A stretch of DNA of 64,000 nucleotides from Spirochaetia bacterium (GTDB lineage Bacteria > Spirochaetota > Spirochaetia > DSM-16054 > Sediminispirochaetaceae): the NCBI GenBank assembly GCA_034520965.1, contig JAXHMY010000002.1, forward strand, positions 64,001-128,000, given 5' to 3'. Numbering within the stretch: position 1 is the stretch's first letter; each line of letters starts with the position of its first letter. The position numbers and the translations under genes were made by a program. The notes below the pieces were generated by a model. It saw only the letters and a list, made by a program, of their open reading frames with translations, did not search any database and was not told where the DNA came from. Shown piece by piece: positions 1 through 64,000 of this stretch.

Positions 1-2
1 TG

Positions 3-110
3 AATGAGGACAGGTACACATGGAGAAGCGAATTTAGTATATTCGTACAGTGGAATCCGATTCCAGAAATTAAAAAGCAGGTAGACGGCACCGATGAGGG
101 CCTTCAATAA
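3..110 (+). CDS. 3' end of a CDS entering from the left edge (…NEDRYTWRSEFSIFVQWNPIPEIKKQVDGTDEGLQ*); possibly a spirochaetal LptD-like outer membrane protein
   Basis: Open frame from 3 to TAA at 108-110; product guess from the remembered FSIFVQWxP-type C-terminus only. Confidence 0.45.
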   Translation, partial: NEDRYTWRSEFSIFVQWNPIPEIKKQVDGTDEGLQ

Positions 111-126
111 AGCTGCTTTACAGTAC

Positions 127-156
127 TTGACGTAAGAAAGGGAGCATAGATACACT
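127..156 (+). promoter_or_regulatory. Putative sigma70 promoter of the phoH operon
   Basis: TTGACG (127-132), 18 bp, TACACT (151-156); RBS AAGGAGG at 161-167. Confidence 0.5.
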
Positions 157-176
157 TTCCAAGGAGGAAATATTAC

Positions 177-1133
177 TTGAGTAACAGTTTTACCATTGTA
201 CTTGATGATCAACATACATTAAAAGATATCTGTGGGGTACAGGATGAAAATCTGACGGCTTTAGAACAGGCCCTGGAAGCCCGGATATTCACCAGAGGAA
301 ATGAGCTGATTTTAGATTCGGAAGATGCGGAAGTTCAAGCCGACTTTTCTGAAATAATTCGGCAGATTAAAGAGCACCAAAGTATAGGCCACACGCCGGA
401 TCCTGAACTGGTTAGAACTATACATAAAACTGTTGCGGTAGAAAAAGAGGGAAAAGGCGACCTGTTAAAAGAACTCCATATTACTATACCGAGCAGTCCA
501 AAAGTATTTCCCCGAAATATTCGCCAAGCTCAGTTTATAGAAGGAATGTCAAACTACGATATTTGCTTTGCAATAGGACCCGCCGGCACAGGAAAAACAT
601 ATTTAGCGGTAGCCTATGCCCTGAAAGAGATTCTGGAGCGGAGAAAGAAAAAGCTTATTCTCACCCGGCCAGTTGTAGAGGCCGGTGAAAGTCTAGGTTT
701 TCTTCCGGGGGATTTGACTCAGAAGATAAGCCCCTACTTACGGCCCTTGTATGATGCAATGGACGATCTGCTGCCCTTGCAAGTTATTAACAAACTCGAA
801 GAGAGCCGCATTATCGAGATTGCTCCACTGGCATATATGCGAGGACGCAGTCTAAAAGATAGTTATATTGTATTGGACGAAGCTCAAAATACGACCAAAG
901 AACAGATGAAAATGTTTCTTACCAGAATTGGCGAAGGCTCGAAGGCCATTATTACCGGAGATGTGACTCAAATCGACCTCCCCAAATCTCAGAATTCAGG
1001 TTTACTTCACGCGCAGAACGTACTACAGTCGGTGGAGGAGATCTTTTTCACCCATTTCAATTATCAAGATGTAGTGAGGAACCCTATCGTTAAAAAAATA
1101 GTACGAGCGTATGAAAATGAAAGTAAACGGTAA
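177..1133 (+). CDS. phoH: PhoH-like ATPase (PhoH/YbeZ)
   Basis: GPAGTGKT Walker A, RPVVEAGESLGFLPGD, YMRGRSL, DEAQN, GDVTQID motifs; TTG start after AAGGAGG. Confidence 0.95.
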   Translation: MSNSFTIVLDDQHTLKDICGVQDENLTALEQALEARIFTRGNELILDSEDAEVQADFSEIIRQIKEHQSIGHTPDPELVRTIHKTVAVEKEGKGDLLKELHITIPSSPKVFPRNIRQAQFIEGMSNYDICFAIGPAGTGKTYLAVAYALKEILERRKKKLILTRPVVEAGESLGFLPGDLTQKISPYLRPLYDAMDDLLPLQVINKLEESRIIEIAPLAYMRGRSLKDSYIVLDEAQNTTKEQMKMFLTRIGEGSKAIITGDVTQIDLPKSQNSGLLHAQNVLQSVEEIFFTHFNYQDVVRNPIVKKIVRAYENESKR

Positions 1134-3300
1134 TTCTAAAAATAATATTACCGGGAATGCAAAAAGAAACCGCAGTATGCTTATTTTTATACTACTCGCG
1201 TATGTGCTGAATGTCGGTTTTCTCATCACTGGAACTCAAATACAACTGCCTTTATACAAACAGAAGCTGCGCAGCCTGGAGGCCGGGCAAGTGGCGGATT
1301 TCCAGGTAAAAGCTGAAAATGAAGTTTTTTACATCGATGACGAAAAGACAGAAGAGATAAAAGAACAACAGGCTTCTACTATCTTACCTGTGTATACAAT
1401 AGAAGAAACTAAGGTTTTAAATCTCATAAGCCATTTTGAAAGGTTTGCATCGTTTTACATGCAGGAAGGCCGAGATCTGCCGCCTCAAGAGTTGATTGAA
1501 GAGCTTTCAATGCGATTCCCCAATCGATTCGGCACCCAGGATATTGAAATCCTCGCAGACGCGGAGGAACTAGGGGAAACGCTTCCCGTGATTGAAGAAG
1601 AACTGCGCAGATTGCTGGAAAACGGAATTTTCCCCTCCGACGTGAAAACTGCACAGAACGGGAGAGGAGTACTGCAGTTGTGGCACTGGAAGGGAGATGA
1701 AAAACTGCATGAGAAGTATACTCAGAAAAATATCATTACAGAAAACGAGATAAAAAGCGTAGCTCAACAGAAGTTAGCCTCATTTAATTTCGAAGGTGAA
1801 ACAAAAGCAGCGGCGGTAATGCTGCTGAGTAATTTTGCCGAGCAAACCGCCTATTACAATGCCACCCTCACAACTGCCTTAAAGAATCAAGCCCGGCAGC
1901 AGATACAGCCAATTACCTACCACATTCAGAAAGGGGAACTCCTTATTTCGGAAGGCGACATTGTCAGCCATGAGGACATGAGGAAGGTTGAGGCCTTGTT
2001 AGAAAAGCGTCCTAAGCCCGACGTACAAGAGAGTATCGCAATTATTCTTTATATGGCGGGAATTTTCTTTTTGGCAATTATAATGTATAAGCCCCTTCTG
2101 CAGAGGAGCCGGCGGTTTTATCAACACACCAACATACTTCTCATAGCCTCGTTTATCTTCACCCTCAATATTTTTTTGGTACTGACTTTTACCCTGATCC
2201 CCCCCGGAATTCCGGTTTCGATCGGCATATTCACCGCTTTAATAAGTATGCTGATAGCTACCCTCATTGGCCAACGGATCGGCATAATATCTTCTCTTCT
2301 GTTATCTTTAATATTTTTTGCTATACCTGATATAGATATATATACATTCATCTTTTCTTTTCTAGCCGGAATCACTGCTACCTATCTTATTCGTAGCGCC
2401 GAAAAAAGAATTGATCTTGTGGCAGGAACCTTAAAGTTGGCCCTGGTAGTGGCGCTGATAACCGTGATAATCGGACTGTTCCAGCAGCAAGATGCCGGTT
2501 GGTTTCTCAAAGCCGGAGGTTTTGGAATTATTCATGCCTTTATCACTGGGGCCTTAAATCTTGCATTATTGCCGGCCTTTGAACATCTTTTAAATGCTCC
2601 TACAGTGTTCCGCTTGCGAGAGTTATCGGATACTAATACCCCCTTATTTAAGCGGATGATGACGATAGCCGGCGGCACCTACAGCCACTCGATGGGGGTT
2701 GCCAATTTGGCTGAATCAGCCTGCCGTGAAATCGGAGCAAACCACCTTTTGGCACGGGTAGGCGCCTATTATCACGATATAGGAAAGATGGACCAACCCG
2801 ATTACTTTATCGAAAATCAACAGGACAAAAATCGTCATGATGAAATTACTCCTAATCTTTCAGTGGCAGTTATCAAGTCGCACGTGAAAATAGGCAAAGA
2901 AAGGGCCAAAGAGTTAAAACTACCGCCTGAAGTTGTGGAAATCGTATCCGACCATCACGGCAGCGACGTTATCAGCTACTTCTATCAGCAGGCTTTAAAA
3001 AAAGGCGGAAAAGCGGTGCCGGAAGAGTTCTCTTACAATGGAACTCCGCCGCGGTCAAAGGAGTCTGCAGTGGTGATGCTGGCGGATACCATCGAAGCAC
3101 AGTCTAGAACAATCAAGAAGCCCTCCGTGCAGAAGTTTGAAAAAATGGTCTGGGATGCTATTATGCATAAAGTTAGTCGTAAGCAGATGAGTAATACAGA
3201 ATTAAGTTTTCGGGATATAGAAATTATAAAAACTAGTTTTGTTCAGATATTAGCCGGCCAATTTCATAGCCGAATTGAATATCCGGACCAAAAAAGTTAA
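1111..3300 (+). CDS. 7TM-HD (HDIG) membrane phosphohydrolase, PgpH-like
   Basis: N-terminal TM, extracytoplasmic domain, multi-TM block, then GTYSHS…AYYHDIGK…YFIENQ…HHG…MLAD; canonical position between phoH and ybeY. Confidence 0.9.
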   Translation: MKMKVNGNSKNNITGNAKRNRSMLIFILLAYVLNVGFLITGTQIQLPLYKQKLRSLEAGQVADFQVKAENEVFYIDDEKTEEIKEQQASTILPVYTIEETKVLNLISHFERFASFYMQEGRDLPPQELIEELSMRFPNRFGTQDIEILADAEELGETLPVIEEELRRLLENGIFPSDVKTAQNGRGVLQLWHWKGDEKLHEKYTQKNIITENEIKSVAQQKLASFNFEGETKAAAVMLLSNFAEQTAYYNATLTTALKNQARQQIQPITYHIQKGELLISEGDIVSHEDMRKVEALLEKRPKPDVQESIAIILYMAGIFFLAIIMYKPLLQRSRRFYQHTNILLIASFIFTLNIFLVLTFTLIPPGIPVSIGIFTALISMLIATLIGQRIGIISSLLLSLIFFAIPDIDIYTFIFSFLAGITATYLIRSAEKRIDLVAGTLKLALVVALITVIIGLFQQQDAGWFLKAGGFGIIHAFITGALNLALLPAFEHLLNAPTVFRLRELSDTNTPLFKRMMTIAGGTYSHSMGVANLAESACREIGANHLLARVGAYYHDIGKMDQPDYFIENQQDKNRHDEITPNLSVAVIKSHVKIGKERAKELKLPPEVVEIVSDHHGSDVISYFYQQALKKGGKAVPEEFSYNGTPPRSKESAVVMLADTIEAQSRTIKKPSVQKFEKMVWDAIMHKVSRKQMSNTELSFRDIEIIKTSFVQILAGQFHSRIEYPDQKS

Positions 3301-3319
3301 AAGTGAGTATGAGTACATT

Positions 3320-3790
3320 ATGAACAGGGTAGAAGTAAGCATCGAAGGGATTGATCCTCCCGACTGGCAGGATAAGGCCTCTGAGTTTTGCAAAATGATT
3401 CTCAAAAAGCTGGATATTCATGGCTGGGAAGTTTCTTTGCTCTTCTGTGATGATAATTTTATACAGTCTTTAAACCTTCAATACCGCAACAAGGACGAAG
3501 CGACAGACGTGCTGAGTTTTGCAGCTTTCGCGGATGAACAGGAAAAAGGTTTCAGCGATTTAGCAGATCATGCTACAATCACAGCCGGAGACATAGTTAT
3601 ATCATTAGACACATTACAACGTCATTCACAGGAGTTTTCAGTCGCCCAAAATGAAGAGCTGAAACGCTTGTTGATTCATGGTATACTGCATTTAGCAGGA
3701 ATGGATCATGCTACAAACTCACCGGAGGAAAAGATGCTCCAGAAGCAGGAAGAACTAATGAAGCAGATGACAGGAGAGACTATATTTTGA
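3320..3790 (+). CDS. ybeY: rRNA maturation endoribonuclease YbeY
   Basis: LNLQYRNKDEATDVLSF, GDIVIS and HGILHLAGMDH motifs; ATG 3320 preferred over the overlapping TTG 3275. Confidence 0.95.
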   Translation: MNRVEVSIEGIDPPDWQDKASEFCKMILKKLDIHGWEVSLLFCDDNFIQSLNLQYRNKDEATDVLSFAAFADEQEKGFSDLADHATITAGDIVISLDTLQRHSQEFSVAQNEELKRLLIHGILHLAGMDHATNSPEEKMLQKQEELMKQMTGETIF

Positions 3791-4581
3791 GTACCCCTTC
3801 TTTTTTCAAAAAGTTGTTTGGAATCTCAGGGCAGCAAAGCGATACTCAAGGCGATGACTACGATAGTCTAAATTTTGAAGAACAGGATATGATTCGAGGG
3901 GTAGTAACCCTTTCAGATACTACAGTGAAAGAGGTGATTGTCCCACGTATAGATGTCGAGTTCGTAGCAATTGAATCAACCTTTAACGAGCTGATTGATA
4001 CCCTGGGCGAGGGGGGCTACTCAAGGTTTCCCGTATACAAAGACACAATTGATAATGTGGTTGGTATCCTTTATGTAAAGGATCTGCTGAAACAGGTGAA
4101 GAGCCAGGAAGATTTCAGTGTCGAAAAAATAATTAGACGCCCCTATTTTGTACCGGAAAGTAAGCGCCTTGATTCTCTGCTGCGTGAGTTTAAACGGAGA
4201 AAGGTTCATATTGCCGTGGCAGTAGACGAGTATGGCGGGGTGTCGGGCATTGTGTGCTTAGAAGACATCATTGAAGAGATAGTGGGTGACATACAGGATG
4301 AGTTTGACAACGAAGTGGAAGACATTCTAGAGATCGGAGAGGGAACGTATTTGTGTGATGCCAGAGTTGATATCGAAGATCTAAATGAAAAACTCAGCCT
4401 AATGCTTCCGGAGGAAGATTTTGATACCTTGGGAGGCTTTGTCTTCGACATGTTTGGAAAAATTCCCGTGAAGTACGAAAAAGTTAAATACAGTGGTATC
4501 GATTTTATCATTCAGGAAATGGATGGGCATAAAATAAAAACTGTAAAATTAGTACTTAAGGATAGCAACAGTGCCGCATAG
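3787..4581 (+). CDS. corC: CBS-pair/CorC_HlyC protein (CorC/YbeX, 'hemolysin' family)
   Basis: YSRFPV, VDEYGGVSGIVCLEDIIEEIVGDIQDEFD, DTLGGFV; follows ybeY. Confidence 0.85.
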   Translation: MSTPSFFKKLFGISGQQSDTQGDDYDSLNFEEQDMIRGVVTLSDTTVKEVIVPRIDVEFVAIESTFNELIDTLGEGGYSRFPVYKDTIDNVVGILYVKDLLKQVKSQEDFSVEKIIRRPYFVPESKRLDSLLREFKRRKVHIAVAVDEYGGVSGIVCLEDIIEEIVGDIQDEFDNEVEDILEIGEGTYLCDARVDIEDLNEKLSLMLPEEDFDTLGGFVFDMFGKIPVKYEKVKYSGIDFIIQEMDGHKIKTVKLVLKDSNSAA

Positions 4582-6603
4582 ATGCGGAAAAAAAAGAAAG
4601 ATAGGGAGTGCTCTGAGTCTCTTAATCCTTAGTTGGATATTGTTAGTGTCGGCTGTGAATCCGGCGGTTGACCTGTATCAGCAGGGTGAAGAACGGCTTC
4701 AATCCGGCGATGTGTACGGGGCAATTGATCTTTTCAAAGAATCTCTTTCTTATAATGCGGATTATGTTGATCCGTTATACGGCCTGGGACAAGCTTATTT
4801 TAAATTGGAAGAATATGAGCAGGCCCTTGTGTATATCCAGCAAGCACGAAGGTTTGACAGAAACAATACCAGCATCACCGCACTTGAAGGAAGAATTAAT
4901 ACCGGTCTGGGAAAGTATTCGGAAGCGGAGAGAATTTTTGATAAAATTCTTGAAAAAGAGCCCCACAATCTTGATGCCCAATTTGGAATGGCCGAGCTGC
5001 AAGCCGCGATGGGGAGCGTCGAAAATGCGATCGCCGGGTATCGAAAGGCCTTGGAATCGGATCCATACAACCGCCGCGGTTTGTTATCTGCAGCGCTCTT
5101 GTACAGCGCCCAGAACAACCTTCAGGAGGCTGCCGAGCTAATACAAACGGCAGTCGACAGCTATCCGGAGGATCCTCGGGTGCACTCTATTGCCGCTGAG
5201 TACTACTTTAAAAGGGATAATCCCCGTAAAGCTGAAGAGCATGCCCGTCAAGCACTTCAATTGTATTCAGAATCTGAAGATGCAATATACGTGCTTATAC
5301 GAATTCTGTTCGCACAAAACAGATTCGCCGATGCCATAGAAGCGGTAGAAAAAAATATAAATATAGATCGCGATAAGCCGCTTTTATGGTACCTACGGGC
5401 AAAGGCGTATTGGAAAACCGGAGATCAGCAACGGGCTTTGGAGAGCTTTTATACCGCCTTAAGCCTTAAACCAAGTGATGAAATTACAAGAATCGCTCTA
5501 GAAGAGTTTCTTATGGACCGTTTTGCAGGGGATTCCCAAGAGAGAAAAAAGGCCGCTGATATAAGGTTTGAGTACGGTGCTTCCTACGAACGGGATAACC
5601 GAATTGAACTTGCCCGACAAGAATACCGTCGGGGCCTGATGCTTCACCCCTACAGCCGTGAAGGACGGCAAATGTATGCGGCCACCTTCAAACGGTCCGA
5701 TAACATTGGGAAATACCTTTCTATTTTGAAAGTACTTGAGACCGAGGGAAACACAAGCCAAGAGATACAAGATGAAATTGAGATTTACACAAGCTTACGC
5801 GAAGAGAGTATTGCCCAATCGTGGGATGTCGATCAGTTTGCCATAGATCGCTATCGCTATAAGATAGCACTTTTTACCAATAATAATCAGTCCCAGGTAA
5901 TTCATCTAAAGGCGGAAGAATATTTAACAAGTTACATGCAGGGAATACTCCAGGGCAATGAACATCTTGATATCGTAGATACCGGTTCCGTTGAATCCTT
6001 TGCTGAGGCCTTTAGAAGGGCACGAGAAACAGATATCGATTATTTTATAGTTACTACTTATCGAGAGGGTGAAAGGGCCTTCAAAGGCTCTGCAACAGTG
6101 TATAACGGGTCTACCGGAACCGTTATAAAAACTTTTAATAGTTTGCGCACTGGAAATAGACGAGTCAGTCAAGCTCTCATACGAATCGCCGGGACATTCT
6201 CTGATAGCTTACCACTGCGGGGCAGGATTTACCGAAGACAAAATAACACGGTTTTACTTGATGTAGGGATTTCCAAGGAGTTTCTCCTGACGACCGGTTT
6301 AATGTCATTCGCGGAGAAATTTTAGAGCTTGCGGATAACCAATTTGCCTTAGAGTACAATCAGCGTTATATTCTAGGTTACATAGAGATAAGCAATGTAG
6401 ATGATCTTCTTTCTGTGGGCCAAGTGAGCACAGATCAATTTTTCGATTTAATAAATCCCGGGGATGCGGTGATTCCAGTTAACAGCATCAGCGAAGAAGC
6501 AGGGGCTGAGGGAAATGCAGGGGCTGCCCAAGAGGGTACTGATCTTCGTGAATCTCCCGTAATTCCCTCGGAGATCTATAAATCGCTGCTCGAGGTTGAG
6601 TGA
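4571..6603 (+). CDS. Exported TPR-repeat protein, split by a one-base frameshift near 6273
   Basis: Signal-like N-terminus and many TPRs; adding one C at ttcc(c)aagga (about 6273) gives a continuous frame (…GVSPDDRFNVIRGE…) to TGA 6601-6603. Confidence 0.75.
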
Positions 6604-6679
6604 TTCAGCTATTCTGATATGTTGTGACCCTTGTCAAGTATTCTATAGTAAAAGTTTATAGTACCCCCTTCTTTATAAG

Positions 6680-6890
6680 ACCGAGAGGAGAAAAAGATAG
6701 AGGAATACATGCAACCGTCGATGTACAGACTGATATTCGCGGATTGGTTACCTGCAGTGCAATGTAATCGTCGGGAGCTTGCCTCTGTCTCAATTCAAGG
6801 ATTCCTCCTACCAAAAAGAGGGCCTTCAGAATAGCTCGAGGATTCTCCTTCGCTTCTTCTCGTATTCCTCTATCCATTCTACCCCTCGGT
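6680..6890 (-). ncRNA. Candidate bridge/seek RNA in the 3' non-coding end of the IS
   Basis: Closed by a perfect 13-bp stem (6696-6708/6862-6874); two internal-loop modules with segments matching the target flanks (6828-6836, 6789-6796) and the donor end (6730-6736); exact RNA ends unknown. Confidence 0.7.
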
Positions 6891-6910
6891 TTCAAAACTC
6901 AGTTAAACCT

Positions 6911-8008
6911 CTACGTTGTTTGTTCTCTCATTATTCCCCAAATAAAACCGCAAAGCTCACGTGCAACTGCCGTAGCAACCTTCTGTGAAGGTTTTCCTGT
7001 AAACAGAAGGTGCTGATATCGCCGCGAAAGTCTTTTCCCTGCTTTATCGGCATACGCTCTTGCCTGAGGATCTACTTCTCGTCTTCGTTTTATCAGTCGC
7101 TTTGAGGAGGGATCATAGGTGCGACAATGCCAGGCACTTTCTACCAACAGGCGCCTCAAACGCTTTATTTCCTGATTTTGTAATACCGTTCTGACGACGA
7201 CGTTCTCCACTGGAGTGTTCAGCCGGTACCAAACCAAGATAACTCATGAACTGCGAGGGCTTGGCAAATCGCCGAAAATCACTTATTTCGGCAATGATTG
7301 ATAACGCGGTAAAGGTTCCAATCCCCTTAATGGCCATCAGCCTTTTCACTTTTCCCTATAGCGCCCTTCAGAGGCAAGGGCTTCAATGCGCTGGTCGATT
7401 CGTTTAATATTTTCAGTGATGTAGTCCAGATGCCCCAGGTACTCCTTTACAGTCTCTTTCTGCAATGAGTTGAGCTCTGCGATGGCTTTCTTAATCCACA
7501 GTCGGTGTTTTCCTGTCCAGATTATCCCCATCACGGTAGATCAGACCATGACGAAGCAGAAGACTGAGAATTTTTCTGCTTGTAGCGTCTCTGCTCGTCT
7601 TTGTAATCATCCCTGACGTGCAGAAACTCACGCACCGCCTCATCGGCTCTGGTGGGAATGTGAACCCCTGTCAACTGTCCGGAACGCAAATTACGGGCAA
7701 GCATGTCGGCGTCCCGTTTGTCGGTTTTTATTCGCTCTGATGGTTTTTTTGGAATCAGTCCCGGGGCTGCAACAAGACAGGCAATGCCCATACCTTCGAG
7801 CATCCGATAGGTACTGTAACCGCTTGGCCCTGCTTCATAGCAGCACAAAGCTCACCCTTTTCCTGGAGCTTCTTAAATATTTGCGCAGCTCGCTTTCCCT
7901 GTTTTTCTTCTGAACGACTATCGATGGGACCTGTTCGCCATTCTTATACCCGACGATGAATACCGTCTCCTTGTGGACATCCATTCCTACATAAATTACA
8001 CTGTTCAT
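6911..8008 (-). pseudogene. IS110-family transposase/recombinase, broken by about 6 single-base indels as assembled
   Basis: ATG 8008 after AGGAGG; MNSVIYVGMDVHKE…CCYEAGPSG…IKTDKRDA (DEDD), GIG…IIAEISDFRRF…YLGLVPAEHSSG (catalytic Ser), RRLLVESAW, VATAVAREL; most breaks fall in A/T runs. Confidence 0.9.
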
Positions 8009-8106
8009 AGTGGCCTCCTGTTTGTATGTGGCGTGTTTGCCATTGTGTTTTTACCATTTTGCAGGCTAATCCACGATTTTGCAAACACGGGGGTCACTTC
8101 ATATTG

Positions 8107-8150
8107 TCTCATTTTGGATAGTGTAATTACACTATCCAAAATGAGAATGC
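8107..8150. repeat. REP-like palindrome family A, copy interrupted by the IS (left arm begins at 6608)
   Basis: TCTCATTTTGGATAGTGTAA|TTACACTATCCAAAATGAGA, perfect 40-bp palindrome (8107-8146). Confidence 0.85.
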
Positions 8151-8192
8151 CTCCACACGTTGAGATATATAAAAATTTGCAAAGAAATTGAT

Positions 8193-8239
8193 GCGAATTC
8201 TAAATTTGGAAGTCAAAAGACTTCCAAATTTAGAATCGC
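8193..8239. repeat. REP-like palindrome family A
   Basis: GCGAATTCTAAATTTGGAAGTC-AAAA-GACTTCCAAATTTAGAATCGC, 18-bp perfect stem. Confidence 0.8.
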
Positions 8240-8252
8240 TGTGAGTGATTTA

Positions 8253-8281
8253 TTGACATATATTTCCCTATATCATATAGT
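8253..8281 (+). promoter_or_regulatory. sigma70 promoter of gap-pgk-tpiA
   Basis: TTGACA (8253-8258), 17 bp, TATAGT (8276-8281); RBS AGGAGG before ATG 8320. Confidence 0.7.
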
Positions 8282-8310
8282 TTAGTCTCACAAAAAGATT
8301 TATAAGCTAG

Positions 8311-9321
<1,011 letters not shown>

Positions 9322-9331
9322 GGGGGCTTTT

Positions 9332-10513
9332 ATGGCCGTGAAAACAGTAAAAGATATTGATTTAAAAGGAAAGCGTGTCCTTGTACGGGCGGATTTTAAT
9401 GTCCCCCTCAAGGAAGGCGTAATTACCGATGATACTCGTATTAAAGCGGCCCTTCCGACGCTCCAGTATATACTGGAGCAGGAGGGGGCCTCTCTGGTCT
9501 TGATGAGCCACCTCGGCAGACCCAAGGGCGAGCCCAAACCGGAGTTTAGCTTAGCACCAATTGCCCAGCGATTGTCCGAGCTGCTCGACCGACCGGTTGA
9601 GATGGCACCCGACTGTGTAGGTACTGAAACCACACAAATGGCGCAAAAACTCAAACCCGGTGAAGTCCTGTTGCTCGAGAACGTGCGCTATCACGCCGGC
9701 GAAACTAAGAATGATGCCGATTTTGCGAAGGAACTTGCGAAAAATGGTGACGTGTTTATAAATGATGCCTTTGGCACCGCCCATCGCGCCCATGCATCCA
9801 CTGAAGGGGTTGCACATTTGCTACCCTCTGCAGCCGGCTTTCTGATAGACAAGGAAGTACGTTTCTTTGAACACCTTCTGTCGAATCCTGAAAAACCCTT
9901 TGTTGCGGTTATCGGCGGTGCGAAGGTTTCAAGCAAAATCGGGGTTTTAGAAACTCTGCTTGATAAATGTACGACCCTGGTAATCGGCGGAGCAATGTCA
10001 TATACCTTTTTGAAGGCCCAGGGCCATTCTATCGGTAAATCGATGGTAGAAAATGATTATATCGATACGGCAAAATCTCTGCTCGAACGAGCACAGAAGG
10101 CGGGTATTCAGGTGCTCTTGCCTCTGGATCATATGGCCGGAAGAGAGTTCGATGAGAACACCGACCCTGTATATGTGGACGAGGTAGATCTGCCGGACGA
10201 ACTTATCGGGCTTGATATCGGCATGAAAACTCTGGAGGCTTTGAAAGAAAGCATTTCGGAAGCCAAGTCACTGATATGGAATGGGCCGATGGGAGTATTT
10301 GAGTTCGAGAACTTTGCAAAGGGAACGCTAGAGGTTGCAGAAATGGTTGCCGCTTGTAAGGGGACTACCGTTGTCGGTGGTGGTGATTCCGTCGCCGCCG
10401 TGAATAAATTCGGTTTTGCAGAAAAAATCGATCATGTTTCAACCGGGGGCGGGGCCAGTCTAGAGTTTCTTGAAGGCAAAAAATTGCCCGGTATTGCAGT
10501 ATTAGTTTCGTAA
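9332..10513 (+). CDS. pgk: Phosphoglycerate kinase
   Basis: [48 protein letters not shown]. Confidence 0.98.
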
Positions 10514-10568
10514 GTCCTTTCTGGTCAAGCGAAACGACGAAAACAGCCGTATGCGGCTATTTTCTTAT
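10503..10568 (+). repeat. Dispersed repeat family B, copy 1 (66 bp, two hairpins)
   Basis: TAGTTTCG-N19-CGAAAC..CGAAAACAGCCGTATGCGGCTATTTTCTTAT; last 39 bp are 35/39 identical to 42329-42367. Confidence 0.75.
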
Positions 10569-10616
10569 TAGAAAAATAACAGCGGCCGTTAACCGGTTGC
10601 ATAATTGGGAGATTAT

Positions 10617-11363
10617 ATGCGAAAACCTTATATAGCTGGAAATTGGAAAATGCACAAAACCAGAGTCGAAGCCCGTGATGATGCGGCGGATCTGGTAAAG
10701 CAGGTGAAAGGAGTGGACCATAAGGTGATGATAGCTCCTTCCTTCACTTCGCTTGGAGTAGTTGCCGAAGTGGTTAAGGGCAGCAATGTAATATTAGGTG
10801 CGCAAAACATGGCCGCTGCAGAAGATGGCGCACATACCGGAGAGGTGTCTCCGCTTATGTTGAAAGAGTGCGGAGTAGAAACCGTTATACTCGGACATTC
10901 TGAACGACGCCATGTATACGGCGAAACTGATCAACTTATTAACACGAAAGTGAAGTTGGCTTTACAGCACGGTTTTGAAGTAATTTTGTGCATCGGTGAA
11001 ACCCTTGAAGAGCGAGAGGCCAATCAAGCAGAGTCTGTAGTTAAAGAACAGCTGAGTTCCGGCTTGCAAGAAGTGAAGAGTGAACAGCTTGAAAAGGTAG
11101 TAATTGCGTACGAACCGGTGTGGGCAATAGGGACCGGAAAAACCGCCACCCCCGAGGATGCGGATGCAATCCACAAAGTGGTTCGTGCGGAAGTGGAAAG
11201 CTTGTACGATCATAAGGCAGCCGAACAGATGATTATTCAATACGGAGGTTCGGTTAAGCCTAATAATATAGCATCGCTGATGGACAAAGAGAACATCGAC
11301 GGTGCACTGGTTGGAGGTGCATCGTTAAAAACGGAGACCTTCGTGCCTATTGTGAAATTTTAG
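10617..11363 (+). CDS. tpiA: Triosephosphate isomerase
   Basis: AGNWKM, GHSERR, AYEPVWAIGTG, YGGSV, GALVGGASL; ATG 10617. Confidence 0.98.
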   Translation: MRKPYIAGNWKMHKTRVEARDDAADLVKQVKGVDHKVMIAPSFTSLGVVAEVVKGSNVILGAQNMAAAEDGAHTGEVSPLMLKECGVETVILGHSERRHVYGETDQLINTKVKLALQHGFEVILCIGETLEEREANQAESVVKEQLSSGLQEVKSEQLEKVVIAYEPVWAIGTGKTATPEDADAIHKVVRAEVESLYDHKAAEQMIIQYGGSVKPNNIASLMDKENIDGALVGGASLKTETFVPIVKF

Positions 11364-11387
11364 TAAACTGGTAATGGAGTAACACTT

Positions 11388-11759
11388 ATGGGATTTTTTG
11401 GTATTTTGCTCTTGGTAATCTTCGTTATTACGGCACTTCTACTGATTGTGCTGGTAATGATCCAAGACGACCAAGGTGAAGGATTAGGCGGAATTTTCGG
11501 CGGCTCTAGCAGTACCGCATTTGGCTCTCGTTCGGGTAATATTCTTACGCGTGCAACCTCTATATTAGGGGCTGTGTTTTTATTGACTGCTTTTGGGCTT
11601 GCATGGGTGAATAAGACTCCCGAAGGGGGCGATGTAATCGGCGCCGCTCGAGCAGAAGCAGCTCAAGAAAGCGAAGAGTGGTGGAATGAACCAGTAGAAG
11701 AATCGCCGGCATTGGACGAACAGGACCAAGACGAGCTACCTACCACCTCAGAACAGTAA
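11388..11759 (+). CDS. secG: Preprotein translocase subunit SecG
   Basis: Two TMs around GLGGIFGG…AFGSRSGNILTRAT; follows tpiA. Confidence 0.93.
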   Translation: MGFFGILLLVIFVITALLLIVLVMIQDDQGEGLGGIFGGSSSTAFGSRSGNILTRATSILGAVFLLTAFGLAWVNKTPEGGDVIGAARAEAAQESEEWWNEPVEESPALDEQDQDELPTTSEQ

Positions 11760-11766
11760 ACTCAGG

Positions 11767-11811
11767 GTGTCCCCGCTGTACCGTAGTACGACCTTTGGGA
11801 CGTGGGGACAC
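11767..11811 (+). terminator. Hairpin after secG (possible terminator)
   Basis: GTGTCCCC…GGGGACAC followed by a T-rich tail. Confidence 0.4.
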
Positions 11812-11884
11812 TTACTTATGTTCTTTCTGTTCAGATTTTCTGTTCTAAAATCCACATGCCCTCCGTGCATGGATAGGAGCAATA

Positions 11885-12298
11885 ATGAAAGTAGCAGTAG
11901 TATTTTTTGCCGGGAATAACCGTAAGCAGCTTGCTGAGACTGCTAAAGGATTACAGCAAGGATTAGAGAAACAGGGCCATCAGGTAGATCTCATTGACGG
12001 AGATCGAGATGTTAATGTAAAGCTCACTGTGTATGAATATATATGCATTGGTGCAACCGCAATTAATTTTTTTGGCGGAAAAGTGAAGGAACATATTCCA
12101 AAATTTCTCGCCAATTCCGGATTGGTATCCGGGAAGCGTTGCTTTGCATTTACAACTAAAACAGGGCTCAGGCAAACAAAAACTCTACGTAAACTTATGA
12201 ACTTTATGGAACATGAAGGGATGTACTTAAAAAACTCGGATGTTCTTGGGAACTCTCAAGAAGCTGAAGAAGTTGGAAAACGGCTTCATGTGGGTTAA
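11885..12298 (+). CDS. Flavodoxin-fold hypothetical protein
   Basis: MKVAVVF…LAETAKGLQQGLEKQGHQVDLI…YEYICIG flavodoxin-like pattern; RBS AGGAG. Confidence 0.65.
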   Translation: MKVAVVFFAGNNRKQLAETAKGLQQGLEKQGHQVDLIDGDRDVNVKLTVYEYICIGATAINFFGGKVKEHIPKFLANSGLVSGKRCFAFTTKTGLRQTKTLRKLMNFMEHEGMYLKNSDVLGNSQEAEEVGKRLHVG

Positions 12299-12338
12299 GT
12301 TTGAGAGCAATAATGCTTAAAAGGAAGGTTATCGCTAT

Positions 12339-13388
12339 ATGAGAAAAATCGGATTAGCCGTATTAATAATATTTACCATTTTGACCGGCTCGCTTTGGGC
12401 GGATGTGATAGGAGAAACCGTGGCAACGGTAAACCTCACCCGTACAGAGGGGATTACAGCCCGGCAGGTAGACAAAAAACTTGCAGAAATCCGCAACATG
12501 GGTACTCAAACCGGTATACAGCCGGATAAGATTACCCGTGAACAGGTTCTGGATTCACTCATTTCAGAGGTGCTCATTAAACAAGCCGCTGAGCGCGACG
12601 GGGTAAGAGTTCAGCAGGAAGATATAGACCGACTTGTAAACCAGCAGAAGCGTCAAATTGAAGCGCAGATGGGGCAAAAACTCAGTGACCAGGAGTTTCA
12701 ATCTATAGTAAGCCAGGAAACCGGATATTCATGGCAAGAGTACCGGCAACGATTAGAGGACCAGATACTGCAGCAAACCTATATCACCCAAAAAAAACGG
12801 GGGATGTTCGAAGCAATAAATCCGCCGACTGAACGGGAAATACAGGCTTTGTACCGGGAGAACGCCACCGAGTTTACAAACCCGGAGTTCGTGCGAATCA
12901 GCCATGTATTTATCCCCCTTGCCAATAAGAGCGAAGCCGAGCAGGAAGAGGCTCGTAGAAAAATAGAAAAGGCACGTACACAGCTGCGGTCCGGTGAAAT
13001 GAGTTTTGACGACCTGGTTTTGAAATACTCTGAAGATGAAAATTCAAAGTTCAGTGGTGGAGATGTCGGCTTTGTCACCCGTAATAATCAACAGGTCAAA
13101 CAAGTATACGGTGAGAACTTTTTTGATGAGATTTTTGAACTCGAAGAGGGAGAAGTGTCGGATATAATTGAATCGAACGTAGGTTTCCATATTGTTAAAG
13201 CAACCACCCATGAACAGCCCAAAATCCTAAGCCTTGACGACAGAATAGCTCCGGATAACCCCACTACGGTACGTGAATATTTACGTAATCGAATTTACCA
13301 GGAGCGTCAGCAGCAAACGCTCCAACAGGCTATGAACGACGTAATGGAAGAGTTACGCGAGCAGGCCGAAATTGTACGATACGACTAA
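12339..13388 (+). CDS. SurA-like periplasmic chaperone/PpiC-type peptidyl-prolyl isomerase
   Basis: Signal peptide, SurA-N-like region, parvulin motifs RISHVFI, FDDLVLKYSED…GGDVGF, SNVGFHIVK. Confidence 0.85.
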   Translation: MRKIGLAVLIIFTILTGSLWADVIGETVATVNLTRTEGITARQVDKKLAEIRNMGTQTGIQPDKITREQVLDSLISEVLIKQAAERDGVRVQQEDIDRLVNQQKRQIEAQMGQKLSDQEFQSIVSQETGYSWQEYRQRLEDQILQQTYITQKKRGMFEAINPPTEREIQALYRENATEFTNPEFVRISHVFIPLANKSEAEQEEARRKIEKARTQLRSGEMSFDDLVLKYSEDENSKFSGGDVGFVTRNNQQVKQVYGENFFDEIFELEEGEVSDIIESNVGFHIVKATTHEQPKILSLDDRIAPDNPTTVREYLRNRIYQERQQQTLQQAMNDVMEELREQAEIVRYD

Positions 13389-13390
13389 TA

Positions 13391-13816
13391 ATGGGATCCA
13401 GAAGAAAAGCACGTATTTTAGCGCTGCAGGCATTGTTCAGCTGGGATTACACAGCCAAAAGCAGTGCCGAACTTGGGCGCTTTGAATGGCTGGATGAAGA
13501 ACGGCTGGCAAGCTTTGAAGATGATACCCTCATGTTTGCCCGCTTGATAGTGCAGGGAACCCTGGAAAATATAGAAGAAATTGACACTAAAATTACTGAG
13601 CAGCTTGAGCACTGGGATTTCAGCCGTCTGGCCCGGGTCGATTTAGCAATTCTGCGGTTTAGCATTTATGCATTGGTGTATCAAAAGGAGATACCCTCCT
13701 CTGTAACTATTGATGAGGCAATCGATATTGCGAAACACTACGGGAGCGGCGAATCGTATCGCTTTATCAATGGTGTTTTGGATGGGATACGGAAGCAGTT
13801 AACGGAAAAGCAATGA
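13391..13816 (+). CDS. nusB: Transcription antitermination factor NusB
   Basis: SRRKARILALQALF, VDLAILR, IDEAIDIAK, FINGVLD. Confidence 0.95.
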   Translation: MGSRRKARILALQALFSWDYTAKSSAELGRFEWLDEERLASFEDDTLMFARLIVQGTLENIEEIDTKITEQLEHWDFSRLARVDLAILRFSIYALVYQKEIPSSVTIDEAIDIAKHYGSGESYRFINGVLDGIRKQLTEKQ

Positions 13817-15435
13817 ATAAAAAAGATCTGTGGTTGTTAGCGGCGATTGTCGTCATAGCAGTAATGCTTGGTCTTACGCTTACAACTATACTGCAGCAAA
13901 AAAAAAGCACCAGCGCTATCCAGGAAGCTGATAAAATTGCGGAAATAGACAGACTTCTGGCCAATGGAATCGAACAGACCGCGGTAGAAAATATTGAGAC
14001 TCTTGCCCGTAAAGATTTGTCTGCTGCAAGTTACATCCGATTAATAAAACGAGCCCGGCAAATCTCCCGCCGTAGCACTAACTATGACTTATATAATTAT
14101 GTTTCCCGGGCAGCTTTGGAAGCCTACCCGGCCAGAGGGGATCTAAATGCACTACGTATATACGGTCTGCTGCGTGAAGGCCGTACCGAAGCAGCAGCAG
14201 ATATTTATAACGAGAGCGAAATCGAAACCGAAGATTGGCCGGATCTCACATCAGAAATAAGCCTTTACGTAGAGACCTCCGCGACGGGGAAGGAGGACGC
14301 TCTTTCCAAGAAGAGTACAGCAGAAGATTTTCTGGGGATGTATCGAAAAACCGGAAGCTATGGATTTTTGCTTGATGCAGTACTGCTTTTACTGCGCCGC
14401 GGCGAGGTACAGTCCGCTTATTCTACTGTGACTGAAGAAGCAGAGTTAGAAACCCTGCCCCCCGATTTTATGTTCTTCCTTGCTTTTGATGCGGCTAAAT
14501 GGCAGCATGCCCAGTCTGTGTTAGCCGTTCAGCCTCAAATATTCAACAAAATTGAATATCAGTTTCTAAAAGCAGATATTTTCATGCATCAAAACCAGCT
14601 GTACATGGCAGCAGAACTTTATGAAAATCTTTTAGAAAAGGAAATTCAGCTTACAACTACTCAAAAAAGCAGGGCTTTGCTTAACCTCCTGTATATTTAC
14701 GATACACTTGAAAAGCCCATTCCAAGTTCAATCATGCAGTTGGTAATGGATATCTCAACCGAAGATCCTGAAAATTCAGCACTTCTGTTTGCCGGCTATT
14801 TTTTATCACATAACAACACCGACCGGGCCCAGAAAATTTTGGATATTTCGGCTAAGGGTAGTCAGGAAAGCGTTCTGAGACAGGTTATTCAGGAAGGAAC
14901 AGCTCAAAGGGTCAATCCCGAACGTTACAAATCACTTTTGTGGAGATTGGTCTATCGAACCGATCAAGAGCGATATGCACAGTATCTGGCTTGGTTCCTT
15001 ATAGGGATTGAGGATATTCAGGGGCTAAAAAGCTTAACTGTCCACAGCCGCCGAACCTTCGGAAGCCGGAGCTGGATACAATTTTATGAGGCAGTAGTAC
15101 TCATGTATTCACGCGACTACGCACAAGCGGCTGAGACATTTAAAGGAGCTTTTCCCGAAGATCCCCATTGGGAGTATCTCTACAACGCTGCGATAGCTTA
15201 TTCTGTGACCAACAATCTATCAGCAGCACTCGACGAATTGAAGGCTGCCGAGGCTGTGGTACCGGCCGGTTCGCCCGGGAACGCGGCGGTGTTATCCGAA
15301 CAAATTGAACTGCTTATTCAAAGCAATCGCTTAACTGAAGCTCGCACGCAACTGGCTATTTTAGAAAACAGGTTTCCACACAATATGAACGTTGGACTCC
15401 TAAAGAGCCTGCTCGAAGCTCGTTTAAGCAACTGA
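13813..15435 (+). CDS. Membrane-anchored TPR-like hypothetical protein
   Basis: 540-aa ORF, N-terminal TM, helical repeat character; translationally coupled to nusB. Confidence 0.75.
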   Translation: MNKKDLWLLAAIVVIAVMLGLTLTTILQQKKSTSAIQEADKIAEIDRLLANGIEQTAVENIETLARKDLSAASYIRLIKRARQISRRSTNYDLYNYVSRAALEAYPARGDLNALRIYGLLREGRTEAAADIYNESEIETEDWPDLTSEISLYVETSATGKEDALSKKSTAEDFLGMYRKTGSYGFLLDAVLLLLRRGEVQSAYSTVTEEAELETLPPDFMFFLAFDAAKWQHAQSVLAVQPQIFNKIEYQFLKADIFMHQNQLYMAAELYENLLEKEIQLTTTQKSRALLNLLYIYDTLEKPIPSSIMQLVMDISTEDPENSALLFAGYFLSHNNTDRAQKILDISAKGSQESVLRQVIQEGTAQRVNPERYKSLLWRLVYRTDQERYAQYLAWFLIGIEDIQGLKSLTVHSRRTFGSRSWIQFYEAVVLMYSRDYAQAAETFKGAFPEDPHWEYLYNAAIAYSVTNNLSAALDELKAAEAVVPAGSPGNAAVLSEQIELLIQSNRLTEARTQLAILENRFPHNMNVGLLKSLLEARLSN

Positions 15436-15462
15436 TACTATAAAACGGGAGTTACGATAATC

Positions 15463-16212
15463 ATGATAAAACTTAAAAGCCGCGAGGAAATAGATAGAAT
15501 AAGAGAATCCTGTCATTTGGTAGAACGGACTCATCAGGAAATTGCAAAGCTAATCGACGTGGGAATTACCACCCTCGAGTTAGACCGGTTTGCTAAAAAC
15601 TATATTAAGACCCATGGAGGCACCCCGGCCTTTCTCGATTATATGGGGTTTCCAGCCAGTCTGTGTACCTCAGTGAACAGCGTAGTTATTCATGGAATTC
15701 CGGGGGGATATAAGCTCCAAAACGGAGATATAATCAGCCTTGACTTAGGTATCGATCTGAACGGGTATTTCAGCGATGCCGCACGAACTTATGAAATCGG
15801 CTCTGTCTCGGAAAAAGCCCATGAGTTGGTTGAAGTAACCCGTCAGTGCTTGTATGCCGGAATAGATAAAGCACAGACAGGTAACCGGATACAGGATATC
15901 GGTCGAGCAGTTTCCGCTCTGGCTAAACAACATAATTTTGGAGTTGTAAAGGATTACTGCGGCCATGGAGTCGGTTTTTCGCAACACGAGGATCCTCAGA
16001 TACCCAATTATGTAAGCCGGGGAGCTAATCCTCGAATAAAACAGGGGATGATACTGGCAATAGAGCCAATGATCAACCTTGGCACTGGTAAAGTGGTGGT
16101 ACATGATGATGGCTGGACTGTGGAAACCGAGGATGGACAATTATCTGCCCATTGGGAACATACTGTGGCGGTGTTTGATGATCATACCGAAATTTTGACC
16201 CTGATAGATTAG
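15463..16212 (+). CDS. map: Methionine aminopeptidase type I
   Basis: SVNSVVIHGIP, GYFSDAART, CGHGVG, AIEPMIN, SAHWEHTV. Confidence 0.97.
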   Translation: MIKLKSREEIDRIRESCHLVERTHQEIAKLIDVGITTLELDRFAKNYIKTHGGTPAFLDYMGFPASLCTSVNSVVIHGIPGGYKLQNGDIISLDLGIDLNGYFSDAARTYEIGSVSEKAHELVEVTRQCLYAGIDKAQTGNRIQDIGRAVSALAKQHNFGVVKDYCGHGVGFSQHEDPQIPNYVSRGANPRIKQGMILAIEPMINLGTGKVVVHDDGWTVETEDGQLSAHWEHTVAVFDDHTEILTLID

Positions 16213-16296
16213 CACAGTTTTTTTTTTGACGCTTAAAGAAAAATATATATATATTCTAAATACCTGTTCAAACAAAGCATAAGATGTGGAGGAAAA

Positions 16297-17814
16297 GTGA
16301 AAATGAATCACAGAAAATTATTCTATTCTAAGAAGTTCTTTCTGTTTAACCTAGTGCTGGTTGGAATTTTGGTTGGTTTTACTCTCTCGTTTATTACATT
16401 CGGTTGTTCTACCGATGTAAAGCCTGGCGAGAAGACTCAAGCACAGACACAACCTGCAACAAGTGCAGCTGACAGTGATACTTCAACAGCGCTTTCTTTG
16501 CAGAACTCATTTAGAAGCGTTGCACAGAAAGCACTTCCGGTGGTAGTTGAGTTAAAGGTGGTAGAAATCCGACAGCAGCGGGCACCGGATTCCCGCGGAT
16601 GGCCATGGGACTTTCTTTTTCCTGAAGAAGAAAATAACAATAATGGTGATAACCAAGAGCGAGAGTTCCGCAGCCAAGGGCTCGGTTCGGGTGTTATTGT
16701 AAGAAATGAAGGGAATAAATACTATATTCTTACAAATGACCATGTGGTTGGTGAGGCCGACGAGATTATAGCGGTGCTAAACGACGGTAAGGAGTTTACC
16801 GCCTCGCTGGTTGGCAAAGACCCGAGAAAGGACCTGGCACTGGTAATGTTTGAATCGGAACAGGGAAATATTCCAATTGCCGAACTTGGCGATTCTGATG
16901 CCACCCAGGTTGGCGACTGGGTATTAGCAGTGGGCAGTCCCTTTGGTTTTGTCTCCAGTGTCACTGCCGGAATAGTAAGTGCGAAGGGGCGTTCAGGGCC
17001 TCAGGGCAATATTAGTGATTTTATACAGACCGATGCGGCTATCAACCGGGGCAATTCCGGGGGCGCTTTGGTAAATATTCACGGCGAAGTGGTTGGAATA
17101 AATACCTGGATTGCAGCCCCAACGGGGGGCAGCGTAGGATTAGGTTTTTCTATCCCCATTAACAATGCCAAAAAGACTATCGACGACTTTATCACCAAGG
17201 GAAAGGTAGAATACGGCTGGCTTGGTGTTACCGTTGGAGATGTAAACCGGGAGCTTGCCGAGGAACTTGGAATTGAAGAGACCAAGGGGGCATTCATTCA
17301 TAATGTGTACATCGATTCTCCAGCAGACAAGGGCGGTATACGTCCGGGAGACTTCATTACTCAGATAAACGGTGAGGATGTCTCAAATCGTGACGAAGTT
17401 GTAAGAAAAGTCGGCGATTTAGAGGCAGGCGATACCGCTACCTTTGAGGTGAATCGTTTCGGAAGTACCCGTACGGTGAAAGTCAAGATTGGTGAAAGAA
17501 AAGACAGTGAAGAGATCCTTTCGAACCAAAAGAAACTGTGGCCGGGAATGATTGTAGTACCTTTGAACGAAGAGGTTCGTCAACAGCTTGAACTGGATGA
17601 TTCACAAAACGGGGTATTAGTCGCTAATGTTGATCGTGGAACAAAAACCTATATCGGCGGTATAAGAAATTACGATGTAGTTACGGCGGTGAACGATGAA
17701 AAGATTGAAACAATAGAAGATTTTTATCAGTTGATCGGAGACAACTCTATCGATGAGTTCAAAATTTCGTACCTGCGGGAAGGTGAAAAATACTTTACCG
17801 GAATTGAGCGTTAG
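16297..17814 (+). CDS. htrA: Do/HtrA family serine protease with two PDZ domains
   Basis: GLGSGVI, LTNDHVV, DLAL, IQTDAAINRGNSGG; two C-terminal PDZ domains. Confidence 0.93.
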   Translation: MKMNHRKLFYSKKFFLFNLVLVGILVGFTLSFITFGCSTDVKPGEKTQAQTQPATSAADSDTSTALSLQNSFRSVAQKALPVVVELKVVEIRQQRAPDSRGWPWDFLFPEEENNNNGDNQEREFRSQGLGSGVIVRNEGNKYYILTNDHVVGEADEIIAVLNDGKEFTASLVGKDPRKDLALVMFESEQGNIPIAELGDSDATQVGDWVLAVGSPFGFVSSVTAGIVSAKGRSGPQGNISDFIQTDAAINRGNSGGALVNIHGEVVGINTWIAAPTGGSVGLGFSIPINNAKKTIDDFITKGKVEYGWLGVTVGDVNRELAEELGIEETKGAFIHNVYIDSPADKGGIRPGDFITQINGEDVSNRDEVVRKVGDLEAGDTATFEVNRFGSTRTVKVKIGERKDSEEILSNQKKLWPGMIVVPLNEEVRQQLELDDSQNGVLVANVDRGTKTYIGGIRNYDVVTAVNDEKIETIEDFYQLIGDNSIDEFKISYLREGEKYFTGIER

Positions 17815-17846
17815 GGTACACTACATATTGTATTCAGTGTAATCTC

Positions 17847-17878
17847 AGGGAGGGCTTTGTGGCCCTCCCTTTACTTAT
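17847..17878 (+). terminator. Intrinsic terminator after htrA
   Basis: AGGGAGGGC-TTTGTG-GCCCTCCCT followed by TTACTTATT. Confidence 0.6.
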
Positions 17879-17890
17879 TCGGAGGTATTG

Positions 17891-18499
17891 ATGAAAGATT
17901 TTGTCGAGTACGATCAGGTACGAAACAACTCTCTTAAACTCGCATATACTATTCATAAGGACGGGTTTATCCCGGATGTTATTTATGTACTTTTGCGAGG
18001 CGGTGCATATATCGGCAACGTGATTAGCGAATATTTTAAGATCGTACGTAAGGACGAACGCCCCGTTTTTTATGCGGCCGTGGTCGCCCGCTCCTATACT
18101 GATATCCATCAACGCTCACGTGTAATGATTGACGGGTGGACATATAAACCCGAGTACCTGCGGAACGGGGACAAAGTCTTGTTGGTCGATGATATTTATG
18201 ACTCAGGACGCACCATGAACTATCTGGCGGAAGTTATCATGGATCATGGTATTCCTCGAAAAGATCTAAAAATAGCCGTTCACGATTATAAAGTATTTCC
18301 CGACAGTACAGAAAAAATGCCGGTCAGCCCCGACTATTTTTGCCGAAAGCATACGGTTACCTCTCCAGAGAACGATGTATGGATTCACTACAAAAGTCAT
18401 GAATTAGTAGGTTTGACAAAAGAGGAATTCCAGAATAACTACTCCTTTACCGATAAAGGGTTTATAGAGATACTTGATCAGGAACTATTTAAAAGATAG
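17891..18499 (+). CDS. Type I phosphoribosyltransferase
   Basis: LLRGG and PRPP-binding VLLVDDIYDSGRTM; RBS GGAGG. Confidence 0.88.
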   Translation: MKDFVEYDQVRNNSLKLAYTIHKDGFIPDVIYVLLRGGAYIGNVISEYFKIVRKDERPVFYAAVVARSYTDIHQRSRVMIDGWTYKPEYLRNGDKVLLVDDIYDSGRTMNYLAEVIMDHGIPRKDLKIAVHDYKVFPDSTEKMPVSPDYFCRKHTVTSPENDVWIHYKSHELVGLTKEEFQNNYSFTDKGFIEILDQELFKR

Positions 18500-18511
18500 C
18501 GGCGAGGGGGT

Positions 18512-21500
18512 ATGAACATCCCAAATATGGACAAATCACAAAAAATAGCGGTTCTATTTTTTCTCCTGTTGCTTGGAATGGTGCACTTGTATGCCCAAGA
18601 AAACACGGTAACTCCGACACCCTCCCCAGGTGCTTTTTCTGAAGCATTGTATGTGCATATCGAATCGAACCTAGATAAACCGGTTCAGTACCGTTTCAGT
18701 AAGAGCAGCGACGACACCTGGGTGGACTACACCCAGGCTCTTCGCCTCTCTGCACTATCAGGGGAAGAACGAACTTTTACTCTGCAAGTACGCGTGCAGA
18801 ATACGGGTACTGACACGGTAGAGAGCTTTCAGTACGTAATCGACCGGCGTATGCCGAATGAGCCGGAAATAGAGATACGTCGGCAAGACGCGGGATACTT
18901 TGTTAATTTTTCAATTGATGAAAACCAAGCTCAGGTAAAATACTGGCTTTCTAGTTTTGAACAGCCCGAATTCAAAGCCTGGAACAGAAAAATGCTTGCA
19001 GCCCCGCAGAAAAGTGTAGTAAAAGCATACAGCGTCGACGAAGCCGGCAACCGCAGCCGGGTGGTTACTAAAAAACTTCCGGAGCTGCATCCCTGCAGAA
19101 GCTCCTCAGAGATTGATATTCCATCCCCGGTAGCCGGAACTTTTGTAAATGCACAATGGCTTATTATCCCGAACGCCAACTGTTTTGAATGGATACGCTA
19201 CAGCCTGGAAACAGAAACCTCCCGCAGCGATGAAACAGCTTATACTGCCCCTGTTCTCATTCGGACAATCGGTACTATTACCCTTAGGGTTCAGGCAAAG
19301 CCTTATTACCAGGAGCAGTTGTCCGAGAAAAAACTGGAATTCACCATTACCAAGCCGAAAGATTCGATTCTGAATGCCTTTTCAGCATCAGCAACAAAAA
19401 CCAGCGGGCCGGTCGAAGATCTACGTTCCTTTCCTTTACCCTCTGCTGAAAAGGGAGTGGAGCTTTACTACAGTTTAGAGGATACCCCCGTCAACCCGAA
19501 TCATCCCCAACTTGTTTCTCCTATACCGGTCAAACTATCCGAGGGTATGAAAAATTTTTTAGCCTATCGTATTGGAGCGTATCTTCCGAATGAGGATCGC
19601 ATGCTGCAGTATCGTTTTTTTTATATCATCGATGAAAGAATACCTCCGAATCCGCAATTTCGCTTATCTGATACACTCCCGTTTCGTTCAAAGCTTCAAG
19701 TAGCATTAGAAGCAGGAAAGGGGGCTGAAATTTATTACACCACCGACGGATCTACCCCCGACCGGTTCTCCAATCGGTATGCAGGGCCTTTTAACATTAC
19801 CTCCGATGGAAACTCGGATTTGGGAATAATACCAGTACAAGCTGTAGCTCGCTATCCGAACGGAAATAGCAGTGAGATTGTACGAAAACAGCTGCCCTAT
19901 GATAGAAGAGCGCCTTCCCCCCCAAGTTATGATATCCTTAAGGTAGATAAGTATGGTGCTGATATTCAGGTAGATCACCCGGACCCTTCTATGGAAATTG
20001 TGTATGCAGTGGGTTACGGGAATACTCCTCCTTTACAGATAAACCGAAACTCCCCCGTAATATCAAGAAATTTAAGAGTAGATTTTCCCTATGGGTTTCA
20101 GGGAAAAGCCTTTGTGCGCTTTGCGGCAAGGGATAAAGCCGGAAATATTTCGACCGCTACGGCTACTGCACGGGTTGAAGTCGACTCGGTACCGCCGGAA
20201 GCTCCATCCATACGACGGGATCAGCAAAAACTCATGATAACAGGTTCTCACGATCTGTTTTACCGTGTCCAAGGCACAAATGATGGGTTTAAAGAGTATA
20301 CCGGGCCTATCGATTTGAACGTCGAAGATAAGCTCCGGCAAAAGTTTGAAGTAGCCGCATACGCAGAAGATTCGAGGAATAACCGATCAATAAGTACGGA
20401 GAGAGTGTTTTTTATAGATACCAGAACTCCTAAACCGCCCCAGATTATCAGCAATGTTGACAGCTCCATAGTCAATCGTCCCATTCTGGTTCGTTGTATT
20501 GGCCCATACGCCGATTCAGTTGTCTATTATAAACTGTTCAGAGTAGCAAAAGGAGACAACCTGCCCGAGGTTGCTGAAGATTCAAAACCCGGTTTTTCGG
20601 ATAGTTTATATAGTGAACCTATCCAACTCAGTGGTGCCGAGGATCGGGAAGTTCTCTATGTCGTAAGAGCGCGCAGCTATCTGCCTTCCGCAGATGTATG
20701 GAGCCCTGTAACCAGCAGTTCATTCACCATAGACAGAAAAACACCTGAAGCGGTCAAGCTTGGGTCGATTATAGGCAAAACAAGACTTTTCTCTGAAGCT
20801 GTCACAGTACAGGCTGAAGCAGCCTCAGAGGAAGAGGAAAGCTGGATATATGTAGCTGAAGAAGAACCTACTGCTGCTGATATAAGCATCGAGAAAATAC
20901 TCTCGGAAGGGGTTCCCCTGTCACGGGGAGTCCTAGTTGAAGGCGTTGAGGGAGAAGAAAAAAAGTACCGGATCCATAGCGCCACCGTGGACAAAGCCGG
21001 GAACAGTGACCGGAGCAAAACTGTTGAACTTACGCTCGATCGTAAAAAGCCGGAGATACCCCGGTTAGAAGGTTTACCGGCTGAAGCAGATACAAATAAG
21101 CAGGTTAAAATTTTTGCTCCCGACGATTATCAACATAAAATAATTTATGAACTGGCCGTAAACCAGGGCCTGCCGCAAGTACCCACGGCTGATTCATCGG
21201 TTCTAAATGATTCCCCCTTAGTTTTAAGCGGCACTCCTGAAAATGACGGCGGAATAAACCATTATGCAATTTCCTTCCGAGGTTTAGATCAGGCTGGTAA
21301 TATGTCGCCGGTGAAAACTGAACACGTAAGAATCTCTCAGATTAAGCCACAGCCACCACAGATTGTTGTGGAGCATATTGGCAAACAGCAATTTTTGATT
21401 CAAATAGATGCGGAACATGAAATGTCCATCTATGCAAAAATAAACGACGCAAAAATAAACGACGCAAAAATAAACGACGCAAAAATAAACGACGCAAACT

Positions 21501-23593
21501 ATAAGCGTTATACCCAGGGCCTTACTTTTTATCAAGGCAATACAGCAGAAAGGCTTGAAATAGAGGCATATTCCCAAAACAGTTTTGGGAATAGAAGCGA
21601 GATTTCCAAGAAAACGGTGTCCTTAAAGCAATTTAATCAGCCCTTCATCTCTGGAGTAGAAGATGGGCGGCTATATACCGAGGATGTGCACATCAAACCG
21701 GCACACAGTAGCTTAGATGTACGTTATGAATTATCAAGCAGTAAATACAGCGGTGATTCTCTGAGTGCACTTTCCCCAAAGTTGTTCAAACCCATCTCTG
21801 TTCGTCTCAGTCCTGGTCAAGCAGAAGAGTACCGATTGTCCGTTGGTCTATATGATGACGAGAGTGATTCAATTCATTCTATTCAAAGTTACGAGTTTGT
21901 AATTGATAAGGCGGCACCACTTCCACCACAGATAGTCGGCATTCAGCCGGGCTACCATTACACGGAAGATCAGACCATACGATTTATTACAAAAAGGGAT
22001 GCTACGGTCTACTTCCGCACCAGGGAAGAGGCGCGGGGCAACACCTCCTTCAGACCCTATGTGCAGCCGGAGAAGATAAGTGTCCGTCCTGGAACCAGGA
22101 AAAATATTGTTGTAGAAGCGTGGGCCGAAGACAGTGCCGGAAATAGAAGCCGGGAGGTTACTGAGAGCTTTGTTATTGATAAAGAAAGCATTTATGTCTC
22201 GCAACAGGGGCAGGACTCATTTTCCGGAGGAAAGGAAGCTCCCTTTCGAAGTATTGATAGAGCCTTATACGAGGCATCCTCCTCCAGCAGAAATACTATT
22301 TATCTTGCTGCAGGTGACTATACAATCAGCGATCCGGTTTCCGTAACAAAACAGCTTAATATAGTCGGAGAAGCTGCTGGAAAAACTACGCTGAAAGCAG
22401 GCAGCGAATTCAGCAGCCTTCAACCACTTTTTACAGTGTCCCGGGGGACCCTAAAGATAGAGGATGTCCTTATATCAAACAACCTTCACAGCCCTTTGGT
22501 GGTGCAAGAGGGTGAGTATTCGAGGACAGTTATCCGTAACAGCACCATTCTACACAAACAACAGGAAGCTCACACTGTTATGTGGTCACAGGCGGGCGAG
22601 CTTGTTCTACACAATACCCTGATAGAAACTGATTCTGTTCGTGATGGAAGCATACTCAAAATTGACGACAGTACTGCAGATCTGAGTGACTCTACAGTCA
22701 GAGTGAACAAGAGCTCTCACAATCTGGCGCTGCTGCAGCTGCAGAGTTCCGACATCAAAATCAGCGGCACAAATCTTGCAGCAGTAGAATCTGAAATAGT
22801 ACAGGTAATAAGCGCTGAAAAAGCTGAAATTATTATTGAAAACAGCTCGATCGATTACGGCTCATCCAAAACAAGAGCCACGGGTATTCAGCAGATTGAT
22901 GGAACCTTGACTTTGAAGGATACACGCATTGGCAATGGTAAGGGATCGGCACATATCGCTGCCGGTATTAAACTGGAGAATGTGGAGGCCGAAATTGTGG
23001 GTACTACTTTAGACGGATCTGCCGAGCTTGGTATTATTCAACTGCAAGCTAAAAACAGCCGTCTAAACCTTCAAAATTCTAGCTTAATAAACGCCCGCAC
23101 CCAGGAGTTTTCATACCTGATGAGACTGCAGGGGGGCAGCAGCAGCTTAAGTAATACTCAGCTTAAGGCTGATAGTTCGTACAATGTGTATGGGGTCGAA
23201 TTAAGGGACCAAGCGGTGGTGATGCTGCAGGACAGCGAGATAGAGCTGTATCGGGGCGAGAGCAGTACCTACGGCATTATCATCCAAGGGCCGGTGCTGT
23301 GCACGGTCCAGAACAGCCGGCTTATCAACATTCCTGACCAGGCCTCTAATGGGACCGGCTCGATTGCAGTACTGCAAGAAGATTCCCGGGGCGACGTTAA
23401 ATTACTCGATAATCTGTTTCGCGGCTGGACCTACCTGCTCAGCAGCCCTGAAGTACAGGCCCGCGATGTAGAGACCCTTGAGGCTGAGCTCCCGCCCCTT
23501 CGAAACAAGCACCCCCCACCAGGGAAACCGGGTAGAATAAAAAAAGCCCCGCAGTCAGGCTGCAGGCAGCCGCGCTACGGGGTTTTTATCTGA
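18512..23593 (+). CDS. Large secreted protein: Ig/FN3-like repeats, CHB_HEX_C-like module and C-terminal DUF1565/beta-helix domain (true stop probably TAA 23538-23540)
   Basis: Signal peptide; about 7 AxDxAGNxS-type motifs; IYYTTDGSTP; IYVSQQGQDSFSGGKEAPFRSIDRAL; removing one C from the run at 23512-23517 ends the gene just before the terminator. Confidence 0.8.
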   Translation: MNIPNMDKSQKIAVLFFLLLLGMVHLYAQENTVTPTPSPGAFSEALYVHIESNLDKPVQYRFSKSSDDTWVDYTQALRLSALSGEERTFTLQVRVQNTGTDTVESFQYVIDRRMPNEPEIEIRRQDAGYFVNFSIDENQAQVKYWLSSFEQPEFKAWNRKMLAAPQKSVVKAYSVDEAGNRSRVVTKKLPELHPCRSSSEIDIPSPVAGTFVNAQWLIIPNANCFEWIRYSLETETSRSDETAYTAPVLIRTIGTITLRVQAKPYYQEQLSEKKLEFTITKPKDSILNAFSASATKTSGPVEDLRSFPLPSAEKGVELYYSLEDTPVNPNHPQLVSPIPVKLSEGMKNFLAYRIGAYLPNEDRMLQYRFFYIIDERIPPNPQFRLSDTLPFRSKLQVALEAGKGAEIYYTTDGSTPDRFSNRYAGPFNITSDGNSDLGIIPVQAVARYPNGNSSEIVRKQLPYDRRAPSPPSYDILKVDKYGADIQVDHPDPSMEIVYAVGYGNTPPLQINRNSPVISRNLRVDFPYGFQGKAFVRFAARDKAGNISTATATARVEVDSVPPEAPSIRRDQQKLMITGSHDLFYRVQGTNDGFKEYTGPIDLNVEDKLRQKFEVAAYAEDSRNNRSISTERVFFIDTRTPKPPQIISNVDSSIVNRPILVRCIGPYADSVVYYKLFRVAKGDNLPEVAEDSKPGFSDSLYSEPIQLSGAEDREVLYVVRARSYLPSADVWSPVTSSSFTIDRKTPEAVKLGSIIGKTRLFSEAVTVQAEAASEEEESWIYVAEEEPTAADISIEKILSEGVPLSRGVLVEGVEGEEKKYRIHSATVDKAGNSDRSKTVELTLDRKKPEIPRLEGLPAEADTNKQVKIFAPDDYQHKIIYELAVNQGLPQVPTADSSVLNDSPLVLSGTPENDGGINHYAISFRGLDQAGNMSPVKTEHVRISQIKPQPPQIVVEHIGKQQFLIQIDAEHEMSIYAKINDAKINDAKINDAKINDANYKRYTQGLTFYQGNTAERLEIEAYSQNSFGNRSEISKKTVSLKQFNQPFISGVEDGRLYTEDVHIKPAHSSLDVRYELSSSKYSGDSLSALSPKLFKPISVRLSPGQAEEYRLSVGLYDDESDSIHSIQSYEFVIDKAAPLPPQIVGIQPGYHYTEDQTIRFITKRDATVYFRTREEARGNTSFRPYVQPEKISVRPGTRKNIVVEAWAEDSAGNRSREVTESFVIDKESIYVSQQGQDSFSGGKEAPFRSIDRALYEASSSSRNTIYLAAGDYTISDPVSVTKQLNIVGEAAGKTTLKAGSEFSSLQPLFTVSRGTLKIEDVLISNNLHSPLVVQEGEYSRTVIRNSTILHKQQEAHTVMWSQAGELVLHNTLIETDSVRDGSILKIDDSTADLSDSTVRVNKSSHNLALLQLQSSDIKISGTNLAAVESEIVQVISAEKAEIIIENSSIDYGSSKTRATGIQQIDGTLTLKDTRIGNGKGSAHIAAGIKLENVEAEIVGTTLDGSAELGIIQLQAKNSRLNLQNSSLINARTQEFSYLMRLQGGSSSLSNTQLKADSSYNVYGVELRDQAVVMLQDSEIELYRGESSTYGIIIQGPVLCTVQNSRLINIPDQASNGTGSIAVLQEDSRGDVKLLDNLFRGWTYLLSSPEVQARDVETLEAELPPLRNKHPPPGKPGRIKKAPQSGCRQPRYGVFI
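21434..21498 (+). repeat. In-frame 15-bp tandem repeat (GCAAAAATAAACGAC)x4.3 encoding (AKIND)4
   Basis: Four perfect copies plus GCAAA read directly. Confidence 0.95.
23541..23588. terminator. Probable bidirectional terminator between convergent genes
   Basis: AAAAAGCCCCG…CGGGGTTTTT with an internal GGCTGC/GCAGCC stem. Confidence 0.6.
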
Positions 23594-23606
23594 ACAAGTA
23601 ACTACA

Positions 23607-24645
23607 CTACTGGCGTTCAAACTTGCCTGAACCGGTACGCTTCCACAGTCCGTTCTGGGTAGCCAGATAAATATCATCATTAGAAGGTGCTTGATATACC
23701 TGGTATACCAGCGCACTGGCCAATTCAGGGTAACTGGCCGCATAGTCATCGGGGCTTTCGGTAAAAGTGTAACTGGTAAGCTCCATCTGATAATGGCCGT
23801 TATACGTACCAATCATCAAGTAATCCGTTCCACTAATAGTCACAACCGACGCCGATCCATACTCTGCTTCAACTGATCCATCAACGGTGGTTATATGAGT
23901 CCAAACGCCCCCAGTTGTCAAGCTGAAAACCTCTCCGTTGGTTGTAACCAGGTACAGGTCTGTTCCATCATCGGTAATTGCTGCGAAATCTCCATTTTTT
24001 TCAGGTGGACTACTGAAACCGGTATCGTCCAAAGTAGAACCATCCCAACTATACACAGTTGAATCTGTTATAAGATAGTGAGTAGTATCACCAGTTAAAT
24101 AAGTTCCGTCTACTATGGAAACTGTGCCTACTGAGGTTTCTCCACTTATGCCTGATAAAGGTTTTTTTATGTGTAAAGTCCCTCCGTTGAGCTTTAAGGC
24201 AAAGGTATCGAACCCGATATCAACCAATTTTTCCATCATCAGAAAAGCTATCTACGGTTGTCCAGCCTCCACTTAGGCTCCTAATTTTTCCATCATCTAA
24301 ATTTTCATCATCGTTATTGAAGTAAGCATATAAGGTATCTGAATCTTCCACGATGTTATAGGCAAATCCGCCGTCGAGGCTGTTCCAGTTGTCGCCGGAT
24401 TGCTCCCACACGGTTCGGCCGCCAAGTGCGTAGATTGTATTGGAGTTGGCTTCAACCACCTGGTATACATCTACCTCTGAAATTTTGGAGGTTATCTGTT
24501 TCTTCTCCTGGCTGATGGTGTAGAAAATACCGACCCCGTCCTGGTTGCAGCCGGCGGAGAGTAAGGATAGCAGAGAGAGCAGGGCAAGGGTGCTAATGCC
24601 TATCATCGCTCTGCCTAGTGCTGTTCTATATTTTTGAATGCTCAT
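23607..24645 (-). CDS. Lipoprotein, beta-rich (possibly beta-propeller), split by a frameshift at 24228-24232
   Basis: ATG 24645 after AGAGG; lipobox LSAG-C; removing one base from the homopolymer joins ORFs 24220-24645 and 23607-24239. Confidence 0.7.
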
Positions 24646-24655
24646 AATGTTACCT

Positions 24656-25358
24656 CTATGAAAAATGGTATCGAGCCGAAAAACTAAGCTCAAGAAAATT
24701 ACCAAAGCTGGAGTTTTCTGATTTATCAAAATAGAGTTACAGGTACCCACCAATAGTCCAAGCTAAGGCCAAGGCCCCACTCTGCGTTCAAATTGTAGTA
24801 GCCGGAAATACCTGGAATTGCAATCGGTCCCATATACAGCTGATCTTGAACCCGGTTAATTACGAAGCCCCCCTGCAGGGATACCGGAAACTCAAAGGAA
24901 CCGTAACGGAACAGGTATTCGGCAAACATGGTAATAGGAATCAGGCTGTTTACGTACCCGTTCGGGGTAAATGAAAAAGAGCCTGCAAGTTCAACTCCAA
25001 TGGCAAAGCGGGTGGTTAAGTAACTTCCCCAACTCAAAGAGCCGCTGCCGCCCAGGCTAAGCTGGCCAAAGGCCGGTTCAAAGGTACTGACATCCTCGTT
25101 ATCTCCCGCTGCAGGGAAGTGGAAAAACAGCGGAATATACAGTCCCGTATCAATAGTAAAAATCTGGCTTCCCAGGTCGTATGCTTCCAGGAATTGTTCT
25201 TCCTCAGGATACCCTTCGGCGGGAGGTTCTTTTTCTTCCGGACGTTCCTGGAAGTCGCCATCAGGTTCCTGCTCTTCTTGGGCACTTAAGGCGAAGGGCA
25301 TGCCCCCCAGAAACAGCAAAATTATCAGTAAAAATGTAAATGTATGAAGTCTTGACAT
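24656..25358 (-). CDS. TP0733-family (OmpW/OprG-like) outer membrane beta-barrel; frameshift near 24740
   Basis: Signal peptide, amphipathic strands, YWWVP; the alternative frame continues …SSFGNFLELSFSARYHFS* with a beta-signal-like end; divergent from folD, as recalled for treponemes. Confidence 0.7.
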
Positions 25359-25530
25359 ATATTTCCAATCTTCCTTCTATTCAAAATAGAGTCTAGTTGA
25401 ACTGAATAGTAACACTCCCACATTCTTTTATCAACACAGCTATAAGTAATAATTTGGCATGCCATATATCGTAAAATAGTATTATATATTATAATATTCT
25501 TATATCTATATGCACAAAAGGAGTTTCTAT

Positions 25531-26418
25531 ATGTCTGCCGAGATTATTGATGGAAAAGAACTTGCAAAGGAGATGCGAGCTGAAATCGCCGAAGAAGTAC
25601 AAAAACTTGCCGCCCAAGGCGTAACTCCCGGACTTGGAGTTGTTTTAGTAGGTGAGGACCCGGCCAGCAACTCTTATGTGAAGGCAAAAGAGCGGGCCTG
25701 TGAAAAGGCCGGTATTTATTCCGACGACAATCGTTTACCAACCGATACCAGCGAGACCAAGCTACTCGAAATAATTGACCGGATGAACGAAGATCCTAAA
25801 ATACACGGTATTCTTGTCCAGCTGCCCCTGCCCGATCATATTGATGAAGAGAAGGTACTGCTGAGAATAAAACCGGAAAAAGATGTCGACGGGTTTCATC
25901 CCTTCAACGTCGGAAAAATGATGCTTGGCCAGCCGGCCTTTCTGCCGTGTACCCCCCATGGAGTCATTCAGATGCTGATTCGATCGGGAGTGGTTAGCAA
26001 AGGAGCCCATGCGGTTATTGTCGGACGAAGCAATATAGTCGGAAAGCCCCTGGCAAACATGCTGCTGCAAAAGGCTGAAGGGCGCAATGCAACCGTAACG
26101 GTATGTCACTCCGCTACAAAGGATATGGCCTCTATCACCCAGCAGGCGGATATACTGATTGCCGCGGCGGGGAAACCCGAAATGATCACCGCCGATATGG
26201 TCAAGCCCGGAGCGGTAGTGATCGATGTGGGAGTGAACCGAGTAGAAGATTCCAGTAAAAAAAAGGGCTACCGTTTAGTAGGGGATGTGGAATTTGGGCC
26301 GATTGCTGAGAAAGCCTCCAAAATAACCCCGGTCCCCGGGGGCGTTGGGCCAATGACCATTACGATGCTGCTGTACAATACTCTTGAATCGGCAAAAAAC
26401 CATATGAAAGGTTTCTAA
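25531..26418 (+). CDS. folD: Methylenetetrahydrofolate dehydrogenase/cyclohydrolase
   Basis: [44 protein letters not shown] 25531 after AAGGAG. Confidence 0.97.
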
Positions 26419-26548
26419 ATTTTGCATTGATAAACACAAGCCCTCTGCTGCGCATATTAGGTGCCGGCCGGGGGCTTTTTGCTGGATACTTCTCATTTTT
26501 TAAACCCTATGGTAGGATAAACGGCGATATTTCCCTGGAGGCCCCCAC

Positions 26549-27799
26549 ATGACAACTCGTAATCTCAAGAAGCAATACCACGAGCTGCACGCAGACAATT
26601 TCCCGCAGACTATGCACATCAGCTTTGGAGAAGACTCATACCTACAAACGTTACAGTTTGAAAAGGTCACCTGGTCGATCGGGGGCGAAGAGAAGGGCTT
26701 GCGCTACGGTGAGAATCCCCATCAATCGGCGGCACTTTATCGCCTACTCAACGGCAATCTGGTGCTTGGGGACGTAGAGGCGATCAGCGCCGATTCTGCC
26801 CTTGTTTCAACTGCTCAGCTAAGAAAATCGGGAAAGCATCCCGGCATGATTAATATTACCGATGTCGACAGCGCTCTAAGTATTCTTAGATACTTTCCTG
26901 AGCATCCTAGCGCTGTAATTATCAAACACAACAACCCCTGCGGGGTAGCCCAGCGGGAAAGTTTAGCCGACAGCTATATACAGGCCTTTATGGCCGATCC
27001 TATTGCTGCATTCGGCGGGGTAGTTGCTCTGAACCGTGAGGTTGATGCAGCTACGGCTGAAGAAATTAACCGCCACTATACCGAAGTAATTGTAGCCCCA
27101 TCCTATACCGATGGGGCAATGCAGCTGTTTGAGAAAAAGAAAAATTTGCGGATTATGGAAATAAAAAATATTGAACGACTGCAACAGCTCACGGCAGCCC
27201 CGCATATCGATTTTCACTCTCTGATAGACGGAGGTCTGGTACTGCAGTGGTCGTATACTACACGAATTATGACTACCGCCGATTTTCTGCCGGCGGAAAC
27301 TGAATATAAGGGCCGGCAGTACCGGGTAAATCGGGCCCCCACCGAGGCTGAACTTCAGGACTTACTGTTTGGCTGGCAGGTAGAAAGCGGGGTAACCAGT
27401 AATTCGGTTCTCTACGTGAAAAACCGCACGACCGTTGGAATTGGTACCGGAGAACAGGACAGGGTCGGCTGTGCGCAGATCGCTAGGGATAAAGCCTATG
27501 CCAAAGCCTTGCAGCGGTTTTCACTGAACCGCTATGGAAAAAATTACCGCGAACTTGAACAGGCGAAGCAGGCCCAGATCGATTCAGAAGTCCATGAGCG
27601 CCATGCAGATATTGAGGGAGGGGTCATGGTTTCAGACGGGTTCTTTCCCTTCAGAGACGGTATTGAAGTGGGTTTACACGAGGGGGTAAACGCCGTAGTA
27701 CAGCCGGGCGGCTCAGTCCGCGATTTTGAATCTATTGAAGCCTGTAACGACTTCGAAGCTGCCATGGTGTTTACCGGGGAGCGTTCTTTTCGTCATTAA
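26549..27799 (+). CDS. purH: AICAR transformylase-type PurH lacking the N-terminal IMP cyclohydrolase domain
   Basis: LRYGENPHQ near the N-terminus, IIKHNNPCG, AFGGVVA, GIGTGEQDR, SDGFFPFRD, QPGGSVRD, TGERSFRH; no MGS-like domain. Confidence 0.85.
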   Translation: MTTRNLKKQYHELHADNFPQTMHISFGEDSYLQTLQFEKVTWSIGGEEKGLRYGENPHQSAALYRLLNGNLVLGDVEAISADSALVSTAQLRKSGKHPGMINITDVDSALSILRYFPEHPSAVIIKHNNPCGVAQRESLADSYIQAFMADPIAAFGGVVALNREVDAATAEEINRHYTEVIVAPSYTDGAMQLFEKKKNLRIMEIKNIERLQQLTAAPHIDFHSLIDGGLVLQWSYTTRIMTTADFLPAETEYKGRQYRVNRAPTEAELQDLLFGWQVESGVTSNSVLYVKNRTTVGIGTGEQDRVGCAQIARDKAYAKALQRFSLNRYGKNYRELEQAKQAQIDSEVHERHADIEGGVMVSDGFFPFRDGIEVGLHEGVNAVVQPGGSVRDFESIEACNDFEAAMVFTGERSFRH

Positions 27800-27833
27800 A
27801 GTTTTTTTCAAAATATCAATTTTGAAAAAAACT
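27800..27833. other. AT-rich inverted repeat between purH and the LCP gene
   Basis: AGTTTTTTTCAAAAT-ATCA-ATTTTGAAAAAAACT. Confidence 0.55.
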
Positions 27834-27848
27834 GCCTAAGGATTAATT

Positions 27849-29993
27849 ATGCGGAATATTAAGAAAACATACATAAGCGTGGCCATCGCAGGCCTGCTTA
27901 CCCTGATAATAGCCGGCGGATGGTTGTTATTGCATCTGCAGCTGCGGCAGGTTCAACAGGATTTCAAAAACTTCACTCAGAACGTAAGTGAGGAAGTCGA
28001 AAACCGGCAATCAACTCTGGAAAGGATCGGTTTAAACCAGAACATACTTTTCAGCAAGCTGAATGAAAGCCGGGAGGCACTGCAGCTGCCGCGCACCGAG
28101 GCCATACCCCTTCAAGCCGAAAGCGGATCGCCCGATAGCGGCTCCTCCGAATCTGCCGCAAGCCAAGGAACCGGAGAAAACACAGGGGATGCGCTTTTCT
28201 TCCGAGGGGTAGAGTACTTTGACGAGTATTACCGCCTGAAGGAATTGCAGCGACGGTTTGCCGCGTATCTTGATAATCAGCAGCTGCAGAATAGTCTGAC
28301 CGAATTAAAACTGAGCCCGCAGCAAAACAGCCAACGCCGATATTCACTTACAAAAAGCGGAGAGCGCCTTTTTATTCTGGATACCCTGTATATACAGGAT
28401 ATTCCCCAGATCAGGGTAAGCTCACGCTTGCATCGGGAAAAAACCTTCAGCCTGAAAAATGTGAACAGCGCTGTGGAAAAATCCGCCAATTATCTAAGAG
28501 AGGAGCTTGCAGAAATTGAGAGGCATGCGAATCTGTTTACCGAAAAACTACAGTATGTGAGGGATTTGTTCCAAAGTAATCAGGTTACACAGTTATTACA
28601 GGAAAAGCGTTTAAAACTCTTGTCACCTGAACCTCCCGCCGGTCAGACCCTGGACACTACTGAGTGGCGTATAAGGAGCGCCGGTACAAACGGCAGCGAC
28701 GGCGGCTGGATATTCAATTTTGGGGTCCGTTTTCAGAATAACCGTTTTTTTATAGAAGAGCAGAGCTATGAGGAGTGGAGCGATTTTAAAGCAGACTTGC
28801 TTGAGCGCATACAACAGATCGATGCTCGCACGCCACAGCAGAGAGATGTTGCCAGGATGCTTAAAGAGCTTTCTTCACTGTCCAAGGACGAGGCCTTTCA
28901 AGCATTTTTGACGGAAAATAATTTAGAGATGAGGTCGGAGCCCCGCGAGGACGGCGATTATTACTATTTTGATCTCTTTCATGAAGACTCACGGCATTAC
29001 GGTGCATTTGCCGTTCTAAAAAAACATGGAAAAATCTACTTAACCGACAGTGAAGACTTAGTCATCTCTGAACTTAAAACAATTTCCTCGGATAACCGTA
29101 TTTCAAGTCAGGCTGGGAAGGACTTGTTCCCCACCGAGGCGAATCAGAATACTGCAATTCAGGAGTTGCCCGAGGCATCTTCAATTTCTATGGCCGGCAA
29201 CAGTAAAGAAACATTGATATTGCTTTGCGGAACCCATGAGAAAAATGCCGATACCATGATGATTGCACGATTATCTAAGGATACCGGAATCCGCCTGCTG
29301 AGCATCCCCCGGGATATCTATTACAAGCAGCGAAGGGTGAGCGATTATTACCGTTTATACGGTATTCAGAAGCTGCGTTCGGTAGTGGAAGAGCTTACCG
29401 GGATAGAGTTTGACGGACATATAACGGTTGATATGTACGCTTTTATCGATGTGGTTAATATCCTAGACGGGATAAACGTGTATCTTGATAAAGCGCTGAT
29501 TGACCCGACCTATAGAATACGGGAGCACGGAGAATGGAAAACCCTGTATTTTAAAGCAGGAGAGCACCATCTAACGGGAATCGAAGCCCTGCGGATAGCC
29601 CGGTCACGCCACACCTCGGATGATTTCGACCGAGCGTATCGACAACAGTTGGTCATAAAAGCCCTTTTTAAAAAGCTGAACAGCCTGCATGCGGGAAATC
29701 TGCAGGAGGTATATAACTTGTTCAAGGTGCTGTCCGAATACGTGGATACTGACTTTTCAGCTTACGATTTAGCCCAGTTCTTTCTAAAGTATCATAACGC
29801 CGATCTGGAGCCGCGGAAAAGCATTTCTACCGATAATATTCTCTATACTACCTACAGCAACTACTATCTCTCCGGCTTGACTGAAGAGGAAGTTGACGAC
29901 GATTTTAATAAGGGTGCCTGGATTTTACTACCGAAAGACAATGAGTGGGAGCTTATCCCCCGATTTGTGTACCAGCAGCTTTACACCGATTAA
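27849..29993 (+). CDS. LytR-CpsA-Psr (LCP) family protein with a long N-terminal extracytoplasmic extension
   Basis: N-terminal TM; C-terminal ADTMMI, SIPRD, RIARSRH, DFDRAYRQQ. Confidence 0.85.
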   Translation: MRNIKKTYISVAIAGLLTLIIAGGWLLLHLQLRQVQQDFKNFTQNVSEEVENRQSTLERIGLNQNILFSKLNESREALQLPRTEAIPLQAESGSPDSGSSESAASQGTGENTGDALFFRGVEYFDEYYRLKELQRRFAAYLDNQQLQNSLTELKLSPQQNSQRRYSLTKSGERLFILDTLYIQDIPQIRVSSRLHREKTFSLKNVNSAVEKSANYLREELAEIERHANLFTEKLQYVRDLFQSNQVTQLLQEKRLKLLSPEPPAGQTLDTTEWRIRSAGTNGSDGGWIFNFGVRFQNNRFFIEEQSYEEWSDFKADLLERIQQIDARTPQQRDVARMLKELSSLSKDEAFQAFLTENNLEMRSEPREDGDYYYFDLFHEDSRHYGAFAVLKKHGKIYLTDSEDLVISELKTISSDNRISSQAGKDLFPTEANQNTAIQELPEASSISMAGNSKETLILLCGTHEKNADTMMIARLSKDTGIRLLSIPRDIYYKQRRVSDYYRLYGIQKLRSVVEELTGIEFDGHITVDMYAFIDVVNILDGINVYLDKALIDPTYRIREHGEWKTLYFKAGEHHLTGIEALRIARSRHTSDDFDRAYRQQLVIKALFKKLNSLHAGNLQEVYNLFKVLSEYVDTDFSAYDLAQFFLKYHNADLEPRKSISTDNILYTTYSNYYLSGLTEEEVDDDFNKGAWILLPKDNEWELIPRFVYQQLYTD

Positions 29994-30012
29994 TTGACAG
30001 GAGCTTTGCTAA

Positions 30013-31398
30013 ATGTCCAAGAAATATTGGCTTGAAATATACGGATGCCAAATGAATTTTGCCGAAGGCTATGCCCTGGAAAACAGCCTAAAACAGCAGG
30101 GGTGGGAACAGGCCGATGTGCCGGAAAAGGCGGACGCGGTTATTCTGCATACCTGCTCGGTTCGTCAGACTGCGGAAAACCGCATCTGGGGAAGAATCGG
30201 TTTTTTTAAACATCTGAAACAGAGAAATCCTGCTAAGCTGGTGGTGATGGGCTGCATGGCAGAACGCTTAAAGGTGGAACTACGTAAGAAGGAACCGGCA
30301 ATTGATCTGGTAGTCGGAAACTTTGAGAAAGAGCAGCTGCCGGATTTAATTGAAGGCCTGAACAGAAACCACCAGCCCGGTATAACACAAACTCCACATA
30401 TTGCGTCCACAGCTCTAAGCCCCGGAAAAGAAGAGTATGAAAGCCCGGAGGAAAAGCCGTTTCATTTTCAAGATTCCCATCAAAGGGAGAGAGATTTCCA
30501 TGCATTTGTACCGATAATGCACGGCTGCGATAATTTTTGTACCTACTGCATCGTGCCCCATGTCCGCGGACGCGAGGTATCACGTTCGCCCCAAAATATT
30601 CGCCGCGAGCTGCAGGGCTTAGAGGCAAATGGAGTCAAAGAAATAACCCTGCTAGGCCAGAATGTAAACTCTTACTCCTATGGCAGGGACGCTACAGATT
30701 CCGTCACCCGGCAGTATAAGTTTCCCGATATTCTGAAGGAAATAGTAGATCAGCTTGATCACATCGAGTGGGTCAGATTTCTGACCTCCCACCCAAAGGA
30801 TATTCCCCAGCAACTCATCGCAATGATCGCCTCTGAACCGCGGTTGTGCTCACATATACACTTGCCGGTACAGCATGGTTCAAGTTCAGTCTTGAAGAGA
30901 ATGAACCGAAAATATACAAGAGACGATTATTTGCAGTTGGTCACCCAGATACGTAGCAGTATTGACGAACCGGCTCTTACAACTGATATTATGATTGGAT
31001 TTCCGGGAGAAACGGAGGCTGATTTTCAGGCTACCCTCGATTTAATGCAGGAGGTTGAGTTTGACGATGCTTTTATGTACTACTTCAATCCTCGCTCAGG
31101 AACTCCGGCAGCCGAGTTCGAAGGTCAAATTGACCATCAAACTAAGCTTAACCGCTTGTCGGAAATAATTGCCCTGCAAAAAGAGATAAGCCGAAAGAGA
31201 AGAGTGAAGCGCGTGGGTAAGGAAGAACGGGTGTTGGTTGAATCACCCTCCAAAAAGAATCCCAGGGAACTTCTGGCTAGAACGGAAAGGGATCATAGGG
31301 TCGTCTTTCCAGGGGATTCCTCTCTCATCGGCCAATTCGTCAAAGTGCGAATCGACTCGATGATTGGGAATACTCTTAAAGGCATTTATACAGGCTGA
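30013..31398 (+). CDS. miaB: tRNA-i6A37 methylthiotransferase MiaB
   Basis: YGCQMN, TCSVR, GCMA, CDNFCTYC, LLGQNVNSY, C-terminal TRAM domain. Confidence 0.95.
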   Translation: MSKKYWLEIYGCQMNFAEGYALENSLKQQGWEQADVPEKADAVILHTCSVRQTAENRIWGRIGFFKHLKQRNPAKLVVMGCMAERLKVELRKKEPAIDLVVGNFEKEQLPDLIEGLNRNHQPGITQTPHIASTALSPGKEEYESPEEKPFHFQDSHQRERDFHAFVPIMHGCDNFCTYCIVPHVRGREVSRSPQNIRRELQGLEANGVKEITLLGQNVNSYSYGRDATDSVTRQYKFPDILKEIVDQLDHIEWVRFLTSHPKDIPQQLIAMIASEPRLCSHIHLPVQHGSSSVLKRMNRKYTRDDYLQLVTQIRSSIDEPALTTDIMIGFPGETEADFQATLDLMQEVEFDDAFMYYFNPRSGTPAAEFEGQIDHQTKLNRLSEIIALQKEISRKRRVKRVGKEERVLVESPSKKNPRELLARTERDHRVVFPGDSSLIGQFVKVRIDSMIGNTLKGIYTG

Positions 31399-31403
31399 GG
31401 CTT

Positions 31404-32471
31404 ATGAATAGATATGTACTTCTGCTTTTTATAACAAGCATACTCGTGTTCAGCAACGGGATAATTTTTTCCCGGGAGCAGCCCGAACTTTCGGATCTAG
31501 TGGGGACAGCGGAGTTTTTTCCAAACCTGCAGGCGGAGTATAGTTCAGCGGCTTCTCCTCAGGAGGCGCTTGAACTTATCCGTAAGTTCTTACCTACAGT
31601 CGATCAAAACGAGCATCGCCATAAGCTGCTGCTGGATATGGCCAAAATAGAGGAACAGATAGGCAGACTGCAGGATGCACAGCTGCACTATCAGTCGGCC
31701 GCTTTTGCTCCTAGTGGGAAACGTGATTTTCGCGCCCTGTACCTCTCAGCCTTGCTCTTGATCGAGTTTGCAGACTTTGAACAGGCTTTCCTTCAATGCC
31801 GTCATATAGTCCGGGAAAGTACGGATACAGAACTGGCTCACATGGCTCGCATGCAGGAAGCTCGTATACTTCAGCACCAAGATCGTGAGGCGGAAGCAGC
31901 CACGATTCTTCACTCTCTCTACGAGATCCGTGGTCAACTGCCGGCAGAAGTGCTCTACGGTATGTATGTACTTTATGCATCTCAACCTGAGATGTCCGAT
32001 ACAAAGATAAAAAGCATTACCCAGCAGTTAAAATCGCGCTTTCCCGATTCTCCCGAATATGGCCTTTTGCAGGAGCAGGTTAAACGAAAACCAACCGCCG
32101 AGATTGCCCTGGGGATGCTGAGTGTTCCAGATTCTCTTCAGACCCACGATGATGCGGTATCGGACACACTGATTCAGTCTACAGAAAAATCTTCTTCAAG
32201 TGACGCTTCAGATGGGGAGGGCAAAGCCGGCGAAAATAAGCAGAATCAGAAGAGTCACGCTATTCAGACAGGCTCTTTCAGAGACGCGGAAAACGCCCAC
32301 TACATGCAGCGGGAACTGGAGAAGCAAGGTTTTACCGCAATGGTGGTTCAAGCCGATGTGAACGGCTCAACTTTTTACCGGGTGTTGGTCCCGATTGCAT
32401 ATGGTGAAACGGAAGAGGAGATAGTACTTCAGTTAAAAGAGAAGAGTTTTGAGGGGTATCCGGTCTACTGA
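31404..32471 (+). CDS. TPR-like plus SPOR domain exported protein
   Basis: Signal peptide; C-terminal AIQTGSFRDAENA…FYRVLV SPOR signature. Confidence 0.85.
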   Translation: MNRYVLLLFITSILVFSNGIIFSREQPELSDLVGTAEFFPNLQAEYSSAASPQEALELIRKFLPTVDQNEHRHKLLLDMAKIEEQIGRLQDAQLHYQSAAFAPSGKRDFRALYLSALLLIEFADFEQAFLQCRHIVRESTDTELAHMARMQEARILQHQDREAEAATILHSLYEIRGQLPAEVLYGMYVLYASQPEMSDTKIKSITQQLKSRFPDSPEYGLLQEQVKRKPTAEIALGMLSVPDSLQTHDDAVSDTLIQSTEKSSSSDASDGEGKAGENKQNQKSHAIQTGSFRDAENAHYMQRELEKQGFTAMVVQADVNGSTFYRVLVPIAYGETEEEIVLQLKEKSFEGYPVY

Positions 32472-34036
32472 TCTTCTATTTTCTCAACTTGTTCATACCG
32501 AAGAGGCTGTTTTGAAGTAGGGACAAAACCGTTTACTCCGATTTTTCCAGGCACCAGGACGATACGCCGGATAATTTCGTTGCTCTTTTGCTCTTCAAAA
32601 TAATCGAATGAATAGCACAGTCGTTCAACTACAATGCCCTGGGAGTTCAAAATCTTCAGTTCCAGCACGTCACTACCCATCGAATAGACGGAAAAGCCTC
32701 CGCTATGCTGCACTCCATTGCGCTCGAGGGTAAAATAGGGTGGTTCAAAAGTAAGTTTATCGCCTACATCACTTTCATAGACACCCGTGAGCCTGGGAAG
32801 ATGTGCATTTCCTTCGTCACCAAAGGAGAGGTCCGTGCTGAGAAAGGTGCTCTGCAGGGAGTCTCCAATTTTCTGGTACATCCCCGACCATGATGTATTG
32901 CTGTCGCGCTGTCCATTATGGGAGTTTATGTCGTAAATCTGTAATCGGACATTGTTAAGATCTTCAATATAAGCAGATATATAGATCCGCATAAAGGGTA
33001 CAATCTCATTCTCCCCTCTGATTGCTAGGCTATTGGCCAAAAACCTTTGAGAGCTGGTCCAGGTGTACACTTCCTGTGCATTTCCGCTGTACAGGGTAAT
33101 AGTCTTCTCGATAGGGTTAAAATGAATCAGTGATCTTTGGCTGTGGGGTGTGTTCCGGCCTGTGTTTTTGGTGTATAACCACGGGCCGCTCAAAAAATCT
33201 TCAAACGTCTCACTCCCGCTCTCAAACAGCTCTTTCAGTCGGCGGTCTTCAACCTCCTGGCCGGAGACCTTTTTCTCGAGCACCTGCTCGTAGCTGCGAG
33301 AATCATTTCGCCAAATATACGTTTTTTTTATTATATCACTCAGGCGGTCGGATTCAGTGTCCGTGCTGCTGGTGACAACGGGAAAACTGCTTCCGTTAGC
33401 AAGACCGTTTTGGTATGACTGACTACGCTTTTCCTGCTGTATTTCGATGGTCCCATCCACTTCAAGTGAAAGTATCCGGTCGAAATAGAGTCCATACTCC
33501 TCGGGAGATGTGGTGCGACGAAAAATATCCATAGTCTGCAGTCCACCGTTATTGAGGCCGCTGCACACAATTTCAAGGTTGTGATCGCCGGTGGTATCGA
33601 TAACAGTAACCTGTAGACCCTTACGGCGTTGTGTGACCGTATCCGACCTCCAGGTAATAGAATATTTATCACGAATGGCATCATAATCTGCTACTAAGAG
33701 GAAGATGTTATTCTTTTCCGACTCTGTATCCTGGGCTACCAGCACCTGCTCCTCATAGCGGTCCAAGTCAAGATTTACATCTACAAGCTGCACCAATTGA
33801 TATCCCGGCGGAAGCTGAACCCGGGGAAATTGCCGATTTTCCTCCTGATAGTCATCGCCGGGGGGGCTTGTAGTGCCTGCTTCCTGGACTTGCTCGGTAT
33901 CCAAGTTGACCTTCTTTGGCTCCTGGAGATAGGGGGAATTATCCTTGGACAAATTGGGATCGCAGGCTGTCAATAAAATTACTGCAACCAATATAACTGG
34001 AAAGAGATGTATTTTCATATTTCGGTATATCTTCAT
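32465..34036 (-). CDS. Pallilysin (Tp0751)-related lipoprotein
   Basis: Lipobox LTA-C; VNLDLDRYEEQVL…VADYD…DTTGDHNLEIV pattern; near the vWA gene and cfpA, as recalled for treponemes. Confidence 0.65.
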   Translation of the reverse strand: MKIYRNMKIHLFPVILVAVILLTACDPNLSKDNSPYLQEPKKVNLDTEQVQEAGTTSPPGDDYQEENRQFPRVQLPPGYQLVQLVDVNLDLDRYEEQVLVAQDTESEKNNIFLLVADYDAIRDKYSITWRSDTVTQRRKGLQVTVIDTTGDHNLEIVCSGLNNGGLQTMDIFRRTTSPEEYGLYFDRILSLEVDGTIEIQQEKRSQSYQNGLANGSSFPVVTSSTDTESDRLSDIIKKTYIWRNDSRSYEQVLEKKVSGQEVEDRRLKELFESGSETFEDFLSGPWLYTKNTGRNTPHSQRSLIHFNPIEKTITLYSGNAQEVYTWTSSQRFLANSLAIRGENEIVPFMRIYISAYIEDLNNVRLQIYDINSHNGQRDSNTSWSGMYQKIGDSLQSTFLSTDLSFGDEGNAHLPRLTGVYESDVGDKLTFEPPYFTLERNGVQHSGGFSVYSMGSDVLELKILNSQGIVVERLCYSFDYFEEQKSNEIIRRIVLVPGKIGVNGFVPTSKQPLRYEQVEKIEDQ

Positions 34037-34040
34037 ACTT

Positions 34041-35030
34041 CTATTGGACTTCCGGAAAGTAAGGTGATAACTTATCTAACACTTTTTGTTTTATTGTTTC
34101 AAGGGGCCAGATGCTCTTAAAACCCGCAGCTGTTTTGTGTCCGCCACCACCGTAGGTCTGGGCAATTTCAGCCACATTTATATTGCCCTTAGAGCGCAGT
34201 GAACATCGCAGAATCCCGGCTTCATTTTCTTTAAAAAACAACGAAACCCTTATCGTTTCACTCTTGAGGGGGACATTTATCAGTGCATCAGCCTCCTCGT
34301 AGATAGCGCCGCACTCGGCAATCATTTCTTTGGTCATGGTCTGTGCAGCCACATGCTGATCATAGAATAGTTCCAAGGTAGAAAGCACTTTTGACTGCAA
34401 ACGCAACGCTGATACTGAATTGCTCTCATATATCTTTTGATATATCTTATTCGGATTCACGCCAACCTTGCTCAAAGTGTAGGCGATCATAAAGGTACGA
34501 GGGCTTGTTTTTGGATAAATAAAGGAGCCGGTATCATACACGATACCCGTAAACAACGCCTCGGCTATCGGGAGAGTCAGTTCAATACCCAAATTTTCAA
34601 ACAGTTCGAATAGAATTTCGCAGGTTGATGAAGCGGATTCTTCAATATGATTTACCTCGACGATATCCTCTTCCGACTCATGATGATCAACGATAAAGTA
34701 GGCTTTTACTTTGGGCAAAACCAGTTCTGCTACCAATCCAATGTTGTGCAAATCGTTTGTATCAAGAATAAGCAGCACGTAATCGGCTATGTCTTCAGGA
34801 AGCTGAGATTCTTCTTTTAAAGTGACAATTGTATCGGCACAGCCTAGAAAAGAATATTTTTGTGCGATGGGATCGCTGTTATACAGTAAAACCTTTTTGC
34901 CTAAAGTTTTAAGCGCTAGAAACAAGGCACATTCGCTGCCGACTGCATCTCCATCGGGAGTTTCATGGACTGTGAGAATAAATTTTTTATTATTTTCGAG
35001 AAAATGAGTCAGACCATCGAAGCCTGCCAT
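34041..35030 (-). CDS. DHH/DHHA1 phosphoesterase (NrnA/DhhP-like)
   Basis: HETPDGDAVGS, VDHH, YDTGSF, SLRS, GGGGHKTAAG. Confidence 0.92.
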   Translation of the reverse strand: MAGFDGLTHFLENNKKFILTVHETPDGDAVGSECALFLALKTLGKKVLLYNSDPIAQKYSFLGCADTIVTLKEESQLPEDIADYVLLILDTNDLHNIGLVAELVLPKVKAYFIVDHHESEEDIVEVNHIEESASSTCEILFELFENLGIELTLPIAEALFTGIVYDTGSFIYPKTSPRTFMIAYTLSKVGVNPNKIYQKIYESNSVSALRLQSKVLSTLELFYDQHVAAQTMTKEMIAECGAIYEEADALINVPLKSETIRVSLFFKENEAGILRCSLRSKGNINVAEIAQTYGGGGHKTAAGFKSIWPLETIKQKVLDKLSPYFPEVQ

Positions 35031-35040
35031 AGCACCTCTC

Positions 35041-35664
35041 TCAGTTACGCTGGTTCCACGCGTTCGTAATTTCAGCTGCTAAACGACGCGCTTTTTCTTC
35101 AACTGTAATACCAAGAATTGAAATTTGCCAACCATTCATTGGAATTTCTTTTTTTGGCTGCAACAGATGATGCTCCAGATCGTAAGTTTTACCTGGGTAA
35201 GGACTGCCGGGAGGACCTTCGTGGTAATTATCTGAAAGCAGGAGTATATAGTGCTGCTCGGTAGGTGGTGCAGCAGAACTTTGTATGGCTTGTTCAAATG
35301 TATCCAGGGCAGAACCGATATCGGTATAGTGTCGATCCGCTTTCAAATTACGGAATTTTTCAGCAAGGGCTTCAATTGTAATATCTTGACCAATTCTCCC
35401 CTGAAATAGCTGCTGCCTGCCCCCATAGAAGCTTAGCGCATAGACAAAGTCATCAGACTGCAGTAAGTTATTACAGACAGTCTGTTCCAGGTAATGATTT
35501 ACAGAGCCAATTTCCTGCTTCATCGACAGCGATTTGTCAATTAGGAGGTATACGCTCAAATTACCTGTCCGGGTATCGGCATCGACTAATTGCACCCCCA
35601 TACCTAGAGCCATGGTAATGGAGACTATGGAGATAAAGAGTTTGAAGTACGTTTGCTTTTTCAT
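35041..35664 (-). CDS. Exported von Willebrand factor A domain protein (Tp0750-like)
   Basis: Signal peptide from ATG 35664; MIDAS DKSLSM, YTDIG, LLSD. Confidence 0.8.
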   Translation of the reverse strand: MKKQTYFKLFISIVSITMALGMGVQLVDADTRTGNLSVYLLIDKSLSMKQEIGSVNHYLEQTVCNNLLQSDDFVYALSFYGGRQQLFQGRIGQDITIEALAEKFRNLKADRHYTDIGSALDTFEQAIQSSAAPPTEQHYILLLSDNYHEGPPGSPYPGKTYDLEHHLLQPKKEIPMNGWQISILGITVEEKARRLAAEITNAWNQRN

Positions 35665-35802
35665 CACATTTATCCTATCATGATTATACAAGTAAAAGAA
35701 GGAGAAAAAATGTATAAAAAAAAAAACGTGCTTTACATTTTGCATAACATATTGATAATCTATTACTATAGTTAGCAGTAAGCGATTTATAAGGAGAGTA
35801 TA

Positions 35803-37878
35803 ATGGGAAGCATAGATTTACCAAAAAGCCCAATGGTGTTTCATCCAACTAAACGAAGTGCAGTTGGTTCTCGAAACTCCTTGGCACAGGAAAGCAGAGA
35901 TCAACAGGAAGAAGTAGATCGTCTTATGGAAGAAGAAGTTGATAAGGTAGTTAACCACGTTGCTTCGAAACTTCCCTCAGACGTGCTCGAACGCCTTGAC
36001 GTAATGGGTGGCCTTAAAGAGAAGCTGTACAATTACTTCAACCAGAATTATCAAAATATGTTCAACCGGTACATAGTTACCTCAGAAGACGAGATGCTCA
36101 AGAAGGTGCGTAATTTTGTTGACCGGGAAGAGATGAAGGTAACCAGCCGATACACTCCAAAAGAGATATCCTCACTTCTGGATGAAGTCGGCGGCATGGA
36201 TCGGTTTAATACCGGTGAGATAGAGAAATCTATTGTCAATATGTATGGGCATTTACAGGGCCATATTCAGCGCGGTATAAACGACCTTGAAAACCTTACT
36301 AACTCCCTGTTACGGCAGAAAACAGATGTAGGCGCATTTATTCGAGGTGAAAATGCCTACTCCGTAGTTAAATGTTCTTTCAAAGACAACATCTACAAAC
36401 CGAAAACAGTCAGTGATGTAAAGCTCTCCGTAAACATTCTTGATTCTGAGCTTATCAGCCCGATCTTCCACTATCAGGCTACCGTGGAATACATTATCAA
36501 GGACCTGTTGTCGAAGCACATCATGGACGAAATCGATAAAGAGATCGAACAGGTTAAGGATGAACAGATTGAGCAGGGTAAGGAAGAGATGAATGACAGC
36601 GAGATCATCTTCGAGAAGATGCGTCGAGTTGAAAACCATACTTCCGATGAAGGTGATGATCCCGATTCCAAGCGCTATTCCATCATAAGCAAGCGCCTAA
36701 TGGACCGGGTAGAAGGTCTGCGGGCCGAAATAGATCCTACAGAGTTTGATTCTCTTAACATTCGTGAAAATCTGAAGAAGATTATCGATCTTGAGAATAT
36801 TCGAAATCGTGGATTCAATACGGCGATTAACAGCATTACCAGTATTCTTGATACCTCTAAAATGGGCTATCAGTACATTGAAAACCTTAAGAATGCCCGT
36901 GAGCTTCTTATTCGCGAGTACGAAGATATGAACTATCGCGAACTCCCGGATGAACGTTATCAGATCAAATTAAAGTATTTTGATAATGCACAGCTGATTG
37001 AAGAGCGTAAAGCTTACGATGTACAGGTGAAGTCCTTTGAAGTAGAAGTGCAGCACTTGTGGGATGTTCTTGAATTGGTCTATGAAGATAAAAAGATGTT
37101 CAAGCGCGTTACCGATTACAACGATCTTGCCAAGATTTACAAAAACAAAATCCGCCGCAAGATTAAAGACAAAACCGGTGATCCCCTCTATGAAGATATC
37201 GACAAAGTGTGGGATGAAATCTCATTCGTAGAACCTGCTGAAACTCAGGTCGAAAAAATGAACCGTACATATGTGTTTGATAAAGATAAAATAGGCAAAA
37301 AACTTGCCCTCATGCAGGATAAGCTTCAAACCATGTACGGATATCGTTATCCGGTTCAGCGCCGTGTAATCGAAGAACGGTTGCAGTTCCTGCAGCAGGA
37401 GTTTAACAAGTTCGATTACTTGATCAATCCCTATCATATTCAGCCGGGTCTGCTGCTTGATGTAGATATCACCTCCATCAAACGTAAAAAGGCTACCCTC
37501 GACGGAATGGCAAATGTATTGAATGAGTTTCTCCATGGAATCTCAAAAGGTTTTCAAGATGCAGCTTTCGCCTCATTCTCCCGTCGTCGATCAACAATAC
37601 GCGAGGATATCGACCAGCATTTTTCAACTGATATGAATGCCGGTGAAGAAGATTCCGGCGAGACGTCCACCAAAGGGAAGGGGTATCTGGATATGCTGAA
37701 CTCTTCCTCGGAGAGTGCCGGTGCATCAGGTAATGAAACAGTGGTAAAAGAAAGCGGTGGAAAGAAGAGTACCAGCAGTAAGAGCGGTACCGGTAAAACC
37801 AGCGGTAAGGGCAGCAGCTCCAGCAAAAAGCGGGGCCGCCCAAAAAAGAAAAAAGATGACGGATTAAAATCTATGTAA
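35803..37878 (+). CDS. cfpA: Cytoplasmic filament protein A
   Basis: N-terminus [59 protein letters not shown], all characteristic of spirochaete CfpA; RBS AAGGAG. Confidence 0.92.
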
Positions 37879-37893
37879 TCTGAAATAATTTCA

Positions 37894-37917
37894 CAGCGCC
37901 CCCTTTTGGGGGCGTTG
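37894..37917 (+). terminator. GC-rich hairpin after cfpA (leaky terminator or mRNA-stabilising stem)
   Basis: CAGCGCCCCC-TTTT-GGGGGCGTTG without a clean U-tract. Confidence 0.5.
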
Positions 37918-37949
37918 CTATTTGATTAAAGAATCAAGAGGAAAAAGGT

Positions 37950-38946
37950 ATGGAAGTTCAAAATCAATTCGAACACCTTTCAACCAGGAGTGGTTTTAAT
38001 AAAGCCCTTGGACATTTCAGAAGCATTTCGGAGGTTATCGACCATATTGACGAAGGACGTAACCTTGCCGATTTACTGAATTACTTTTTAGATGAGAAGG
38101 AAATTCAACAGCAGCAAATTCTGCCGACTGTGTTTGCTCTTCTTCATGATAAATACGGTTATTCTTTTCACTCCCATACAATGGAAAAGAGTTTAACCGA
38201 TTTTTCTTACATTCTTAAAGAACTACCGCGATGGAAAGCTGTTGATGTAGTGCTCATTTACTTCCATCCTGATCTGGGAGCTCAAGTTATTAACCCTAAG
38301 AATGAAGACCATTTCGGCTCGCTTAACGTATTAAAAGAAAATGAACTTTTTACCATTTACTGCAGCGCCGGCAATGCCCAGGATGGCGGTAAGAAAGAAC
38401 AAAAGGCATTGCAAACACTAGTAAAAATGCTGAACGGTGCGAAGATAAAAACTCCCGACACGCTTCTAAAAGGAAAATTTAAAGCCAAAACTGTCGAGTT
38501 TGCCACTGAAGAAGAGGATGTTGAGGAAGAAGCTGAAGTTGAAGAAGAAGGAAACAGCAGAAGAGGGTGCCGCTCCAGAAAGTGCTGAGAAGGCCGAAAC
38601 ATCAGAAACCGGAAAACGCAGGATGACGCCTTTCTATTCAATTCCGGTTACTAATGAGCTCTTTCACAATGGAAATGTAGAAGCCTGGAAAAAGGTTATA
38701 CAAAGTTATCAAGCAAAGCATCCCGGTCTTGATGTATATATCTATTACGATGGAGAAAGGATTCATGATATCCATTCCCTTTTCAAGTGGGGCAAAGTCA
38801 AACACGGCAGCACCATACTGGTTGCTGTAGCTGGAGAAGATATTCAAGATGTCGCCAAGCTGCAGCGTTACTTACGCCAGGGTGCCAGCCCGCAGTTTGA
38901 GGCGTTTCTCCGGTATCCTGTAAACACCATACTGAATCTATTCTAG
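37950..38946 (+). CDS. Conserved spirochaete protein: unknown N-domain, acidic linker, C-terminal HPr-like domain; split by a frameshift near 38549
   Basis: ORFs 37950-38588 and 38500-38946 join in a GAA-rich linker (about 332 aa); C-terminal VTNELFH…VKHGSTILVAVAGED. Confidence 0.75.
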
Positions 38947-38954
38947 GGGGTATT

Positions 38955-41597
38955 ATGAATAAAGCAGTACATTTCTTTAGTCGTAATAAATATGTAAAAG
39001 AAACCAAAACTTGGGAGTTGTTCGGCATTCGCGGTAAACAGGCTATGGAGTTTGCCGCGTTAGATCTTCCAATCGTACCCGGTTTTATTCTCGATTCACA
39101 AATAGCCGCACATCTTGATAATTTTAAACTGGCAGCCGAACTTCCGGAATTGATCACACTTTTTGAACAGGAAACCGGTAAAAAGTTCAACGATCCTAAA
39201 AACCCATTGCTTCTGAAGGTGGTTATAAGCCCCAATTTAGCAATTGTTCATTACCCTACGCTCCACAACTTCGGACTTACCGATGAAACCTTGCCTGGTT
39301 TTAGCGATTATGTCGGAGAAGAGTTTAGTTATCATGAAGTTTTGTTCCTAATTCACGGATTGTTCCAAGTAGAACATAAAATTGCCGAGATTCAGGAAGA
39401 TAAAAAAAATATACAACTGTATACTAACAAAATTTCAAGCCTTGAGTCGGTCCTTCACAATGAAACCTCTAGTGCAAAATTAAAGAAAACACTAGAGGAT
39501 ATGCGTTCCTATCTGCCGGACGACTTTTTCTCCAACGCGTATGCACAACTCGAATATTGTCTTCGCCGAATCAGTATACTGCTGAGTATAGACGAACTTG
39601 ACAATGAAGACGCCGCCTTGATTGTTCAGCCCATGGTATACGGAAATTACGGCAGCGATAGTGGCAGCGGTGAATATGCAACCAGAAATCCGGTAACCGG
39701 ACAGGACAAAATATTCGGCTGGTATGTTCCCGATACTTTTAATTCTGAGGAACGTAAAGGCCAGGATGTAGCCGGTTTATCACCAACATATGTAAAAGAG
39801 CTTGAGAAGACAGCCAAAACGGTAGAAGACCATTTTATGGAAATTCGATCAATCCGTTTTACCATTGAAAATAAGAAACTGTGGTTTGTCGATCAGCGTC
39901 CCCTGGTTACCAAATCTACCCAAGCCGATATACAGCTACTTCTAGATTTGCATCGGCGTAAGAAGATAACCGACAATTTCCTCATCCACGCCATCAAGCC
40001 GGATCAGCTAAATGAAATACTCCATCCGGTTATTCATCCTGAGTCTGTAAAAGAGTTCAAAGAGATTAGCGGCGGTATAGCAGGTGCCCCCGGTGCAGCT
40101 ATCGGCAGGGTCTATTTTACGACCGATTCACTTCTGGATGCATATAGAAATGCTCAGCAACAGGGCGAAGACACACAAATGATCCTCTGTATGCCGGCCA
40201 CCTTTGCCGACGATGTGAAGGCTATCGAAGTAGCCTCCGGAGTGCTCTCTTCCGAAGGTGGTTATTCCGCCCATGCCTCGGTAGTTGCACGGCAGTACGG
40301 AAAGGTGTCTCTGGTCCAAAAGGATCTTAAGGTTACCAACAAGAGTGCCAAAATTGGCCAACACACGCTGAAAGAGGGTGATCTGATTACCCTGCAGGTA
40401 CCCCATTACGGTGAGCCCCATATATATCTGGGTCAGGCTGAACTTATTGAACCGGATCCAAAGGATTCAGGTTTATTAGATTTTGTGCATTTGATAAAAA
40501 AACATGTAAAAGACTTCCATGTGCGGGTAAACGCGGATACCGGCAAAGATTCTCAGCTAGCGGTAGCTTTCGGAGCCGAAGGTATCGGCCTCTGTCGTAC
40601 CGAACATATGTTCTTTAAAGAAGAACGAATAAATGTATTCAGACAGATGATCCTCTCTGAGAATGAAACCGATCGTCGAAAGGTTCTTAATAAACTTAAA
40701 AAGATGCAGAAAGACGACTTCTACAGTATCTTCAAAGCCATGAACGGAAAAGAAGTTACCATACGCCTGCTTGATGCTCCTCTGCACGAATTCCTCCCTC
40801 ATAACAAAGCTCAAACCAAGGCTTTTGTAAACTACATGCACACCGAAGCGGGCAACACAAAAATTACGGAAAAACAGGTAAATGATATATCGGAAAGTCT
40901 GCAAGAGTTTAATCCGATGCTGGGCCATCGCGGATGCCGAATTGCGGTTTCTTATCCTGAAATTTACGAGATGCAGGTTGAGGCTGTCTTTGAAGCTGCC
41001 TTTAAGGCTCGCAAGGATGGGGTAAAGGTATATCCGGAAATAATGATCCCTCTGATCATGAACTCCGATGAGCTAAAACTTATTATCTTCGGTAAAAAAA
41101 TTGAAGGAAAGAACTACCGCGGTTTAAGCGATATTGAAGAGGAGGTCCGTAAGAAGCTGAAAGAGAAATCCGAAATGGAACACCATTTCGGTACCATGAT
41201 CGAGCTGCCCGTGGCAGCCCTGGCGGCCGGCGACATCGCCCGCTACGCGGATTTTTTCTCCTTCGGGACTAATGACCTCACTCAAACCACTATCGGCCTC
41301 TCACGGGACGATTATACCTCTTTCATGCCCGATTATACGCTGTTTGACATCATTCCAGGTAATCCCTTCAAAGAATTGGATCCTTATGTAAAAGAATTAA
41401 TCAGCACTGCAGTAAGGCGAGGGAAAATGACACGGCCCGGCTTATCAACCGGTCTTTGCGGAGAACACGGCGCAATACCGCAAAACATTCGCTTCTGCAT
41501 CGATGCCGGCTTGGACTACGTTTCATGTTCGGTATATTCGGTGCCGATTGCGTTGCTGGCGGTTGCCCAGGAAGTTGTGCCTGAAGCAAAAAAGTAG
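38955..41597 (+). CDS. ppdK: Pyruvate phosphate dikinase-like PEP-utilising protein with a degenerate ATP-grasp domain
   Basis: GGYSAHASVVAR (phospho-His), GIGLCRTEHMFF, TIRLLD, NPMLGHRGCR, MIELP, SFGTNDLTQ, GLCGEHG; ATP-site motifs altered. Confidence 0.85.
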   Translation: MNKAVHFFSRNKYVKETKTWELFGIRGKQAMEFAALDLPIVPGFILDSQIAAHLDNFKLAAELPELITLFEQETGKKFNDPKNPLLLKVVISPNLAIVHYPTLHNFGLTDETLPGFSDYVGEEFSYHEVLFLIHGLFQVEHKIAEIQEDKKNIQLYTNKISSLESVLHNETSSAKLKKTLEDMRSYLPDDFFSNAYAQLEYCLRRISILLSIDELDNEDAALIVQPMVYGNYGSDSGSGEYATRNPVTGQDKIFGWYVPDTFNSEERKGQDVAGLSPTYVKELEKTAKTVEDHFMEIRSIRFTIENKKLWFVDQRPLVTKSTQADIQLLLDLHRRKKITDNFLIHAIKPDQLNEILHPVIHPESVKEFKEISGGIAGAPGAAIGRVYFTTDSLLDAYRNAQQQGEDTQMILCMPATFADDVKAIEVASGVLSSEGGYSAHASVVARQYGKVSLVQKDLKVTNKSAKIGQHTLKEGDLITLQVPHYGEPHIYLGQAELIEPDPKDSGLLDFVHLIKKHVKDFHVRVNADTGKDSQLAVAFGAEGIGLCRTEHMFFKEERINVFRQMILSENETDRRKVLNKLKKMQKDDFYSIFKAMNGKEVTIRLLDAPLHEFLPHNKAQTKAFVNYMHTEAGNTKITEKQVNDISESLQEFNPMLGHRGCRIAVSYPEIYEMQVEAVFEAAFKARKDGVKVYPEIMIPLIMNSDELKLIIFGKKIEGKNYRGLSDIEEEVRKKLKEKSEMEHHFGTMIELPVAALAAGDIARYADFFSFGTNDLTQTTIGLSRDDYTSFMPDYTLFDIIPGNPFKELDPYVKELISTAVRRGKMTRPGLSTGLCGEHGAIPQNIRFCIDAGLDYVSCSVYSVPIALLAVAQEVVPEAKK

Positions 41598-41636
41598 TGT
41601 CGCTTTTTAGATGCCTTGTATAGAAGAAATTTAGAA

Positions 41637-41676
41637 GGAGCTGTCCGAGAAGTATCTCAGACAGCTCCGTTTTTTT
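41637..41676 (+). terminator. Intrinsic terminator of the cfpA-ppdK cluster
   Basis: GGAGCTGTC…GACAGCTCC followed by GTTTTTTT. Confidence 0.8.
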
Positions 41677-41735
41677 AAAATATTATTAAAATAATTCCGA
41701 CGGTTCGGCCAGCGCAGGCCTTTACATTGATGGGT

Positions 41736-42284
41736 TTACCACACTCCGAACTTTTTAATACCTGTAATAACCAGTTCAGCTGCCTTGCGGGCATCCGTAC
41801 GGGGAATTTGGGCCTCTTTGTTGAGTGTTTCTTGGAAGAAGAAATTTAATGTATCCAACACCTCTTCGGTTTTGTAGAAAATCAAAGAAAAATTGACTCC
41901 GGTTGGTCGAAGGATAGTAAAGGAGGAATACGAAATAATCGGTTCTTTACTTACCATTACCCGGGTTTGATTTTTCGCGCTAAAAGTATCTACTTCGGAA
42001 AAACGATGTGGAATCTTCAGTCCGCGATCACGTCGAAACGGTTCGATATACTTTTGCGGGAAGCTTGCCGGCTCGACAAGGACAAACAGTTTACTCCCGT
42101 CGGTTTCAAAGGTGAGCCCTTCATCACTTGCATAGAGGTTTTTTACATTGTCATAGGACACTACTTCATAAATAGCATAGGCCGAGGTTTCTTTAAAAAA
42201 AGAGGAAACAATATACCCTCCCTCTTCTTTGGGTAATTTGCCTTGTGAGTATGCCTGAAACAGATCGAGTGCTTTTGGTGCCAT
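41736..42284 (-). CDS. Hypothetical protein
   Basis: 182-aa ORF with RBS AAGGAG; no motif recognised. Confidence 0.75.
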   Translation of the reverse strand: MAPKALDLFQAYSQGKLPKEEGGYIVSSFFKETSAYAIYEVVSYDNVKNLYASDEGLTFETDGSKLFVLVEPASFPQKYIEPFRRDRGLKIPHRFSEVDTFSAKNQTRVMVSKEPIISYSSFTILRPTGVNFSLIFYKTEEVLDTLNFFFQETLNKEAQIPRTDARKAAELVITGIKKFGVW

Positions 42285-42301
42285 TATCCGCTCCTTTCTT
42301 A

Positions 42302-42367
42302 TAGTTTCGCATGCCGCTTCGCGGCAACCGAAACAGCGAAAATAGCCGTATCCGGCTATTTTCTTAT
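42302..42367 (+). repeat. Dispersed repeat family B, copy 2
   Basis: TAGTTTCG-N19-CGAAAC..CGAAAATAGCCGTATCCGGCTATTTTCTTAT. Confidence 0.75.
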
Positions 42368-42425
42368 ATTACACAGTATAGTATCAATAATTTAGAAGTC
42401 AATCCAGTAATTTTTTTTCTTGCCA

Positions 42426-42560
42426 GCAATTCGCAATTTGAAAATTTTGGAAAATTTCAAATTGCGAATGCTTACATTTTGTTTAAGATAAGTAGTTTAT
42501 CTTAAATATTTTATGGGAATTCTCATTTTGGAATCTTATGACTTCCAAAATGAGAATTCC
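42426..42560. repeat. Cluster of three palindromes: two family A copies (42426-42471, 42516-42560) flanking an AT-rich hairpin (42482-42506)
   Basis: GCAATTCGCAATTTGAAA…TTTCAAATTGCGAATGC; TTTAAGATAA-GTAGT-TTATCTTAAA; GGAATTCTCATTTTGGAA…TTCCAAAATGAGAATTCC. Confidence 0.8.
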
Positions 42561-42596
42561 TGTTTTCTTGCAGTTCAGCGCGTTTAGACCGGGCGT

Positions 42597-44492
42597 TTAA
42601 ACGGTTGCAGATTTTAAGTTTTCAGCCCGCTCGTAAAAACGCTGTGCAAATTGCTCCATGCCCCGCTGTCGATAAATTTCCGCCACATTGTAATAGGCTC
42701 TCCAGTCCGTCGGTTCTACTTCCTGGGCGGAACGAAATGCCTCTAAGGCGGCGGAAGAATTACCCGCTTTGTACTGCATAACCCCATAAATGAGATACAA
42801 GTTAAGCGAAGGTGAGGGGAGATATGCAATGGCAGCCGACAATAGCTGCAGCGCATGGGTTTTCCGCCCGGTTTTCGACAAACAAAATATGAGAGGGCGT
42901 AGGTATTCCTCTTTTTCGGGCTCCTGCTGCAAGAGTCCCCGATATATCACGGCCGCCTGGTTGTAATCCTTAATCTTTCGATAACAAATTGCCCGGATAC
43001 GGTTTAGATACCGCGAATCCTGTACATAGGGAAGGACAGCTTCTATCTGCTTTAAGGCGGACTGATATTTTTCATCGGCATATAAGTGTTGAATATAGGC
43101 GGTTCTGATTTCTATGTCGTGGGGTTCAAGTTTGAGATAATTTTTACAGAGGCGGCCGAGGTCGGGCAGCTTAACCTCATCGCGCAGTTCAATAATTCCT
43201 CGGTATGCTTCTGTATTCTCAGACGAAAGGCGTATGCCCTTCCGGTACCACTTGACGGCCTGTTCCGGTTGGTCATCGTCAGCATACGTGTCGGCAACAG
43301 CTTGAATCAGCAGTAGATCGGGGCCAAACTCTTTTATCGCTCCATACAGCTCATCTAATATAGTCTGAATGTCGAGGGGTAAACGACTTCTGCACACAAC
43401 CCGGTAATAACGGGCGGACTCATTGTCGGGATGATAATGAAGGATACTATCTATCTGCTGCAGCATTTTAGGGTATTCACCTATATCCCACCAGATCATG
43501 CTCAATCCAAAATGTGCATGTAAATTCGAACGATCCCGCTCAACCGCCCGGGTAAAGTGATTTATAGCCCATTCGGTGTATCCCAGCCCCCGATAGGACT
43601 CCGCCACCAGCAATCGGATTGGAATATCCCGGCTGTTTTGCTTAAGTATATATAGGCCATGATCTAGGGCTTTTTGGTAGTCCCCCCGCTGGAGATATTG
43701 AAAGGCCAGGGCATGGTCCGCCTCACTGCTCTGTACAAGTGGAGAATTGGGATGGGTGCGTGCCAACAGACTTAGCAATTCACGCCCGCGCTGCTCATTA
43801 CCGGACTGGATGTTGAGAATTGCGGTTCGATACAGTATCAGCTCATCCTCGGGTGATTCAGCAAAAGCCGCCTCATAAGCCTCAACAGCCGCCTCATACT
43901 CACCGGTCTGACGGTACAACATTCCAAGATACAAATTGGTAAGAATATTCTCTTTACCCTTTTGTTTTAAAAACTCAAAAGCTTCTCCGGCATACTTGGT
44001 ATCTCCAGCCCTGAAATGCTGTATTCCGCTGACTAACAGCGCATTCAAATAGCCGGAGTAGAGATTTTGATCGGTTGGATACTCCTCGACTAATCTTCCT
44101 AAGATATCAGAGGCCTCGTCCGGCTTGTGTAGTTTTAGCAGGGTATAGGCCAGTAGCATTGCAGGCTGGAAAAATCCGGGTTTGAGACAAAGGCACTTTC
44201 TAAAATGTACAGCCGCGGAGGAATGGATATTCATCGCTAAAAATGATCTTCCCAAGAAAAAATGACCCGCCGCCGAGTCCGAGCGTCGATTGACAAAAGT
44301 GCGCAGTGCATCTATGGCCCGAGAGTATTCGCCTATCCCGTGAAAACTCCGTCCAAGGTAGAGAAAGGCTTCATCCATACTGTCGTCTGCGCTGATAAGA
44401 TAGAGAAGCTTATTCGCCGCTTTACGGTACTCTCGTTTTCGCCCCAACTCTATAGCCTCTTGGAGCAATTGGCTGGTTTCAGAGGTGTTCAT
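42597..44492 (-). CDS. Cytoplasmic TPR-repeat protein
   Basis: 631 aa of repeated TPR motifs (AFLYLGR, AGHFFLGR, AYYNVAEIY). Confidence 0.85.
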   Translation of the reverse strand: MNTSETSQLLQEAIELGRKREYRKAANKLLYLISADDSMDEAFLYLGRSFHGIGEYSRAIDALRTFVNRRSDSAAGHFFLGRSFLAMNIHSSAAVHFRKCLCLKPGFFQPAMLLAYTLLKLHKPDEASDILGRLVEEYPTDQNLYSGYLNALLVSGIQHFRAGDTKYAGEAFEFLKQKGKENILTNLYLGMLYRQTGEYEAAVEAYEAAFAESPEDELILYRTAILNIQSGNEQRGRELLSLLARTHPNSPLVQSSEADHALAFQYLQRGDYQKALDHGLYILKQNSRDIPIRLLVAESYRGLGYTEWAINHFTRAVERDRSNLHAHFGLSMIWWDIGEYPKMLQQIDSILHYHPDNESARYYRVVCRSRLPLDIQTILDELYGAIKEFGPDLLLIQAVADTYADDDQPEQAVKWYRKGIRLSSENTEAYRGIIELRDEVKLPDLGRLCKNYLKLEPHDIEIRTAYIQHLYADEKYQSALKQIEAVLPYVQDSRYLNRIRAICYRKIKDYNQAAVIYRGLLQQEPEKEEYLRPLIFCLSKTGRKTHALQLLSAAIAYLPSPSLNLYLIYGVMQYKAGNSSAALEAFRSAQEVEPTDWRAYYNVAEIYRQRGMEQFAQRFYERAENLKSATV

Positions 44493-44595
44493 ACCTGTAT
44501 GCTACTGTGTGAAGAACTATTTTTCCACCTTTTTTAGCCGTCAAATTGACAAATATTGATCTTTCTGTAAACATAGACGGGTCTGGAGGCAAAAA

Positions 44596-45816
44596 ATGAA
44601 GGTAGTAGTAATAGGGGCCCAATGGGGCGATGAAGGAAAGGGTAAGATAGTTGATTTTCTGGCGGAACAATCAGATTTGGTGGTTCGTTTCTCCGGCGGC
44701 GCAAACGCAGGCCACACGGTAGTACTCCGTGATAAAACCTACAAACTGCATTTAGTTCCCTCTGGTGTAGTCTACGAGGATAAGCTGGTTGTATTGGGTT
44801 CAGGTATGGTCATTGATCCGGAAAGCCTGTTCAATGAACTAGCTACCCTTGAGGAGCAGGGCATCAACTGGCAGGGAAGGGTATTTATATCCGACCGGGC
44901 CCACGTGGTTCTACCTGAATATAAAGAAACCGATAAGCAGATGGACAGTAAGCGCAGAAATCCAATTGGAACTACCGGCCGTGGAATCGGAGTTGCCTAC
45001 GCACAGAAGGCGAACCGTGACGGTATTCGCATTGGAGACTTAAACGATAACGAATTTCTCACAAGCCTCCGTCCGAATGAACGGGAATTCCTAGACCCGT
45101 TTATTGACCGCCTCCGAACAATGAGTATCAACCTTGCGGAGTTCATGCAGAATTACAGTAATGAAAAAGTACTCTATGAAGGGGCTCAAGGGGTTCTTCT
45201 TGATATTGACGTGGGCAGTTATCCCTATGTGTCCTCCGGCTGTTCGGCTGCCGCTGGGGCCTGTGTCGGTGGTGCTATTGGACCACGCAGTATTGACCAA
45301 GTTCTTGCAGTATTTAAAGCATACAGTACAAGAGTAGGGAATGGACCATTTCCCTCAGAATTTACCCATGAGCGGGACGGTGACCTGGGAGATACCATCC
45401 GTGAAATTGGGCATGAATATGGAGTTACAACCGGAAGACCTCGCAGATGCGGGTATTTAGATTTAGTAGCAATGCGTTATGCCTGTCAGACAAACTCTAT
45501 TGATTCACTAGTACTTACACATCCGGACGTATACGATACCTTCGATGAAGTTTCCGTGTGTGTCGCCTACAAAATCGATGGGCAGGAAACAACATCCTTC
45601 CCCTCTTCGGCCAGAAAGCTGGAAAGAGCCGAACCGGTACTGAAAAAGTTTCCGGGATGGAAAAAGTCTATCACTGCAGCCACTTCTTTCGATGAGCTAC
45701 CGGAAAATTGCCGAAGCTACATCAACTTTATCGAAGAATACACAGGCACGGCAGTCGGAATAGTATCGGTGGGTCCCGACCGGACTCAGACTTTCATTCG
45801 AAAAAAAGTGTGGTAG
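44596..45816 (+). CDS. purA: Adenylosuccinate synthetase
   Basis: GAQWGDEGKGK, GGANAGHT, GTTGRGIG, EGAQG, EYGVTTGRPRRCG. Confidence 0.97.
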   Translation: MKVVVIGAQWGDEGKGKIVDFLAEQSDLVVRFSGGANAGHTVVLRDKTYKLHLVPSGVVYEDKLVVLGSGMVIDPESLFNELATLEEQGINWQGRVFISDRAHVVLPEYKETDKQMDSKRRNPIGTTGRGIGVAYAQKANRDGIRIGDLNDNEFLTSLRPNEREFLDPFIDRLRTMSINLAEFMQNYSNEKVLYEGAQGVLLDIDVGSYPYVSSGCSAAAGACVGGAIGPRSIDQVLAVFKAYSTRVGNGPFPSEFTHERDGDLGDTIREIGHEYGVTTGRPRRCGYLDLVAMRYACQTNSIDSLVLTHPDVYDTFDEVSVCVAYKIDGQETTSFPSSARKLERAEPVLKKFPGWKKSITAATSFDELPENCRSYINFIEEYTGTAVGIVSVGPDRTQTFIRKKVW

Positions 45817-45844
45817 CTCGAATTCAGAAACATTACCCAATTTA

Positions 45845-45874
45845 GGACGCCCTGTAAAATTTTACAGGGCGTCC
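45845..45874. terminator. Perfect 30-bp palindrome between convergent genes (probable terminator)
   Basis: GGACGCCCTGTAAAA|TTTTACAGGGCGTCC. Confidence 0.6.
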
Positions 45875-45894
45875 AGTGCGTATAAAGGAAACTC

Positions 45895-46173
45895 TTATGT
45901 CGGAACAAATTCAACATTAAAATCGGAAAATTGCCTGTTCAGTTCCTCTTTTATTAGTCGATAGAGGGTGTTCTCAATTGCCATTGATATCCCCACGCAG
46001 GTCATACAAGCAGGCCGATGAGAGCTAAACTTAGTAAACACATAAATTGTAGACCCCTCCTCGCTGTACCGAAATTTCTCAATAACTCCTAGATCACCAA
46101 TCGGAAGATTACTTTCCGGGTCTTTTACATTCTCTAACACCGCATCAAGCTTGTTTTTAACTTTCTGGTCCAT
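45895..46173 (-). CDS. DUF59/FeS-assembly-like small protein
   Basis: LENVKDPESNLPIGDLGVI and PACMTC. Confidence 0.65.
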   Translation of the reverse strand: MDQKVKNKLDAVLENVKDPESNLPIGDLGVIEKFRYSEEGSTIYVFTKFSSHRPACMTCVGISMAIENTLYRLIKEELNRQFSDFNVEFVPT

Positions 46174-46175
46174 AT

Positions 46176-46388
46176 CTACTTTTGTGTTGATTCCGACTTC
46201 GTGTTGAGACCTATAATTTTATACAAGCCGCAGAAACTCATTGCACCCGTTGCCAGCAACACCACCGCCGCGATTCCTAATATAACCGCCAGACTACCTT
46301 CAACAGTACCAGTTAAAACCAAAGCTAAAAACACAATTGAAATTACGTACCTTACAATTTTATCAACCTTGCCTACATTCTTGTTCAT
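46176..46388 (-). CDS. DUF2892 (YgaP-like) small membrane protein
   Basis: MNKNVGKVDKIVR…two TMs…FCGLYKIIGLNT; RBS AAGGAG. Confidence 0.85.
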   Translation of the reverse strand: MNKNVGKVDKIVRYVISIVFLALVLTGTVEGSLAVILGIAAVVLLATGAMSFCGLYKIIGLNTKSESTQK

Positions 46389-46527
46389 TTTGAACTCCTT
46401 ATAAAAATACTACTATATAGATAATATATAAACAGAATGTCACAAATACAACAAAAAAAGCTGGATCGCGGTAGTAGCAATCCAGCTTTAATCTATGTAA
46501 ACCCACAAATGGATAAGGAGAAACTCC

Positions 46528-46749
46528 TTATGCCGCCGGGCGGGTAGACGAGTTTTTCATCACGGAGTTTATACCGCTCTCAAGAAACAGCCGTTCATAC
46601 TGCTGTTTTGCAAGAATCAGATATGACCATGTTACAGCAAAGGCAGAAATAATAATTCCCGCTAGAAGTACGTGTATATTCAACTGTAATTGAACTGCAA
46701 GACCGCTGAGAAAGATTCCACTAAATAATAGTGTTAGTGCATATTTCAT
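46528..46749 (-). CDS. Small two-TM hypothetical protein
   Basis: RBS AAGGGGGA; putative promoter TTGACA (46813-46808), 17 bp, TAAATT (46790-46785); downstream hairpin AAAGCTGGAT…ATCCAGCTTT. Confidence 0.55.
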   Translation of the reverse strand: MKYALTLLFSGIFLSGLAVQLQLNIHVLLAGIIISAFAVTWSYLILAKQQYERLFLESGINSVMKNSSTRPAA

Positions 46750-46836
46750 AAGATCCCCCTTAAAAATATCTTTATATCGATAATAATTTAACGTTTTATC
46801 ACAATAGTGTCAAGGCTTTCTTATGATTTTTAGAAC

Positions 46837-47806
46837 TTAATGCTGATTTTTTTCAGTAGCCGACTTGATAAAAGCTTCAACTTCACCGGCGTTAGTCATG
46901 CCTGAACGTGCTCCCATAACTATTGTGTTAAGCGCACCGCAGGCATTTGCAAATTGAGCGATTCTACGCAGAGGCCACTGCTTTATCAAGCCATACAGCA
47001 TGCCGGCGTGAAAGGCATCACCGGATCCGGTACCGTCTACGGGGGTAATCGTAAAGGCCGGACTCTGAAAACTCTCTTCGGCGGAGGCCACAAAACAGCC
47101 CTCACTGCCGTGCAGATCAGGGCGACAACTTCGTTCCCGTATCGCTGCTGCAGGGTTTCGGCCATTTTAAGCGGATCAGCTGTGTCTGCCAGCTGTTCCG
47201 CAGCGCCAATACAGGGGATAAAGTAATCGCAAAGTCGAATTAGCTCATCGAGCTCTTCGGCACTGCAGAGGCCCAGTTCATTGATCAAATCGTGTGAGGG
47301 TATATCTAAATCGAAGCTGACCTTTACCCCATTTCTCTTGGCAATAATTGCCGCCTCAATTGAGGGAGCCAATTTCATCTCTGAGCCTTCCAAATGCAGT
47401 ACACGCGCAGAGGATATGTAATTCTGACAGCTGCGTATATATTCGATGGTAATCGTATCGAGCACATTTGGAAAAAGGTGATTGTCCGTTCCCCCTCTTT
47501 ATCAACCACAATCCATGTCCACGGAGAATGCGTTCCGGCTTCTACTGTACAGGCCGACATATCAATACCGTCTTCCCGGCTATATTGTTGCAGCAATGAA
47601 CCGAAGTTATCATCACCAATTTTGCCGATAAAGCCGGTTTTTAATCCTAATCGAGCCAGGCCGGTAAGGGTATTTCCCATAACGCCGCCGGGATAAAGCT
47701 CATACTTCTCTGGTGGACACACAACCTTGGCATCGGCAGTGGGTATCCGATACAGTTGTATAACTTGATCAATTGCATTTACTCCGAAACCTACTATATC
47801 TAACAT
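46837..47806 (-). CDS. PfkB/ribokinase-family carbohydrate kinase, split by two frameshifts (about 47470 and 47115)
   Basis: GGVMGNTLTGLARLG…GKIGDDNFG (signature 1), VSFD, VDGTGSGDAFHAG (signature 2) spread over three ORFs. Confidence 0.85.
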
Positions 47807-47930
47807 AAAACAAAGTATAGCTTGCACATCGAAAATGGGCAAATTATTTTTTTTGCGGCTCAAGCAGTGCTCAAGCAGTGCTAAACTGCATAAACACCGG
47901 AAACCTTCCTGGAAATCTTCCCAAAAACCA

Positions 47931-50120
47931 TCAGCCGGGAAAGCGCAGCAGCCAGGTACGGTGAATCTTTTTATTTCTTGAAAAATCCTGGGGGAGGGTT
48001 TCCAGGCTTATTTCCTTGATGTCAAACAAATCATACAGGGCTGGGTCCAGCTGAAAGCGACGATAATTGTTTGAAAATATTATTTCTCCTGAAGGTTTCA
48101 AATGTTCCGCTGCAAGAGTAAGCACGCGCACATGGTCTCTTTGAACATCGAATACATTCTCATCGCTTTTACGGTTGGAAAAGGTGGGAGGATCTACAAA
48201 AATAAGGTCGTAAGTCTCGAAATCGGATGAGAGAAACTCAAAAACATCCCGTCGAACAAACAAATGCGAATCCGAAGTATAGCGGTTCAAAGCGAAGTTC
48301 TTTTTTCCCCACTCCAGATAAGTATTACTGGTATCAACTGAGACGGTTTTTACTGCCCCGCCATCCGCAGCGTACACACTGGCAGTGCAGGTATAAGCAA
48401 ACAGATTTAGAAATTTTGATTGATCAGATTTTTTCCGTATAATTGACCTAGTAATGCGATGGTCAAGAAACAGGCCTGTATCCAGGTAATCAGCAAAATT
48501 GACATAAAACTTAAGCCCCCCTTCTTTCACTATAAAAAACTCGTGCTCAGCGCCCATCTTTGAATATTGGGAAGAGCCCTTCTGACGTTTTCGCTGCTTC
48601 AGAAAGATACTGTTTTCATCAATTTCAAAACATTGAGGAATAGCTGCAAGGAGCTCTTGTAAACGCTGTTCGGCGGCCTCCGGTTCAATCTCTTTGGGAG
48701 GAGCGTATTCCTGAACTACCGCGTAACGATCTTCATATACATCCACAGCAGCCGCATATTGAGGTATATCCGCATCGTATATCCGATAAGAGCTCACAGC
48801 GTTCTTCTTTAGATACTTTTTTAAGAGGCGCTTGTTCTTTAATATGCGATTTACAAGCATATTTACACCGGAGGTCTGATCATCATCTTGAACGGAAGGT
48901 GTACCTTTGGTGAAAGTAGAGCCACCGGCAGCATCCTCGGGCGGAACAAATGAATTAGCTGTATCAAGGGTAATTCTTACCAATACAATTTTCAGGTTTC
49001 CATTGTAAATTGTATTAATTCTATCGGCGCGTAGGCCTAACTGCTTGGCCGCAGCCTTATCGGGGGCCAAAATCGCGGCGGTATAGTTGGGAAAATGTTC
49101 TTTTATCCATTTACCAAACTGCGAATAAAGGAGATCTACCTCCTCACGTTTTTGCAGACGCACCCCGTAGGGAGGGTTGGCAACCATCAGCCCCGGTGCG
49201 GCCGCTTGCAGGGGAACTTCCAAATGCTCGAAGGGCTGGGTTTTTAACTGAATTTTATCCGAGAGGCCGGCCCGCTTTATGTTTTCAGCAGCTGCATCTA
49301 CAGCCTTCCGGCTTTTGTCGGATCCATAAATAGGAGGTATCTGTGAAAGTCCCTTCGCTCTGGCTGTTTCAGCCTCAGAGTGCACAGCATTCCAGGTTTC
49401 GGTTTCATGGTCTTTCCATGCCTCAAAGCCGAAGCGCCTTCGCAGCAATCCGGGGGCAATATTTCCGGCTATCAGTGCAGCTTCGATCGGCAGGGTTCCG
49501 GACCCGCACATGGGGTCAATCAACGCCCCTCCCTGAGCTGCAATCTCCGGCCAGCCGGCTTTGAGAAGTATGCCCGCTGCGCTCGTCTCTCTCAGTGGAG
49601 CCTTGGTGCCGCTTAAGCGGTAGCCGCGTCTATGCAGGCTGTCACCGGACAAATCTAAGTATACCGTAGCACTCTGTTTTTCCGTATGCAGATGAAAACG
49701 CATATCCGGATTTTCGGTATCCACATTAGGCCGCTCGCCGAAGCTCTTCCTAAAGGAGTCTACAACCGCATCTTTTACCTTGAGTGCTGCATAATTGGCA
49801 TTCTTTACCCTCGATTTAGATACATTCGCATCGATAGCAAAGGTTGATGAAATCGAAAAGAGATCTTTCCAGTTAACTTCAGCTGCACCGGTGTAAATAT
49901 CATCTTCCTGGGTAAACTCAAATTCATGTAATTTCAGGAGCACCCGAGAAGCAACTCTGGACCACAGGCAGAGTTGATAGGCGGTACGCAGCTCACCCCT
50001 AGCGCGGCAGCCGGCCACGGTTTGTTTTATATCGGATGCACCCAGTACTTCCAGCTCGTCCTTCAAAAGTGGCTCGAGATAGCGGGTGCAGGTAATAAAG
50101 AGCGTATACATGTTTCTCAC
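47931..50120 (-). CDS. rlmKL: Bifunctional 23S rRNA methyltransferase RlmKL
   Basis: THUMP, SLHRRGYR, DPMCGSGT, NPPYG; second MTase with DYLDTGLFLDHR, LNLFAYT, DPPTFSN. Confidence 0.93.
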   Translation of the reverse strand: MRNMYTLFITCTRYLEPLLKDELEVLGASDIKQTVAGCRARGELRTAYQLCLWSRVASRVLLKLHEFEFTQEDDIYTGAAEVNWKDLFSISSTFAIDANVSKSRVKNANYAALKVKDAVVDSFRKSFGERPNVDTENPDMRFHLHTEKQSATVYLDLSGDSLHRRGYRLSGTKAPLRETSAAGILLKAGWPEIAAQGGALIDPMCGSGTLPIEAALIAGNIAPGLLRRRFGFEAWKDHETETWNAVHSEAETARAKGLSQIPPIYGSDKSRKAVDAAAENIKRAGLSDKIQLKTQPFEHLEVPLQAAAPGLMVANPPYGVRLQKREEVDLLYSQFGKWIKEHFPNYTAAILAPDKAAAKQLGLRADRINTIYNGNLKIVLVRITLDTANSFVPPEDAAGGSTFTKGTPSVQDDDQTSGVNMLVNRILKNKRLLKKYLKKNAVSSYRIYDADIPQYAAAVDVYEDRYAVVQEYAPPKEIEPEAAEQRLQELLAAIPQCFEIDENSIFLKQRKRQKGSSQYSKMGAEHEFFIVKEGGLKFYVNFADYLDTGLFLDHRITRSIIRKKSDQSKFLNLFAYTCTASVYAADGGAVKTVSVDTSNTYLEWGKKNFALNRYTSDSHLFVRRDVFEFLSSDFETYDLIFVDPPTFSNRKSDENVFDVQRDHVRVLTLAAEHLKPSGEIIFSNNYRRFQLDPALYDLFDIKEISLETLPQDFSRNKKIHRTWLLRFPG

Positions 50121-50849
50121 CTAATCATTTATCAGTTGGACATCAGGGGGCAGATTGTAAATTACATCCTTCCGTTCTATAACAATCCGACTTTTTTTCT
50201 GCAGTTCCGCGTCTGCTTTAATACTAGCTAAAAGTTCAAGGGTAGGGTTTATAGCTATCGGTCGCCCAACTCTCCGCAGCATCGATAAATCTCCATTCGT
50301 ATCCCCATACGCATAACTTTCAGTCAAATCGATATTGTAATCTTGCTCCAGCTGATGTATAGCTTTATTTTTACTCTCAGAATCCCACATGGGAACTACC
50401 TCTCCAGTAAAGCGCCCCTGCTGGTCCAGAAGGTATTCAGCACCCCGGTATGCATCTATTCCGAACTTTTCGGCCATTTTTGATACTAAAAAGGTTGGGC
50501 TGCCTGAAATAAAAAGTACCTTATGCAGATTATCCTGGTGCCACTTAATGCGGTCCCGGGTAAATTTATATACAATGTCGCCATTTAATCGAATTACCTG
50601 GCTGCCGATAAACTCAAGATCACTCTTTTTGCGTCCTTTCAACGCTTCAATATAAATATCTATCAACTCCAGCATATAATCTTCGTAGTGTCTTACTCGC
50701 TTACGCCACTCTTTATAGGTGTATTTTACATTCGAATGCCATAAGCGCGGATCGATTACTTCATATTTTACCAGTTTTTTAAAATGTTCTATCATTAACG
50801 AATTACGATGCAAAGTACCGTCAATGTCAAAAAATGCACCAATGTTCAA
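50121..50849 (-). CDS. HAD-superfamily subfamily IB hydrolase
   Basis: FFDIDGTL, ISGS, YAYGDTNGD, INP. Confidence 0.9.
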   Translation of the reverse strand: MNIGAFFDIDGTLHRNSLMIEHFKKLVKYEVIDPRLWHSNVKYTYKEWRKRVRHYEDYMLELIDIYIEALKGRKKSDLEFIGSQVIRLNGDIVYKFTRDRIKWHQDNLHKVLFISGSPTFLVSKMAEKFGIDAYRGAEYLLDQQGRFTGEVVPMWDSESKNKAIHQLEQDYNIDLTESYAYGDTNGDLSMLRRVGRPIAINPTLELLASIKADAELQKKSRIVIERKDVIYNLPPDVQLIND

Positions 50850-50885
50850 TTTAATTCCTCACAGTTTGGATTAATATTGAGTATT

Positions 50886-51524
50886 TCACAGTTTGTTTTG
50901 ATGTTCAACTCTACGGTGGATATACGCGAACTCACTTAGCAGCATTGCAGTTGCTCCCCAGATGCGCCCTTTAGAACTTTTGTAATAGGGTGCGGCTATC
51001 TTTCCACTGCTGGAATCAAATATCCCCTCTTCAGGTTTTTGTAAAAACTCTTTTAGGGGCAGGGGAAGTATCTCCTCCACCTCACTCGGCTGCGGCCGCA
51101 TTTCGACTTTACCATGGGTACAGGCGACTACTGGAGTTACGGAATAGTTACTTACGGCTATAAAAAGTGGCGTCAGAACACCTAATACTTCAACTTCCTT
51201 CGGATCAATACCTATCTCCTCATGCGCTTCGCGCAGAGCAGTTTCGATTGGAAAGTTTTCGGCCCCTTCATGGGCACCACCGGGCAGCGCAATTTGTCCG
51301 CCGTGAGTACCATTTGCGCTACGCCGAATAAGGGGGAGGTAAATTTCAGATTTAGCTTGATACAGCAGAATAAGCACCGCCGCCGACCGGGAATTATGGG
51401 GTTCATTCATATACTGAGCATCAATACGGCCCTTTGGGGAAAGCTCCATATGAACCGACAGCCCCGGCAGTGATTCGGAATTTAGATACTTACACAAGGT
51501 GTCACAGTATTTCTCAAATTGCAT
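50886..51524 (-). CDS. Nudix CoA pyrophosphatase
   Basis: SAAVLILL, HGGQIALPGG…TALREAHEEIG, IWGATA; start at ATG 51524. Confidence 0.88.
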   Translation of the reverse strand: MQFEKYCDTLCKYLNSESLPGLSVHMELSPKGRIDAQYMNEPHNSRSAAVLILLYQAKSEIYLPLIRRSANGTHGGQIALPGGAHEGAENFPIETALREAHEEIGIDPKEVEVLGVLTPLFIAVSNYSVTPVVACTHGKVEMRPQPSEVEEILPLPLKEFLQKPEEGIFDSSSGKIAAPYYKSSKGRIWGATAMLLSEFAYIHRRVEHQNKL

Positions 51525-51578
51525 TATCGTAAGTATTATAACTATTTCCGGCTTATGCAACAACAGGTGGATGGGAGT

Positions 51579-51629
51579 AGCTATTCTCATTTACATGTTG
51601 CATATATTATGAATTCCAAAATGAATTGC
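51579..51629. repeat. Degenerate family A palindrome containing an unoccupied IS target 14-mer
   Basis: AGCTATTCTCATTT (51579-51592) … TTCCAAAATGAATTGC (51614-51629). Confidence 0.6.
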
Positions 51630-51659
51630 TGTTTATAAACGGCTCTGGTATGATAAGCC

Positions 51660-52982
51660 GTGGAGCATCCTGAATGGTACCGTTTAGATAATACAGCAAA
51701 CCTCTATCCATCTGTTATCAGTCGCCGCAACACGACTCTGTTTCGTATTTCAATCCATTTGCACCAACCGGTCCAAGTTGACCGGCTTACTCGGGCATTA
51801 CAAAAATTAGTACCTCGATTTCCCTATTATCAAGTCCACCTCCGTAAAGGTGCCTTTTGGTATACCTTGGAAGAGAACCCCCGAATACCTCTGCCCGTGA
51901 TCGACAGCAAAAGCCCCTGCCGATATATGCCGATTAAGCAACGGGGTGTACTTCCATTCAGGGTGCGGGTTTTTAGCCGTACCATGGCCGTTGAGTTCAG
52001 TCATGCAATCACCGATGGGACAGGGGCACTCATCTTTACAAAATCACTTTTGGCCGCGTACCGTCTAATTGATTTAGCCCCCGATTCGTCAGAATATAAA
52101 GCTCTGTACAGGGAATTTTCGGAGGATCCGGAGATATTTCTATTCGATCAGCCCCCCAAAGCAGAAGAGTTTAAAGACGCATTTCTAAGCCACTTCGATC
52201 CGACCATACCAACGCCGGATCAAGAAAAAAAAGTGTTTCATCTGCCGGGGCGTAAACTTCCGATAGGCCAATATCGGGTAATTACAGGAGACATGCCTCT
52301 TAAGGAGGTTCGCTCTTTAGCCAAGTCTCACAATGCCAGTTTAACTGAATTTTTAACGGCAGTTTATTTTGACGCGCTGCAGCAAATTCAGGAAATAGTG
52401 AAAGCAGATAAGGTGCGGGGTAGGTGGAATCCGGTTTCTGTAATGGTCCCGGTTAATCTTCGAAATATTTTGTTTAGTCGCAGTATGAGAAACTTTTTTC
52501 TCATATTGAACCCGCTGTTGGATACCCGCTTAGGCCATTATGATTTGGATGAAATAATTCACAAGGTCCACCACTTTATGCAGACCCAGCTTGATCATCG
52601 ACACCTGAAACAGCAGATTAGCCGCAACGTAAAGGGAGTGGTTAACCCTCTTCTGAGAATCTCCCCCTTGCTGTTAAAGAATATCGGTCTAAAAATGATA
52701 TATCGGGACTTTGGTGAAAACCGCTTCACCGGAAGCCTTTCCAACCTCGGAATGGCCGTTTTTCCACCTTCTCTGGAGGAGATTGTGAGAACCTTGGAGT
52801 TTGTTCCGCCCCCCAGCACAGTTTTAGGGGTAAAATGTGGTGCCCTCAGTTATCGTGGTCACTTACGGCTTACCTTTGGAAGCTTACTCGAGGAGACTGC
52901 TTTAGAGCGGCTTGTGTTTTCAAAATTAAGAAGTTACGGCATACCAATACATATATCCGGTAACTGGAAAGGAGAGGAATAG
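51660..52982 (+). CDS. CoA-dependent acyltransferase (alcohol acetyltransferase/condensation-like)
   Basis: WYRLDNTA N-terminus, HxxxDG (SHAITDGTG), PVNLR, SNLG. Confidence 0.75.
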   Translation: MEHPEWYRLDNTANLYPSVISRRNTTLFRISIHLHQPVQVDRLTRALQKLVPRFPYYQVHLRKGAFWYTLEENPRIPLPVIDSKSPCRYMPIKQRGVLPFRVRVFSRTMAVEFSHAITDGTGALIFTKSLLAAYRLIDLAPDSSEYKALYREFSEDPEIFLFDQPPKAEEFKDAFLSHFDPTIPTPDQEKKVFHLPGRKLPIGQYRVITGDMPLKEVRSLAKSHNASLTEFLTAVYFDALQQIQEIVKADKVRGRWNPVSVMVPVNLRNILFSRSMRNFFLILNPLLDTRLGHYDLDEIIHKVHHFMQTQLDHRHLKQQISRNVKGVVNPLLRISPLLLKNIGLKMIYRDFGENRFTGSLSNLGMAVFPPSLEEIVRTLEFVPPPSTVLGVKCGALSYRGHLRLTFGSLLEETALERLVFSKLRSYGIPIHISGNWKGEE

Positions 52983-53698
52983 TGCCATATTGCCCATACT
53001 GCGGTGTTGAAGTTGATCAGGATACCAGCAATTGTCCACTTTGCGACGGAAACATCCCCAAGGAAGGCCCTCCGCCGCTTTTAAAAGGAGACTATCCGCG
53101 CAAGGAACATCAGCTCTATTATAAGCGGCGATCCTTTACTTCCGAAGAGCGAAGAACTGTTTTGTGGTTCTTCAGCCTTCTGTTTTCTGTGCCTATGACT
53201 ATCGTGCTTGTGGTTGATTTACTACGAGACTGGGCAATCAGCTGGTCTTTGTTTGCACTAGTCGGCATCATTGGTATTTGGGTCGGAATAGCCGTAGGAC
53301 TGTTTATTCGCAAAGCCTGGCTGTTGATGCTGCTCTATTCAGCACTGATTTTAACTGTGAGCCTTGTCATAAATTTGTTAGCCGGAACTTTTTATCTGTT
53401 TTTAGCGTGGAATATGCCTATCATACTTATGGCAGCTGTGCTGATCACCCCTTGTGCCTTATACGCAAAATTTACCAGCCGAAAAGGCTTCAATGTTGCA
53501 GGTATGATTATGTGGGCAATTGGTCTATTTTGCATTGGAATTGACGTACTTATCGGTCTGAACTCGGAAAGTCGTCAATTTCTGCATGGATGGTCGTTGA
53601 TCGTAGCAGCCGCACTAGGGCCAGTGGGGGCCCTGTTGATGTACGTACATTACCGGCTGGGTAAGACGATGTCCTTTCGGCGGTTCTTTCATGCGTAA
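52982..53698 (+). CDS. Zinc-ribbon plus multi-TM membrane protein (DUF6320-like)
   Basis: CPYC…CPLC then about 6 TMs; ends RRFFHA; overlaps the upstream stop. Confidence 0.75.
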   Translation: MPYCPYCGVEVDQDTSNCPLCDGNIPKEGPPPLLKGDYPRKEHQLYYKRRSFTSEERRTVLWFFSLLFSVPMTIVLVVDLLRDWAISWSLFALVGIIGIWVGIAVGLFIRKAWLLMLLYSALILTVSLVINLLAGTFYLFLAWNMPIILMAAVLITPCALYAKFTSRKGFNVAGMIMWAIGLFCIGIDVLIGLNSESRQFLHGWSLIVAAALGPVGALLMYVHYRLGKTMSFRRFFHA

Positions 53699-53716
53699 GA
53701 AAGACATAAGAAATAA

Positions 53717-54077
53717 TGGAGGTGAGGGGAGTCGAACCCCTGTCCTACTGGGCACCCTGTAAGCGTCTACAAGTTTAGTCCCGACTTATTGTTTCGGAGA
53801 CAGTACGGAGCCGGTACAAACCAACCGTCTCCTAAGATCGACTTTAATGTCCCCAACTCCCGTCGAACATGAAGCCGGGTAAGCTCCGGTTTCTTTCAGG
53901 CATCTATTCCCTCGGAACAGCGTGAATAGAACCCGAGACTACGTTATCTACGCAGCCATTGCAAAATCTGCATTATTATTGTCTGCAGTTAAATTAATGT
54001 CCAGTTTATGGAGTTGTGGCAGCTCCACTTGCAACCTACAGCCGTGCAAGACCAGCAGTCGAATCCGGTACACCCCC
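53717..54077 (-). ncRNA. ssrA: tmRNA, tag peptide (A)ADNNNADFAMAA*
   Basis: 5' GGGGGUG pairs with 3' CACCUCC-A (G3·U); GGAUUCGAC near the 5' end; T-arm GGUUCGACUCC; tag ORF 53986-53948; downstream of smpB; CCA not encoded. Confidence 0.95.
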
Positions 54078-54175
54078 GCGGCTACGTATAAAGTAACATT
54101 TTATAGCAATTAAATCAACATGCCGAGTAATTCTGCGCGCCTGGCAATGTCTGAAATGTTGTGACCTTATGTTGC

Positions 54176-54658
54176 TTACCTCATACGGTCGCGCATTTCC
54201 CTCTGAGCATCACGCTTTAGATCACGATCCTTTATAGAGTTGCGTTTGTCATGGGTTTGCTTTCCCTTACAAATGCCGATGAGCACTTTTACCATACCCG
54301 CCTTCAGGTACACCTTCAATGGCACCAAAGTATATCCGCGCTCATCAACCCTGCGTTGAAGACGTTTAATCTCTTGTTTATGGGCTAATAGACGCCGTTC
54401 CCGAAGGGGGTCATGGTTGTGGATATTCCCAAACTTATAGGCGGCTATATGAAAGCCGAATAAGATCAACTCGCCGTTCATCACCCGAGCGTAAGAATCG
54501 GTAAAAGAGAACTTGCCTCCCCGGATAGATTTTACTTCAGTCCCTTGTAATTCGATACCGCATTCAAGGGTATCTTCTACCGTATAGTTAAAGCGGGCCT
54601 TTCTGTTATCGGCCAGCACCTTAATTCCGCTTTTTCCACTAGTTTCAGTTTCCGACAT
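54176..54658 (-). CDS. smpB: SsrA-binding protein SmpB
   Basis: NRKARFNY, GIELQGTEVKSIR, RRLLAHKQEI, KGKQTHDKR; ATG 54658. Confidence 0.96.
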   Translation of the reverse strand: MSETETSGKSGIKVLADNRKARFNYTVEDTLECGIELQGTEVKSIRGGKFSFTDSYARVMNGELILFGFHIAAYKFGNIHNHDPLRERRLLAHKQEIKRLQRRVDERGYTLVPLKVYLKAGMVKVLIGICKGKQTHDKRNSIKDRDLKRDAQREMRDRMR

Positions 54659-54659
54659 T

Positions 54660-56351
54660 CTACTCTTCCTCTCCCGAATCCAGTACAATTGGTTCTAGGA
54701 CAATTCGAAACCCTACAAAGGGCGAGCACCACTGGGGCGGGTGGGAGGCACGCCGCCATACCGGTACCTCAGAAGCTCGATTCACCCAGCTTCCCCCGCG
54801 TATCGACTTTTCACTTCCATCGAAACCTGGTACTGCAGCCCCATAAACTCCGTCGAGCACATCCGAGGTAAAATACCAGTTTTCGTTCCATTCCCATACA
54901 TTTCCCTGCATATCAACCAGACCAATTAGACCCTCACGGCTGTAGTTTGCCGCTTGAGGAGCGTCAAATCCACTTTCCCTGACTATTGCACGGGCGCCGC
55001 TGTTTTTTCGGGCGGCAAACTCCCATTCAGTTTCGGTGGGCAAGCGCACGCTAAACCGCTCTTTTAATTCAGAGGGCAGCTTTGACTCAAGCCATTTACT
55101 GTAAGCCTTGGCTGCATACCATGATACGTGTGTTACCGGCAAGGAGGAACTCTGAGAGGTTTCAAGCGAGTTGATAGCTGCATAGCCTAAATATTGTTCA
55201 TCAACCTTTCCCTGCTGAATAAGCTTATCCATGTGTTCTGCATTCCAGTCCGGCTCTTCCTGCAAGAAACGCTCGAACTGTCGCCTCGTGACCTCACCGC
55301 TGGAAATATAGTAAGGCTCCAGCCTCTCGAGGTGAGGAAACTCACTCAGTTGGGAAAAATCATATTCAGCTGAATTCATTGGAAACTCATTGTTACCCAC
55401 AGCCACCTGGCCAGGAGGAGTAATTTCTATAAAAGTGTGTTCCTGCACCTGCAGGGGAACCGACTCTAATTCGCTCTGTGCATACATTTCAAGGAAGGGT
55501 ATACCGTTTAAATGCTCTTTCAGGTCATCACGATCAACCTTATATTCCGGAAGGAGTTCCTCAGCCAAACTGGAGTTCTCCCGAAGGGCGGCTTCAATGT
55601 AGAGTGCAGCTAAAGTCGGTGAGGCACCCCTGCTGACCAATAGCTCCTGTGCTGATTGAATCAATCGCCTTGAGACTTCAACAGAGGTGTATTTTTTTGT
55701 GGACAAAAACCGGTACTCTGGAGAGTTCAAAGAGTGTAGTGCCGCTGCCACATCAATGAGTTGTTCAAAAGAGGCAATATTGTTTAGAAGCATGTGTGAA
55801 AAATCGTACATCCTTTCCGATATAACCTCTTCTGAGGCAAGAAACTCTGAGACCGCCTGCACTCCCCTAAAGGGATAAGGATAATGATCGTAAAAAGAAC
55901 CAACCAACGACCAGTTTGCTACCTGGCCGAATCTCCAGTTGAGGTACTCCTCGGATTGTGAGATATCCATATTCACCAAGTGAGTTTCTGCACGATTAAA
56001 TAAAAGTGTTCCAAATATTTTACCAGGCACTTGGAGTTCTTCATCTTGAGTCTCAAAATAGGGTTTTTCATAACGAACGCTATGTGTCCCCGCCGGGATG
56101 AAACGGGTAAACGGGGTTGAGTCTATATATACGCCATCAACAAATACAGCTACCCCTTTGGGCTGCGAAACAAACTGTATATTTGAGCCATACTTACGTA
56201 TTCCGGGCAGTATAAAGATTGAGAACAAAACCGCCAACAGGAGGAAGGCATATAAAACTGTAAGGTATAGACCAGGTTGAATACCGAATATAGGCTTCAA
56301 TTTCACATCAGAGACTTCTTCTAGCTCGATGTGCTTCTTTTTCTTTTTCAT
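54660..56351 (-). CDS. Membrane-anchored PEGA plus FGE-sulfatase (SUMF1-like) domain protein
   Basis: SQPKGVAVFVDG PEGA; LPVTHVSW, RLPTETEWEFAA, DMQGNVWEW, RGGSW, GFR; FGE catalytic Cys pair not seen. Confidence 0.85.
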   Translation of the reverse strand: MKKKKKHIELEEVSDVKLKPIFGIQPGLYLTVLYAFLLLAVLFSIFILPGIRKYGSNIQFVSQPKGVAVFVDGVYIDSTPFTRFIPAGTHSVRYEKPYFETQDEELQVPGKIFGTLLFNRAETHLVNMDISQSEEYLNWRFGQVANWSLVGSFYDHYPYPFRGVQAVSEFLASEEVISERMYDFSHMLLNNIASFEQLIDVAAALHSLNSPEYRFLSTKKYTSVEVSRRLIQSAQELLVSRGASPTLAALYIEAALRENSSLAEELLPEYKVDRDDLKEHLNGIPFLEMYAQSELESVPLQVQEHTFIEITPPGQVAVGNNEFPMNSAEYDFSQLSEFPHLERLEPYYISSGEVTRRQFERFLQEEPDWNAEHMDKLIQQGKVDEQYLGYAAINSLETSQSSSLPVTHVSWYAAKAYSKWLESKLPSELKERFSVRLPTETEWEFAARKNSGARAIVRESGFDAPQAANYSREGLIGLVDMQGNVWEWNENWYFTSDVLDGVYGAAVPGFDGSEKSIRGGSWVNRASEVPVWRRASHPPQWCSPFVGFRIVLEPIVLDSGEEE

Positions 56352-56436
56352 GATTGAAAATGTACAGTTTCGGTTCTAACTTGTCAATGTAACACATCTA
56401 TGCTAATAATTGATTGGTGCTGGAGAAGGAGACTAA

Positions 56437-57408
56437 ATGGAAAAATGGTATGAAACTGTACAGAGTTTCACTGAAAGATATCTCACACGCAGGAAACGAA
56501 AAAAAGCGTATATAAAGGCCAAGCAGAAGGCAAAAAACCCCATTATTGACTGGATTGAAGCCTTTTTATGGGCCGCAATAGTGGTACTTCTGATCAACCA
56601 ATATGTAGCCCAGGCATATCAAATTCCTTCCGGCTCCATGAAAAATACCTTAAAGATACAAGATCGTATTTTTGTAAATAAAATGATCTACGGGCCGGAG
56701 CTCATACCGGGGGCACTAAAACTCCCCGGTTTTGTCTCTCCGACCCGGGATGAAGTAATTATTTTCGAAAGTCCAACCTATATATCAAAGGGCCCCCTGT
56801 TCGATACATTGCAGCGCCTGATCTATATGCTCACCTTTTCGATGGTTGATATTGACCGCGATGCAGAGGGAAATCCTAAACCCCACTTTCTTATCAAGCG
56901 CGGAGTAGGAATGGCCCAGGACAGACTCCGGTTTGAGCGGGGTAATTTAGAACTGCGCCCTCCCGGCTTTGAAGAATGGATTCCGGAGGACTCCTTTAGG
57001 AACTTAGCGGGTCTCCAAGACAGGACGCGGCGTCTCATCGAATCTTCTAGCTATGAATATATTAAGGCTTCTGCCTTTCATGATGCGTATCAGAGTGCCG
57101 GTTTGCAGCCCTCGGCGGAGTTAAGCCGACAAGCAGAACAGATGCCCCAGGTAACGGATATGTTCGCCTGGATGAAGTACCGAAACGAAATGTTGTATAA
57201 AATTTATCCGCAAGAGCGTCGGGCCGGAGCCCTATGGCGAAAGTTCGATACCGGATGGTATATTGCTGAGGGTTACATATTTCCGTTAGGAGACAACCGG
57301 GACAATTCAAGGGATGCACGTTATTTCGGCCCGGTCGCTTTAGATAATGTACTAGGAAGAGCAATGTTTATTTATTGGCCCTTAGACCGTTTTGGAACTA
57401 TACACTAA
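56437..57408 (+). CDS. lepB: Signal peptidase I
   Basis: IPSGSM (Ser), IKRGVG (Lys), GDNRDNSRDARYFG. Confidence 0.93.
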   Translation: MEKWYETVQSFTERYLTRRKRKKAYIKAKQKAKNPIIDWIEAFLWAAIVVLLINQYVAQAYQIPSGSMKNTLKIQDRIFVNKMIYGPELIPGALKLPGFVSPTRDEVIIFESPTYISKGPLFDTLQRLIYMLTFSMVDIDRDAEGNPKPHFLIKRGVGMAQDRLRFERGNLELRPPGFEEWIPEDSFRNLAGLQDRTRRLIESSSYEYIKASAFHDAYQSAGLQPSAELSRQAEQMPQVTDMFAWMKYRNEMLYKIYPQERRAGALWRKFDTGWYIAEGYIFPLGDNRDNSRDARYFGPVALDNVLGRAMFIYWPLDRFGTIH

Positions 57409-57431
57409 TATTTATATATACGGGGAGAATC

Positions 57432-58214
57432 ATGTCTAAAAGGTCACGTGCACTACGCTACTATCGCAGCTACAAACCACAGGGTCCGTTTAAAAAGAGT
57501 GTCCGTTTCCTGCTCAAACTAATTGTTGTAGTGTTTCTGTTTCACTTACTTATTAGCACTCTATTGGTCAGTTCATATCAAGTTTCTCTTCAGAGCAACA
57601 CTGATGCTTACTCCGAACAACCCGTATATGCCGGCCGTATCCTTGCCAGCCCGTTATTATACGGCCCCAGGTTAAACATACTTGATTATCGTATTCCCTT
57701 ACTAAGAACCGCTAAACGGGGAGAAGTGGTAGTAAGCGAATTCGGAGGTGTACCTGAGTTATCCTGGTACGCCCACGGCCTTAACAGTATATCCAAATTT
57801 TTTACGTTCAATAATTACATTCCCTTTGATGAAAATGAGTTTTCCCATATAAGCCGCTATCAAATTATGCGGGTGGTTGGAATGCCCGGGGACGAGGTGA
57901 GGCTTGATACCTATCGAATAAAAATAAAAACAGCAAGCTCCAGCTATTTTATAGATGAACAGGAGGTTCTGCAGACTGATTATAAGTTAGTTATTCCGAA
58001 TCTCCAGGATACAGGTAGTAACAATTCAGGAGATAGCCAATCCGGTGGTCTCTCTGGTTCGCAGGACACTTTGCAGCTCGCATCGGGCGAGTACCTGTTG
58101 GCACCGGATGACAGAACTCATTTTGCTCTTTCCCGTTATTGGAAACCAGCTACTATGAAAAAAATCGTAGCTAAAGCTCTTCTCGTCTATTGGCCTCAGT
58201 TCCGTTTTTTATAG
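57432..58214 (+). CDS. S26-like signal peptidase paralog, probably inactive
   Basis: KRGEVVV, IMRVVGMPGDEV, APDDR, YWP; catalytic Lys and box E altered; ATG 57432 after GGGGAG. Confidence 0.75.
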   Translation: MSKRSRALRYYRSYKPQGPFKKSVRFLLKLIVVVFLFHLLISTLLVSSYQVSLQSNTDAYSEQPVYAGRILASPLLYGPRLNILDYRIPLLRTAKRGEVVVSEFGGVPELSWYAHGLNSISKFFTFNNYIPFDENEFSHISRYQIMRVVGMPGDEVRLDTYRIKIKTASSSYFIDEQEVLQTDYKLVIPNLQDTGSNNSGDSQSGGLSGSQDTLQLASGEYLLAPDDRTHFALSRYWKPATMKKIVAKALLVYWPQFRFL

Positions 58215-58215
58215 C

Positions 58216-59463
58216 ATGACCGGCGATTATCGTTATCCGGAACTCCCTATCTACGTACATATTCCCTTTTGTCGCCTCAAATGCGGCTATTGCGATTTCT
58301 ATTCCCTTAGCTCAACTGATGTGCAGCTGCAGACCCAAGTGATACACAACATACTTGTGCAGCTGGAGGTGCTTCTGAATACTCTGCAGCCCAGGCGGGT
58401 TCCATCGGTTTATATCGGAGGCGGTACACCGAATTCGCTCGCCCCACAGCTGTTTCAAAAACTTATCTCCGGCATTGATGCTCTTACTATTCCATTCCGG
58501 AAAGAGAGCTCCGGTTTTAATCCAACCTTTGAATGGACGGTAGAGCTAAATCCCGAGCTAATTACATACGAACAAATATCCTTTCTAAAAGAATCAGGGG
58601 TGAACCGGCTTAGCGTGGGCGTACAGAGTTTCTCAGAGGAGGCGTTAACACTCATAGAGAGAAATGCCGGTCTGGCTGAGACTTTGGACGGCCTTGCATT
58701 AGTCACTGAACACTGGACAGATCGTTGGAATCTGGACATTATCACCGGTTTACCCCGGCAAACCGCAGCGGAGGCACAGAAGGATATTGAAACAGCTATT
58801 GGATATTCACCGACCCATATTTCTCTGTATGCGCTTACCATAGAGGAGCATACTCCATTAGAAAGGAGGATACAGGCCGGGAAGTTTTCCCCTCAATCTG
58901 CGGATGATACAGCGGAGGTTCTAAAACTGCTGTGGAGTACCCTCAAGCTGCACGGATTTACACATTACGAGGTGTCCAACTTCGCCCGTCCGAATCTGGA
59001 AAGCCGGCACAATTTATACTATTGGAGGATGAAGCCCTACGCCGGTATCGGTCCGGGGGCGGTATCAACCCTCAGAAACTCAAGGGGGCTTCCCGCTCGA
59101 GGACAAATTCCTCAAGACATAAAAAAATTTGCTCAAAGCAGCAATCCCTCTACCGAACTTGAGTGGGAAGAGCTTCTGCCGTCCCAATTTATGCTCGAAT
59201 ATCTGATGATGGGCCTCAGGACTATTCCCGGGATCGATGCAGCTGTGTTTCGCCGCATCTTTGGTTTAGATATTGAGAAAACTCTCTCAGAAACTATCCG
59301 GCAACAGACTGCCCTCGGGAGGCTGCGCATCCACGAGCTTAACGAGAGGACCTATGTGAGTGTAACCGAAGCAGGTATGATGCTGCTCGACCACATCCTC
59401 ATTCAAGCTGCTCGTGAAATAGAAGATATTGAACCCGACCTGGAGTGGCCGATCAGCTTTTAA
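58216..59463 (+). CDS. hemW: Radical SAM heme chaperone HemW
   Basis: YVHIPFCRLKCGYCDF, GGGTP, YEVSNF, HNLYYW signature. Confidence 0.88.
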   Translation: MTGDYRYPELPIYVHIPFCRLKCGYCDFYSLSSTDVQLQTQVIHNILVQLEVLLNTLQPRRVPSVYIGGGTPNSLAPQLFQKLISGIDALTIPFRKESSGFNPTFEWTVELNPELITYEQISFLKESGVNRLSVGVQSFSEEALTLIERNAGLAETLDGLALVTEHWTDRWNLDIITGLPRQTAAEAQKDIETAIGYSPTHISLYALTIEEHTPLERRIQAGKFSPQSADDTAEVLKLLWSTLKLHGFTHYEVSNFARPNLESRHNLYYWRMKPYAGIGPGAVSTLRNSRGLPARGQIPQDIKKFAQSSNPSTELEWEELLPSQFMLEYLMMGLRTIPGIDAAVFRRIFGLDIEKTLSETIRQQTALGRLRIHELNERTYVSVTEAGMMLLDHILIQAAREIEDIEPDLEWPISF

Positions 59464-59493
59464 TAAGCAGCTACTACTTAGGGCAGAACAGAA

Positions 59494-59525
59494 GCAGAGC
59501 GGAGCGGCGCGGCGCGGCGCGGCGC
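59494..59525 (+). repeat. Pentanucleotide microsatellite (GCGGC)4+ with degenerate GCAGA/GCGGA units
   Basis: Read directly in the hemW-yebC intergenic region. Confidence 0.85.
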
Positions 59526-59608
59526 CTCAGCAGAAAAGTAGGCAATCTTGACTGTCAACGTCCATTATGATACTTTCCTAGTATTCACTCAAAGATAAAG
59601 GAGCAGCC

Positions 59609-60358
59609 ATGTCCGGCCACAATAAATGGTCTTCCATTAAACATAAAAAGGGCGCCGCAGACGCCAAGCGTGGTAAAATCTTTTCCAAGATTATTAAAGA
59701 AATTACGGTAGCCGCCCGTGCAGGCGGGGGCGACCCGGAGACGAATCCCGCCCTTAGAACAGCAATTACGAAGGCAAAATCAGAAAATATGCCCAAGGAT
59801 AATATTGAGCGGGCTCTTAAAAAGGGTACCGGTGAACTTGGTGGAGCGGACTACGTTGAACTAACCTATGAAGGCTACGGACCCGGCGGAACGGCCATAC
59901 TGATTGAAGCTCTTACGGATAATAAGAACCGTACCGCCGCCGATATTCGCAGTATTTTCAGCAAACACGGGGGGAACCTCGGTGAAACCGGTTGTGTGTC
60001 CTACCTGTTCCAGCGTAAAGGAATTATCACTTTTGATGCAGCTAACTACTCGGAAGATGAGATATTGGAGGCTGCTCTTGAAGCGGGAGCCGAAGATGTA
60101 TCCGGCTCCGATGATGAGATCGAAGTAGTAACCAGTTCTGATGATTTTTTTACCGTTTCAGATGCCCTCGAAGCGGCCGGTTATACATCTGAACGCGCCG
60201 AAGTAGCCATGGTTCCGGAGGTTACCCTTTCGCTTGACGACGAAACTACCGCCAAAGCGCTGCGGCTGATTGAGCGGATCGATGACAATGAGGATGTAAA
60301 GTCGGTATCAACAAACCTTGATATACCCGACGATTTTGATCCAGACTCTATCGAATGA
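59609..60358 (+). CDS. yebC: YebC/PmpR family protein
   Basis: [29 protein letters not shown]. Confidence 0.96.
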
Positions 60359-60858
60359 TCCGTATTCTGGGGATTGACCCCGGGTTAGCACATACCGGCT
60401 GGGGACTGATCGAGGGACACAGCAGCCGGCTGCAGCATATAAAGCACGGCAGCGTGTCCACAAAGGCTCATACCGAGCACGCAGAACGGTTGCTGACAAT
60501 TTACACAGAGATACAGTGTCTCATAAAAGAGTTTTCACCCAGTTTTGTAGCCGTCGAGGCTCTCTATTTTGCAAAAAACCGCAGCAGCGGTATACCGGTG
60601 GCCGAAGCCCGAGGGGTGATTCTGCTGGCCGCCGCGACCTCCTTACTACCGGCCCGCTCTTTTACGCCCTTACAGATAAAACAGGCTTTAACCGGCAGCG
60701 GCCGAGCATCAAAACAGCAGGTTCAAGAAATGGTAAGACTTATGCTGGGGCTCTCTGCTGTTCCCACGCCGGACCACGCCGCCGACGCATTGGCAGCCGC
60801 TATTTGCGGCTATCACAACTACCAATTTGATCGAAGCGCAGATAGGGGGAGAGGATGA
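60355..60858 (+). CDS. ruvC: Holliday junction resolvase RuvC
   Basis: [31 protein letters not shown]. Confidence 0.96.
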
Positions 60859-61451
60859 TTCATAGTTTATACGGACGGATAAGTGGACAAAACGGACGTT
60901 TTCTCTACCTGCGCCAGGGCGGTATAGAATGGTCAATCGAGGTAAGTCTCCAATCGCTGGAAGATCTAGTAGCCCAGGATGAGGAGGTGCGGGTGTTTAC
61001 CCATCTGCACCACCGAGAGGACCACATGCAGCTGTACGGCTTTTCTACCGAAGACGAGCGGGATCTTTTTCTTGAGATTATCAAGGTATCCGGAATCGGG
61101 CCTAAACAGGCCCTGCGTATGCTCTCCGGTTTACGCCCTCAGGAGTTCATCGACGCCATTGATAATGACCGGGTCGACCGCCTCTCCCAGCTTCCCGGGG
61201 TCGGTAAAAAAACTGCCGGCAAAATTATTCTGTCCCTGCGAGGAAAAATCCTTACCGAAAAACAAGACCAGGCGGCGGATCGGCATCCTGAGCTGGTGAA
61301 CGCCCTGACCGATATGGGATTTGACCGTAAACGGGCAGGGCAAGCGCTGCAGGAGGTTGCCAAAAGCATGGATTCTGATACACTTTCAGACAGCGAACAG
61401 GAGCATGAGCTTTTTAGAAGGGCAATTGTCTACTTAAGCGGCTCAAGTTAA
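60855..61451 (+). CDS. ruvA: Holliday junction branch migration protein RuvA
   Basis: HREDHMQLYGF, VSGIGPK, LPGVGKKTA, ALTDMGF. Confidence 0.96.
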   Translation: MIHSLYGRISGQNGRFLYLRQGGIEWSIEVSLQSLEDLVAQDEEVRVFTHLHHREDHMQLYGFSTEDERDLFLEIIKVSGIGPKQALRMLSGLRPQEFIDAIDNDRVDRLSQLPGVGKKTAGKIILSLRGKILTEKQDQAADRHPELVNALTDMGFDRKRAGQALQEVAKSMDSDTLSDSEQEHELFRRAIVYLSGSS

Positions 61452-61503
61452 GTAGCTCAAGTAAGGCCTTTCAAGGGGAAACTTTCACAGGGAAACAGGC
61501 AGC

Positions 61504-62529
61504 ATGGATAACACACAATACTTAGACGGTTCATTCGACAGCCAGGAAGATTCTCAGGAACAGCTGCTGCGGCCCCACTATCTGCGCGATTTTCAGGGAC
61601 AGGAAGCGCTAAAGGAAAATTTGGGAGTGTTTATCACTGCCGCCCGTGAACGAGGAGAAAGCCTGGACCATGTTTTTTTAAGCGGCCCTCCGGGCCTTGG
61701 AAAGACCACTCTGGCCGGGATTATGGCCAACGAAATGGGGGCGGACTTTAAGGTAACCTCCGCGCCTGCCCTGGAGAAACCGAAAGATATGGCCGGCATC
61801 CTGACCACTATGACCGAAAATTCCGTGTTTTTTATCGATGAAATTCATCGTCTTAAACCGGCCCTGGAAGAGATGCTCTACATAGCCATGGAGGATTATG
61901 AAATCGACTGGGTAGTCGGCCAAGGTCCATCCGCCCGTACCATGCGCATTCCGATTCCCGAATTTACACTGATAGGAGCGACTACCAAAGCCGGACAGGT
62001 GGCGGGGCCGCTTTACAGCCGCTTTGGTATCTCCGTACGGATGGACTTTTATACTCCCGAAGATATCGCCCGAATTATCCGCAGAACCGCCTCCATCCTT
62101 CACGTTGATATTCAAGAAGGTTCCATCGAGCAGCTGGCCGGCAGCTCCCGGGGTACCCCGCGGGTTGCCAACCGACTGCTGCGCAGAATGCGTGACTATG
62201 CCCAGGTGTTAGCCAACGGTAAAATTGACTCCCAGGTAGTAACGGAGGGGTTGAAACGCCTTGAAATTGACCACTTCGGTTTGGAGAAACACGACCGGGA
62301 GATACTGCGCACTATTATCCAAAACTACCACGGCGGGCCGGTGGGTGCCGAAACCCTTGCAATTTCTGTGGGAGAAGCAATCGAATCATTAGAGGACTTT
62401 TACGAGCCTTACCTGATTCAGCGCGGTTTTTTGCAACGAACCCCCCGAGGCCGTATGGTCACCGATTTAGCCTATTCCCATCTCAATTTGCACAAGAGGA
62501 ACAATGAAGACCAAGACCTTCTCTTTTGA
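61504..62529 (+). CDS. ruvB: Holliday junction helicase RuvB
   Basis: [41 protein letters not shown]. Confidence 0.97.
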
Positions 62530-63520
62530 GCTGCCGGAGGAGCTGATTGCACAACACCCGGCGGAAAAACGGGGCAGCAGTCGTTTGATGCGGGTACAGC
62601 GCAAAACTAAAACTATTAGTCATCACAATGTACAAGAACTTCCTGAACTACTGCCGGAGAATGCCTTATTGGTCATGAATAACTCCCGGGTCCGGAAGGC
62701 GCGCATATACGGAATTACCGAACACGGTGGAAAGGTCGAGTTTTTGTTAATTGAACCACGCGGTTCAGGTAAATGGAAGGCGATGGTCTCCAAAGCAAAA
62801 AAACAGAAACCCGGACGTAGCTATCATTTTCCGGGAGAAGTACGTGCGCAGATCATAGATGTTGAGGATGAGTTTAGAATCATGGAGTTCTCGCCGGAAA
62901 TAGACGATGAGTATCTGGACCTTTACGGCCATATGCCTCTGCCGCCGTATATCCACAGGACAGATACCTCAGAAGACAGCAACCGCTATCAAACCGTCTA
63001 TGCAAGTGAAACCGGCTCGGTGGCAGCTCCTACCGCCGGACTGCACCTTACCGATCACATACTCCAGCAATTAGCCGCAAAGGGAATCGAGCAGGCCCAT
63101 GTTACCCTGCATGTGGGAATCGGCACTTTCCTGCCGATACGCACCGAAGAGGTAGAGGCTCATAAAATGCATAGCGAAGTATATACGATTCCCCGGGAAA
63201 CCGCCGAGTTGGTAAACCGGGCTAAACAGGACGGGCGCCCCGTGTGTGCAGTGGGAACAACTTCGGTTCGAACCCTCGAATCGGCCTGGAAAGACGGAGC
63301 CCTCGAGTCCGGAGATGGAAGCACTGAACTGTTCATTTATCCGGGTTATCAATTCAAAGTCGTGGATCAGATGCTGACAAATTTCCATACACCCGAGTCG
63401 AGCCTATTAGTAATGGTGTCGGCCTTTGCGGGGACTCAGTTTATGGAGCGAGCTTATGCGGAGGCCATCCAGGAGAGGTACCGATTTTTTTCCTACGGCG
63501 ATGCAATGCTGATTCAGTAG
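62504..63520 (+). CDS. queA: S-adenosylmethionine:tRNA ribosyltransferase-isomerase
   Basis: [53 protein letters not shown]. Confidence 0.97.
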
Positions 63521-64000
63521 GTATTCTCATCCATAGCTTCAAAATCAAGCCGCACCTTGCTCAAACGTTGTAAATCCTTGTGGATAATCTCCTGATAATC
63601 CAGGTCGCCGGAACTGATGCGGAAGCGCTCGTCCTCCCAGGCCTGAACTTCCTCCAGATGTATATAGGGCATTTTCTCCAGCTGAGCCCACCAAAGCAGC
63701 GCTTCTTCCCAGTAGTGCAGGGCTGTTTCATAATAGTGTTCGGCAATTTCCAGGCTTTCCAAATTTTGATCTTTCCAGGGCTGGTTGTAAAAGTAGGCGA
63801 CCCGTTTATCATATTCGGAACCCCATAAACGGTACTGTTTTACCATTTCCAGATTCACGTGCATTTTAAATAATGAACGGTACCGGCTCCACTCTTGCTG
63901 GTCGTCGATGGTCGCCATTGCATTGAGAGGGTTTACAAAGGGCCGTTTCAAGGCACGCTCCAGATACCAGATGTTTTCCTTAAAATCTTCAGGGTATTGA
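63514..64000 (-). CDS. Hypothetical protein, 5'-truncated by the window edge
   Basis: Frame stays open to the edge (…QYPEDFKENIWYLERALKRPFVNPLNA…). Confidence 0.7.
   Translation of the reverse strand, partial: QYPEDFKENIWYLERALKRPFVNPLNAMATIDDQQEWSRYRSLFKMHVNLEMVKQYRLWGSEYDKRVAYFYNQPWKDQNLESLEIAEHYYETALHYWEEALLWWAQLEKMPYIHLEEVQAWEDERFRISSGDLDYQEIIHKDLQRLSKVRLDFEAMDENTY

Follow-up and report, generated by a model that had tools for sequence, protein, structure and literature searches.

Several described mobile elements resemble the one reported here. The bridge RNA of IS621 has two loops, a CT core and a left guide followed by a right guide (PMC11208160, PMC11208158), with handshake bases after the right target guide (PMC11208158). 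In PMC11208160 a predicted bridge RNA is drawn for six elements, ISCARN28 among them. The elements encoding the seekRNAs of ISEc11, ISKpn4 and ISPa11 have a downstream non-coding region and 12-bp repeats with 7/3-bp extensions; their guides are ordered with the complement of the top strand before the match to the bottom strand, and natural retargeting is seen between relatives (PMC11187229). In Coxiella, 20 of 21 IS1111 copies sit in QMITE2, a MITE of 150-190 bp with variable 7-11-bp direct repeats, at 10-20 bp inwards from its end (PMC5896051). ISPpu9, an IS110-family element with an AG crossover, has its bridge RNA in a structured leader in which the ribosome-binding site is buried; an antisense RNA, Asr9, lies over this leader and is complementary to the bridge RNA region and to Ssr9. 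Antisense RNAs complementary to the bridge RNA region are known in both ISPpu9 and ISPpu10 (PMC8450116, PMC12288879).

The locus described here shares with IS621 the two loops, the core, the guide order and the place of the handshake bases, with the seekRNA elements every trait listed above, and with ISPpu9 the crossover and, as a prediction, the leader and its antisense RNA. The guide RNA element is one more member of a known system. Its target also has precedent, MITE targeting of this kind being known from Coxiella IS1111 and QMITE2 (PMC5896051). Unlike IS621, our element carries its RNA 3' of the gene, reads its target opposite to the gene and has long inverted repeats; the IS621 protein is distant (E 1.9e-08 over about 100 aa). 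The recombinase is 365 aa long, as compared to the 330-350 aa stated for the IS1111 group, and about 26% identical to that of IS4321, and its RNA has, unlike the IS1111-family seekRNAs in the accessible part of PMC11187229, two full modules with end-matching guides. In contrast to Coxiella IS1111, the host is another one, the pairing of guide with MITE can be followed at single-base level, and only two of the three copies lie in a MITE; QMITE2 and our MITE are likened by description.

The window, that is, the whole stretch of 64,000 nucleotides analysed (positions 64,001 to 128,000 of contig JAXHMY010000002.1 of a Spirochaetia bacterium), contains the following gene.

6911..8008, minus strand: gene of an IS110-family DEDD recombinase, with PF01548 and PF02371 matched on its pieces and six single-base indels in this assembly

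The Pfam match of PF01548 to the pieces of the window gene reached 28.8 bits (cutoff 29). The source genome contains three copies of the element, on contigs C2 (the window), C3 and C9, and one 155-bp fragment. The C3 copy has an uninterrupted frame of 365 aa that passes NF033542 (252.6 bits, cutoff 140), with the N-terminal DEDD domain PF01548 and the C-terminal PF02371 with its S-G motif that mark the IS110 family; D10, E59, D100 and S267-G268 are invariant across 36 homologs. The six indels of the window copy fall at other places than those of the C9 copy. All six are missing from a short-read contig over 6800-7993 (depth 12.2, as compared to 4 in the flank), and contigs of a second sequencing run are likewise free of them. 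Since the short-read contigs lack them, the six frameshifts are most likely assembly errors; the first short-read run may be the window's own source, and serves here as an assembly check and not as an independent population. A dead pseudogene was rejected in view of the intact C3 copy and the indel-free contigs, and the repaired transposase that the preliminary description had called for is most likely unnecessary.

Some observations concern the surroundings of these copies. The orphan 155-bp piece (G000:C2:545716-545869) spans window positions 6795-6949 and holds the last codons of the gene and most of the target module, broken at the right guide; it could be a relic or an assembly chimera. 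The C3 copy (L001 748-2049) breaks the 3' end of a 433-aa reading frame, whose stop is now inside the element. Upstream of the window copy, a TPR gene (4571-6603) is split near 6325, probably by one more assembly indel.

The ends of the element were defined by comparing the genomic copies, the C9 junction being error-rich.

6614..6615, plus strand: core dinucleotide CT (AG in element orientation) at the element 3' end; boundary common to the three genomic copies
8108..8109, plus strand: core dinucleotide CT at the element 5' end; boundary shared by the genomic copies
6619..6630, minus strand: right sub-terminal inverted repeat, 3 bp from the end, 10/12 complementary to 8091-8102
8091..8102, minus strand: left sub-terminal inverted repeat, 7 bp from the end counting AG, pairing with 6619-6630
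6632..6637, minus strand: TTGACA, predicted -35 box of a circle-junction promoter; TTGAC lies at most 35 nt from the right core in 45/57 elements

The AG/CT core read in the preliminary description is thus found at both boundaries, and AG is also the most frequent core across relatives when end calling permits any core. As expected of the IS110 family, a short core stands at both boundaries with no true target duplication, and taking the element out restores an intact MITE end. The 12-bp repeats with their 7/3 spacing and the long downstream non-coding region (295 nt, as compared to 101 nt upstream of the gene) are traits of the IS1111 group; with the AG core and the 3' guide RNA they bear out the earlier assignment to the IS1111 type. 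The best named protein relative is ISEc45 (44% identity), whose locus has ends of the same pattern and a guide that matches the end over 7 nt, and the domain rows of ISEc45 and ISCARN28 in the accessible part of the PMC11208160 supplement show, by eye, the same motifs; guides and target differ. Feature set and pairwise identity place the element as an IS1111-type member of the deep ISCARN28/ISEc45 clade. A close relative is present in a Spirochaetales record, which agrees, as does the gene order, with the spirochaetal origin proposed earlier, and a wider search of 16 family genomes returned only a full element in G006, a partial one in G014 and two short marginal matches. The promoter role of TTGACA is a prediction; the site is missing from the promoters listed for the linear window, and no circle junction is listed among the run contigs, which drop rare forms. 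Five copies in genome G286 (L023, L029, L032, L034, L036) have AG at the left boundary and AA at the right; they apparently sit in short palindromic repeats, and their guide likewise reads U there.

The site into which the element is inserted turned out to be the end of a MITE.

6597..6605, plus strand: 9-bp target-site duplication of the MITE, left copy, identical to 8242-8250 and overlapping the upstream stop codon
6606..6613, plus strand: left 8 bp of the MITE terminal repeat, equal to the left half of the target; the same 8 bases open uninterrupted MITE copies
8110..8241, plus strand: remainder of the ~142-bp MITE, containing two long palindromes; the bases with which it opens form the target's right half
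8242..8250, plus strand: 9-bp target-site duplication, right copy, identical to the left one

The MITE is made up here of 6606-6613 plus 8108-8241. The repeat in the right flank has 72 loci in the genome by BLAST, and 38 copies were confirmed by both ends and a duplication, which is 9 bp long in 35; a duplication is borne by 38 of 44 end pairs. In length, 37 copies measure 136-144 bp and one 175 bp. A short, multi-copy sequence with terminal inverted repeats, a variable target duplication and no transposase is a MITE, and this structure rules out a lone palindrome or a terminator as the target. The preliminary description had the site and the core right; the MITE family whose terminal repeat is targeted had escaped it. 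No autonomous partner of the MITE was found within 6 kb spans in the source genome, which is 86% complete. MITE matches occur in 7/9 same-genus genomes and in 2/7 other genomes of the family.

Minimal palindromes of 18-21 bp, consisting of the MITE terminal repeats only, also occur (G000:C1:911664-911681 and C1:1023927), the first flanked by identical 9-bp repeats. At the window site, the final stop codon of the upstream TPR gene falls inside the target-site duplication of the MITE. A near-consensus promoter (11/12) at 8253-8281 starts 2 bp past the right duplication and is therefore spared by the insertions; the genes downstream of it are gap-pgk-tpi-secG-like. In contigs of two other runs (X3, X18), 6606 is joined to 8243 with three bases between, and IS and MITE are both absent. 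This empty site keeps both duplication copies nearly whole and resembles the footprint of an imprecise MITE loss.

The non-coding region 3' of the gene contains the predicted guide RNA.

6680..6890, minus strand: predicted bridge/seek RNA, with a long outer stem of 6680-6709 with 6861-6890; fold z -4.27
6828..6836, minus strand: left target guide, 7 nt plus core, 9/9 to the site
6789..6795, minus strand: right target guide, core plus 5 nt; one mismatch here, perfect for CAATT-type MITE ends
6787..6788, minus strand: handshake bases after the right target guide, matching left-end bases +2 and +1
6760..6763, minus strand: short partner donor guide, complementary to left-end bases +2..+5
6730..6736, minus strand: donor guide matching the element 3' end plus core, a 7-nt match

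The 211-nt minus-strand RNA folds at -77.2 kcal/mol, and none of 200 shuffles was as good. The 13-bp outer stem proposed earlier (6696-6708/6862-6874) is exact and grows to about 30 pairs. The stems of the first module are reproduced by the minimum-energy fold of the target module alone (6848-6774), with a z of merely -0.75. In the fold of the whole RNA the guides are paired, and opening them costs 8.4 kcal/mol. An Rfam search of the region gave five matches, all far under the gathering score, with no family reaching threshold. The left target strand is identical to 6607-6615 at 9/9 positions and the donor strand is the reverse complement of 6614-6620 at 7/7, both as first described. On the minus strand 6836-6828, the complement of the top strand, precedes 6795-6789, the match to the bottom strand, which is the IS1111 order. 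The right strand had been read as 6796-6789 against 8108-8115; its mismatch (6793) and G.T pair (6796) are real, and the guide itself is 6795-6789, because G6796 aligns with the conserved hairpin-closing G of the relatives. It has a mismatch against each of the element's three own sites.

A match of nine bases arises in 20/20,000 shuffles and one of seven in 318/20,000. It might be argued that such matches are accidental, the 7-mer appearing in 1.6% of shuffles, or are relics of a duplicated flank in a dead, frameshifted element, as the indels of the window and C9 copies could suggest. The protein match gave 116 loci, of which 97 were left after dropping nine duplicates, fragments or error-rich own loci and the incomplete genes. 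End calling without a template solved 87/105 full-length loci, many plainly wrongly, so a clade end template (AG/ATG/CAT) was used; it made the ends callable from DNA alone in 65/97 loci, which gave 58 distinct RNAs. These relatives are not independent, though most share no more than 35-46% identity with the query. When core-anchored match lengths were compared with 10,000 permutations (n=58), none was as good for both target guides and the end-matching donor guide, and 3 were as good for the short donor guide. The end-matching donor guide has a 7-nt match in 57/58 cognate cases, as compared to 30.6% of swapped pairs.

For the analysis by column, 57 elements, one per RNA and with L001 and L006 dropped, were aligned on the end-matching donor guide, which makes the donor-guide columns circular. 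Covariation with the flank was seen in five columns for one side (z 5.1-8.9) and in four for the other (z 4.4-10), those of the right guide being 6791-6794. The left guide matches at 6/7 or better in 43/57 elements, as compared to 1.5% of swapped pairs, with a register shift of two allowed; in the window it stands one base nearer the hairpin than in most relatives, a register found in 10 of the 43 clear cases. Handshake base 6788 equals left-end base +1 in 57/57 (34.4 expected) and 6787 equals base +2 in 38/57 (25.4 expected). The preliminary description had made its proposal depend on guides that covary with targets in related elements, and over these 57-58 elements they do. The loops covary with both target and donor DNA, as expected of a bridge or seek RNA, which the predicted RNA very probably is. 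Such covariation over diverse elements, the intact C3 copy and the indel-free short-read contigs make an accidental or relic origin of the matches highly improbable.

Part of the fold is also visible in the relatives. The stem closing the target loop (6841-6838/6782-6785) is 97.5% paired in 30 elements, with compensatory changes, and the donor hairpin (6756-6751/6738-6742), with compensatory changes and 100% paired in the same number, is the best-conserved helix. A hand-drawn full structure on alignment A2 was just 61% paired, helices 1, 3 and 4 of its five being unconfirmed (62, 40 and 33%); a slide of -2 equalled its covariation score, and by eye the row of our element is off by one there. 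Among relatives, L006 (G006:C32, 70-75% protein identity) has an RNA from which the target module is missing altogether, apparently through a deletion between two short repeats. L004 (1201-1870) is internally deleted, keeps both ends and has lost the guide RNA, possibly as a non-autonomous form. A contig of run X3 joins 6802 to 7968, that is, the donor-module region to the first codons of the gene, which suggests a mini-element with ends and donor loop only.

How much of the RNA works as a guide deserves a separate consideration. The partner donor guide, placed earlier at about 6756-6765 with a weak match, is indeed weak. Four columns (6763-6760) covary with left-end bases +2..+5 (z 3.1-4.8), so that a full guide of 9-10 nt is unsupported and about 4 nt are left. 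A donor-loop handshake, as known in IS621, gave no signal in the 57 elements (20/57, 14.7 expected). The short partner guide, and a donor module that folded alone is no better than shuffles (z 0.64), would fit a seekRNA in which the target module of about 75 nt is the sole working guide, the ends being read mainly by the protein at the inverted repeats, and in which the second module is part of a precursor; indeed, for ISEc11 a short RNA of 82 nt was enough and surpassed the long form in efficiency (PMC11187229). However, the 7-nt donor guide follows the element end in nearly all relatives, changed ends included, and the donor hairpin is the helix best kept. We therefore regard a sole guide in the target module as unlikely, and give the precursor role of the second module an equally low standing.

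Turning to the target, the copies on C2 and C9 (the latter with its error-rich junction) occupy the guide-matching type of MITE end, which makes up 5/89 free palindromic MITE ends. The C3 copy lies at a non-MITE site that yet retains 12 contiguous target bases. L004 and L006 are in MITE-type end sequences, L006 in a one-palindrome MITE, and have lost the guide region wholly or partly. Contigs of three other runs show a single change at 6833, in the left guide, which would fit both target guides perfectly to the other end of the MITE (7 such ends). Related populations may by this single-base change have been retargeted to the other MITE end.

Taken by analogy with IS621 and ISEc11, the element very probably is an RNA-guided recombinase aimed at the end of a MITE, and it would be programmable, as the preliminary description had it. 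In RNA runs X17 and X18, small shares of related variants only were seen, in contigs that cover parts of related elements without strand or ends; they gave no sign of expression or of habitat. As in IS621 and ISEc11, the element would excise as a circle whose joined ends form a promoter, and the guide RNA would bind the recombinase. Positions 6836-6828 and 6795-6789 would pair with opposite target strands around CT, 6736-6730 and 6763-6760 would hold the circle junction, and, once exchange has taken place, the donor strand would pass to 6788-6787. An abundant MITE as target, intergenic at this site, would offer many landing sites at low cost.

The left end of the element carries a second module, on the opposite strand.

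7974..8002, plus strand: predicted antisense (outward) sigma-70 promoter TGGACA-17-TACACT, inside the first codons and pointing over the start codon
8009..8098, plus strand: predicted antisense RNA hairpin over the ribosome-binding site and the 5' leader

The promoter is weak on its own, the scan giving 3 sites where 3.3 are expected. TAnnnT is equally frequent at spacers 12, 19 and 17. Across the clade (34 representatives below 65% identity), synonymous codon choice is biased at both boxes. The codon that forms the start of the -10 box ends in TA in 15/18 usable cases, where 3.8 are expected (z 7.1; the 80 control columns reach 4.6 at most). For the -35 box, which a valine codon forms, the choice is GTC in 21/34 (9.5 expected, z 4.7). 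A-rich codons are common near gene starts, which could inflate the -10 figure but not the -35 figure. In L066, L072, L083 and L110 the antisense -10 box is, by eye, two bases further out and preceded by TG, like an extended -10.

The region 8009-8098 folds better on the antisense strand (-37.9 kcal/mol, z -5.14) than on the mRNA strand (-25.5, z -2.37), and the hairpin arms 8024-8031 and 8068-8075 copy the motif of the donor-loop hairpin. In 53/57 elements the leader motif is the reverse complement of that hairpin. Both strands of whole elements were scanned with a matrix built from the donor hairpin arms, each element being left out in turn. The antisense left end, only 3.4% of the scanned sequence, ranked in the top three in 47/57 elements and in the top two in 42/57, as compared to a top-three rank in only 11 for the target loop, and in the window's element it outscores the element's own donor loop. 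The folding energy of the whole left end is better on the antisense strand in 26/56 elements raw and in 41/56 after composition correction. An antisense hairpin acting as a third guide loop was rejected, because with its 5' arm it could not accommodate a guide. As a sequence feature, the antisense module seen across the clade is well supported, and an antisense RNA is probably made from the left end. Unlike Asr9 of ISPpu9, this predicted RNA shares polarity and motif with the guide RNA hairpin at the element's other end; the accessible part of PMC11208160 does not mention such a module for ISCARN28 or ISEc45.

The same match can be read on the mRNA strand. The 5' leader might pair with the donor-loop hairpin in cis or in trans and couple translation to the guide RNA, with no antisense RNA needed. 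In the 53 elements leader and donor hairpin pair at 7.5/8 positions on average, cognate duplexes are stronger than swapped ones (-21.4 vs. -19.4 kcal/mol, 0/10,000), and the strongest local duplex here reaches -22.9, but the swap test is confounded by G+C content and the co-fold of full leader and full RNA brings no gain (-103.4 either way). In the 40/56 left ends where a looser search found both arms, G.U pairs favour the antisense strand by 64 to 12, or 28 to 12 without an invariant pair, the arms having been chosen by consensus with a possible bias; the strict motif pattern fits only 23/56, with unclear strand preference. At one variable position A.C mismatches (7) exceed G.U pairs (4), and leader pairing leaves the codon bias at the promoter unaccounted for. 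All this makes pairing through the leader rather doubtful.

A promoter concealed in the coding sequence near the first catalytic aspartate would give rise to a further RNA, antisense to the 5' leader. The leader itself is predicted to bury the ribosome-binding site. The left inverted repeat is also complementary to this region (cognate -15.1 vs. swapped -9.9 kcal/mol, n=40), and the predicted accessibility of the site is 0.19 with the repeat and 0.51 without it (n=46). The outward promoter would add an antisense hairpin of about 90 nt restraining transposase output. Bound by the recombinase, this guide-less copy of the hairpin would titrate the enzyme and silence its own mRNA. That the recombinase does bind it as a decoy is a tentative suggestion, somewhat short of probable. 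The chain as a whole (antisense RNA, mimic of the loop-flanking hairpin without guides, decoy or feedback sensor, target guide shifted to the other MITE end) is put forward with similar reserve. No precedent for an antisense mimic of a guide RNA was found in the literature searched, which consisted largely of openly accessible papers.

The guide RNA adds another readable and probably intact member to a family that is mined for genome editing, from a clade whose identity to the tested IS1111 and IS621 proteins in our comparison is at most 26%. Of greater importance than the guide RNA itself is the predicted antisense module. For the restraint of bridge recombinases in their hosts, a mimic of the enzyme's RNA handle that lacks guides would, if true, amount to a new control principle. 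Such a mimic would in addition delimit the minimal RNA motif recognised by the enzyme, and engineers who keep the native left end and first codons may then be suppressing activity.
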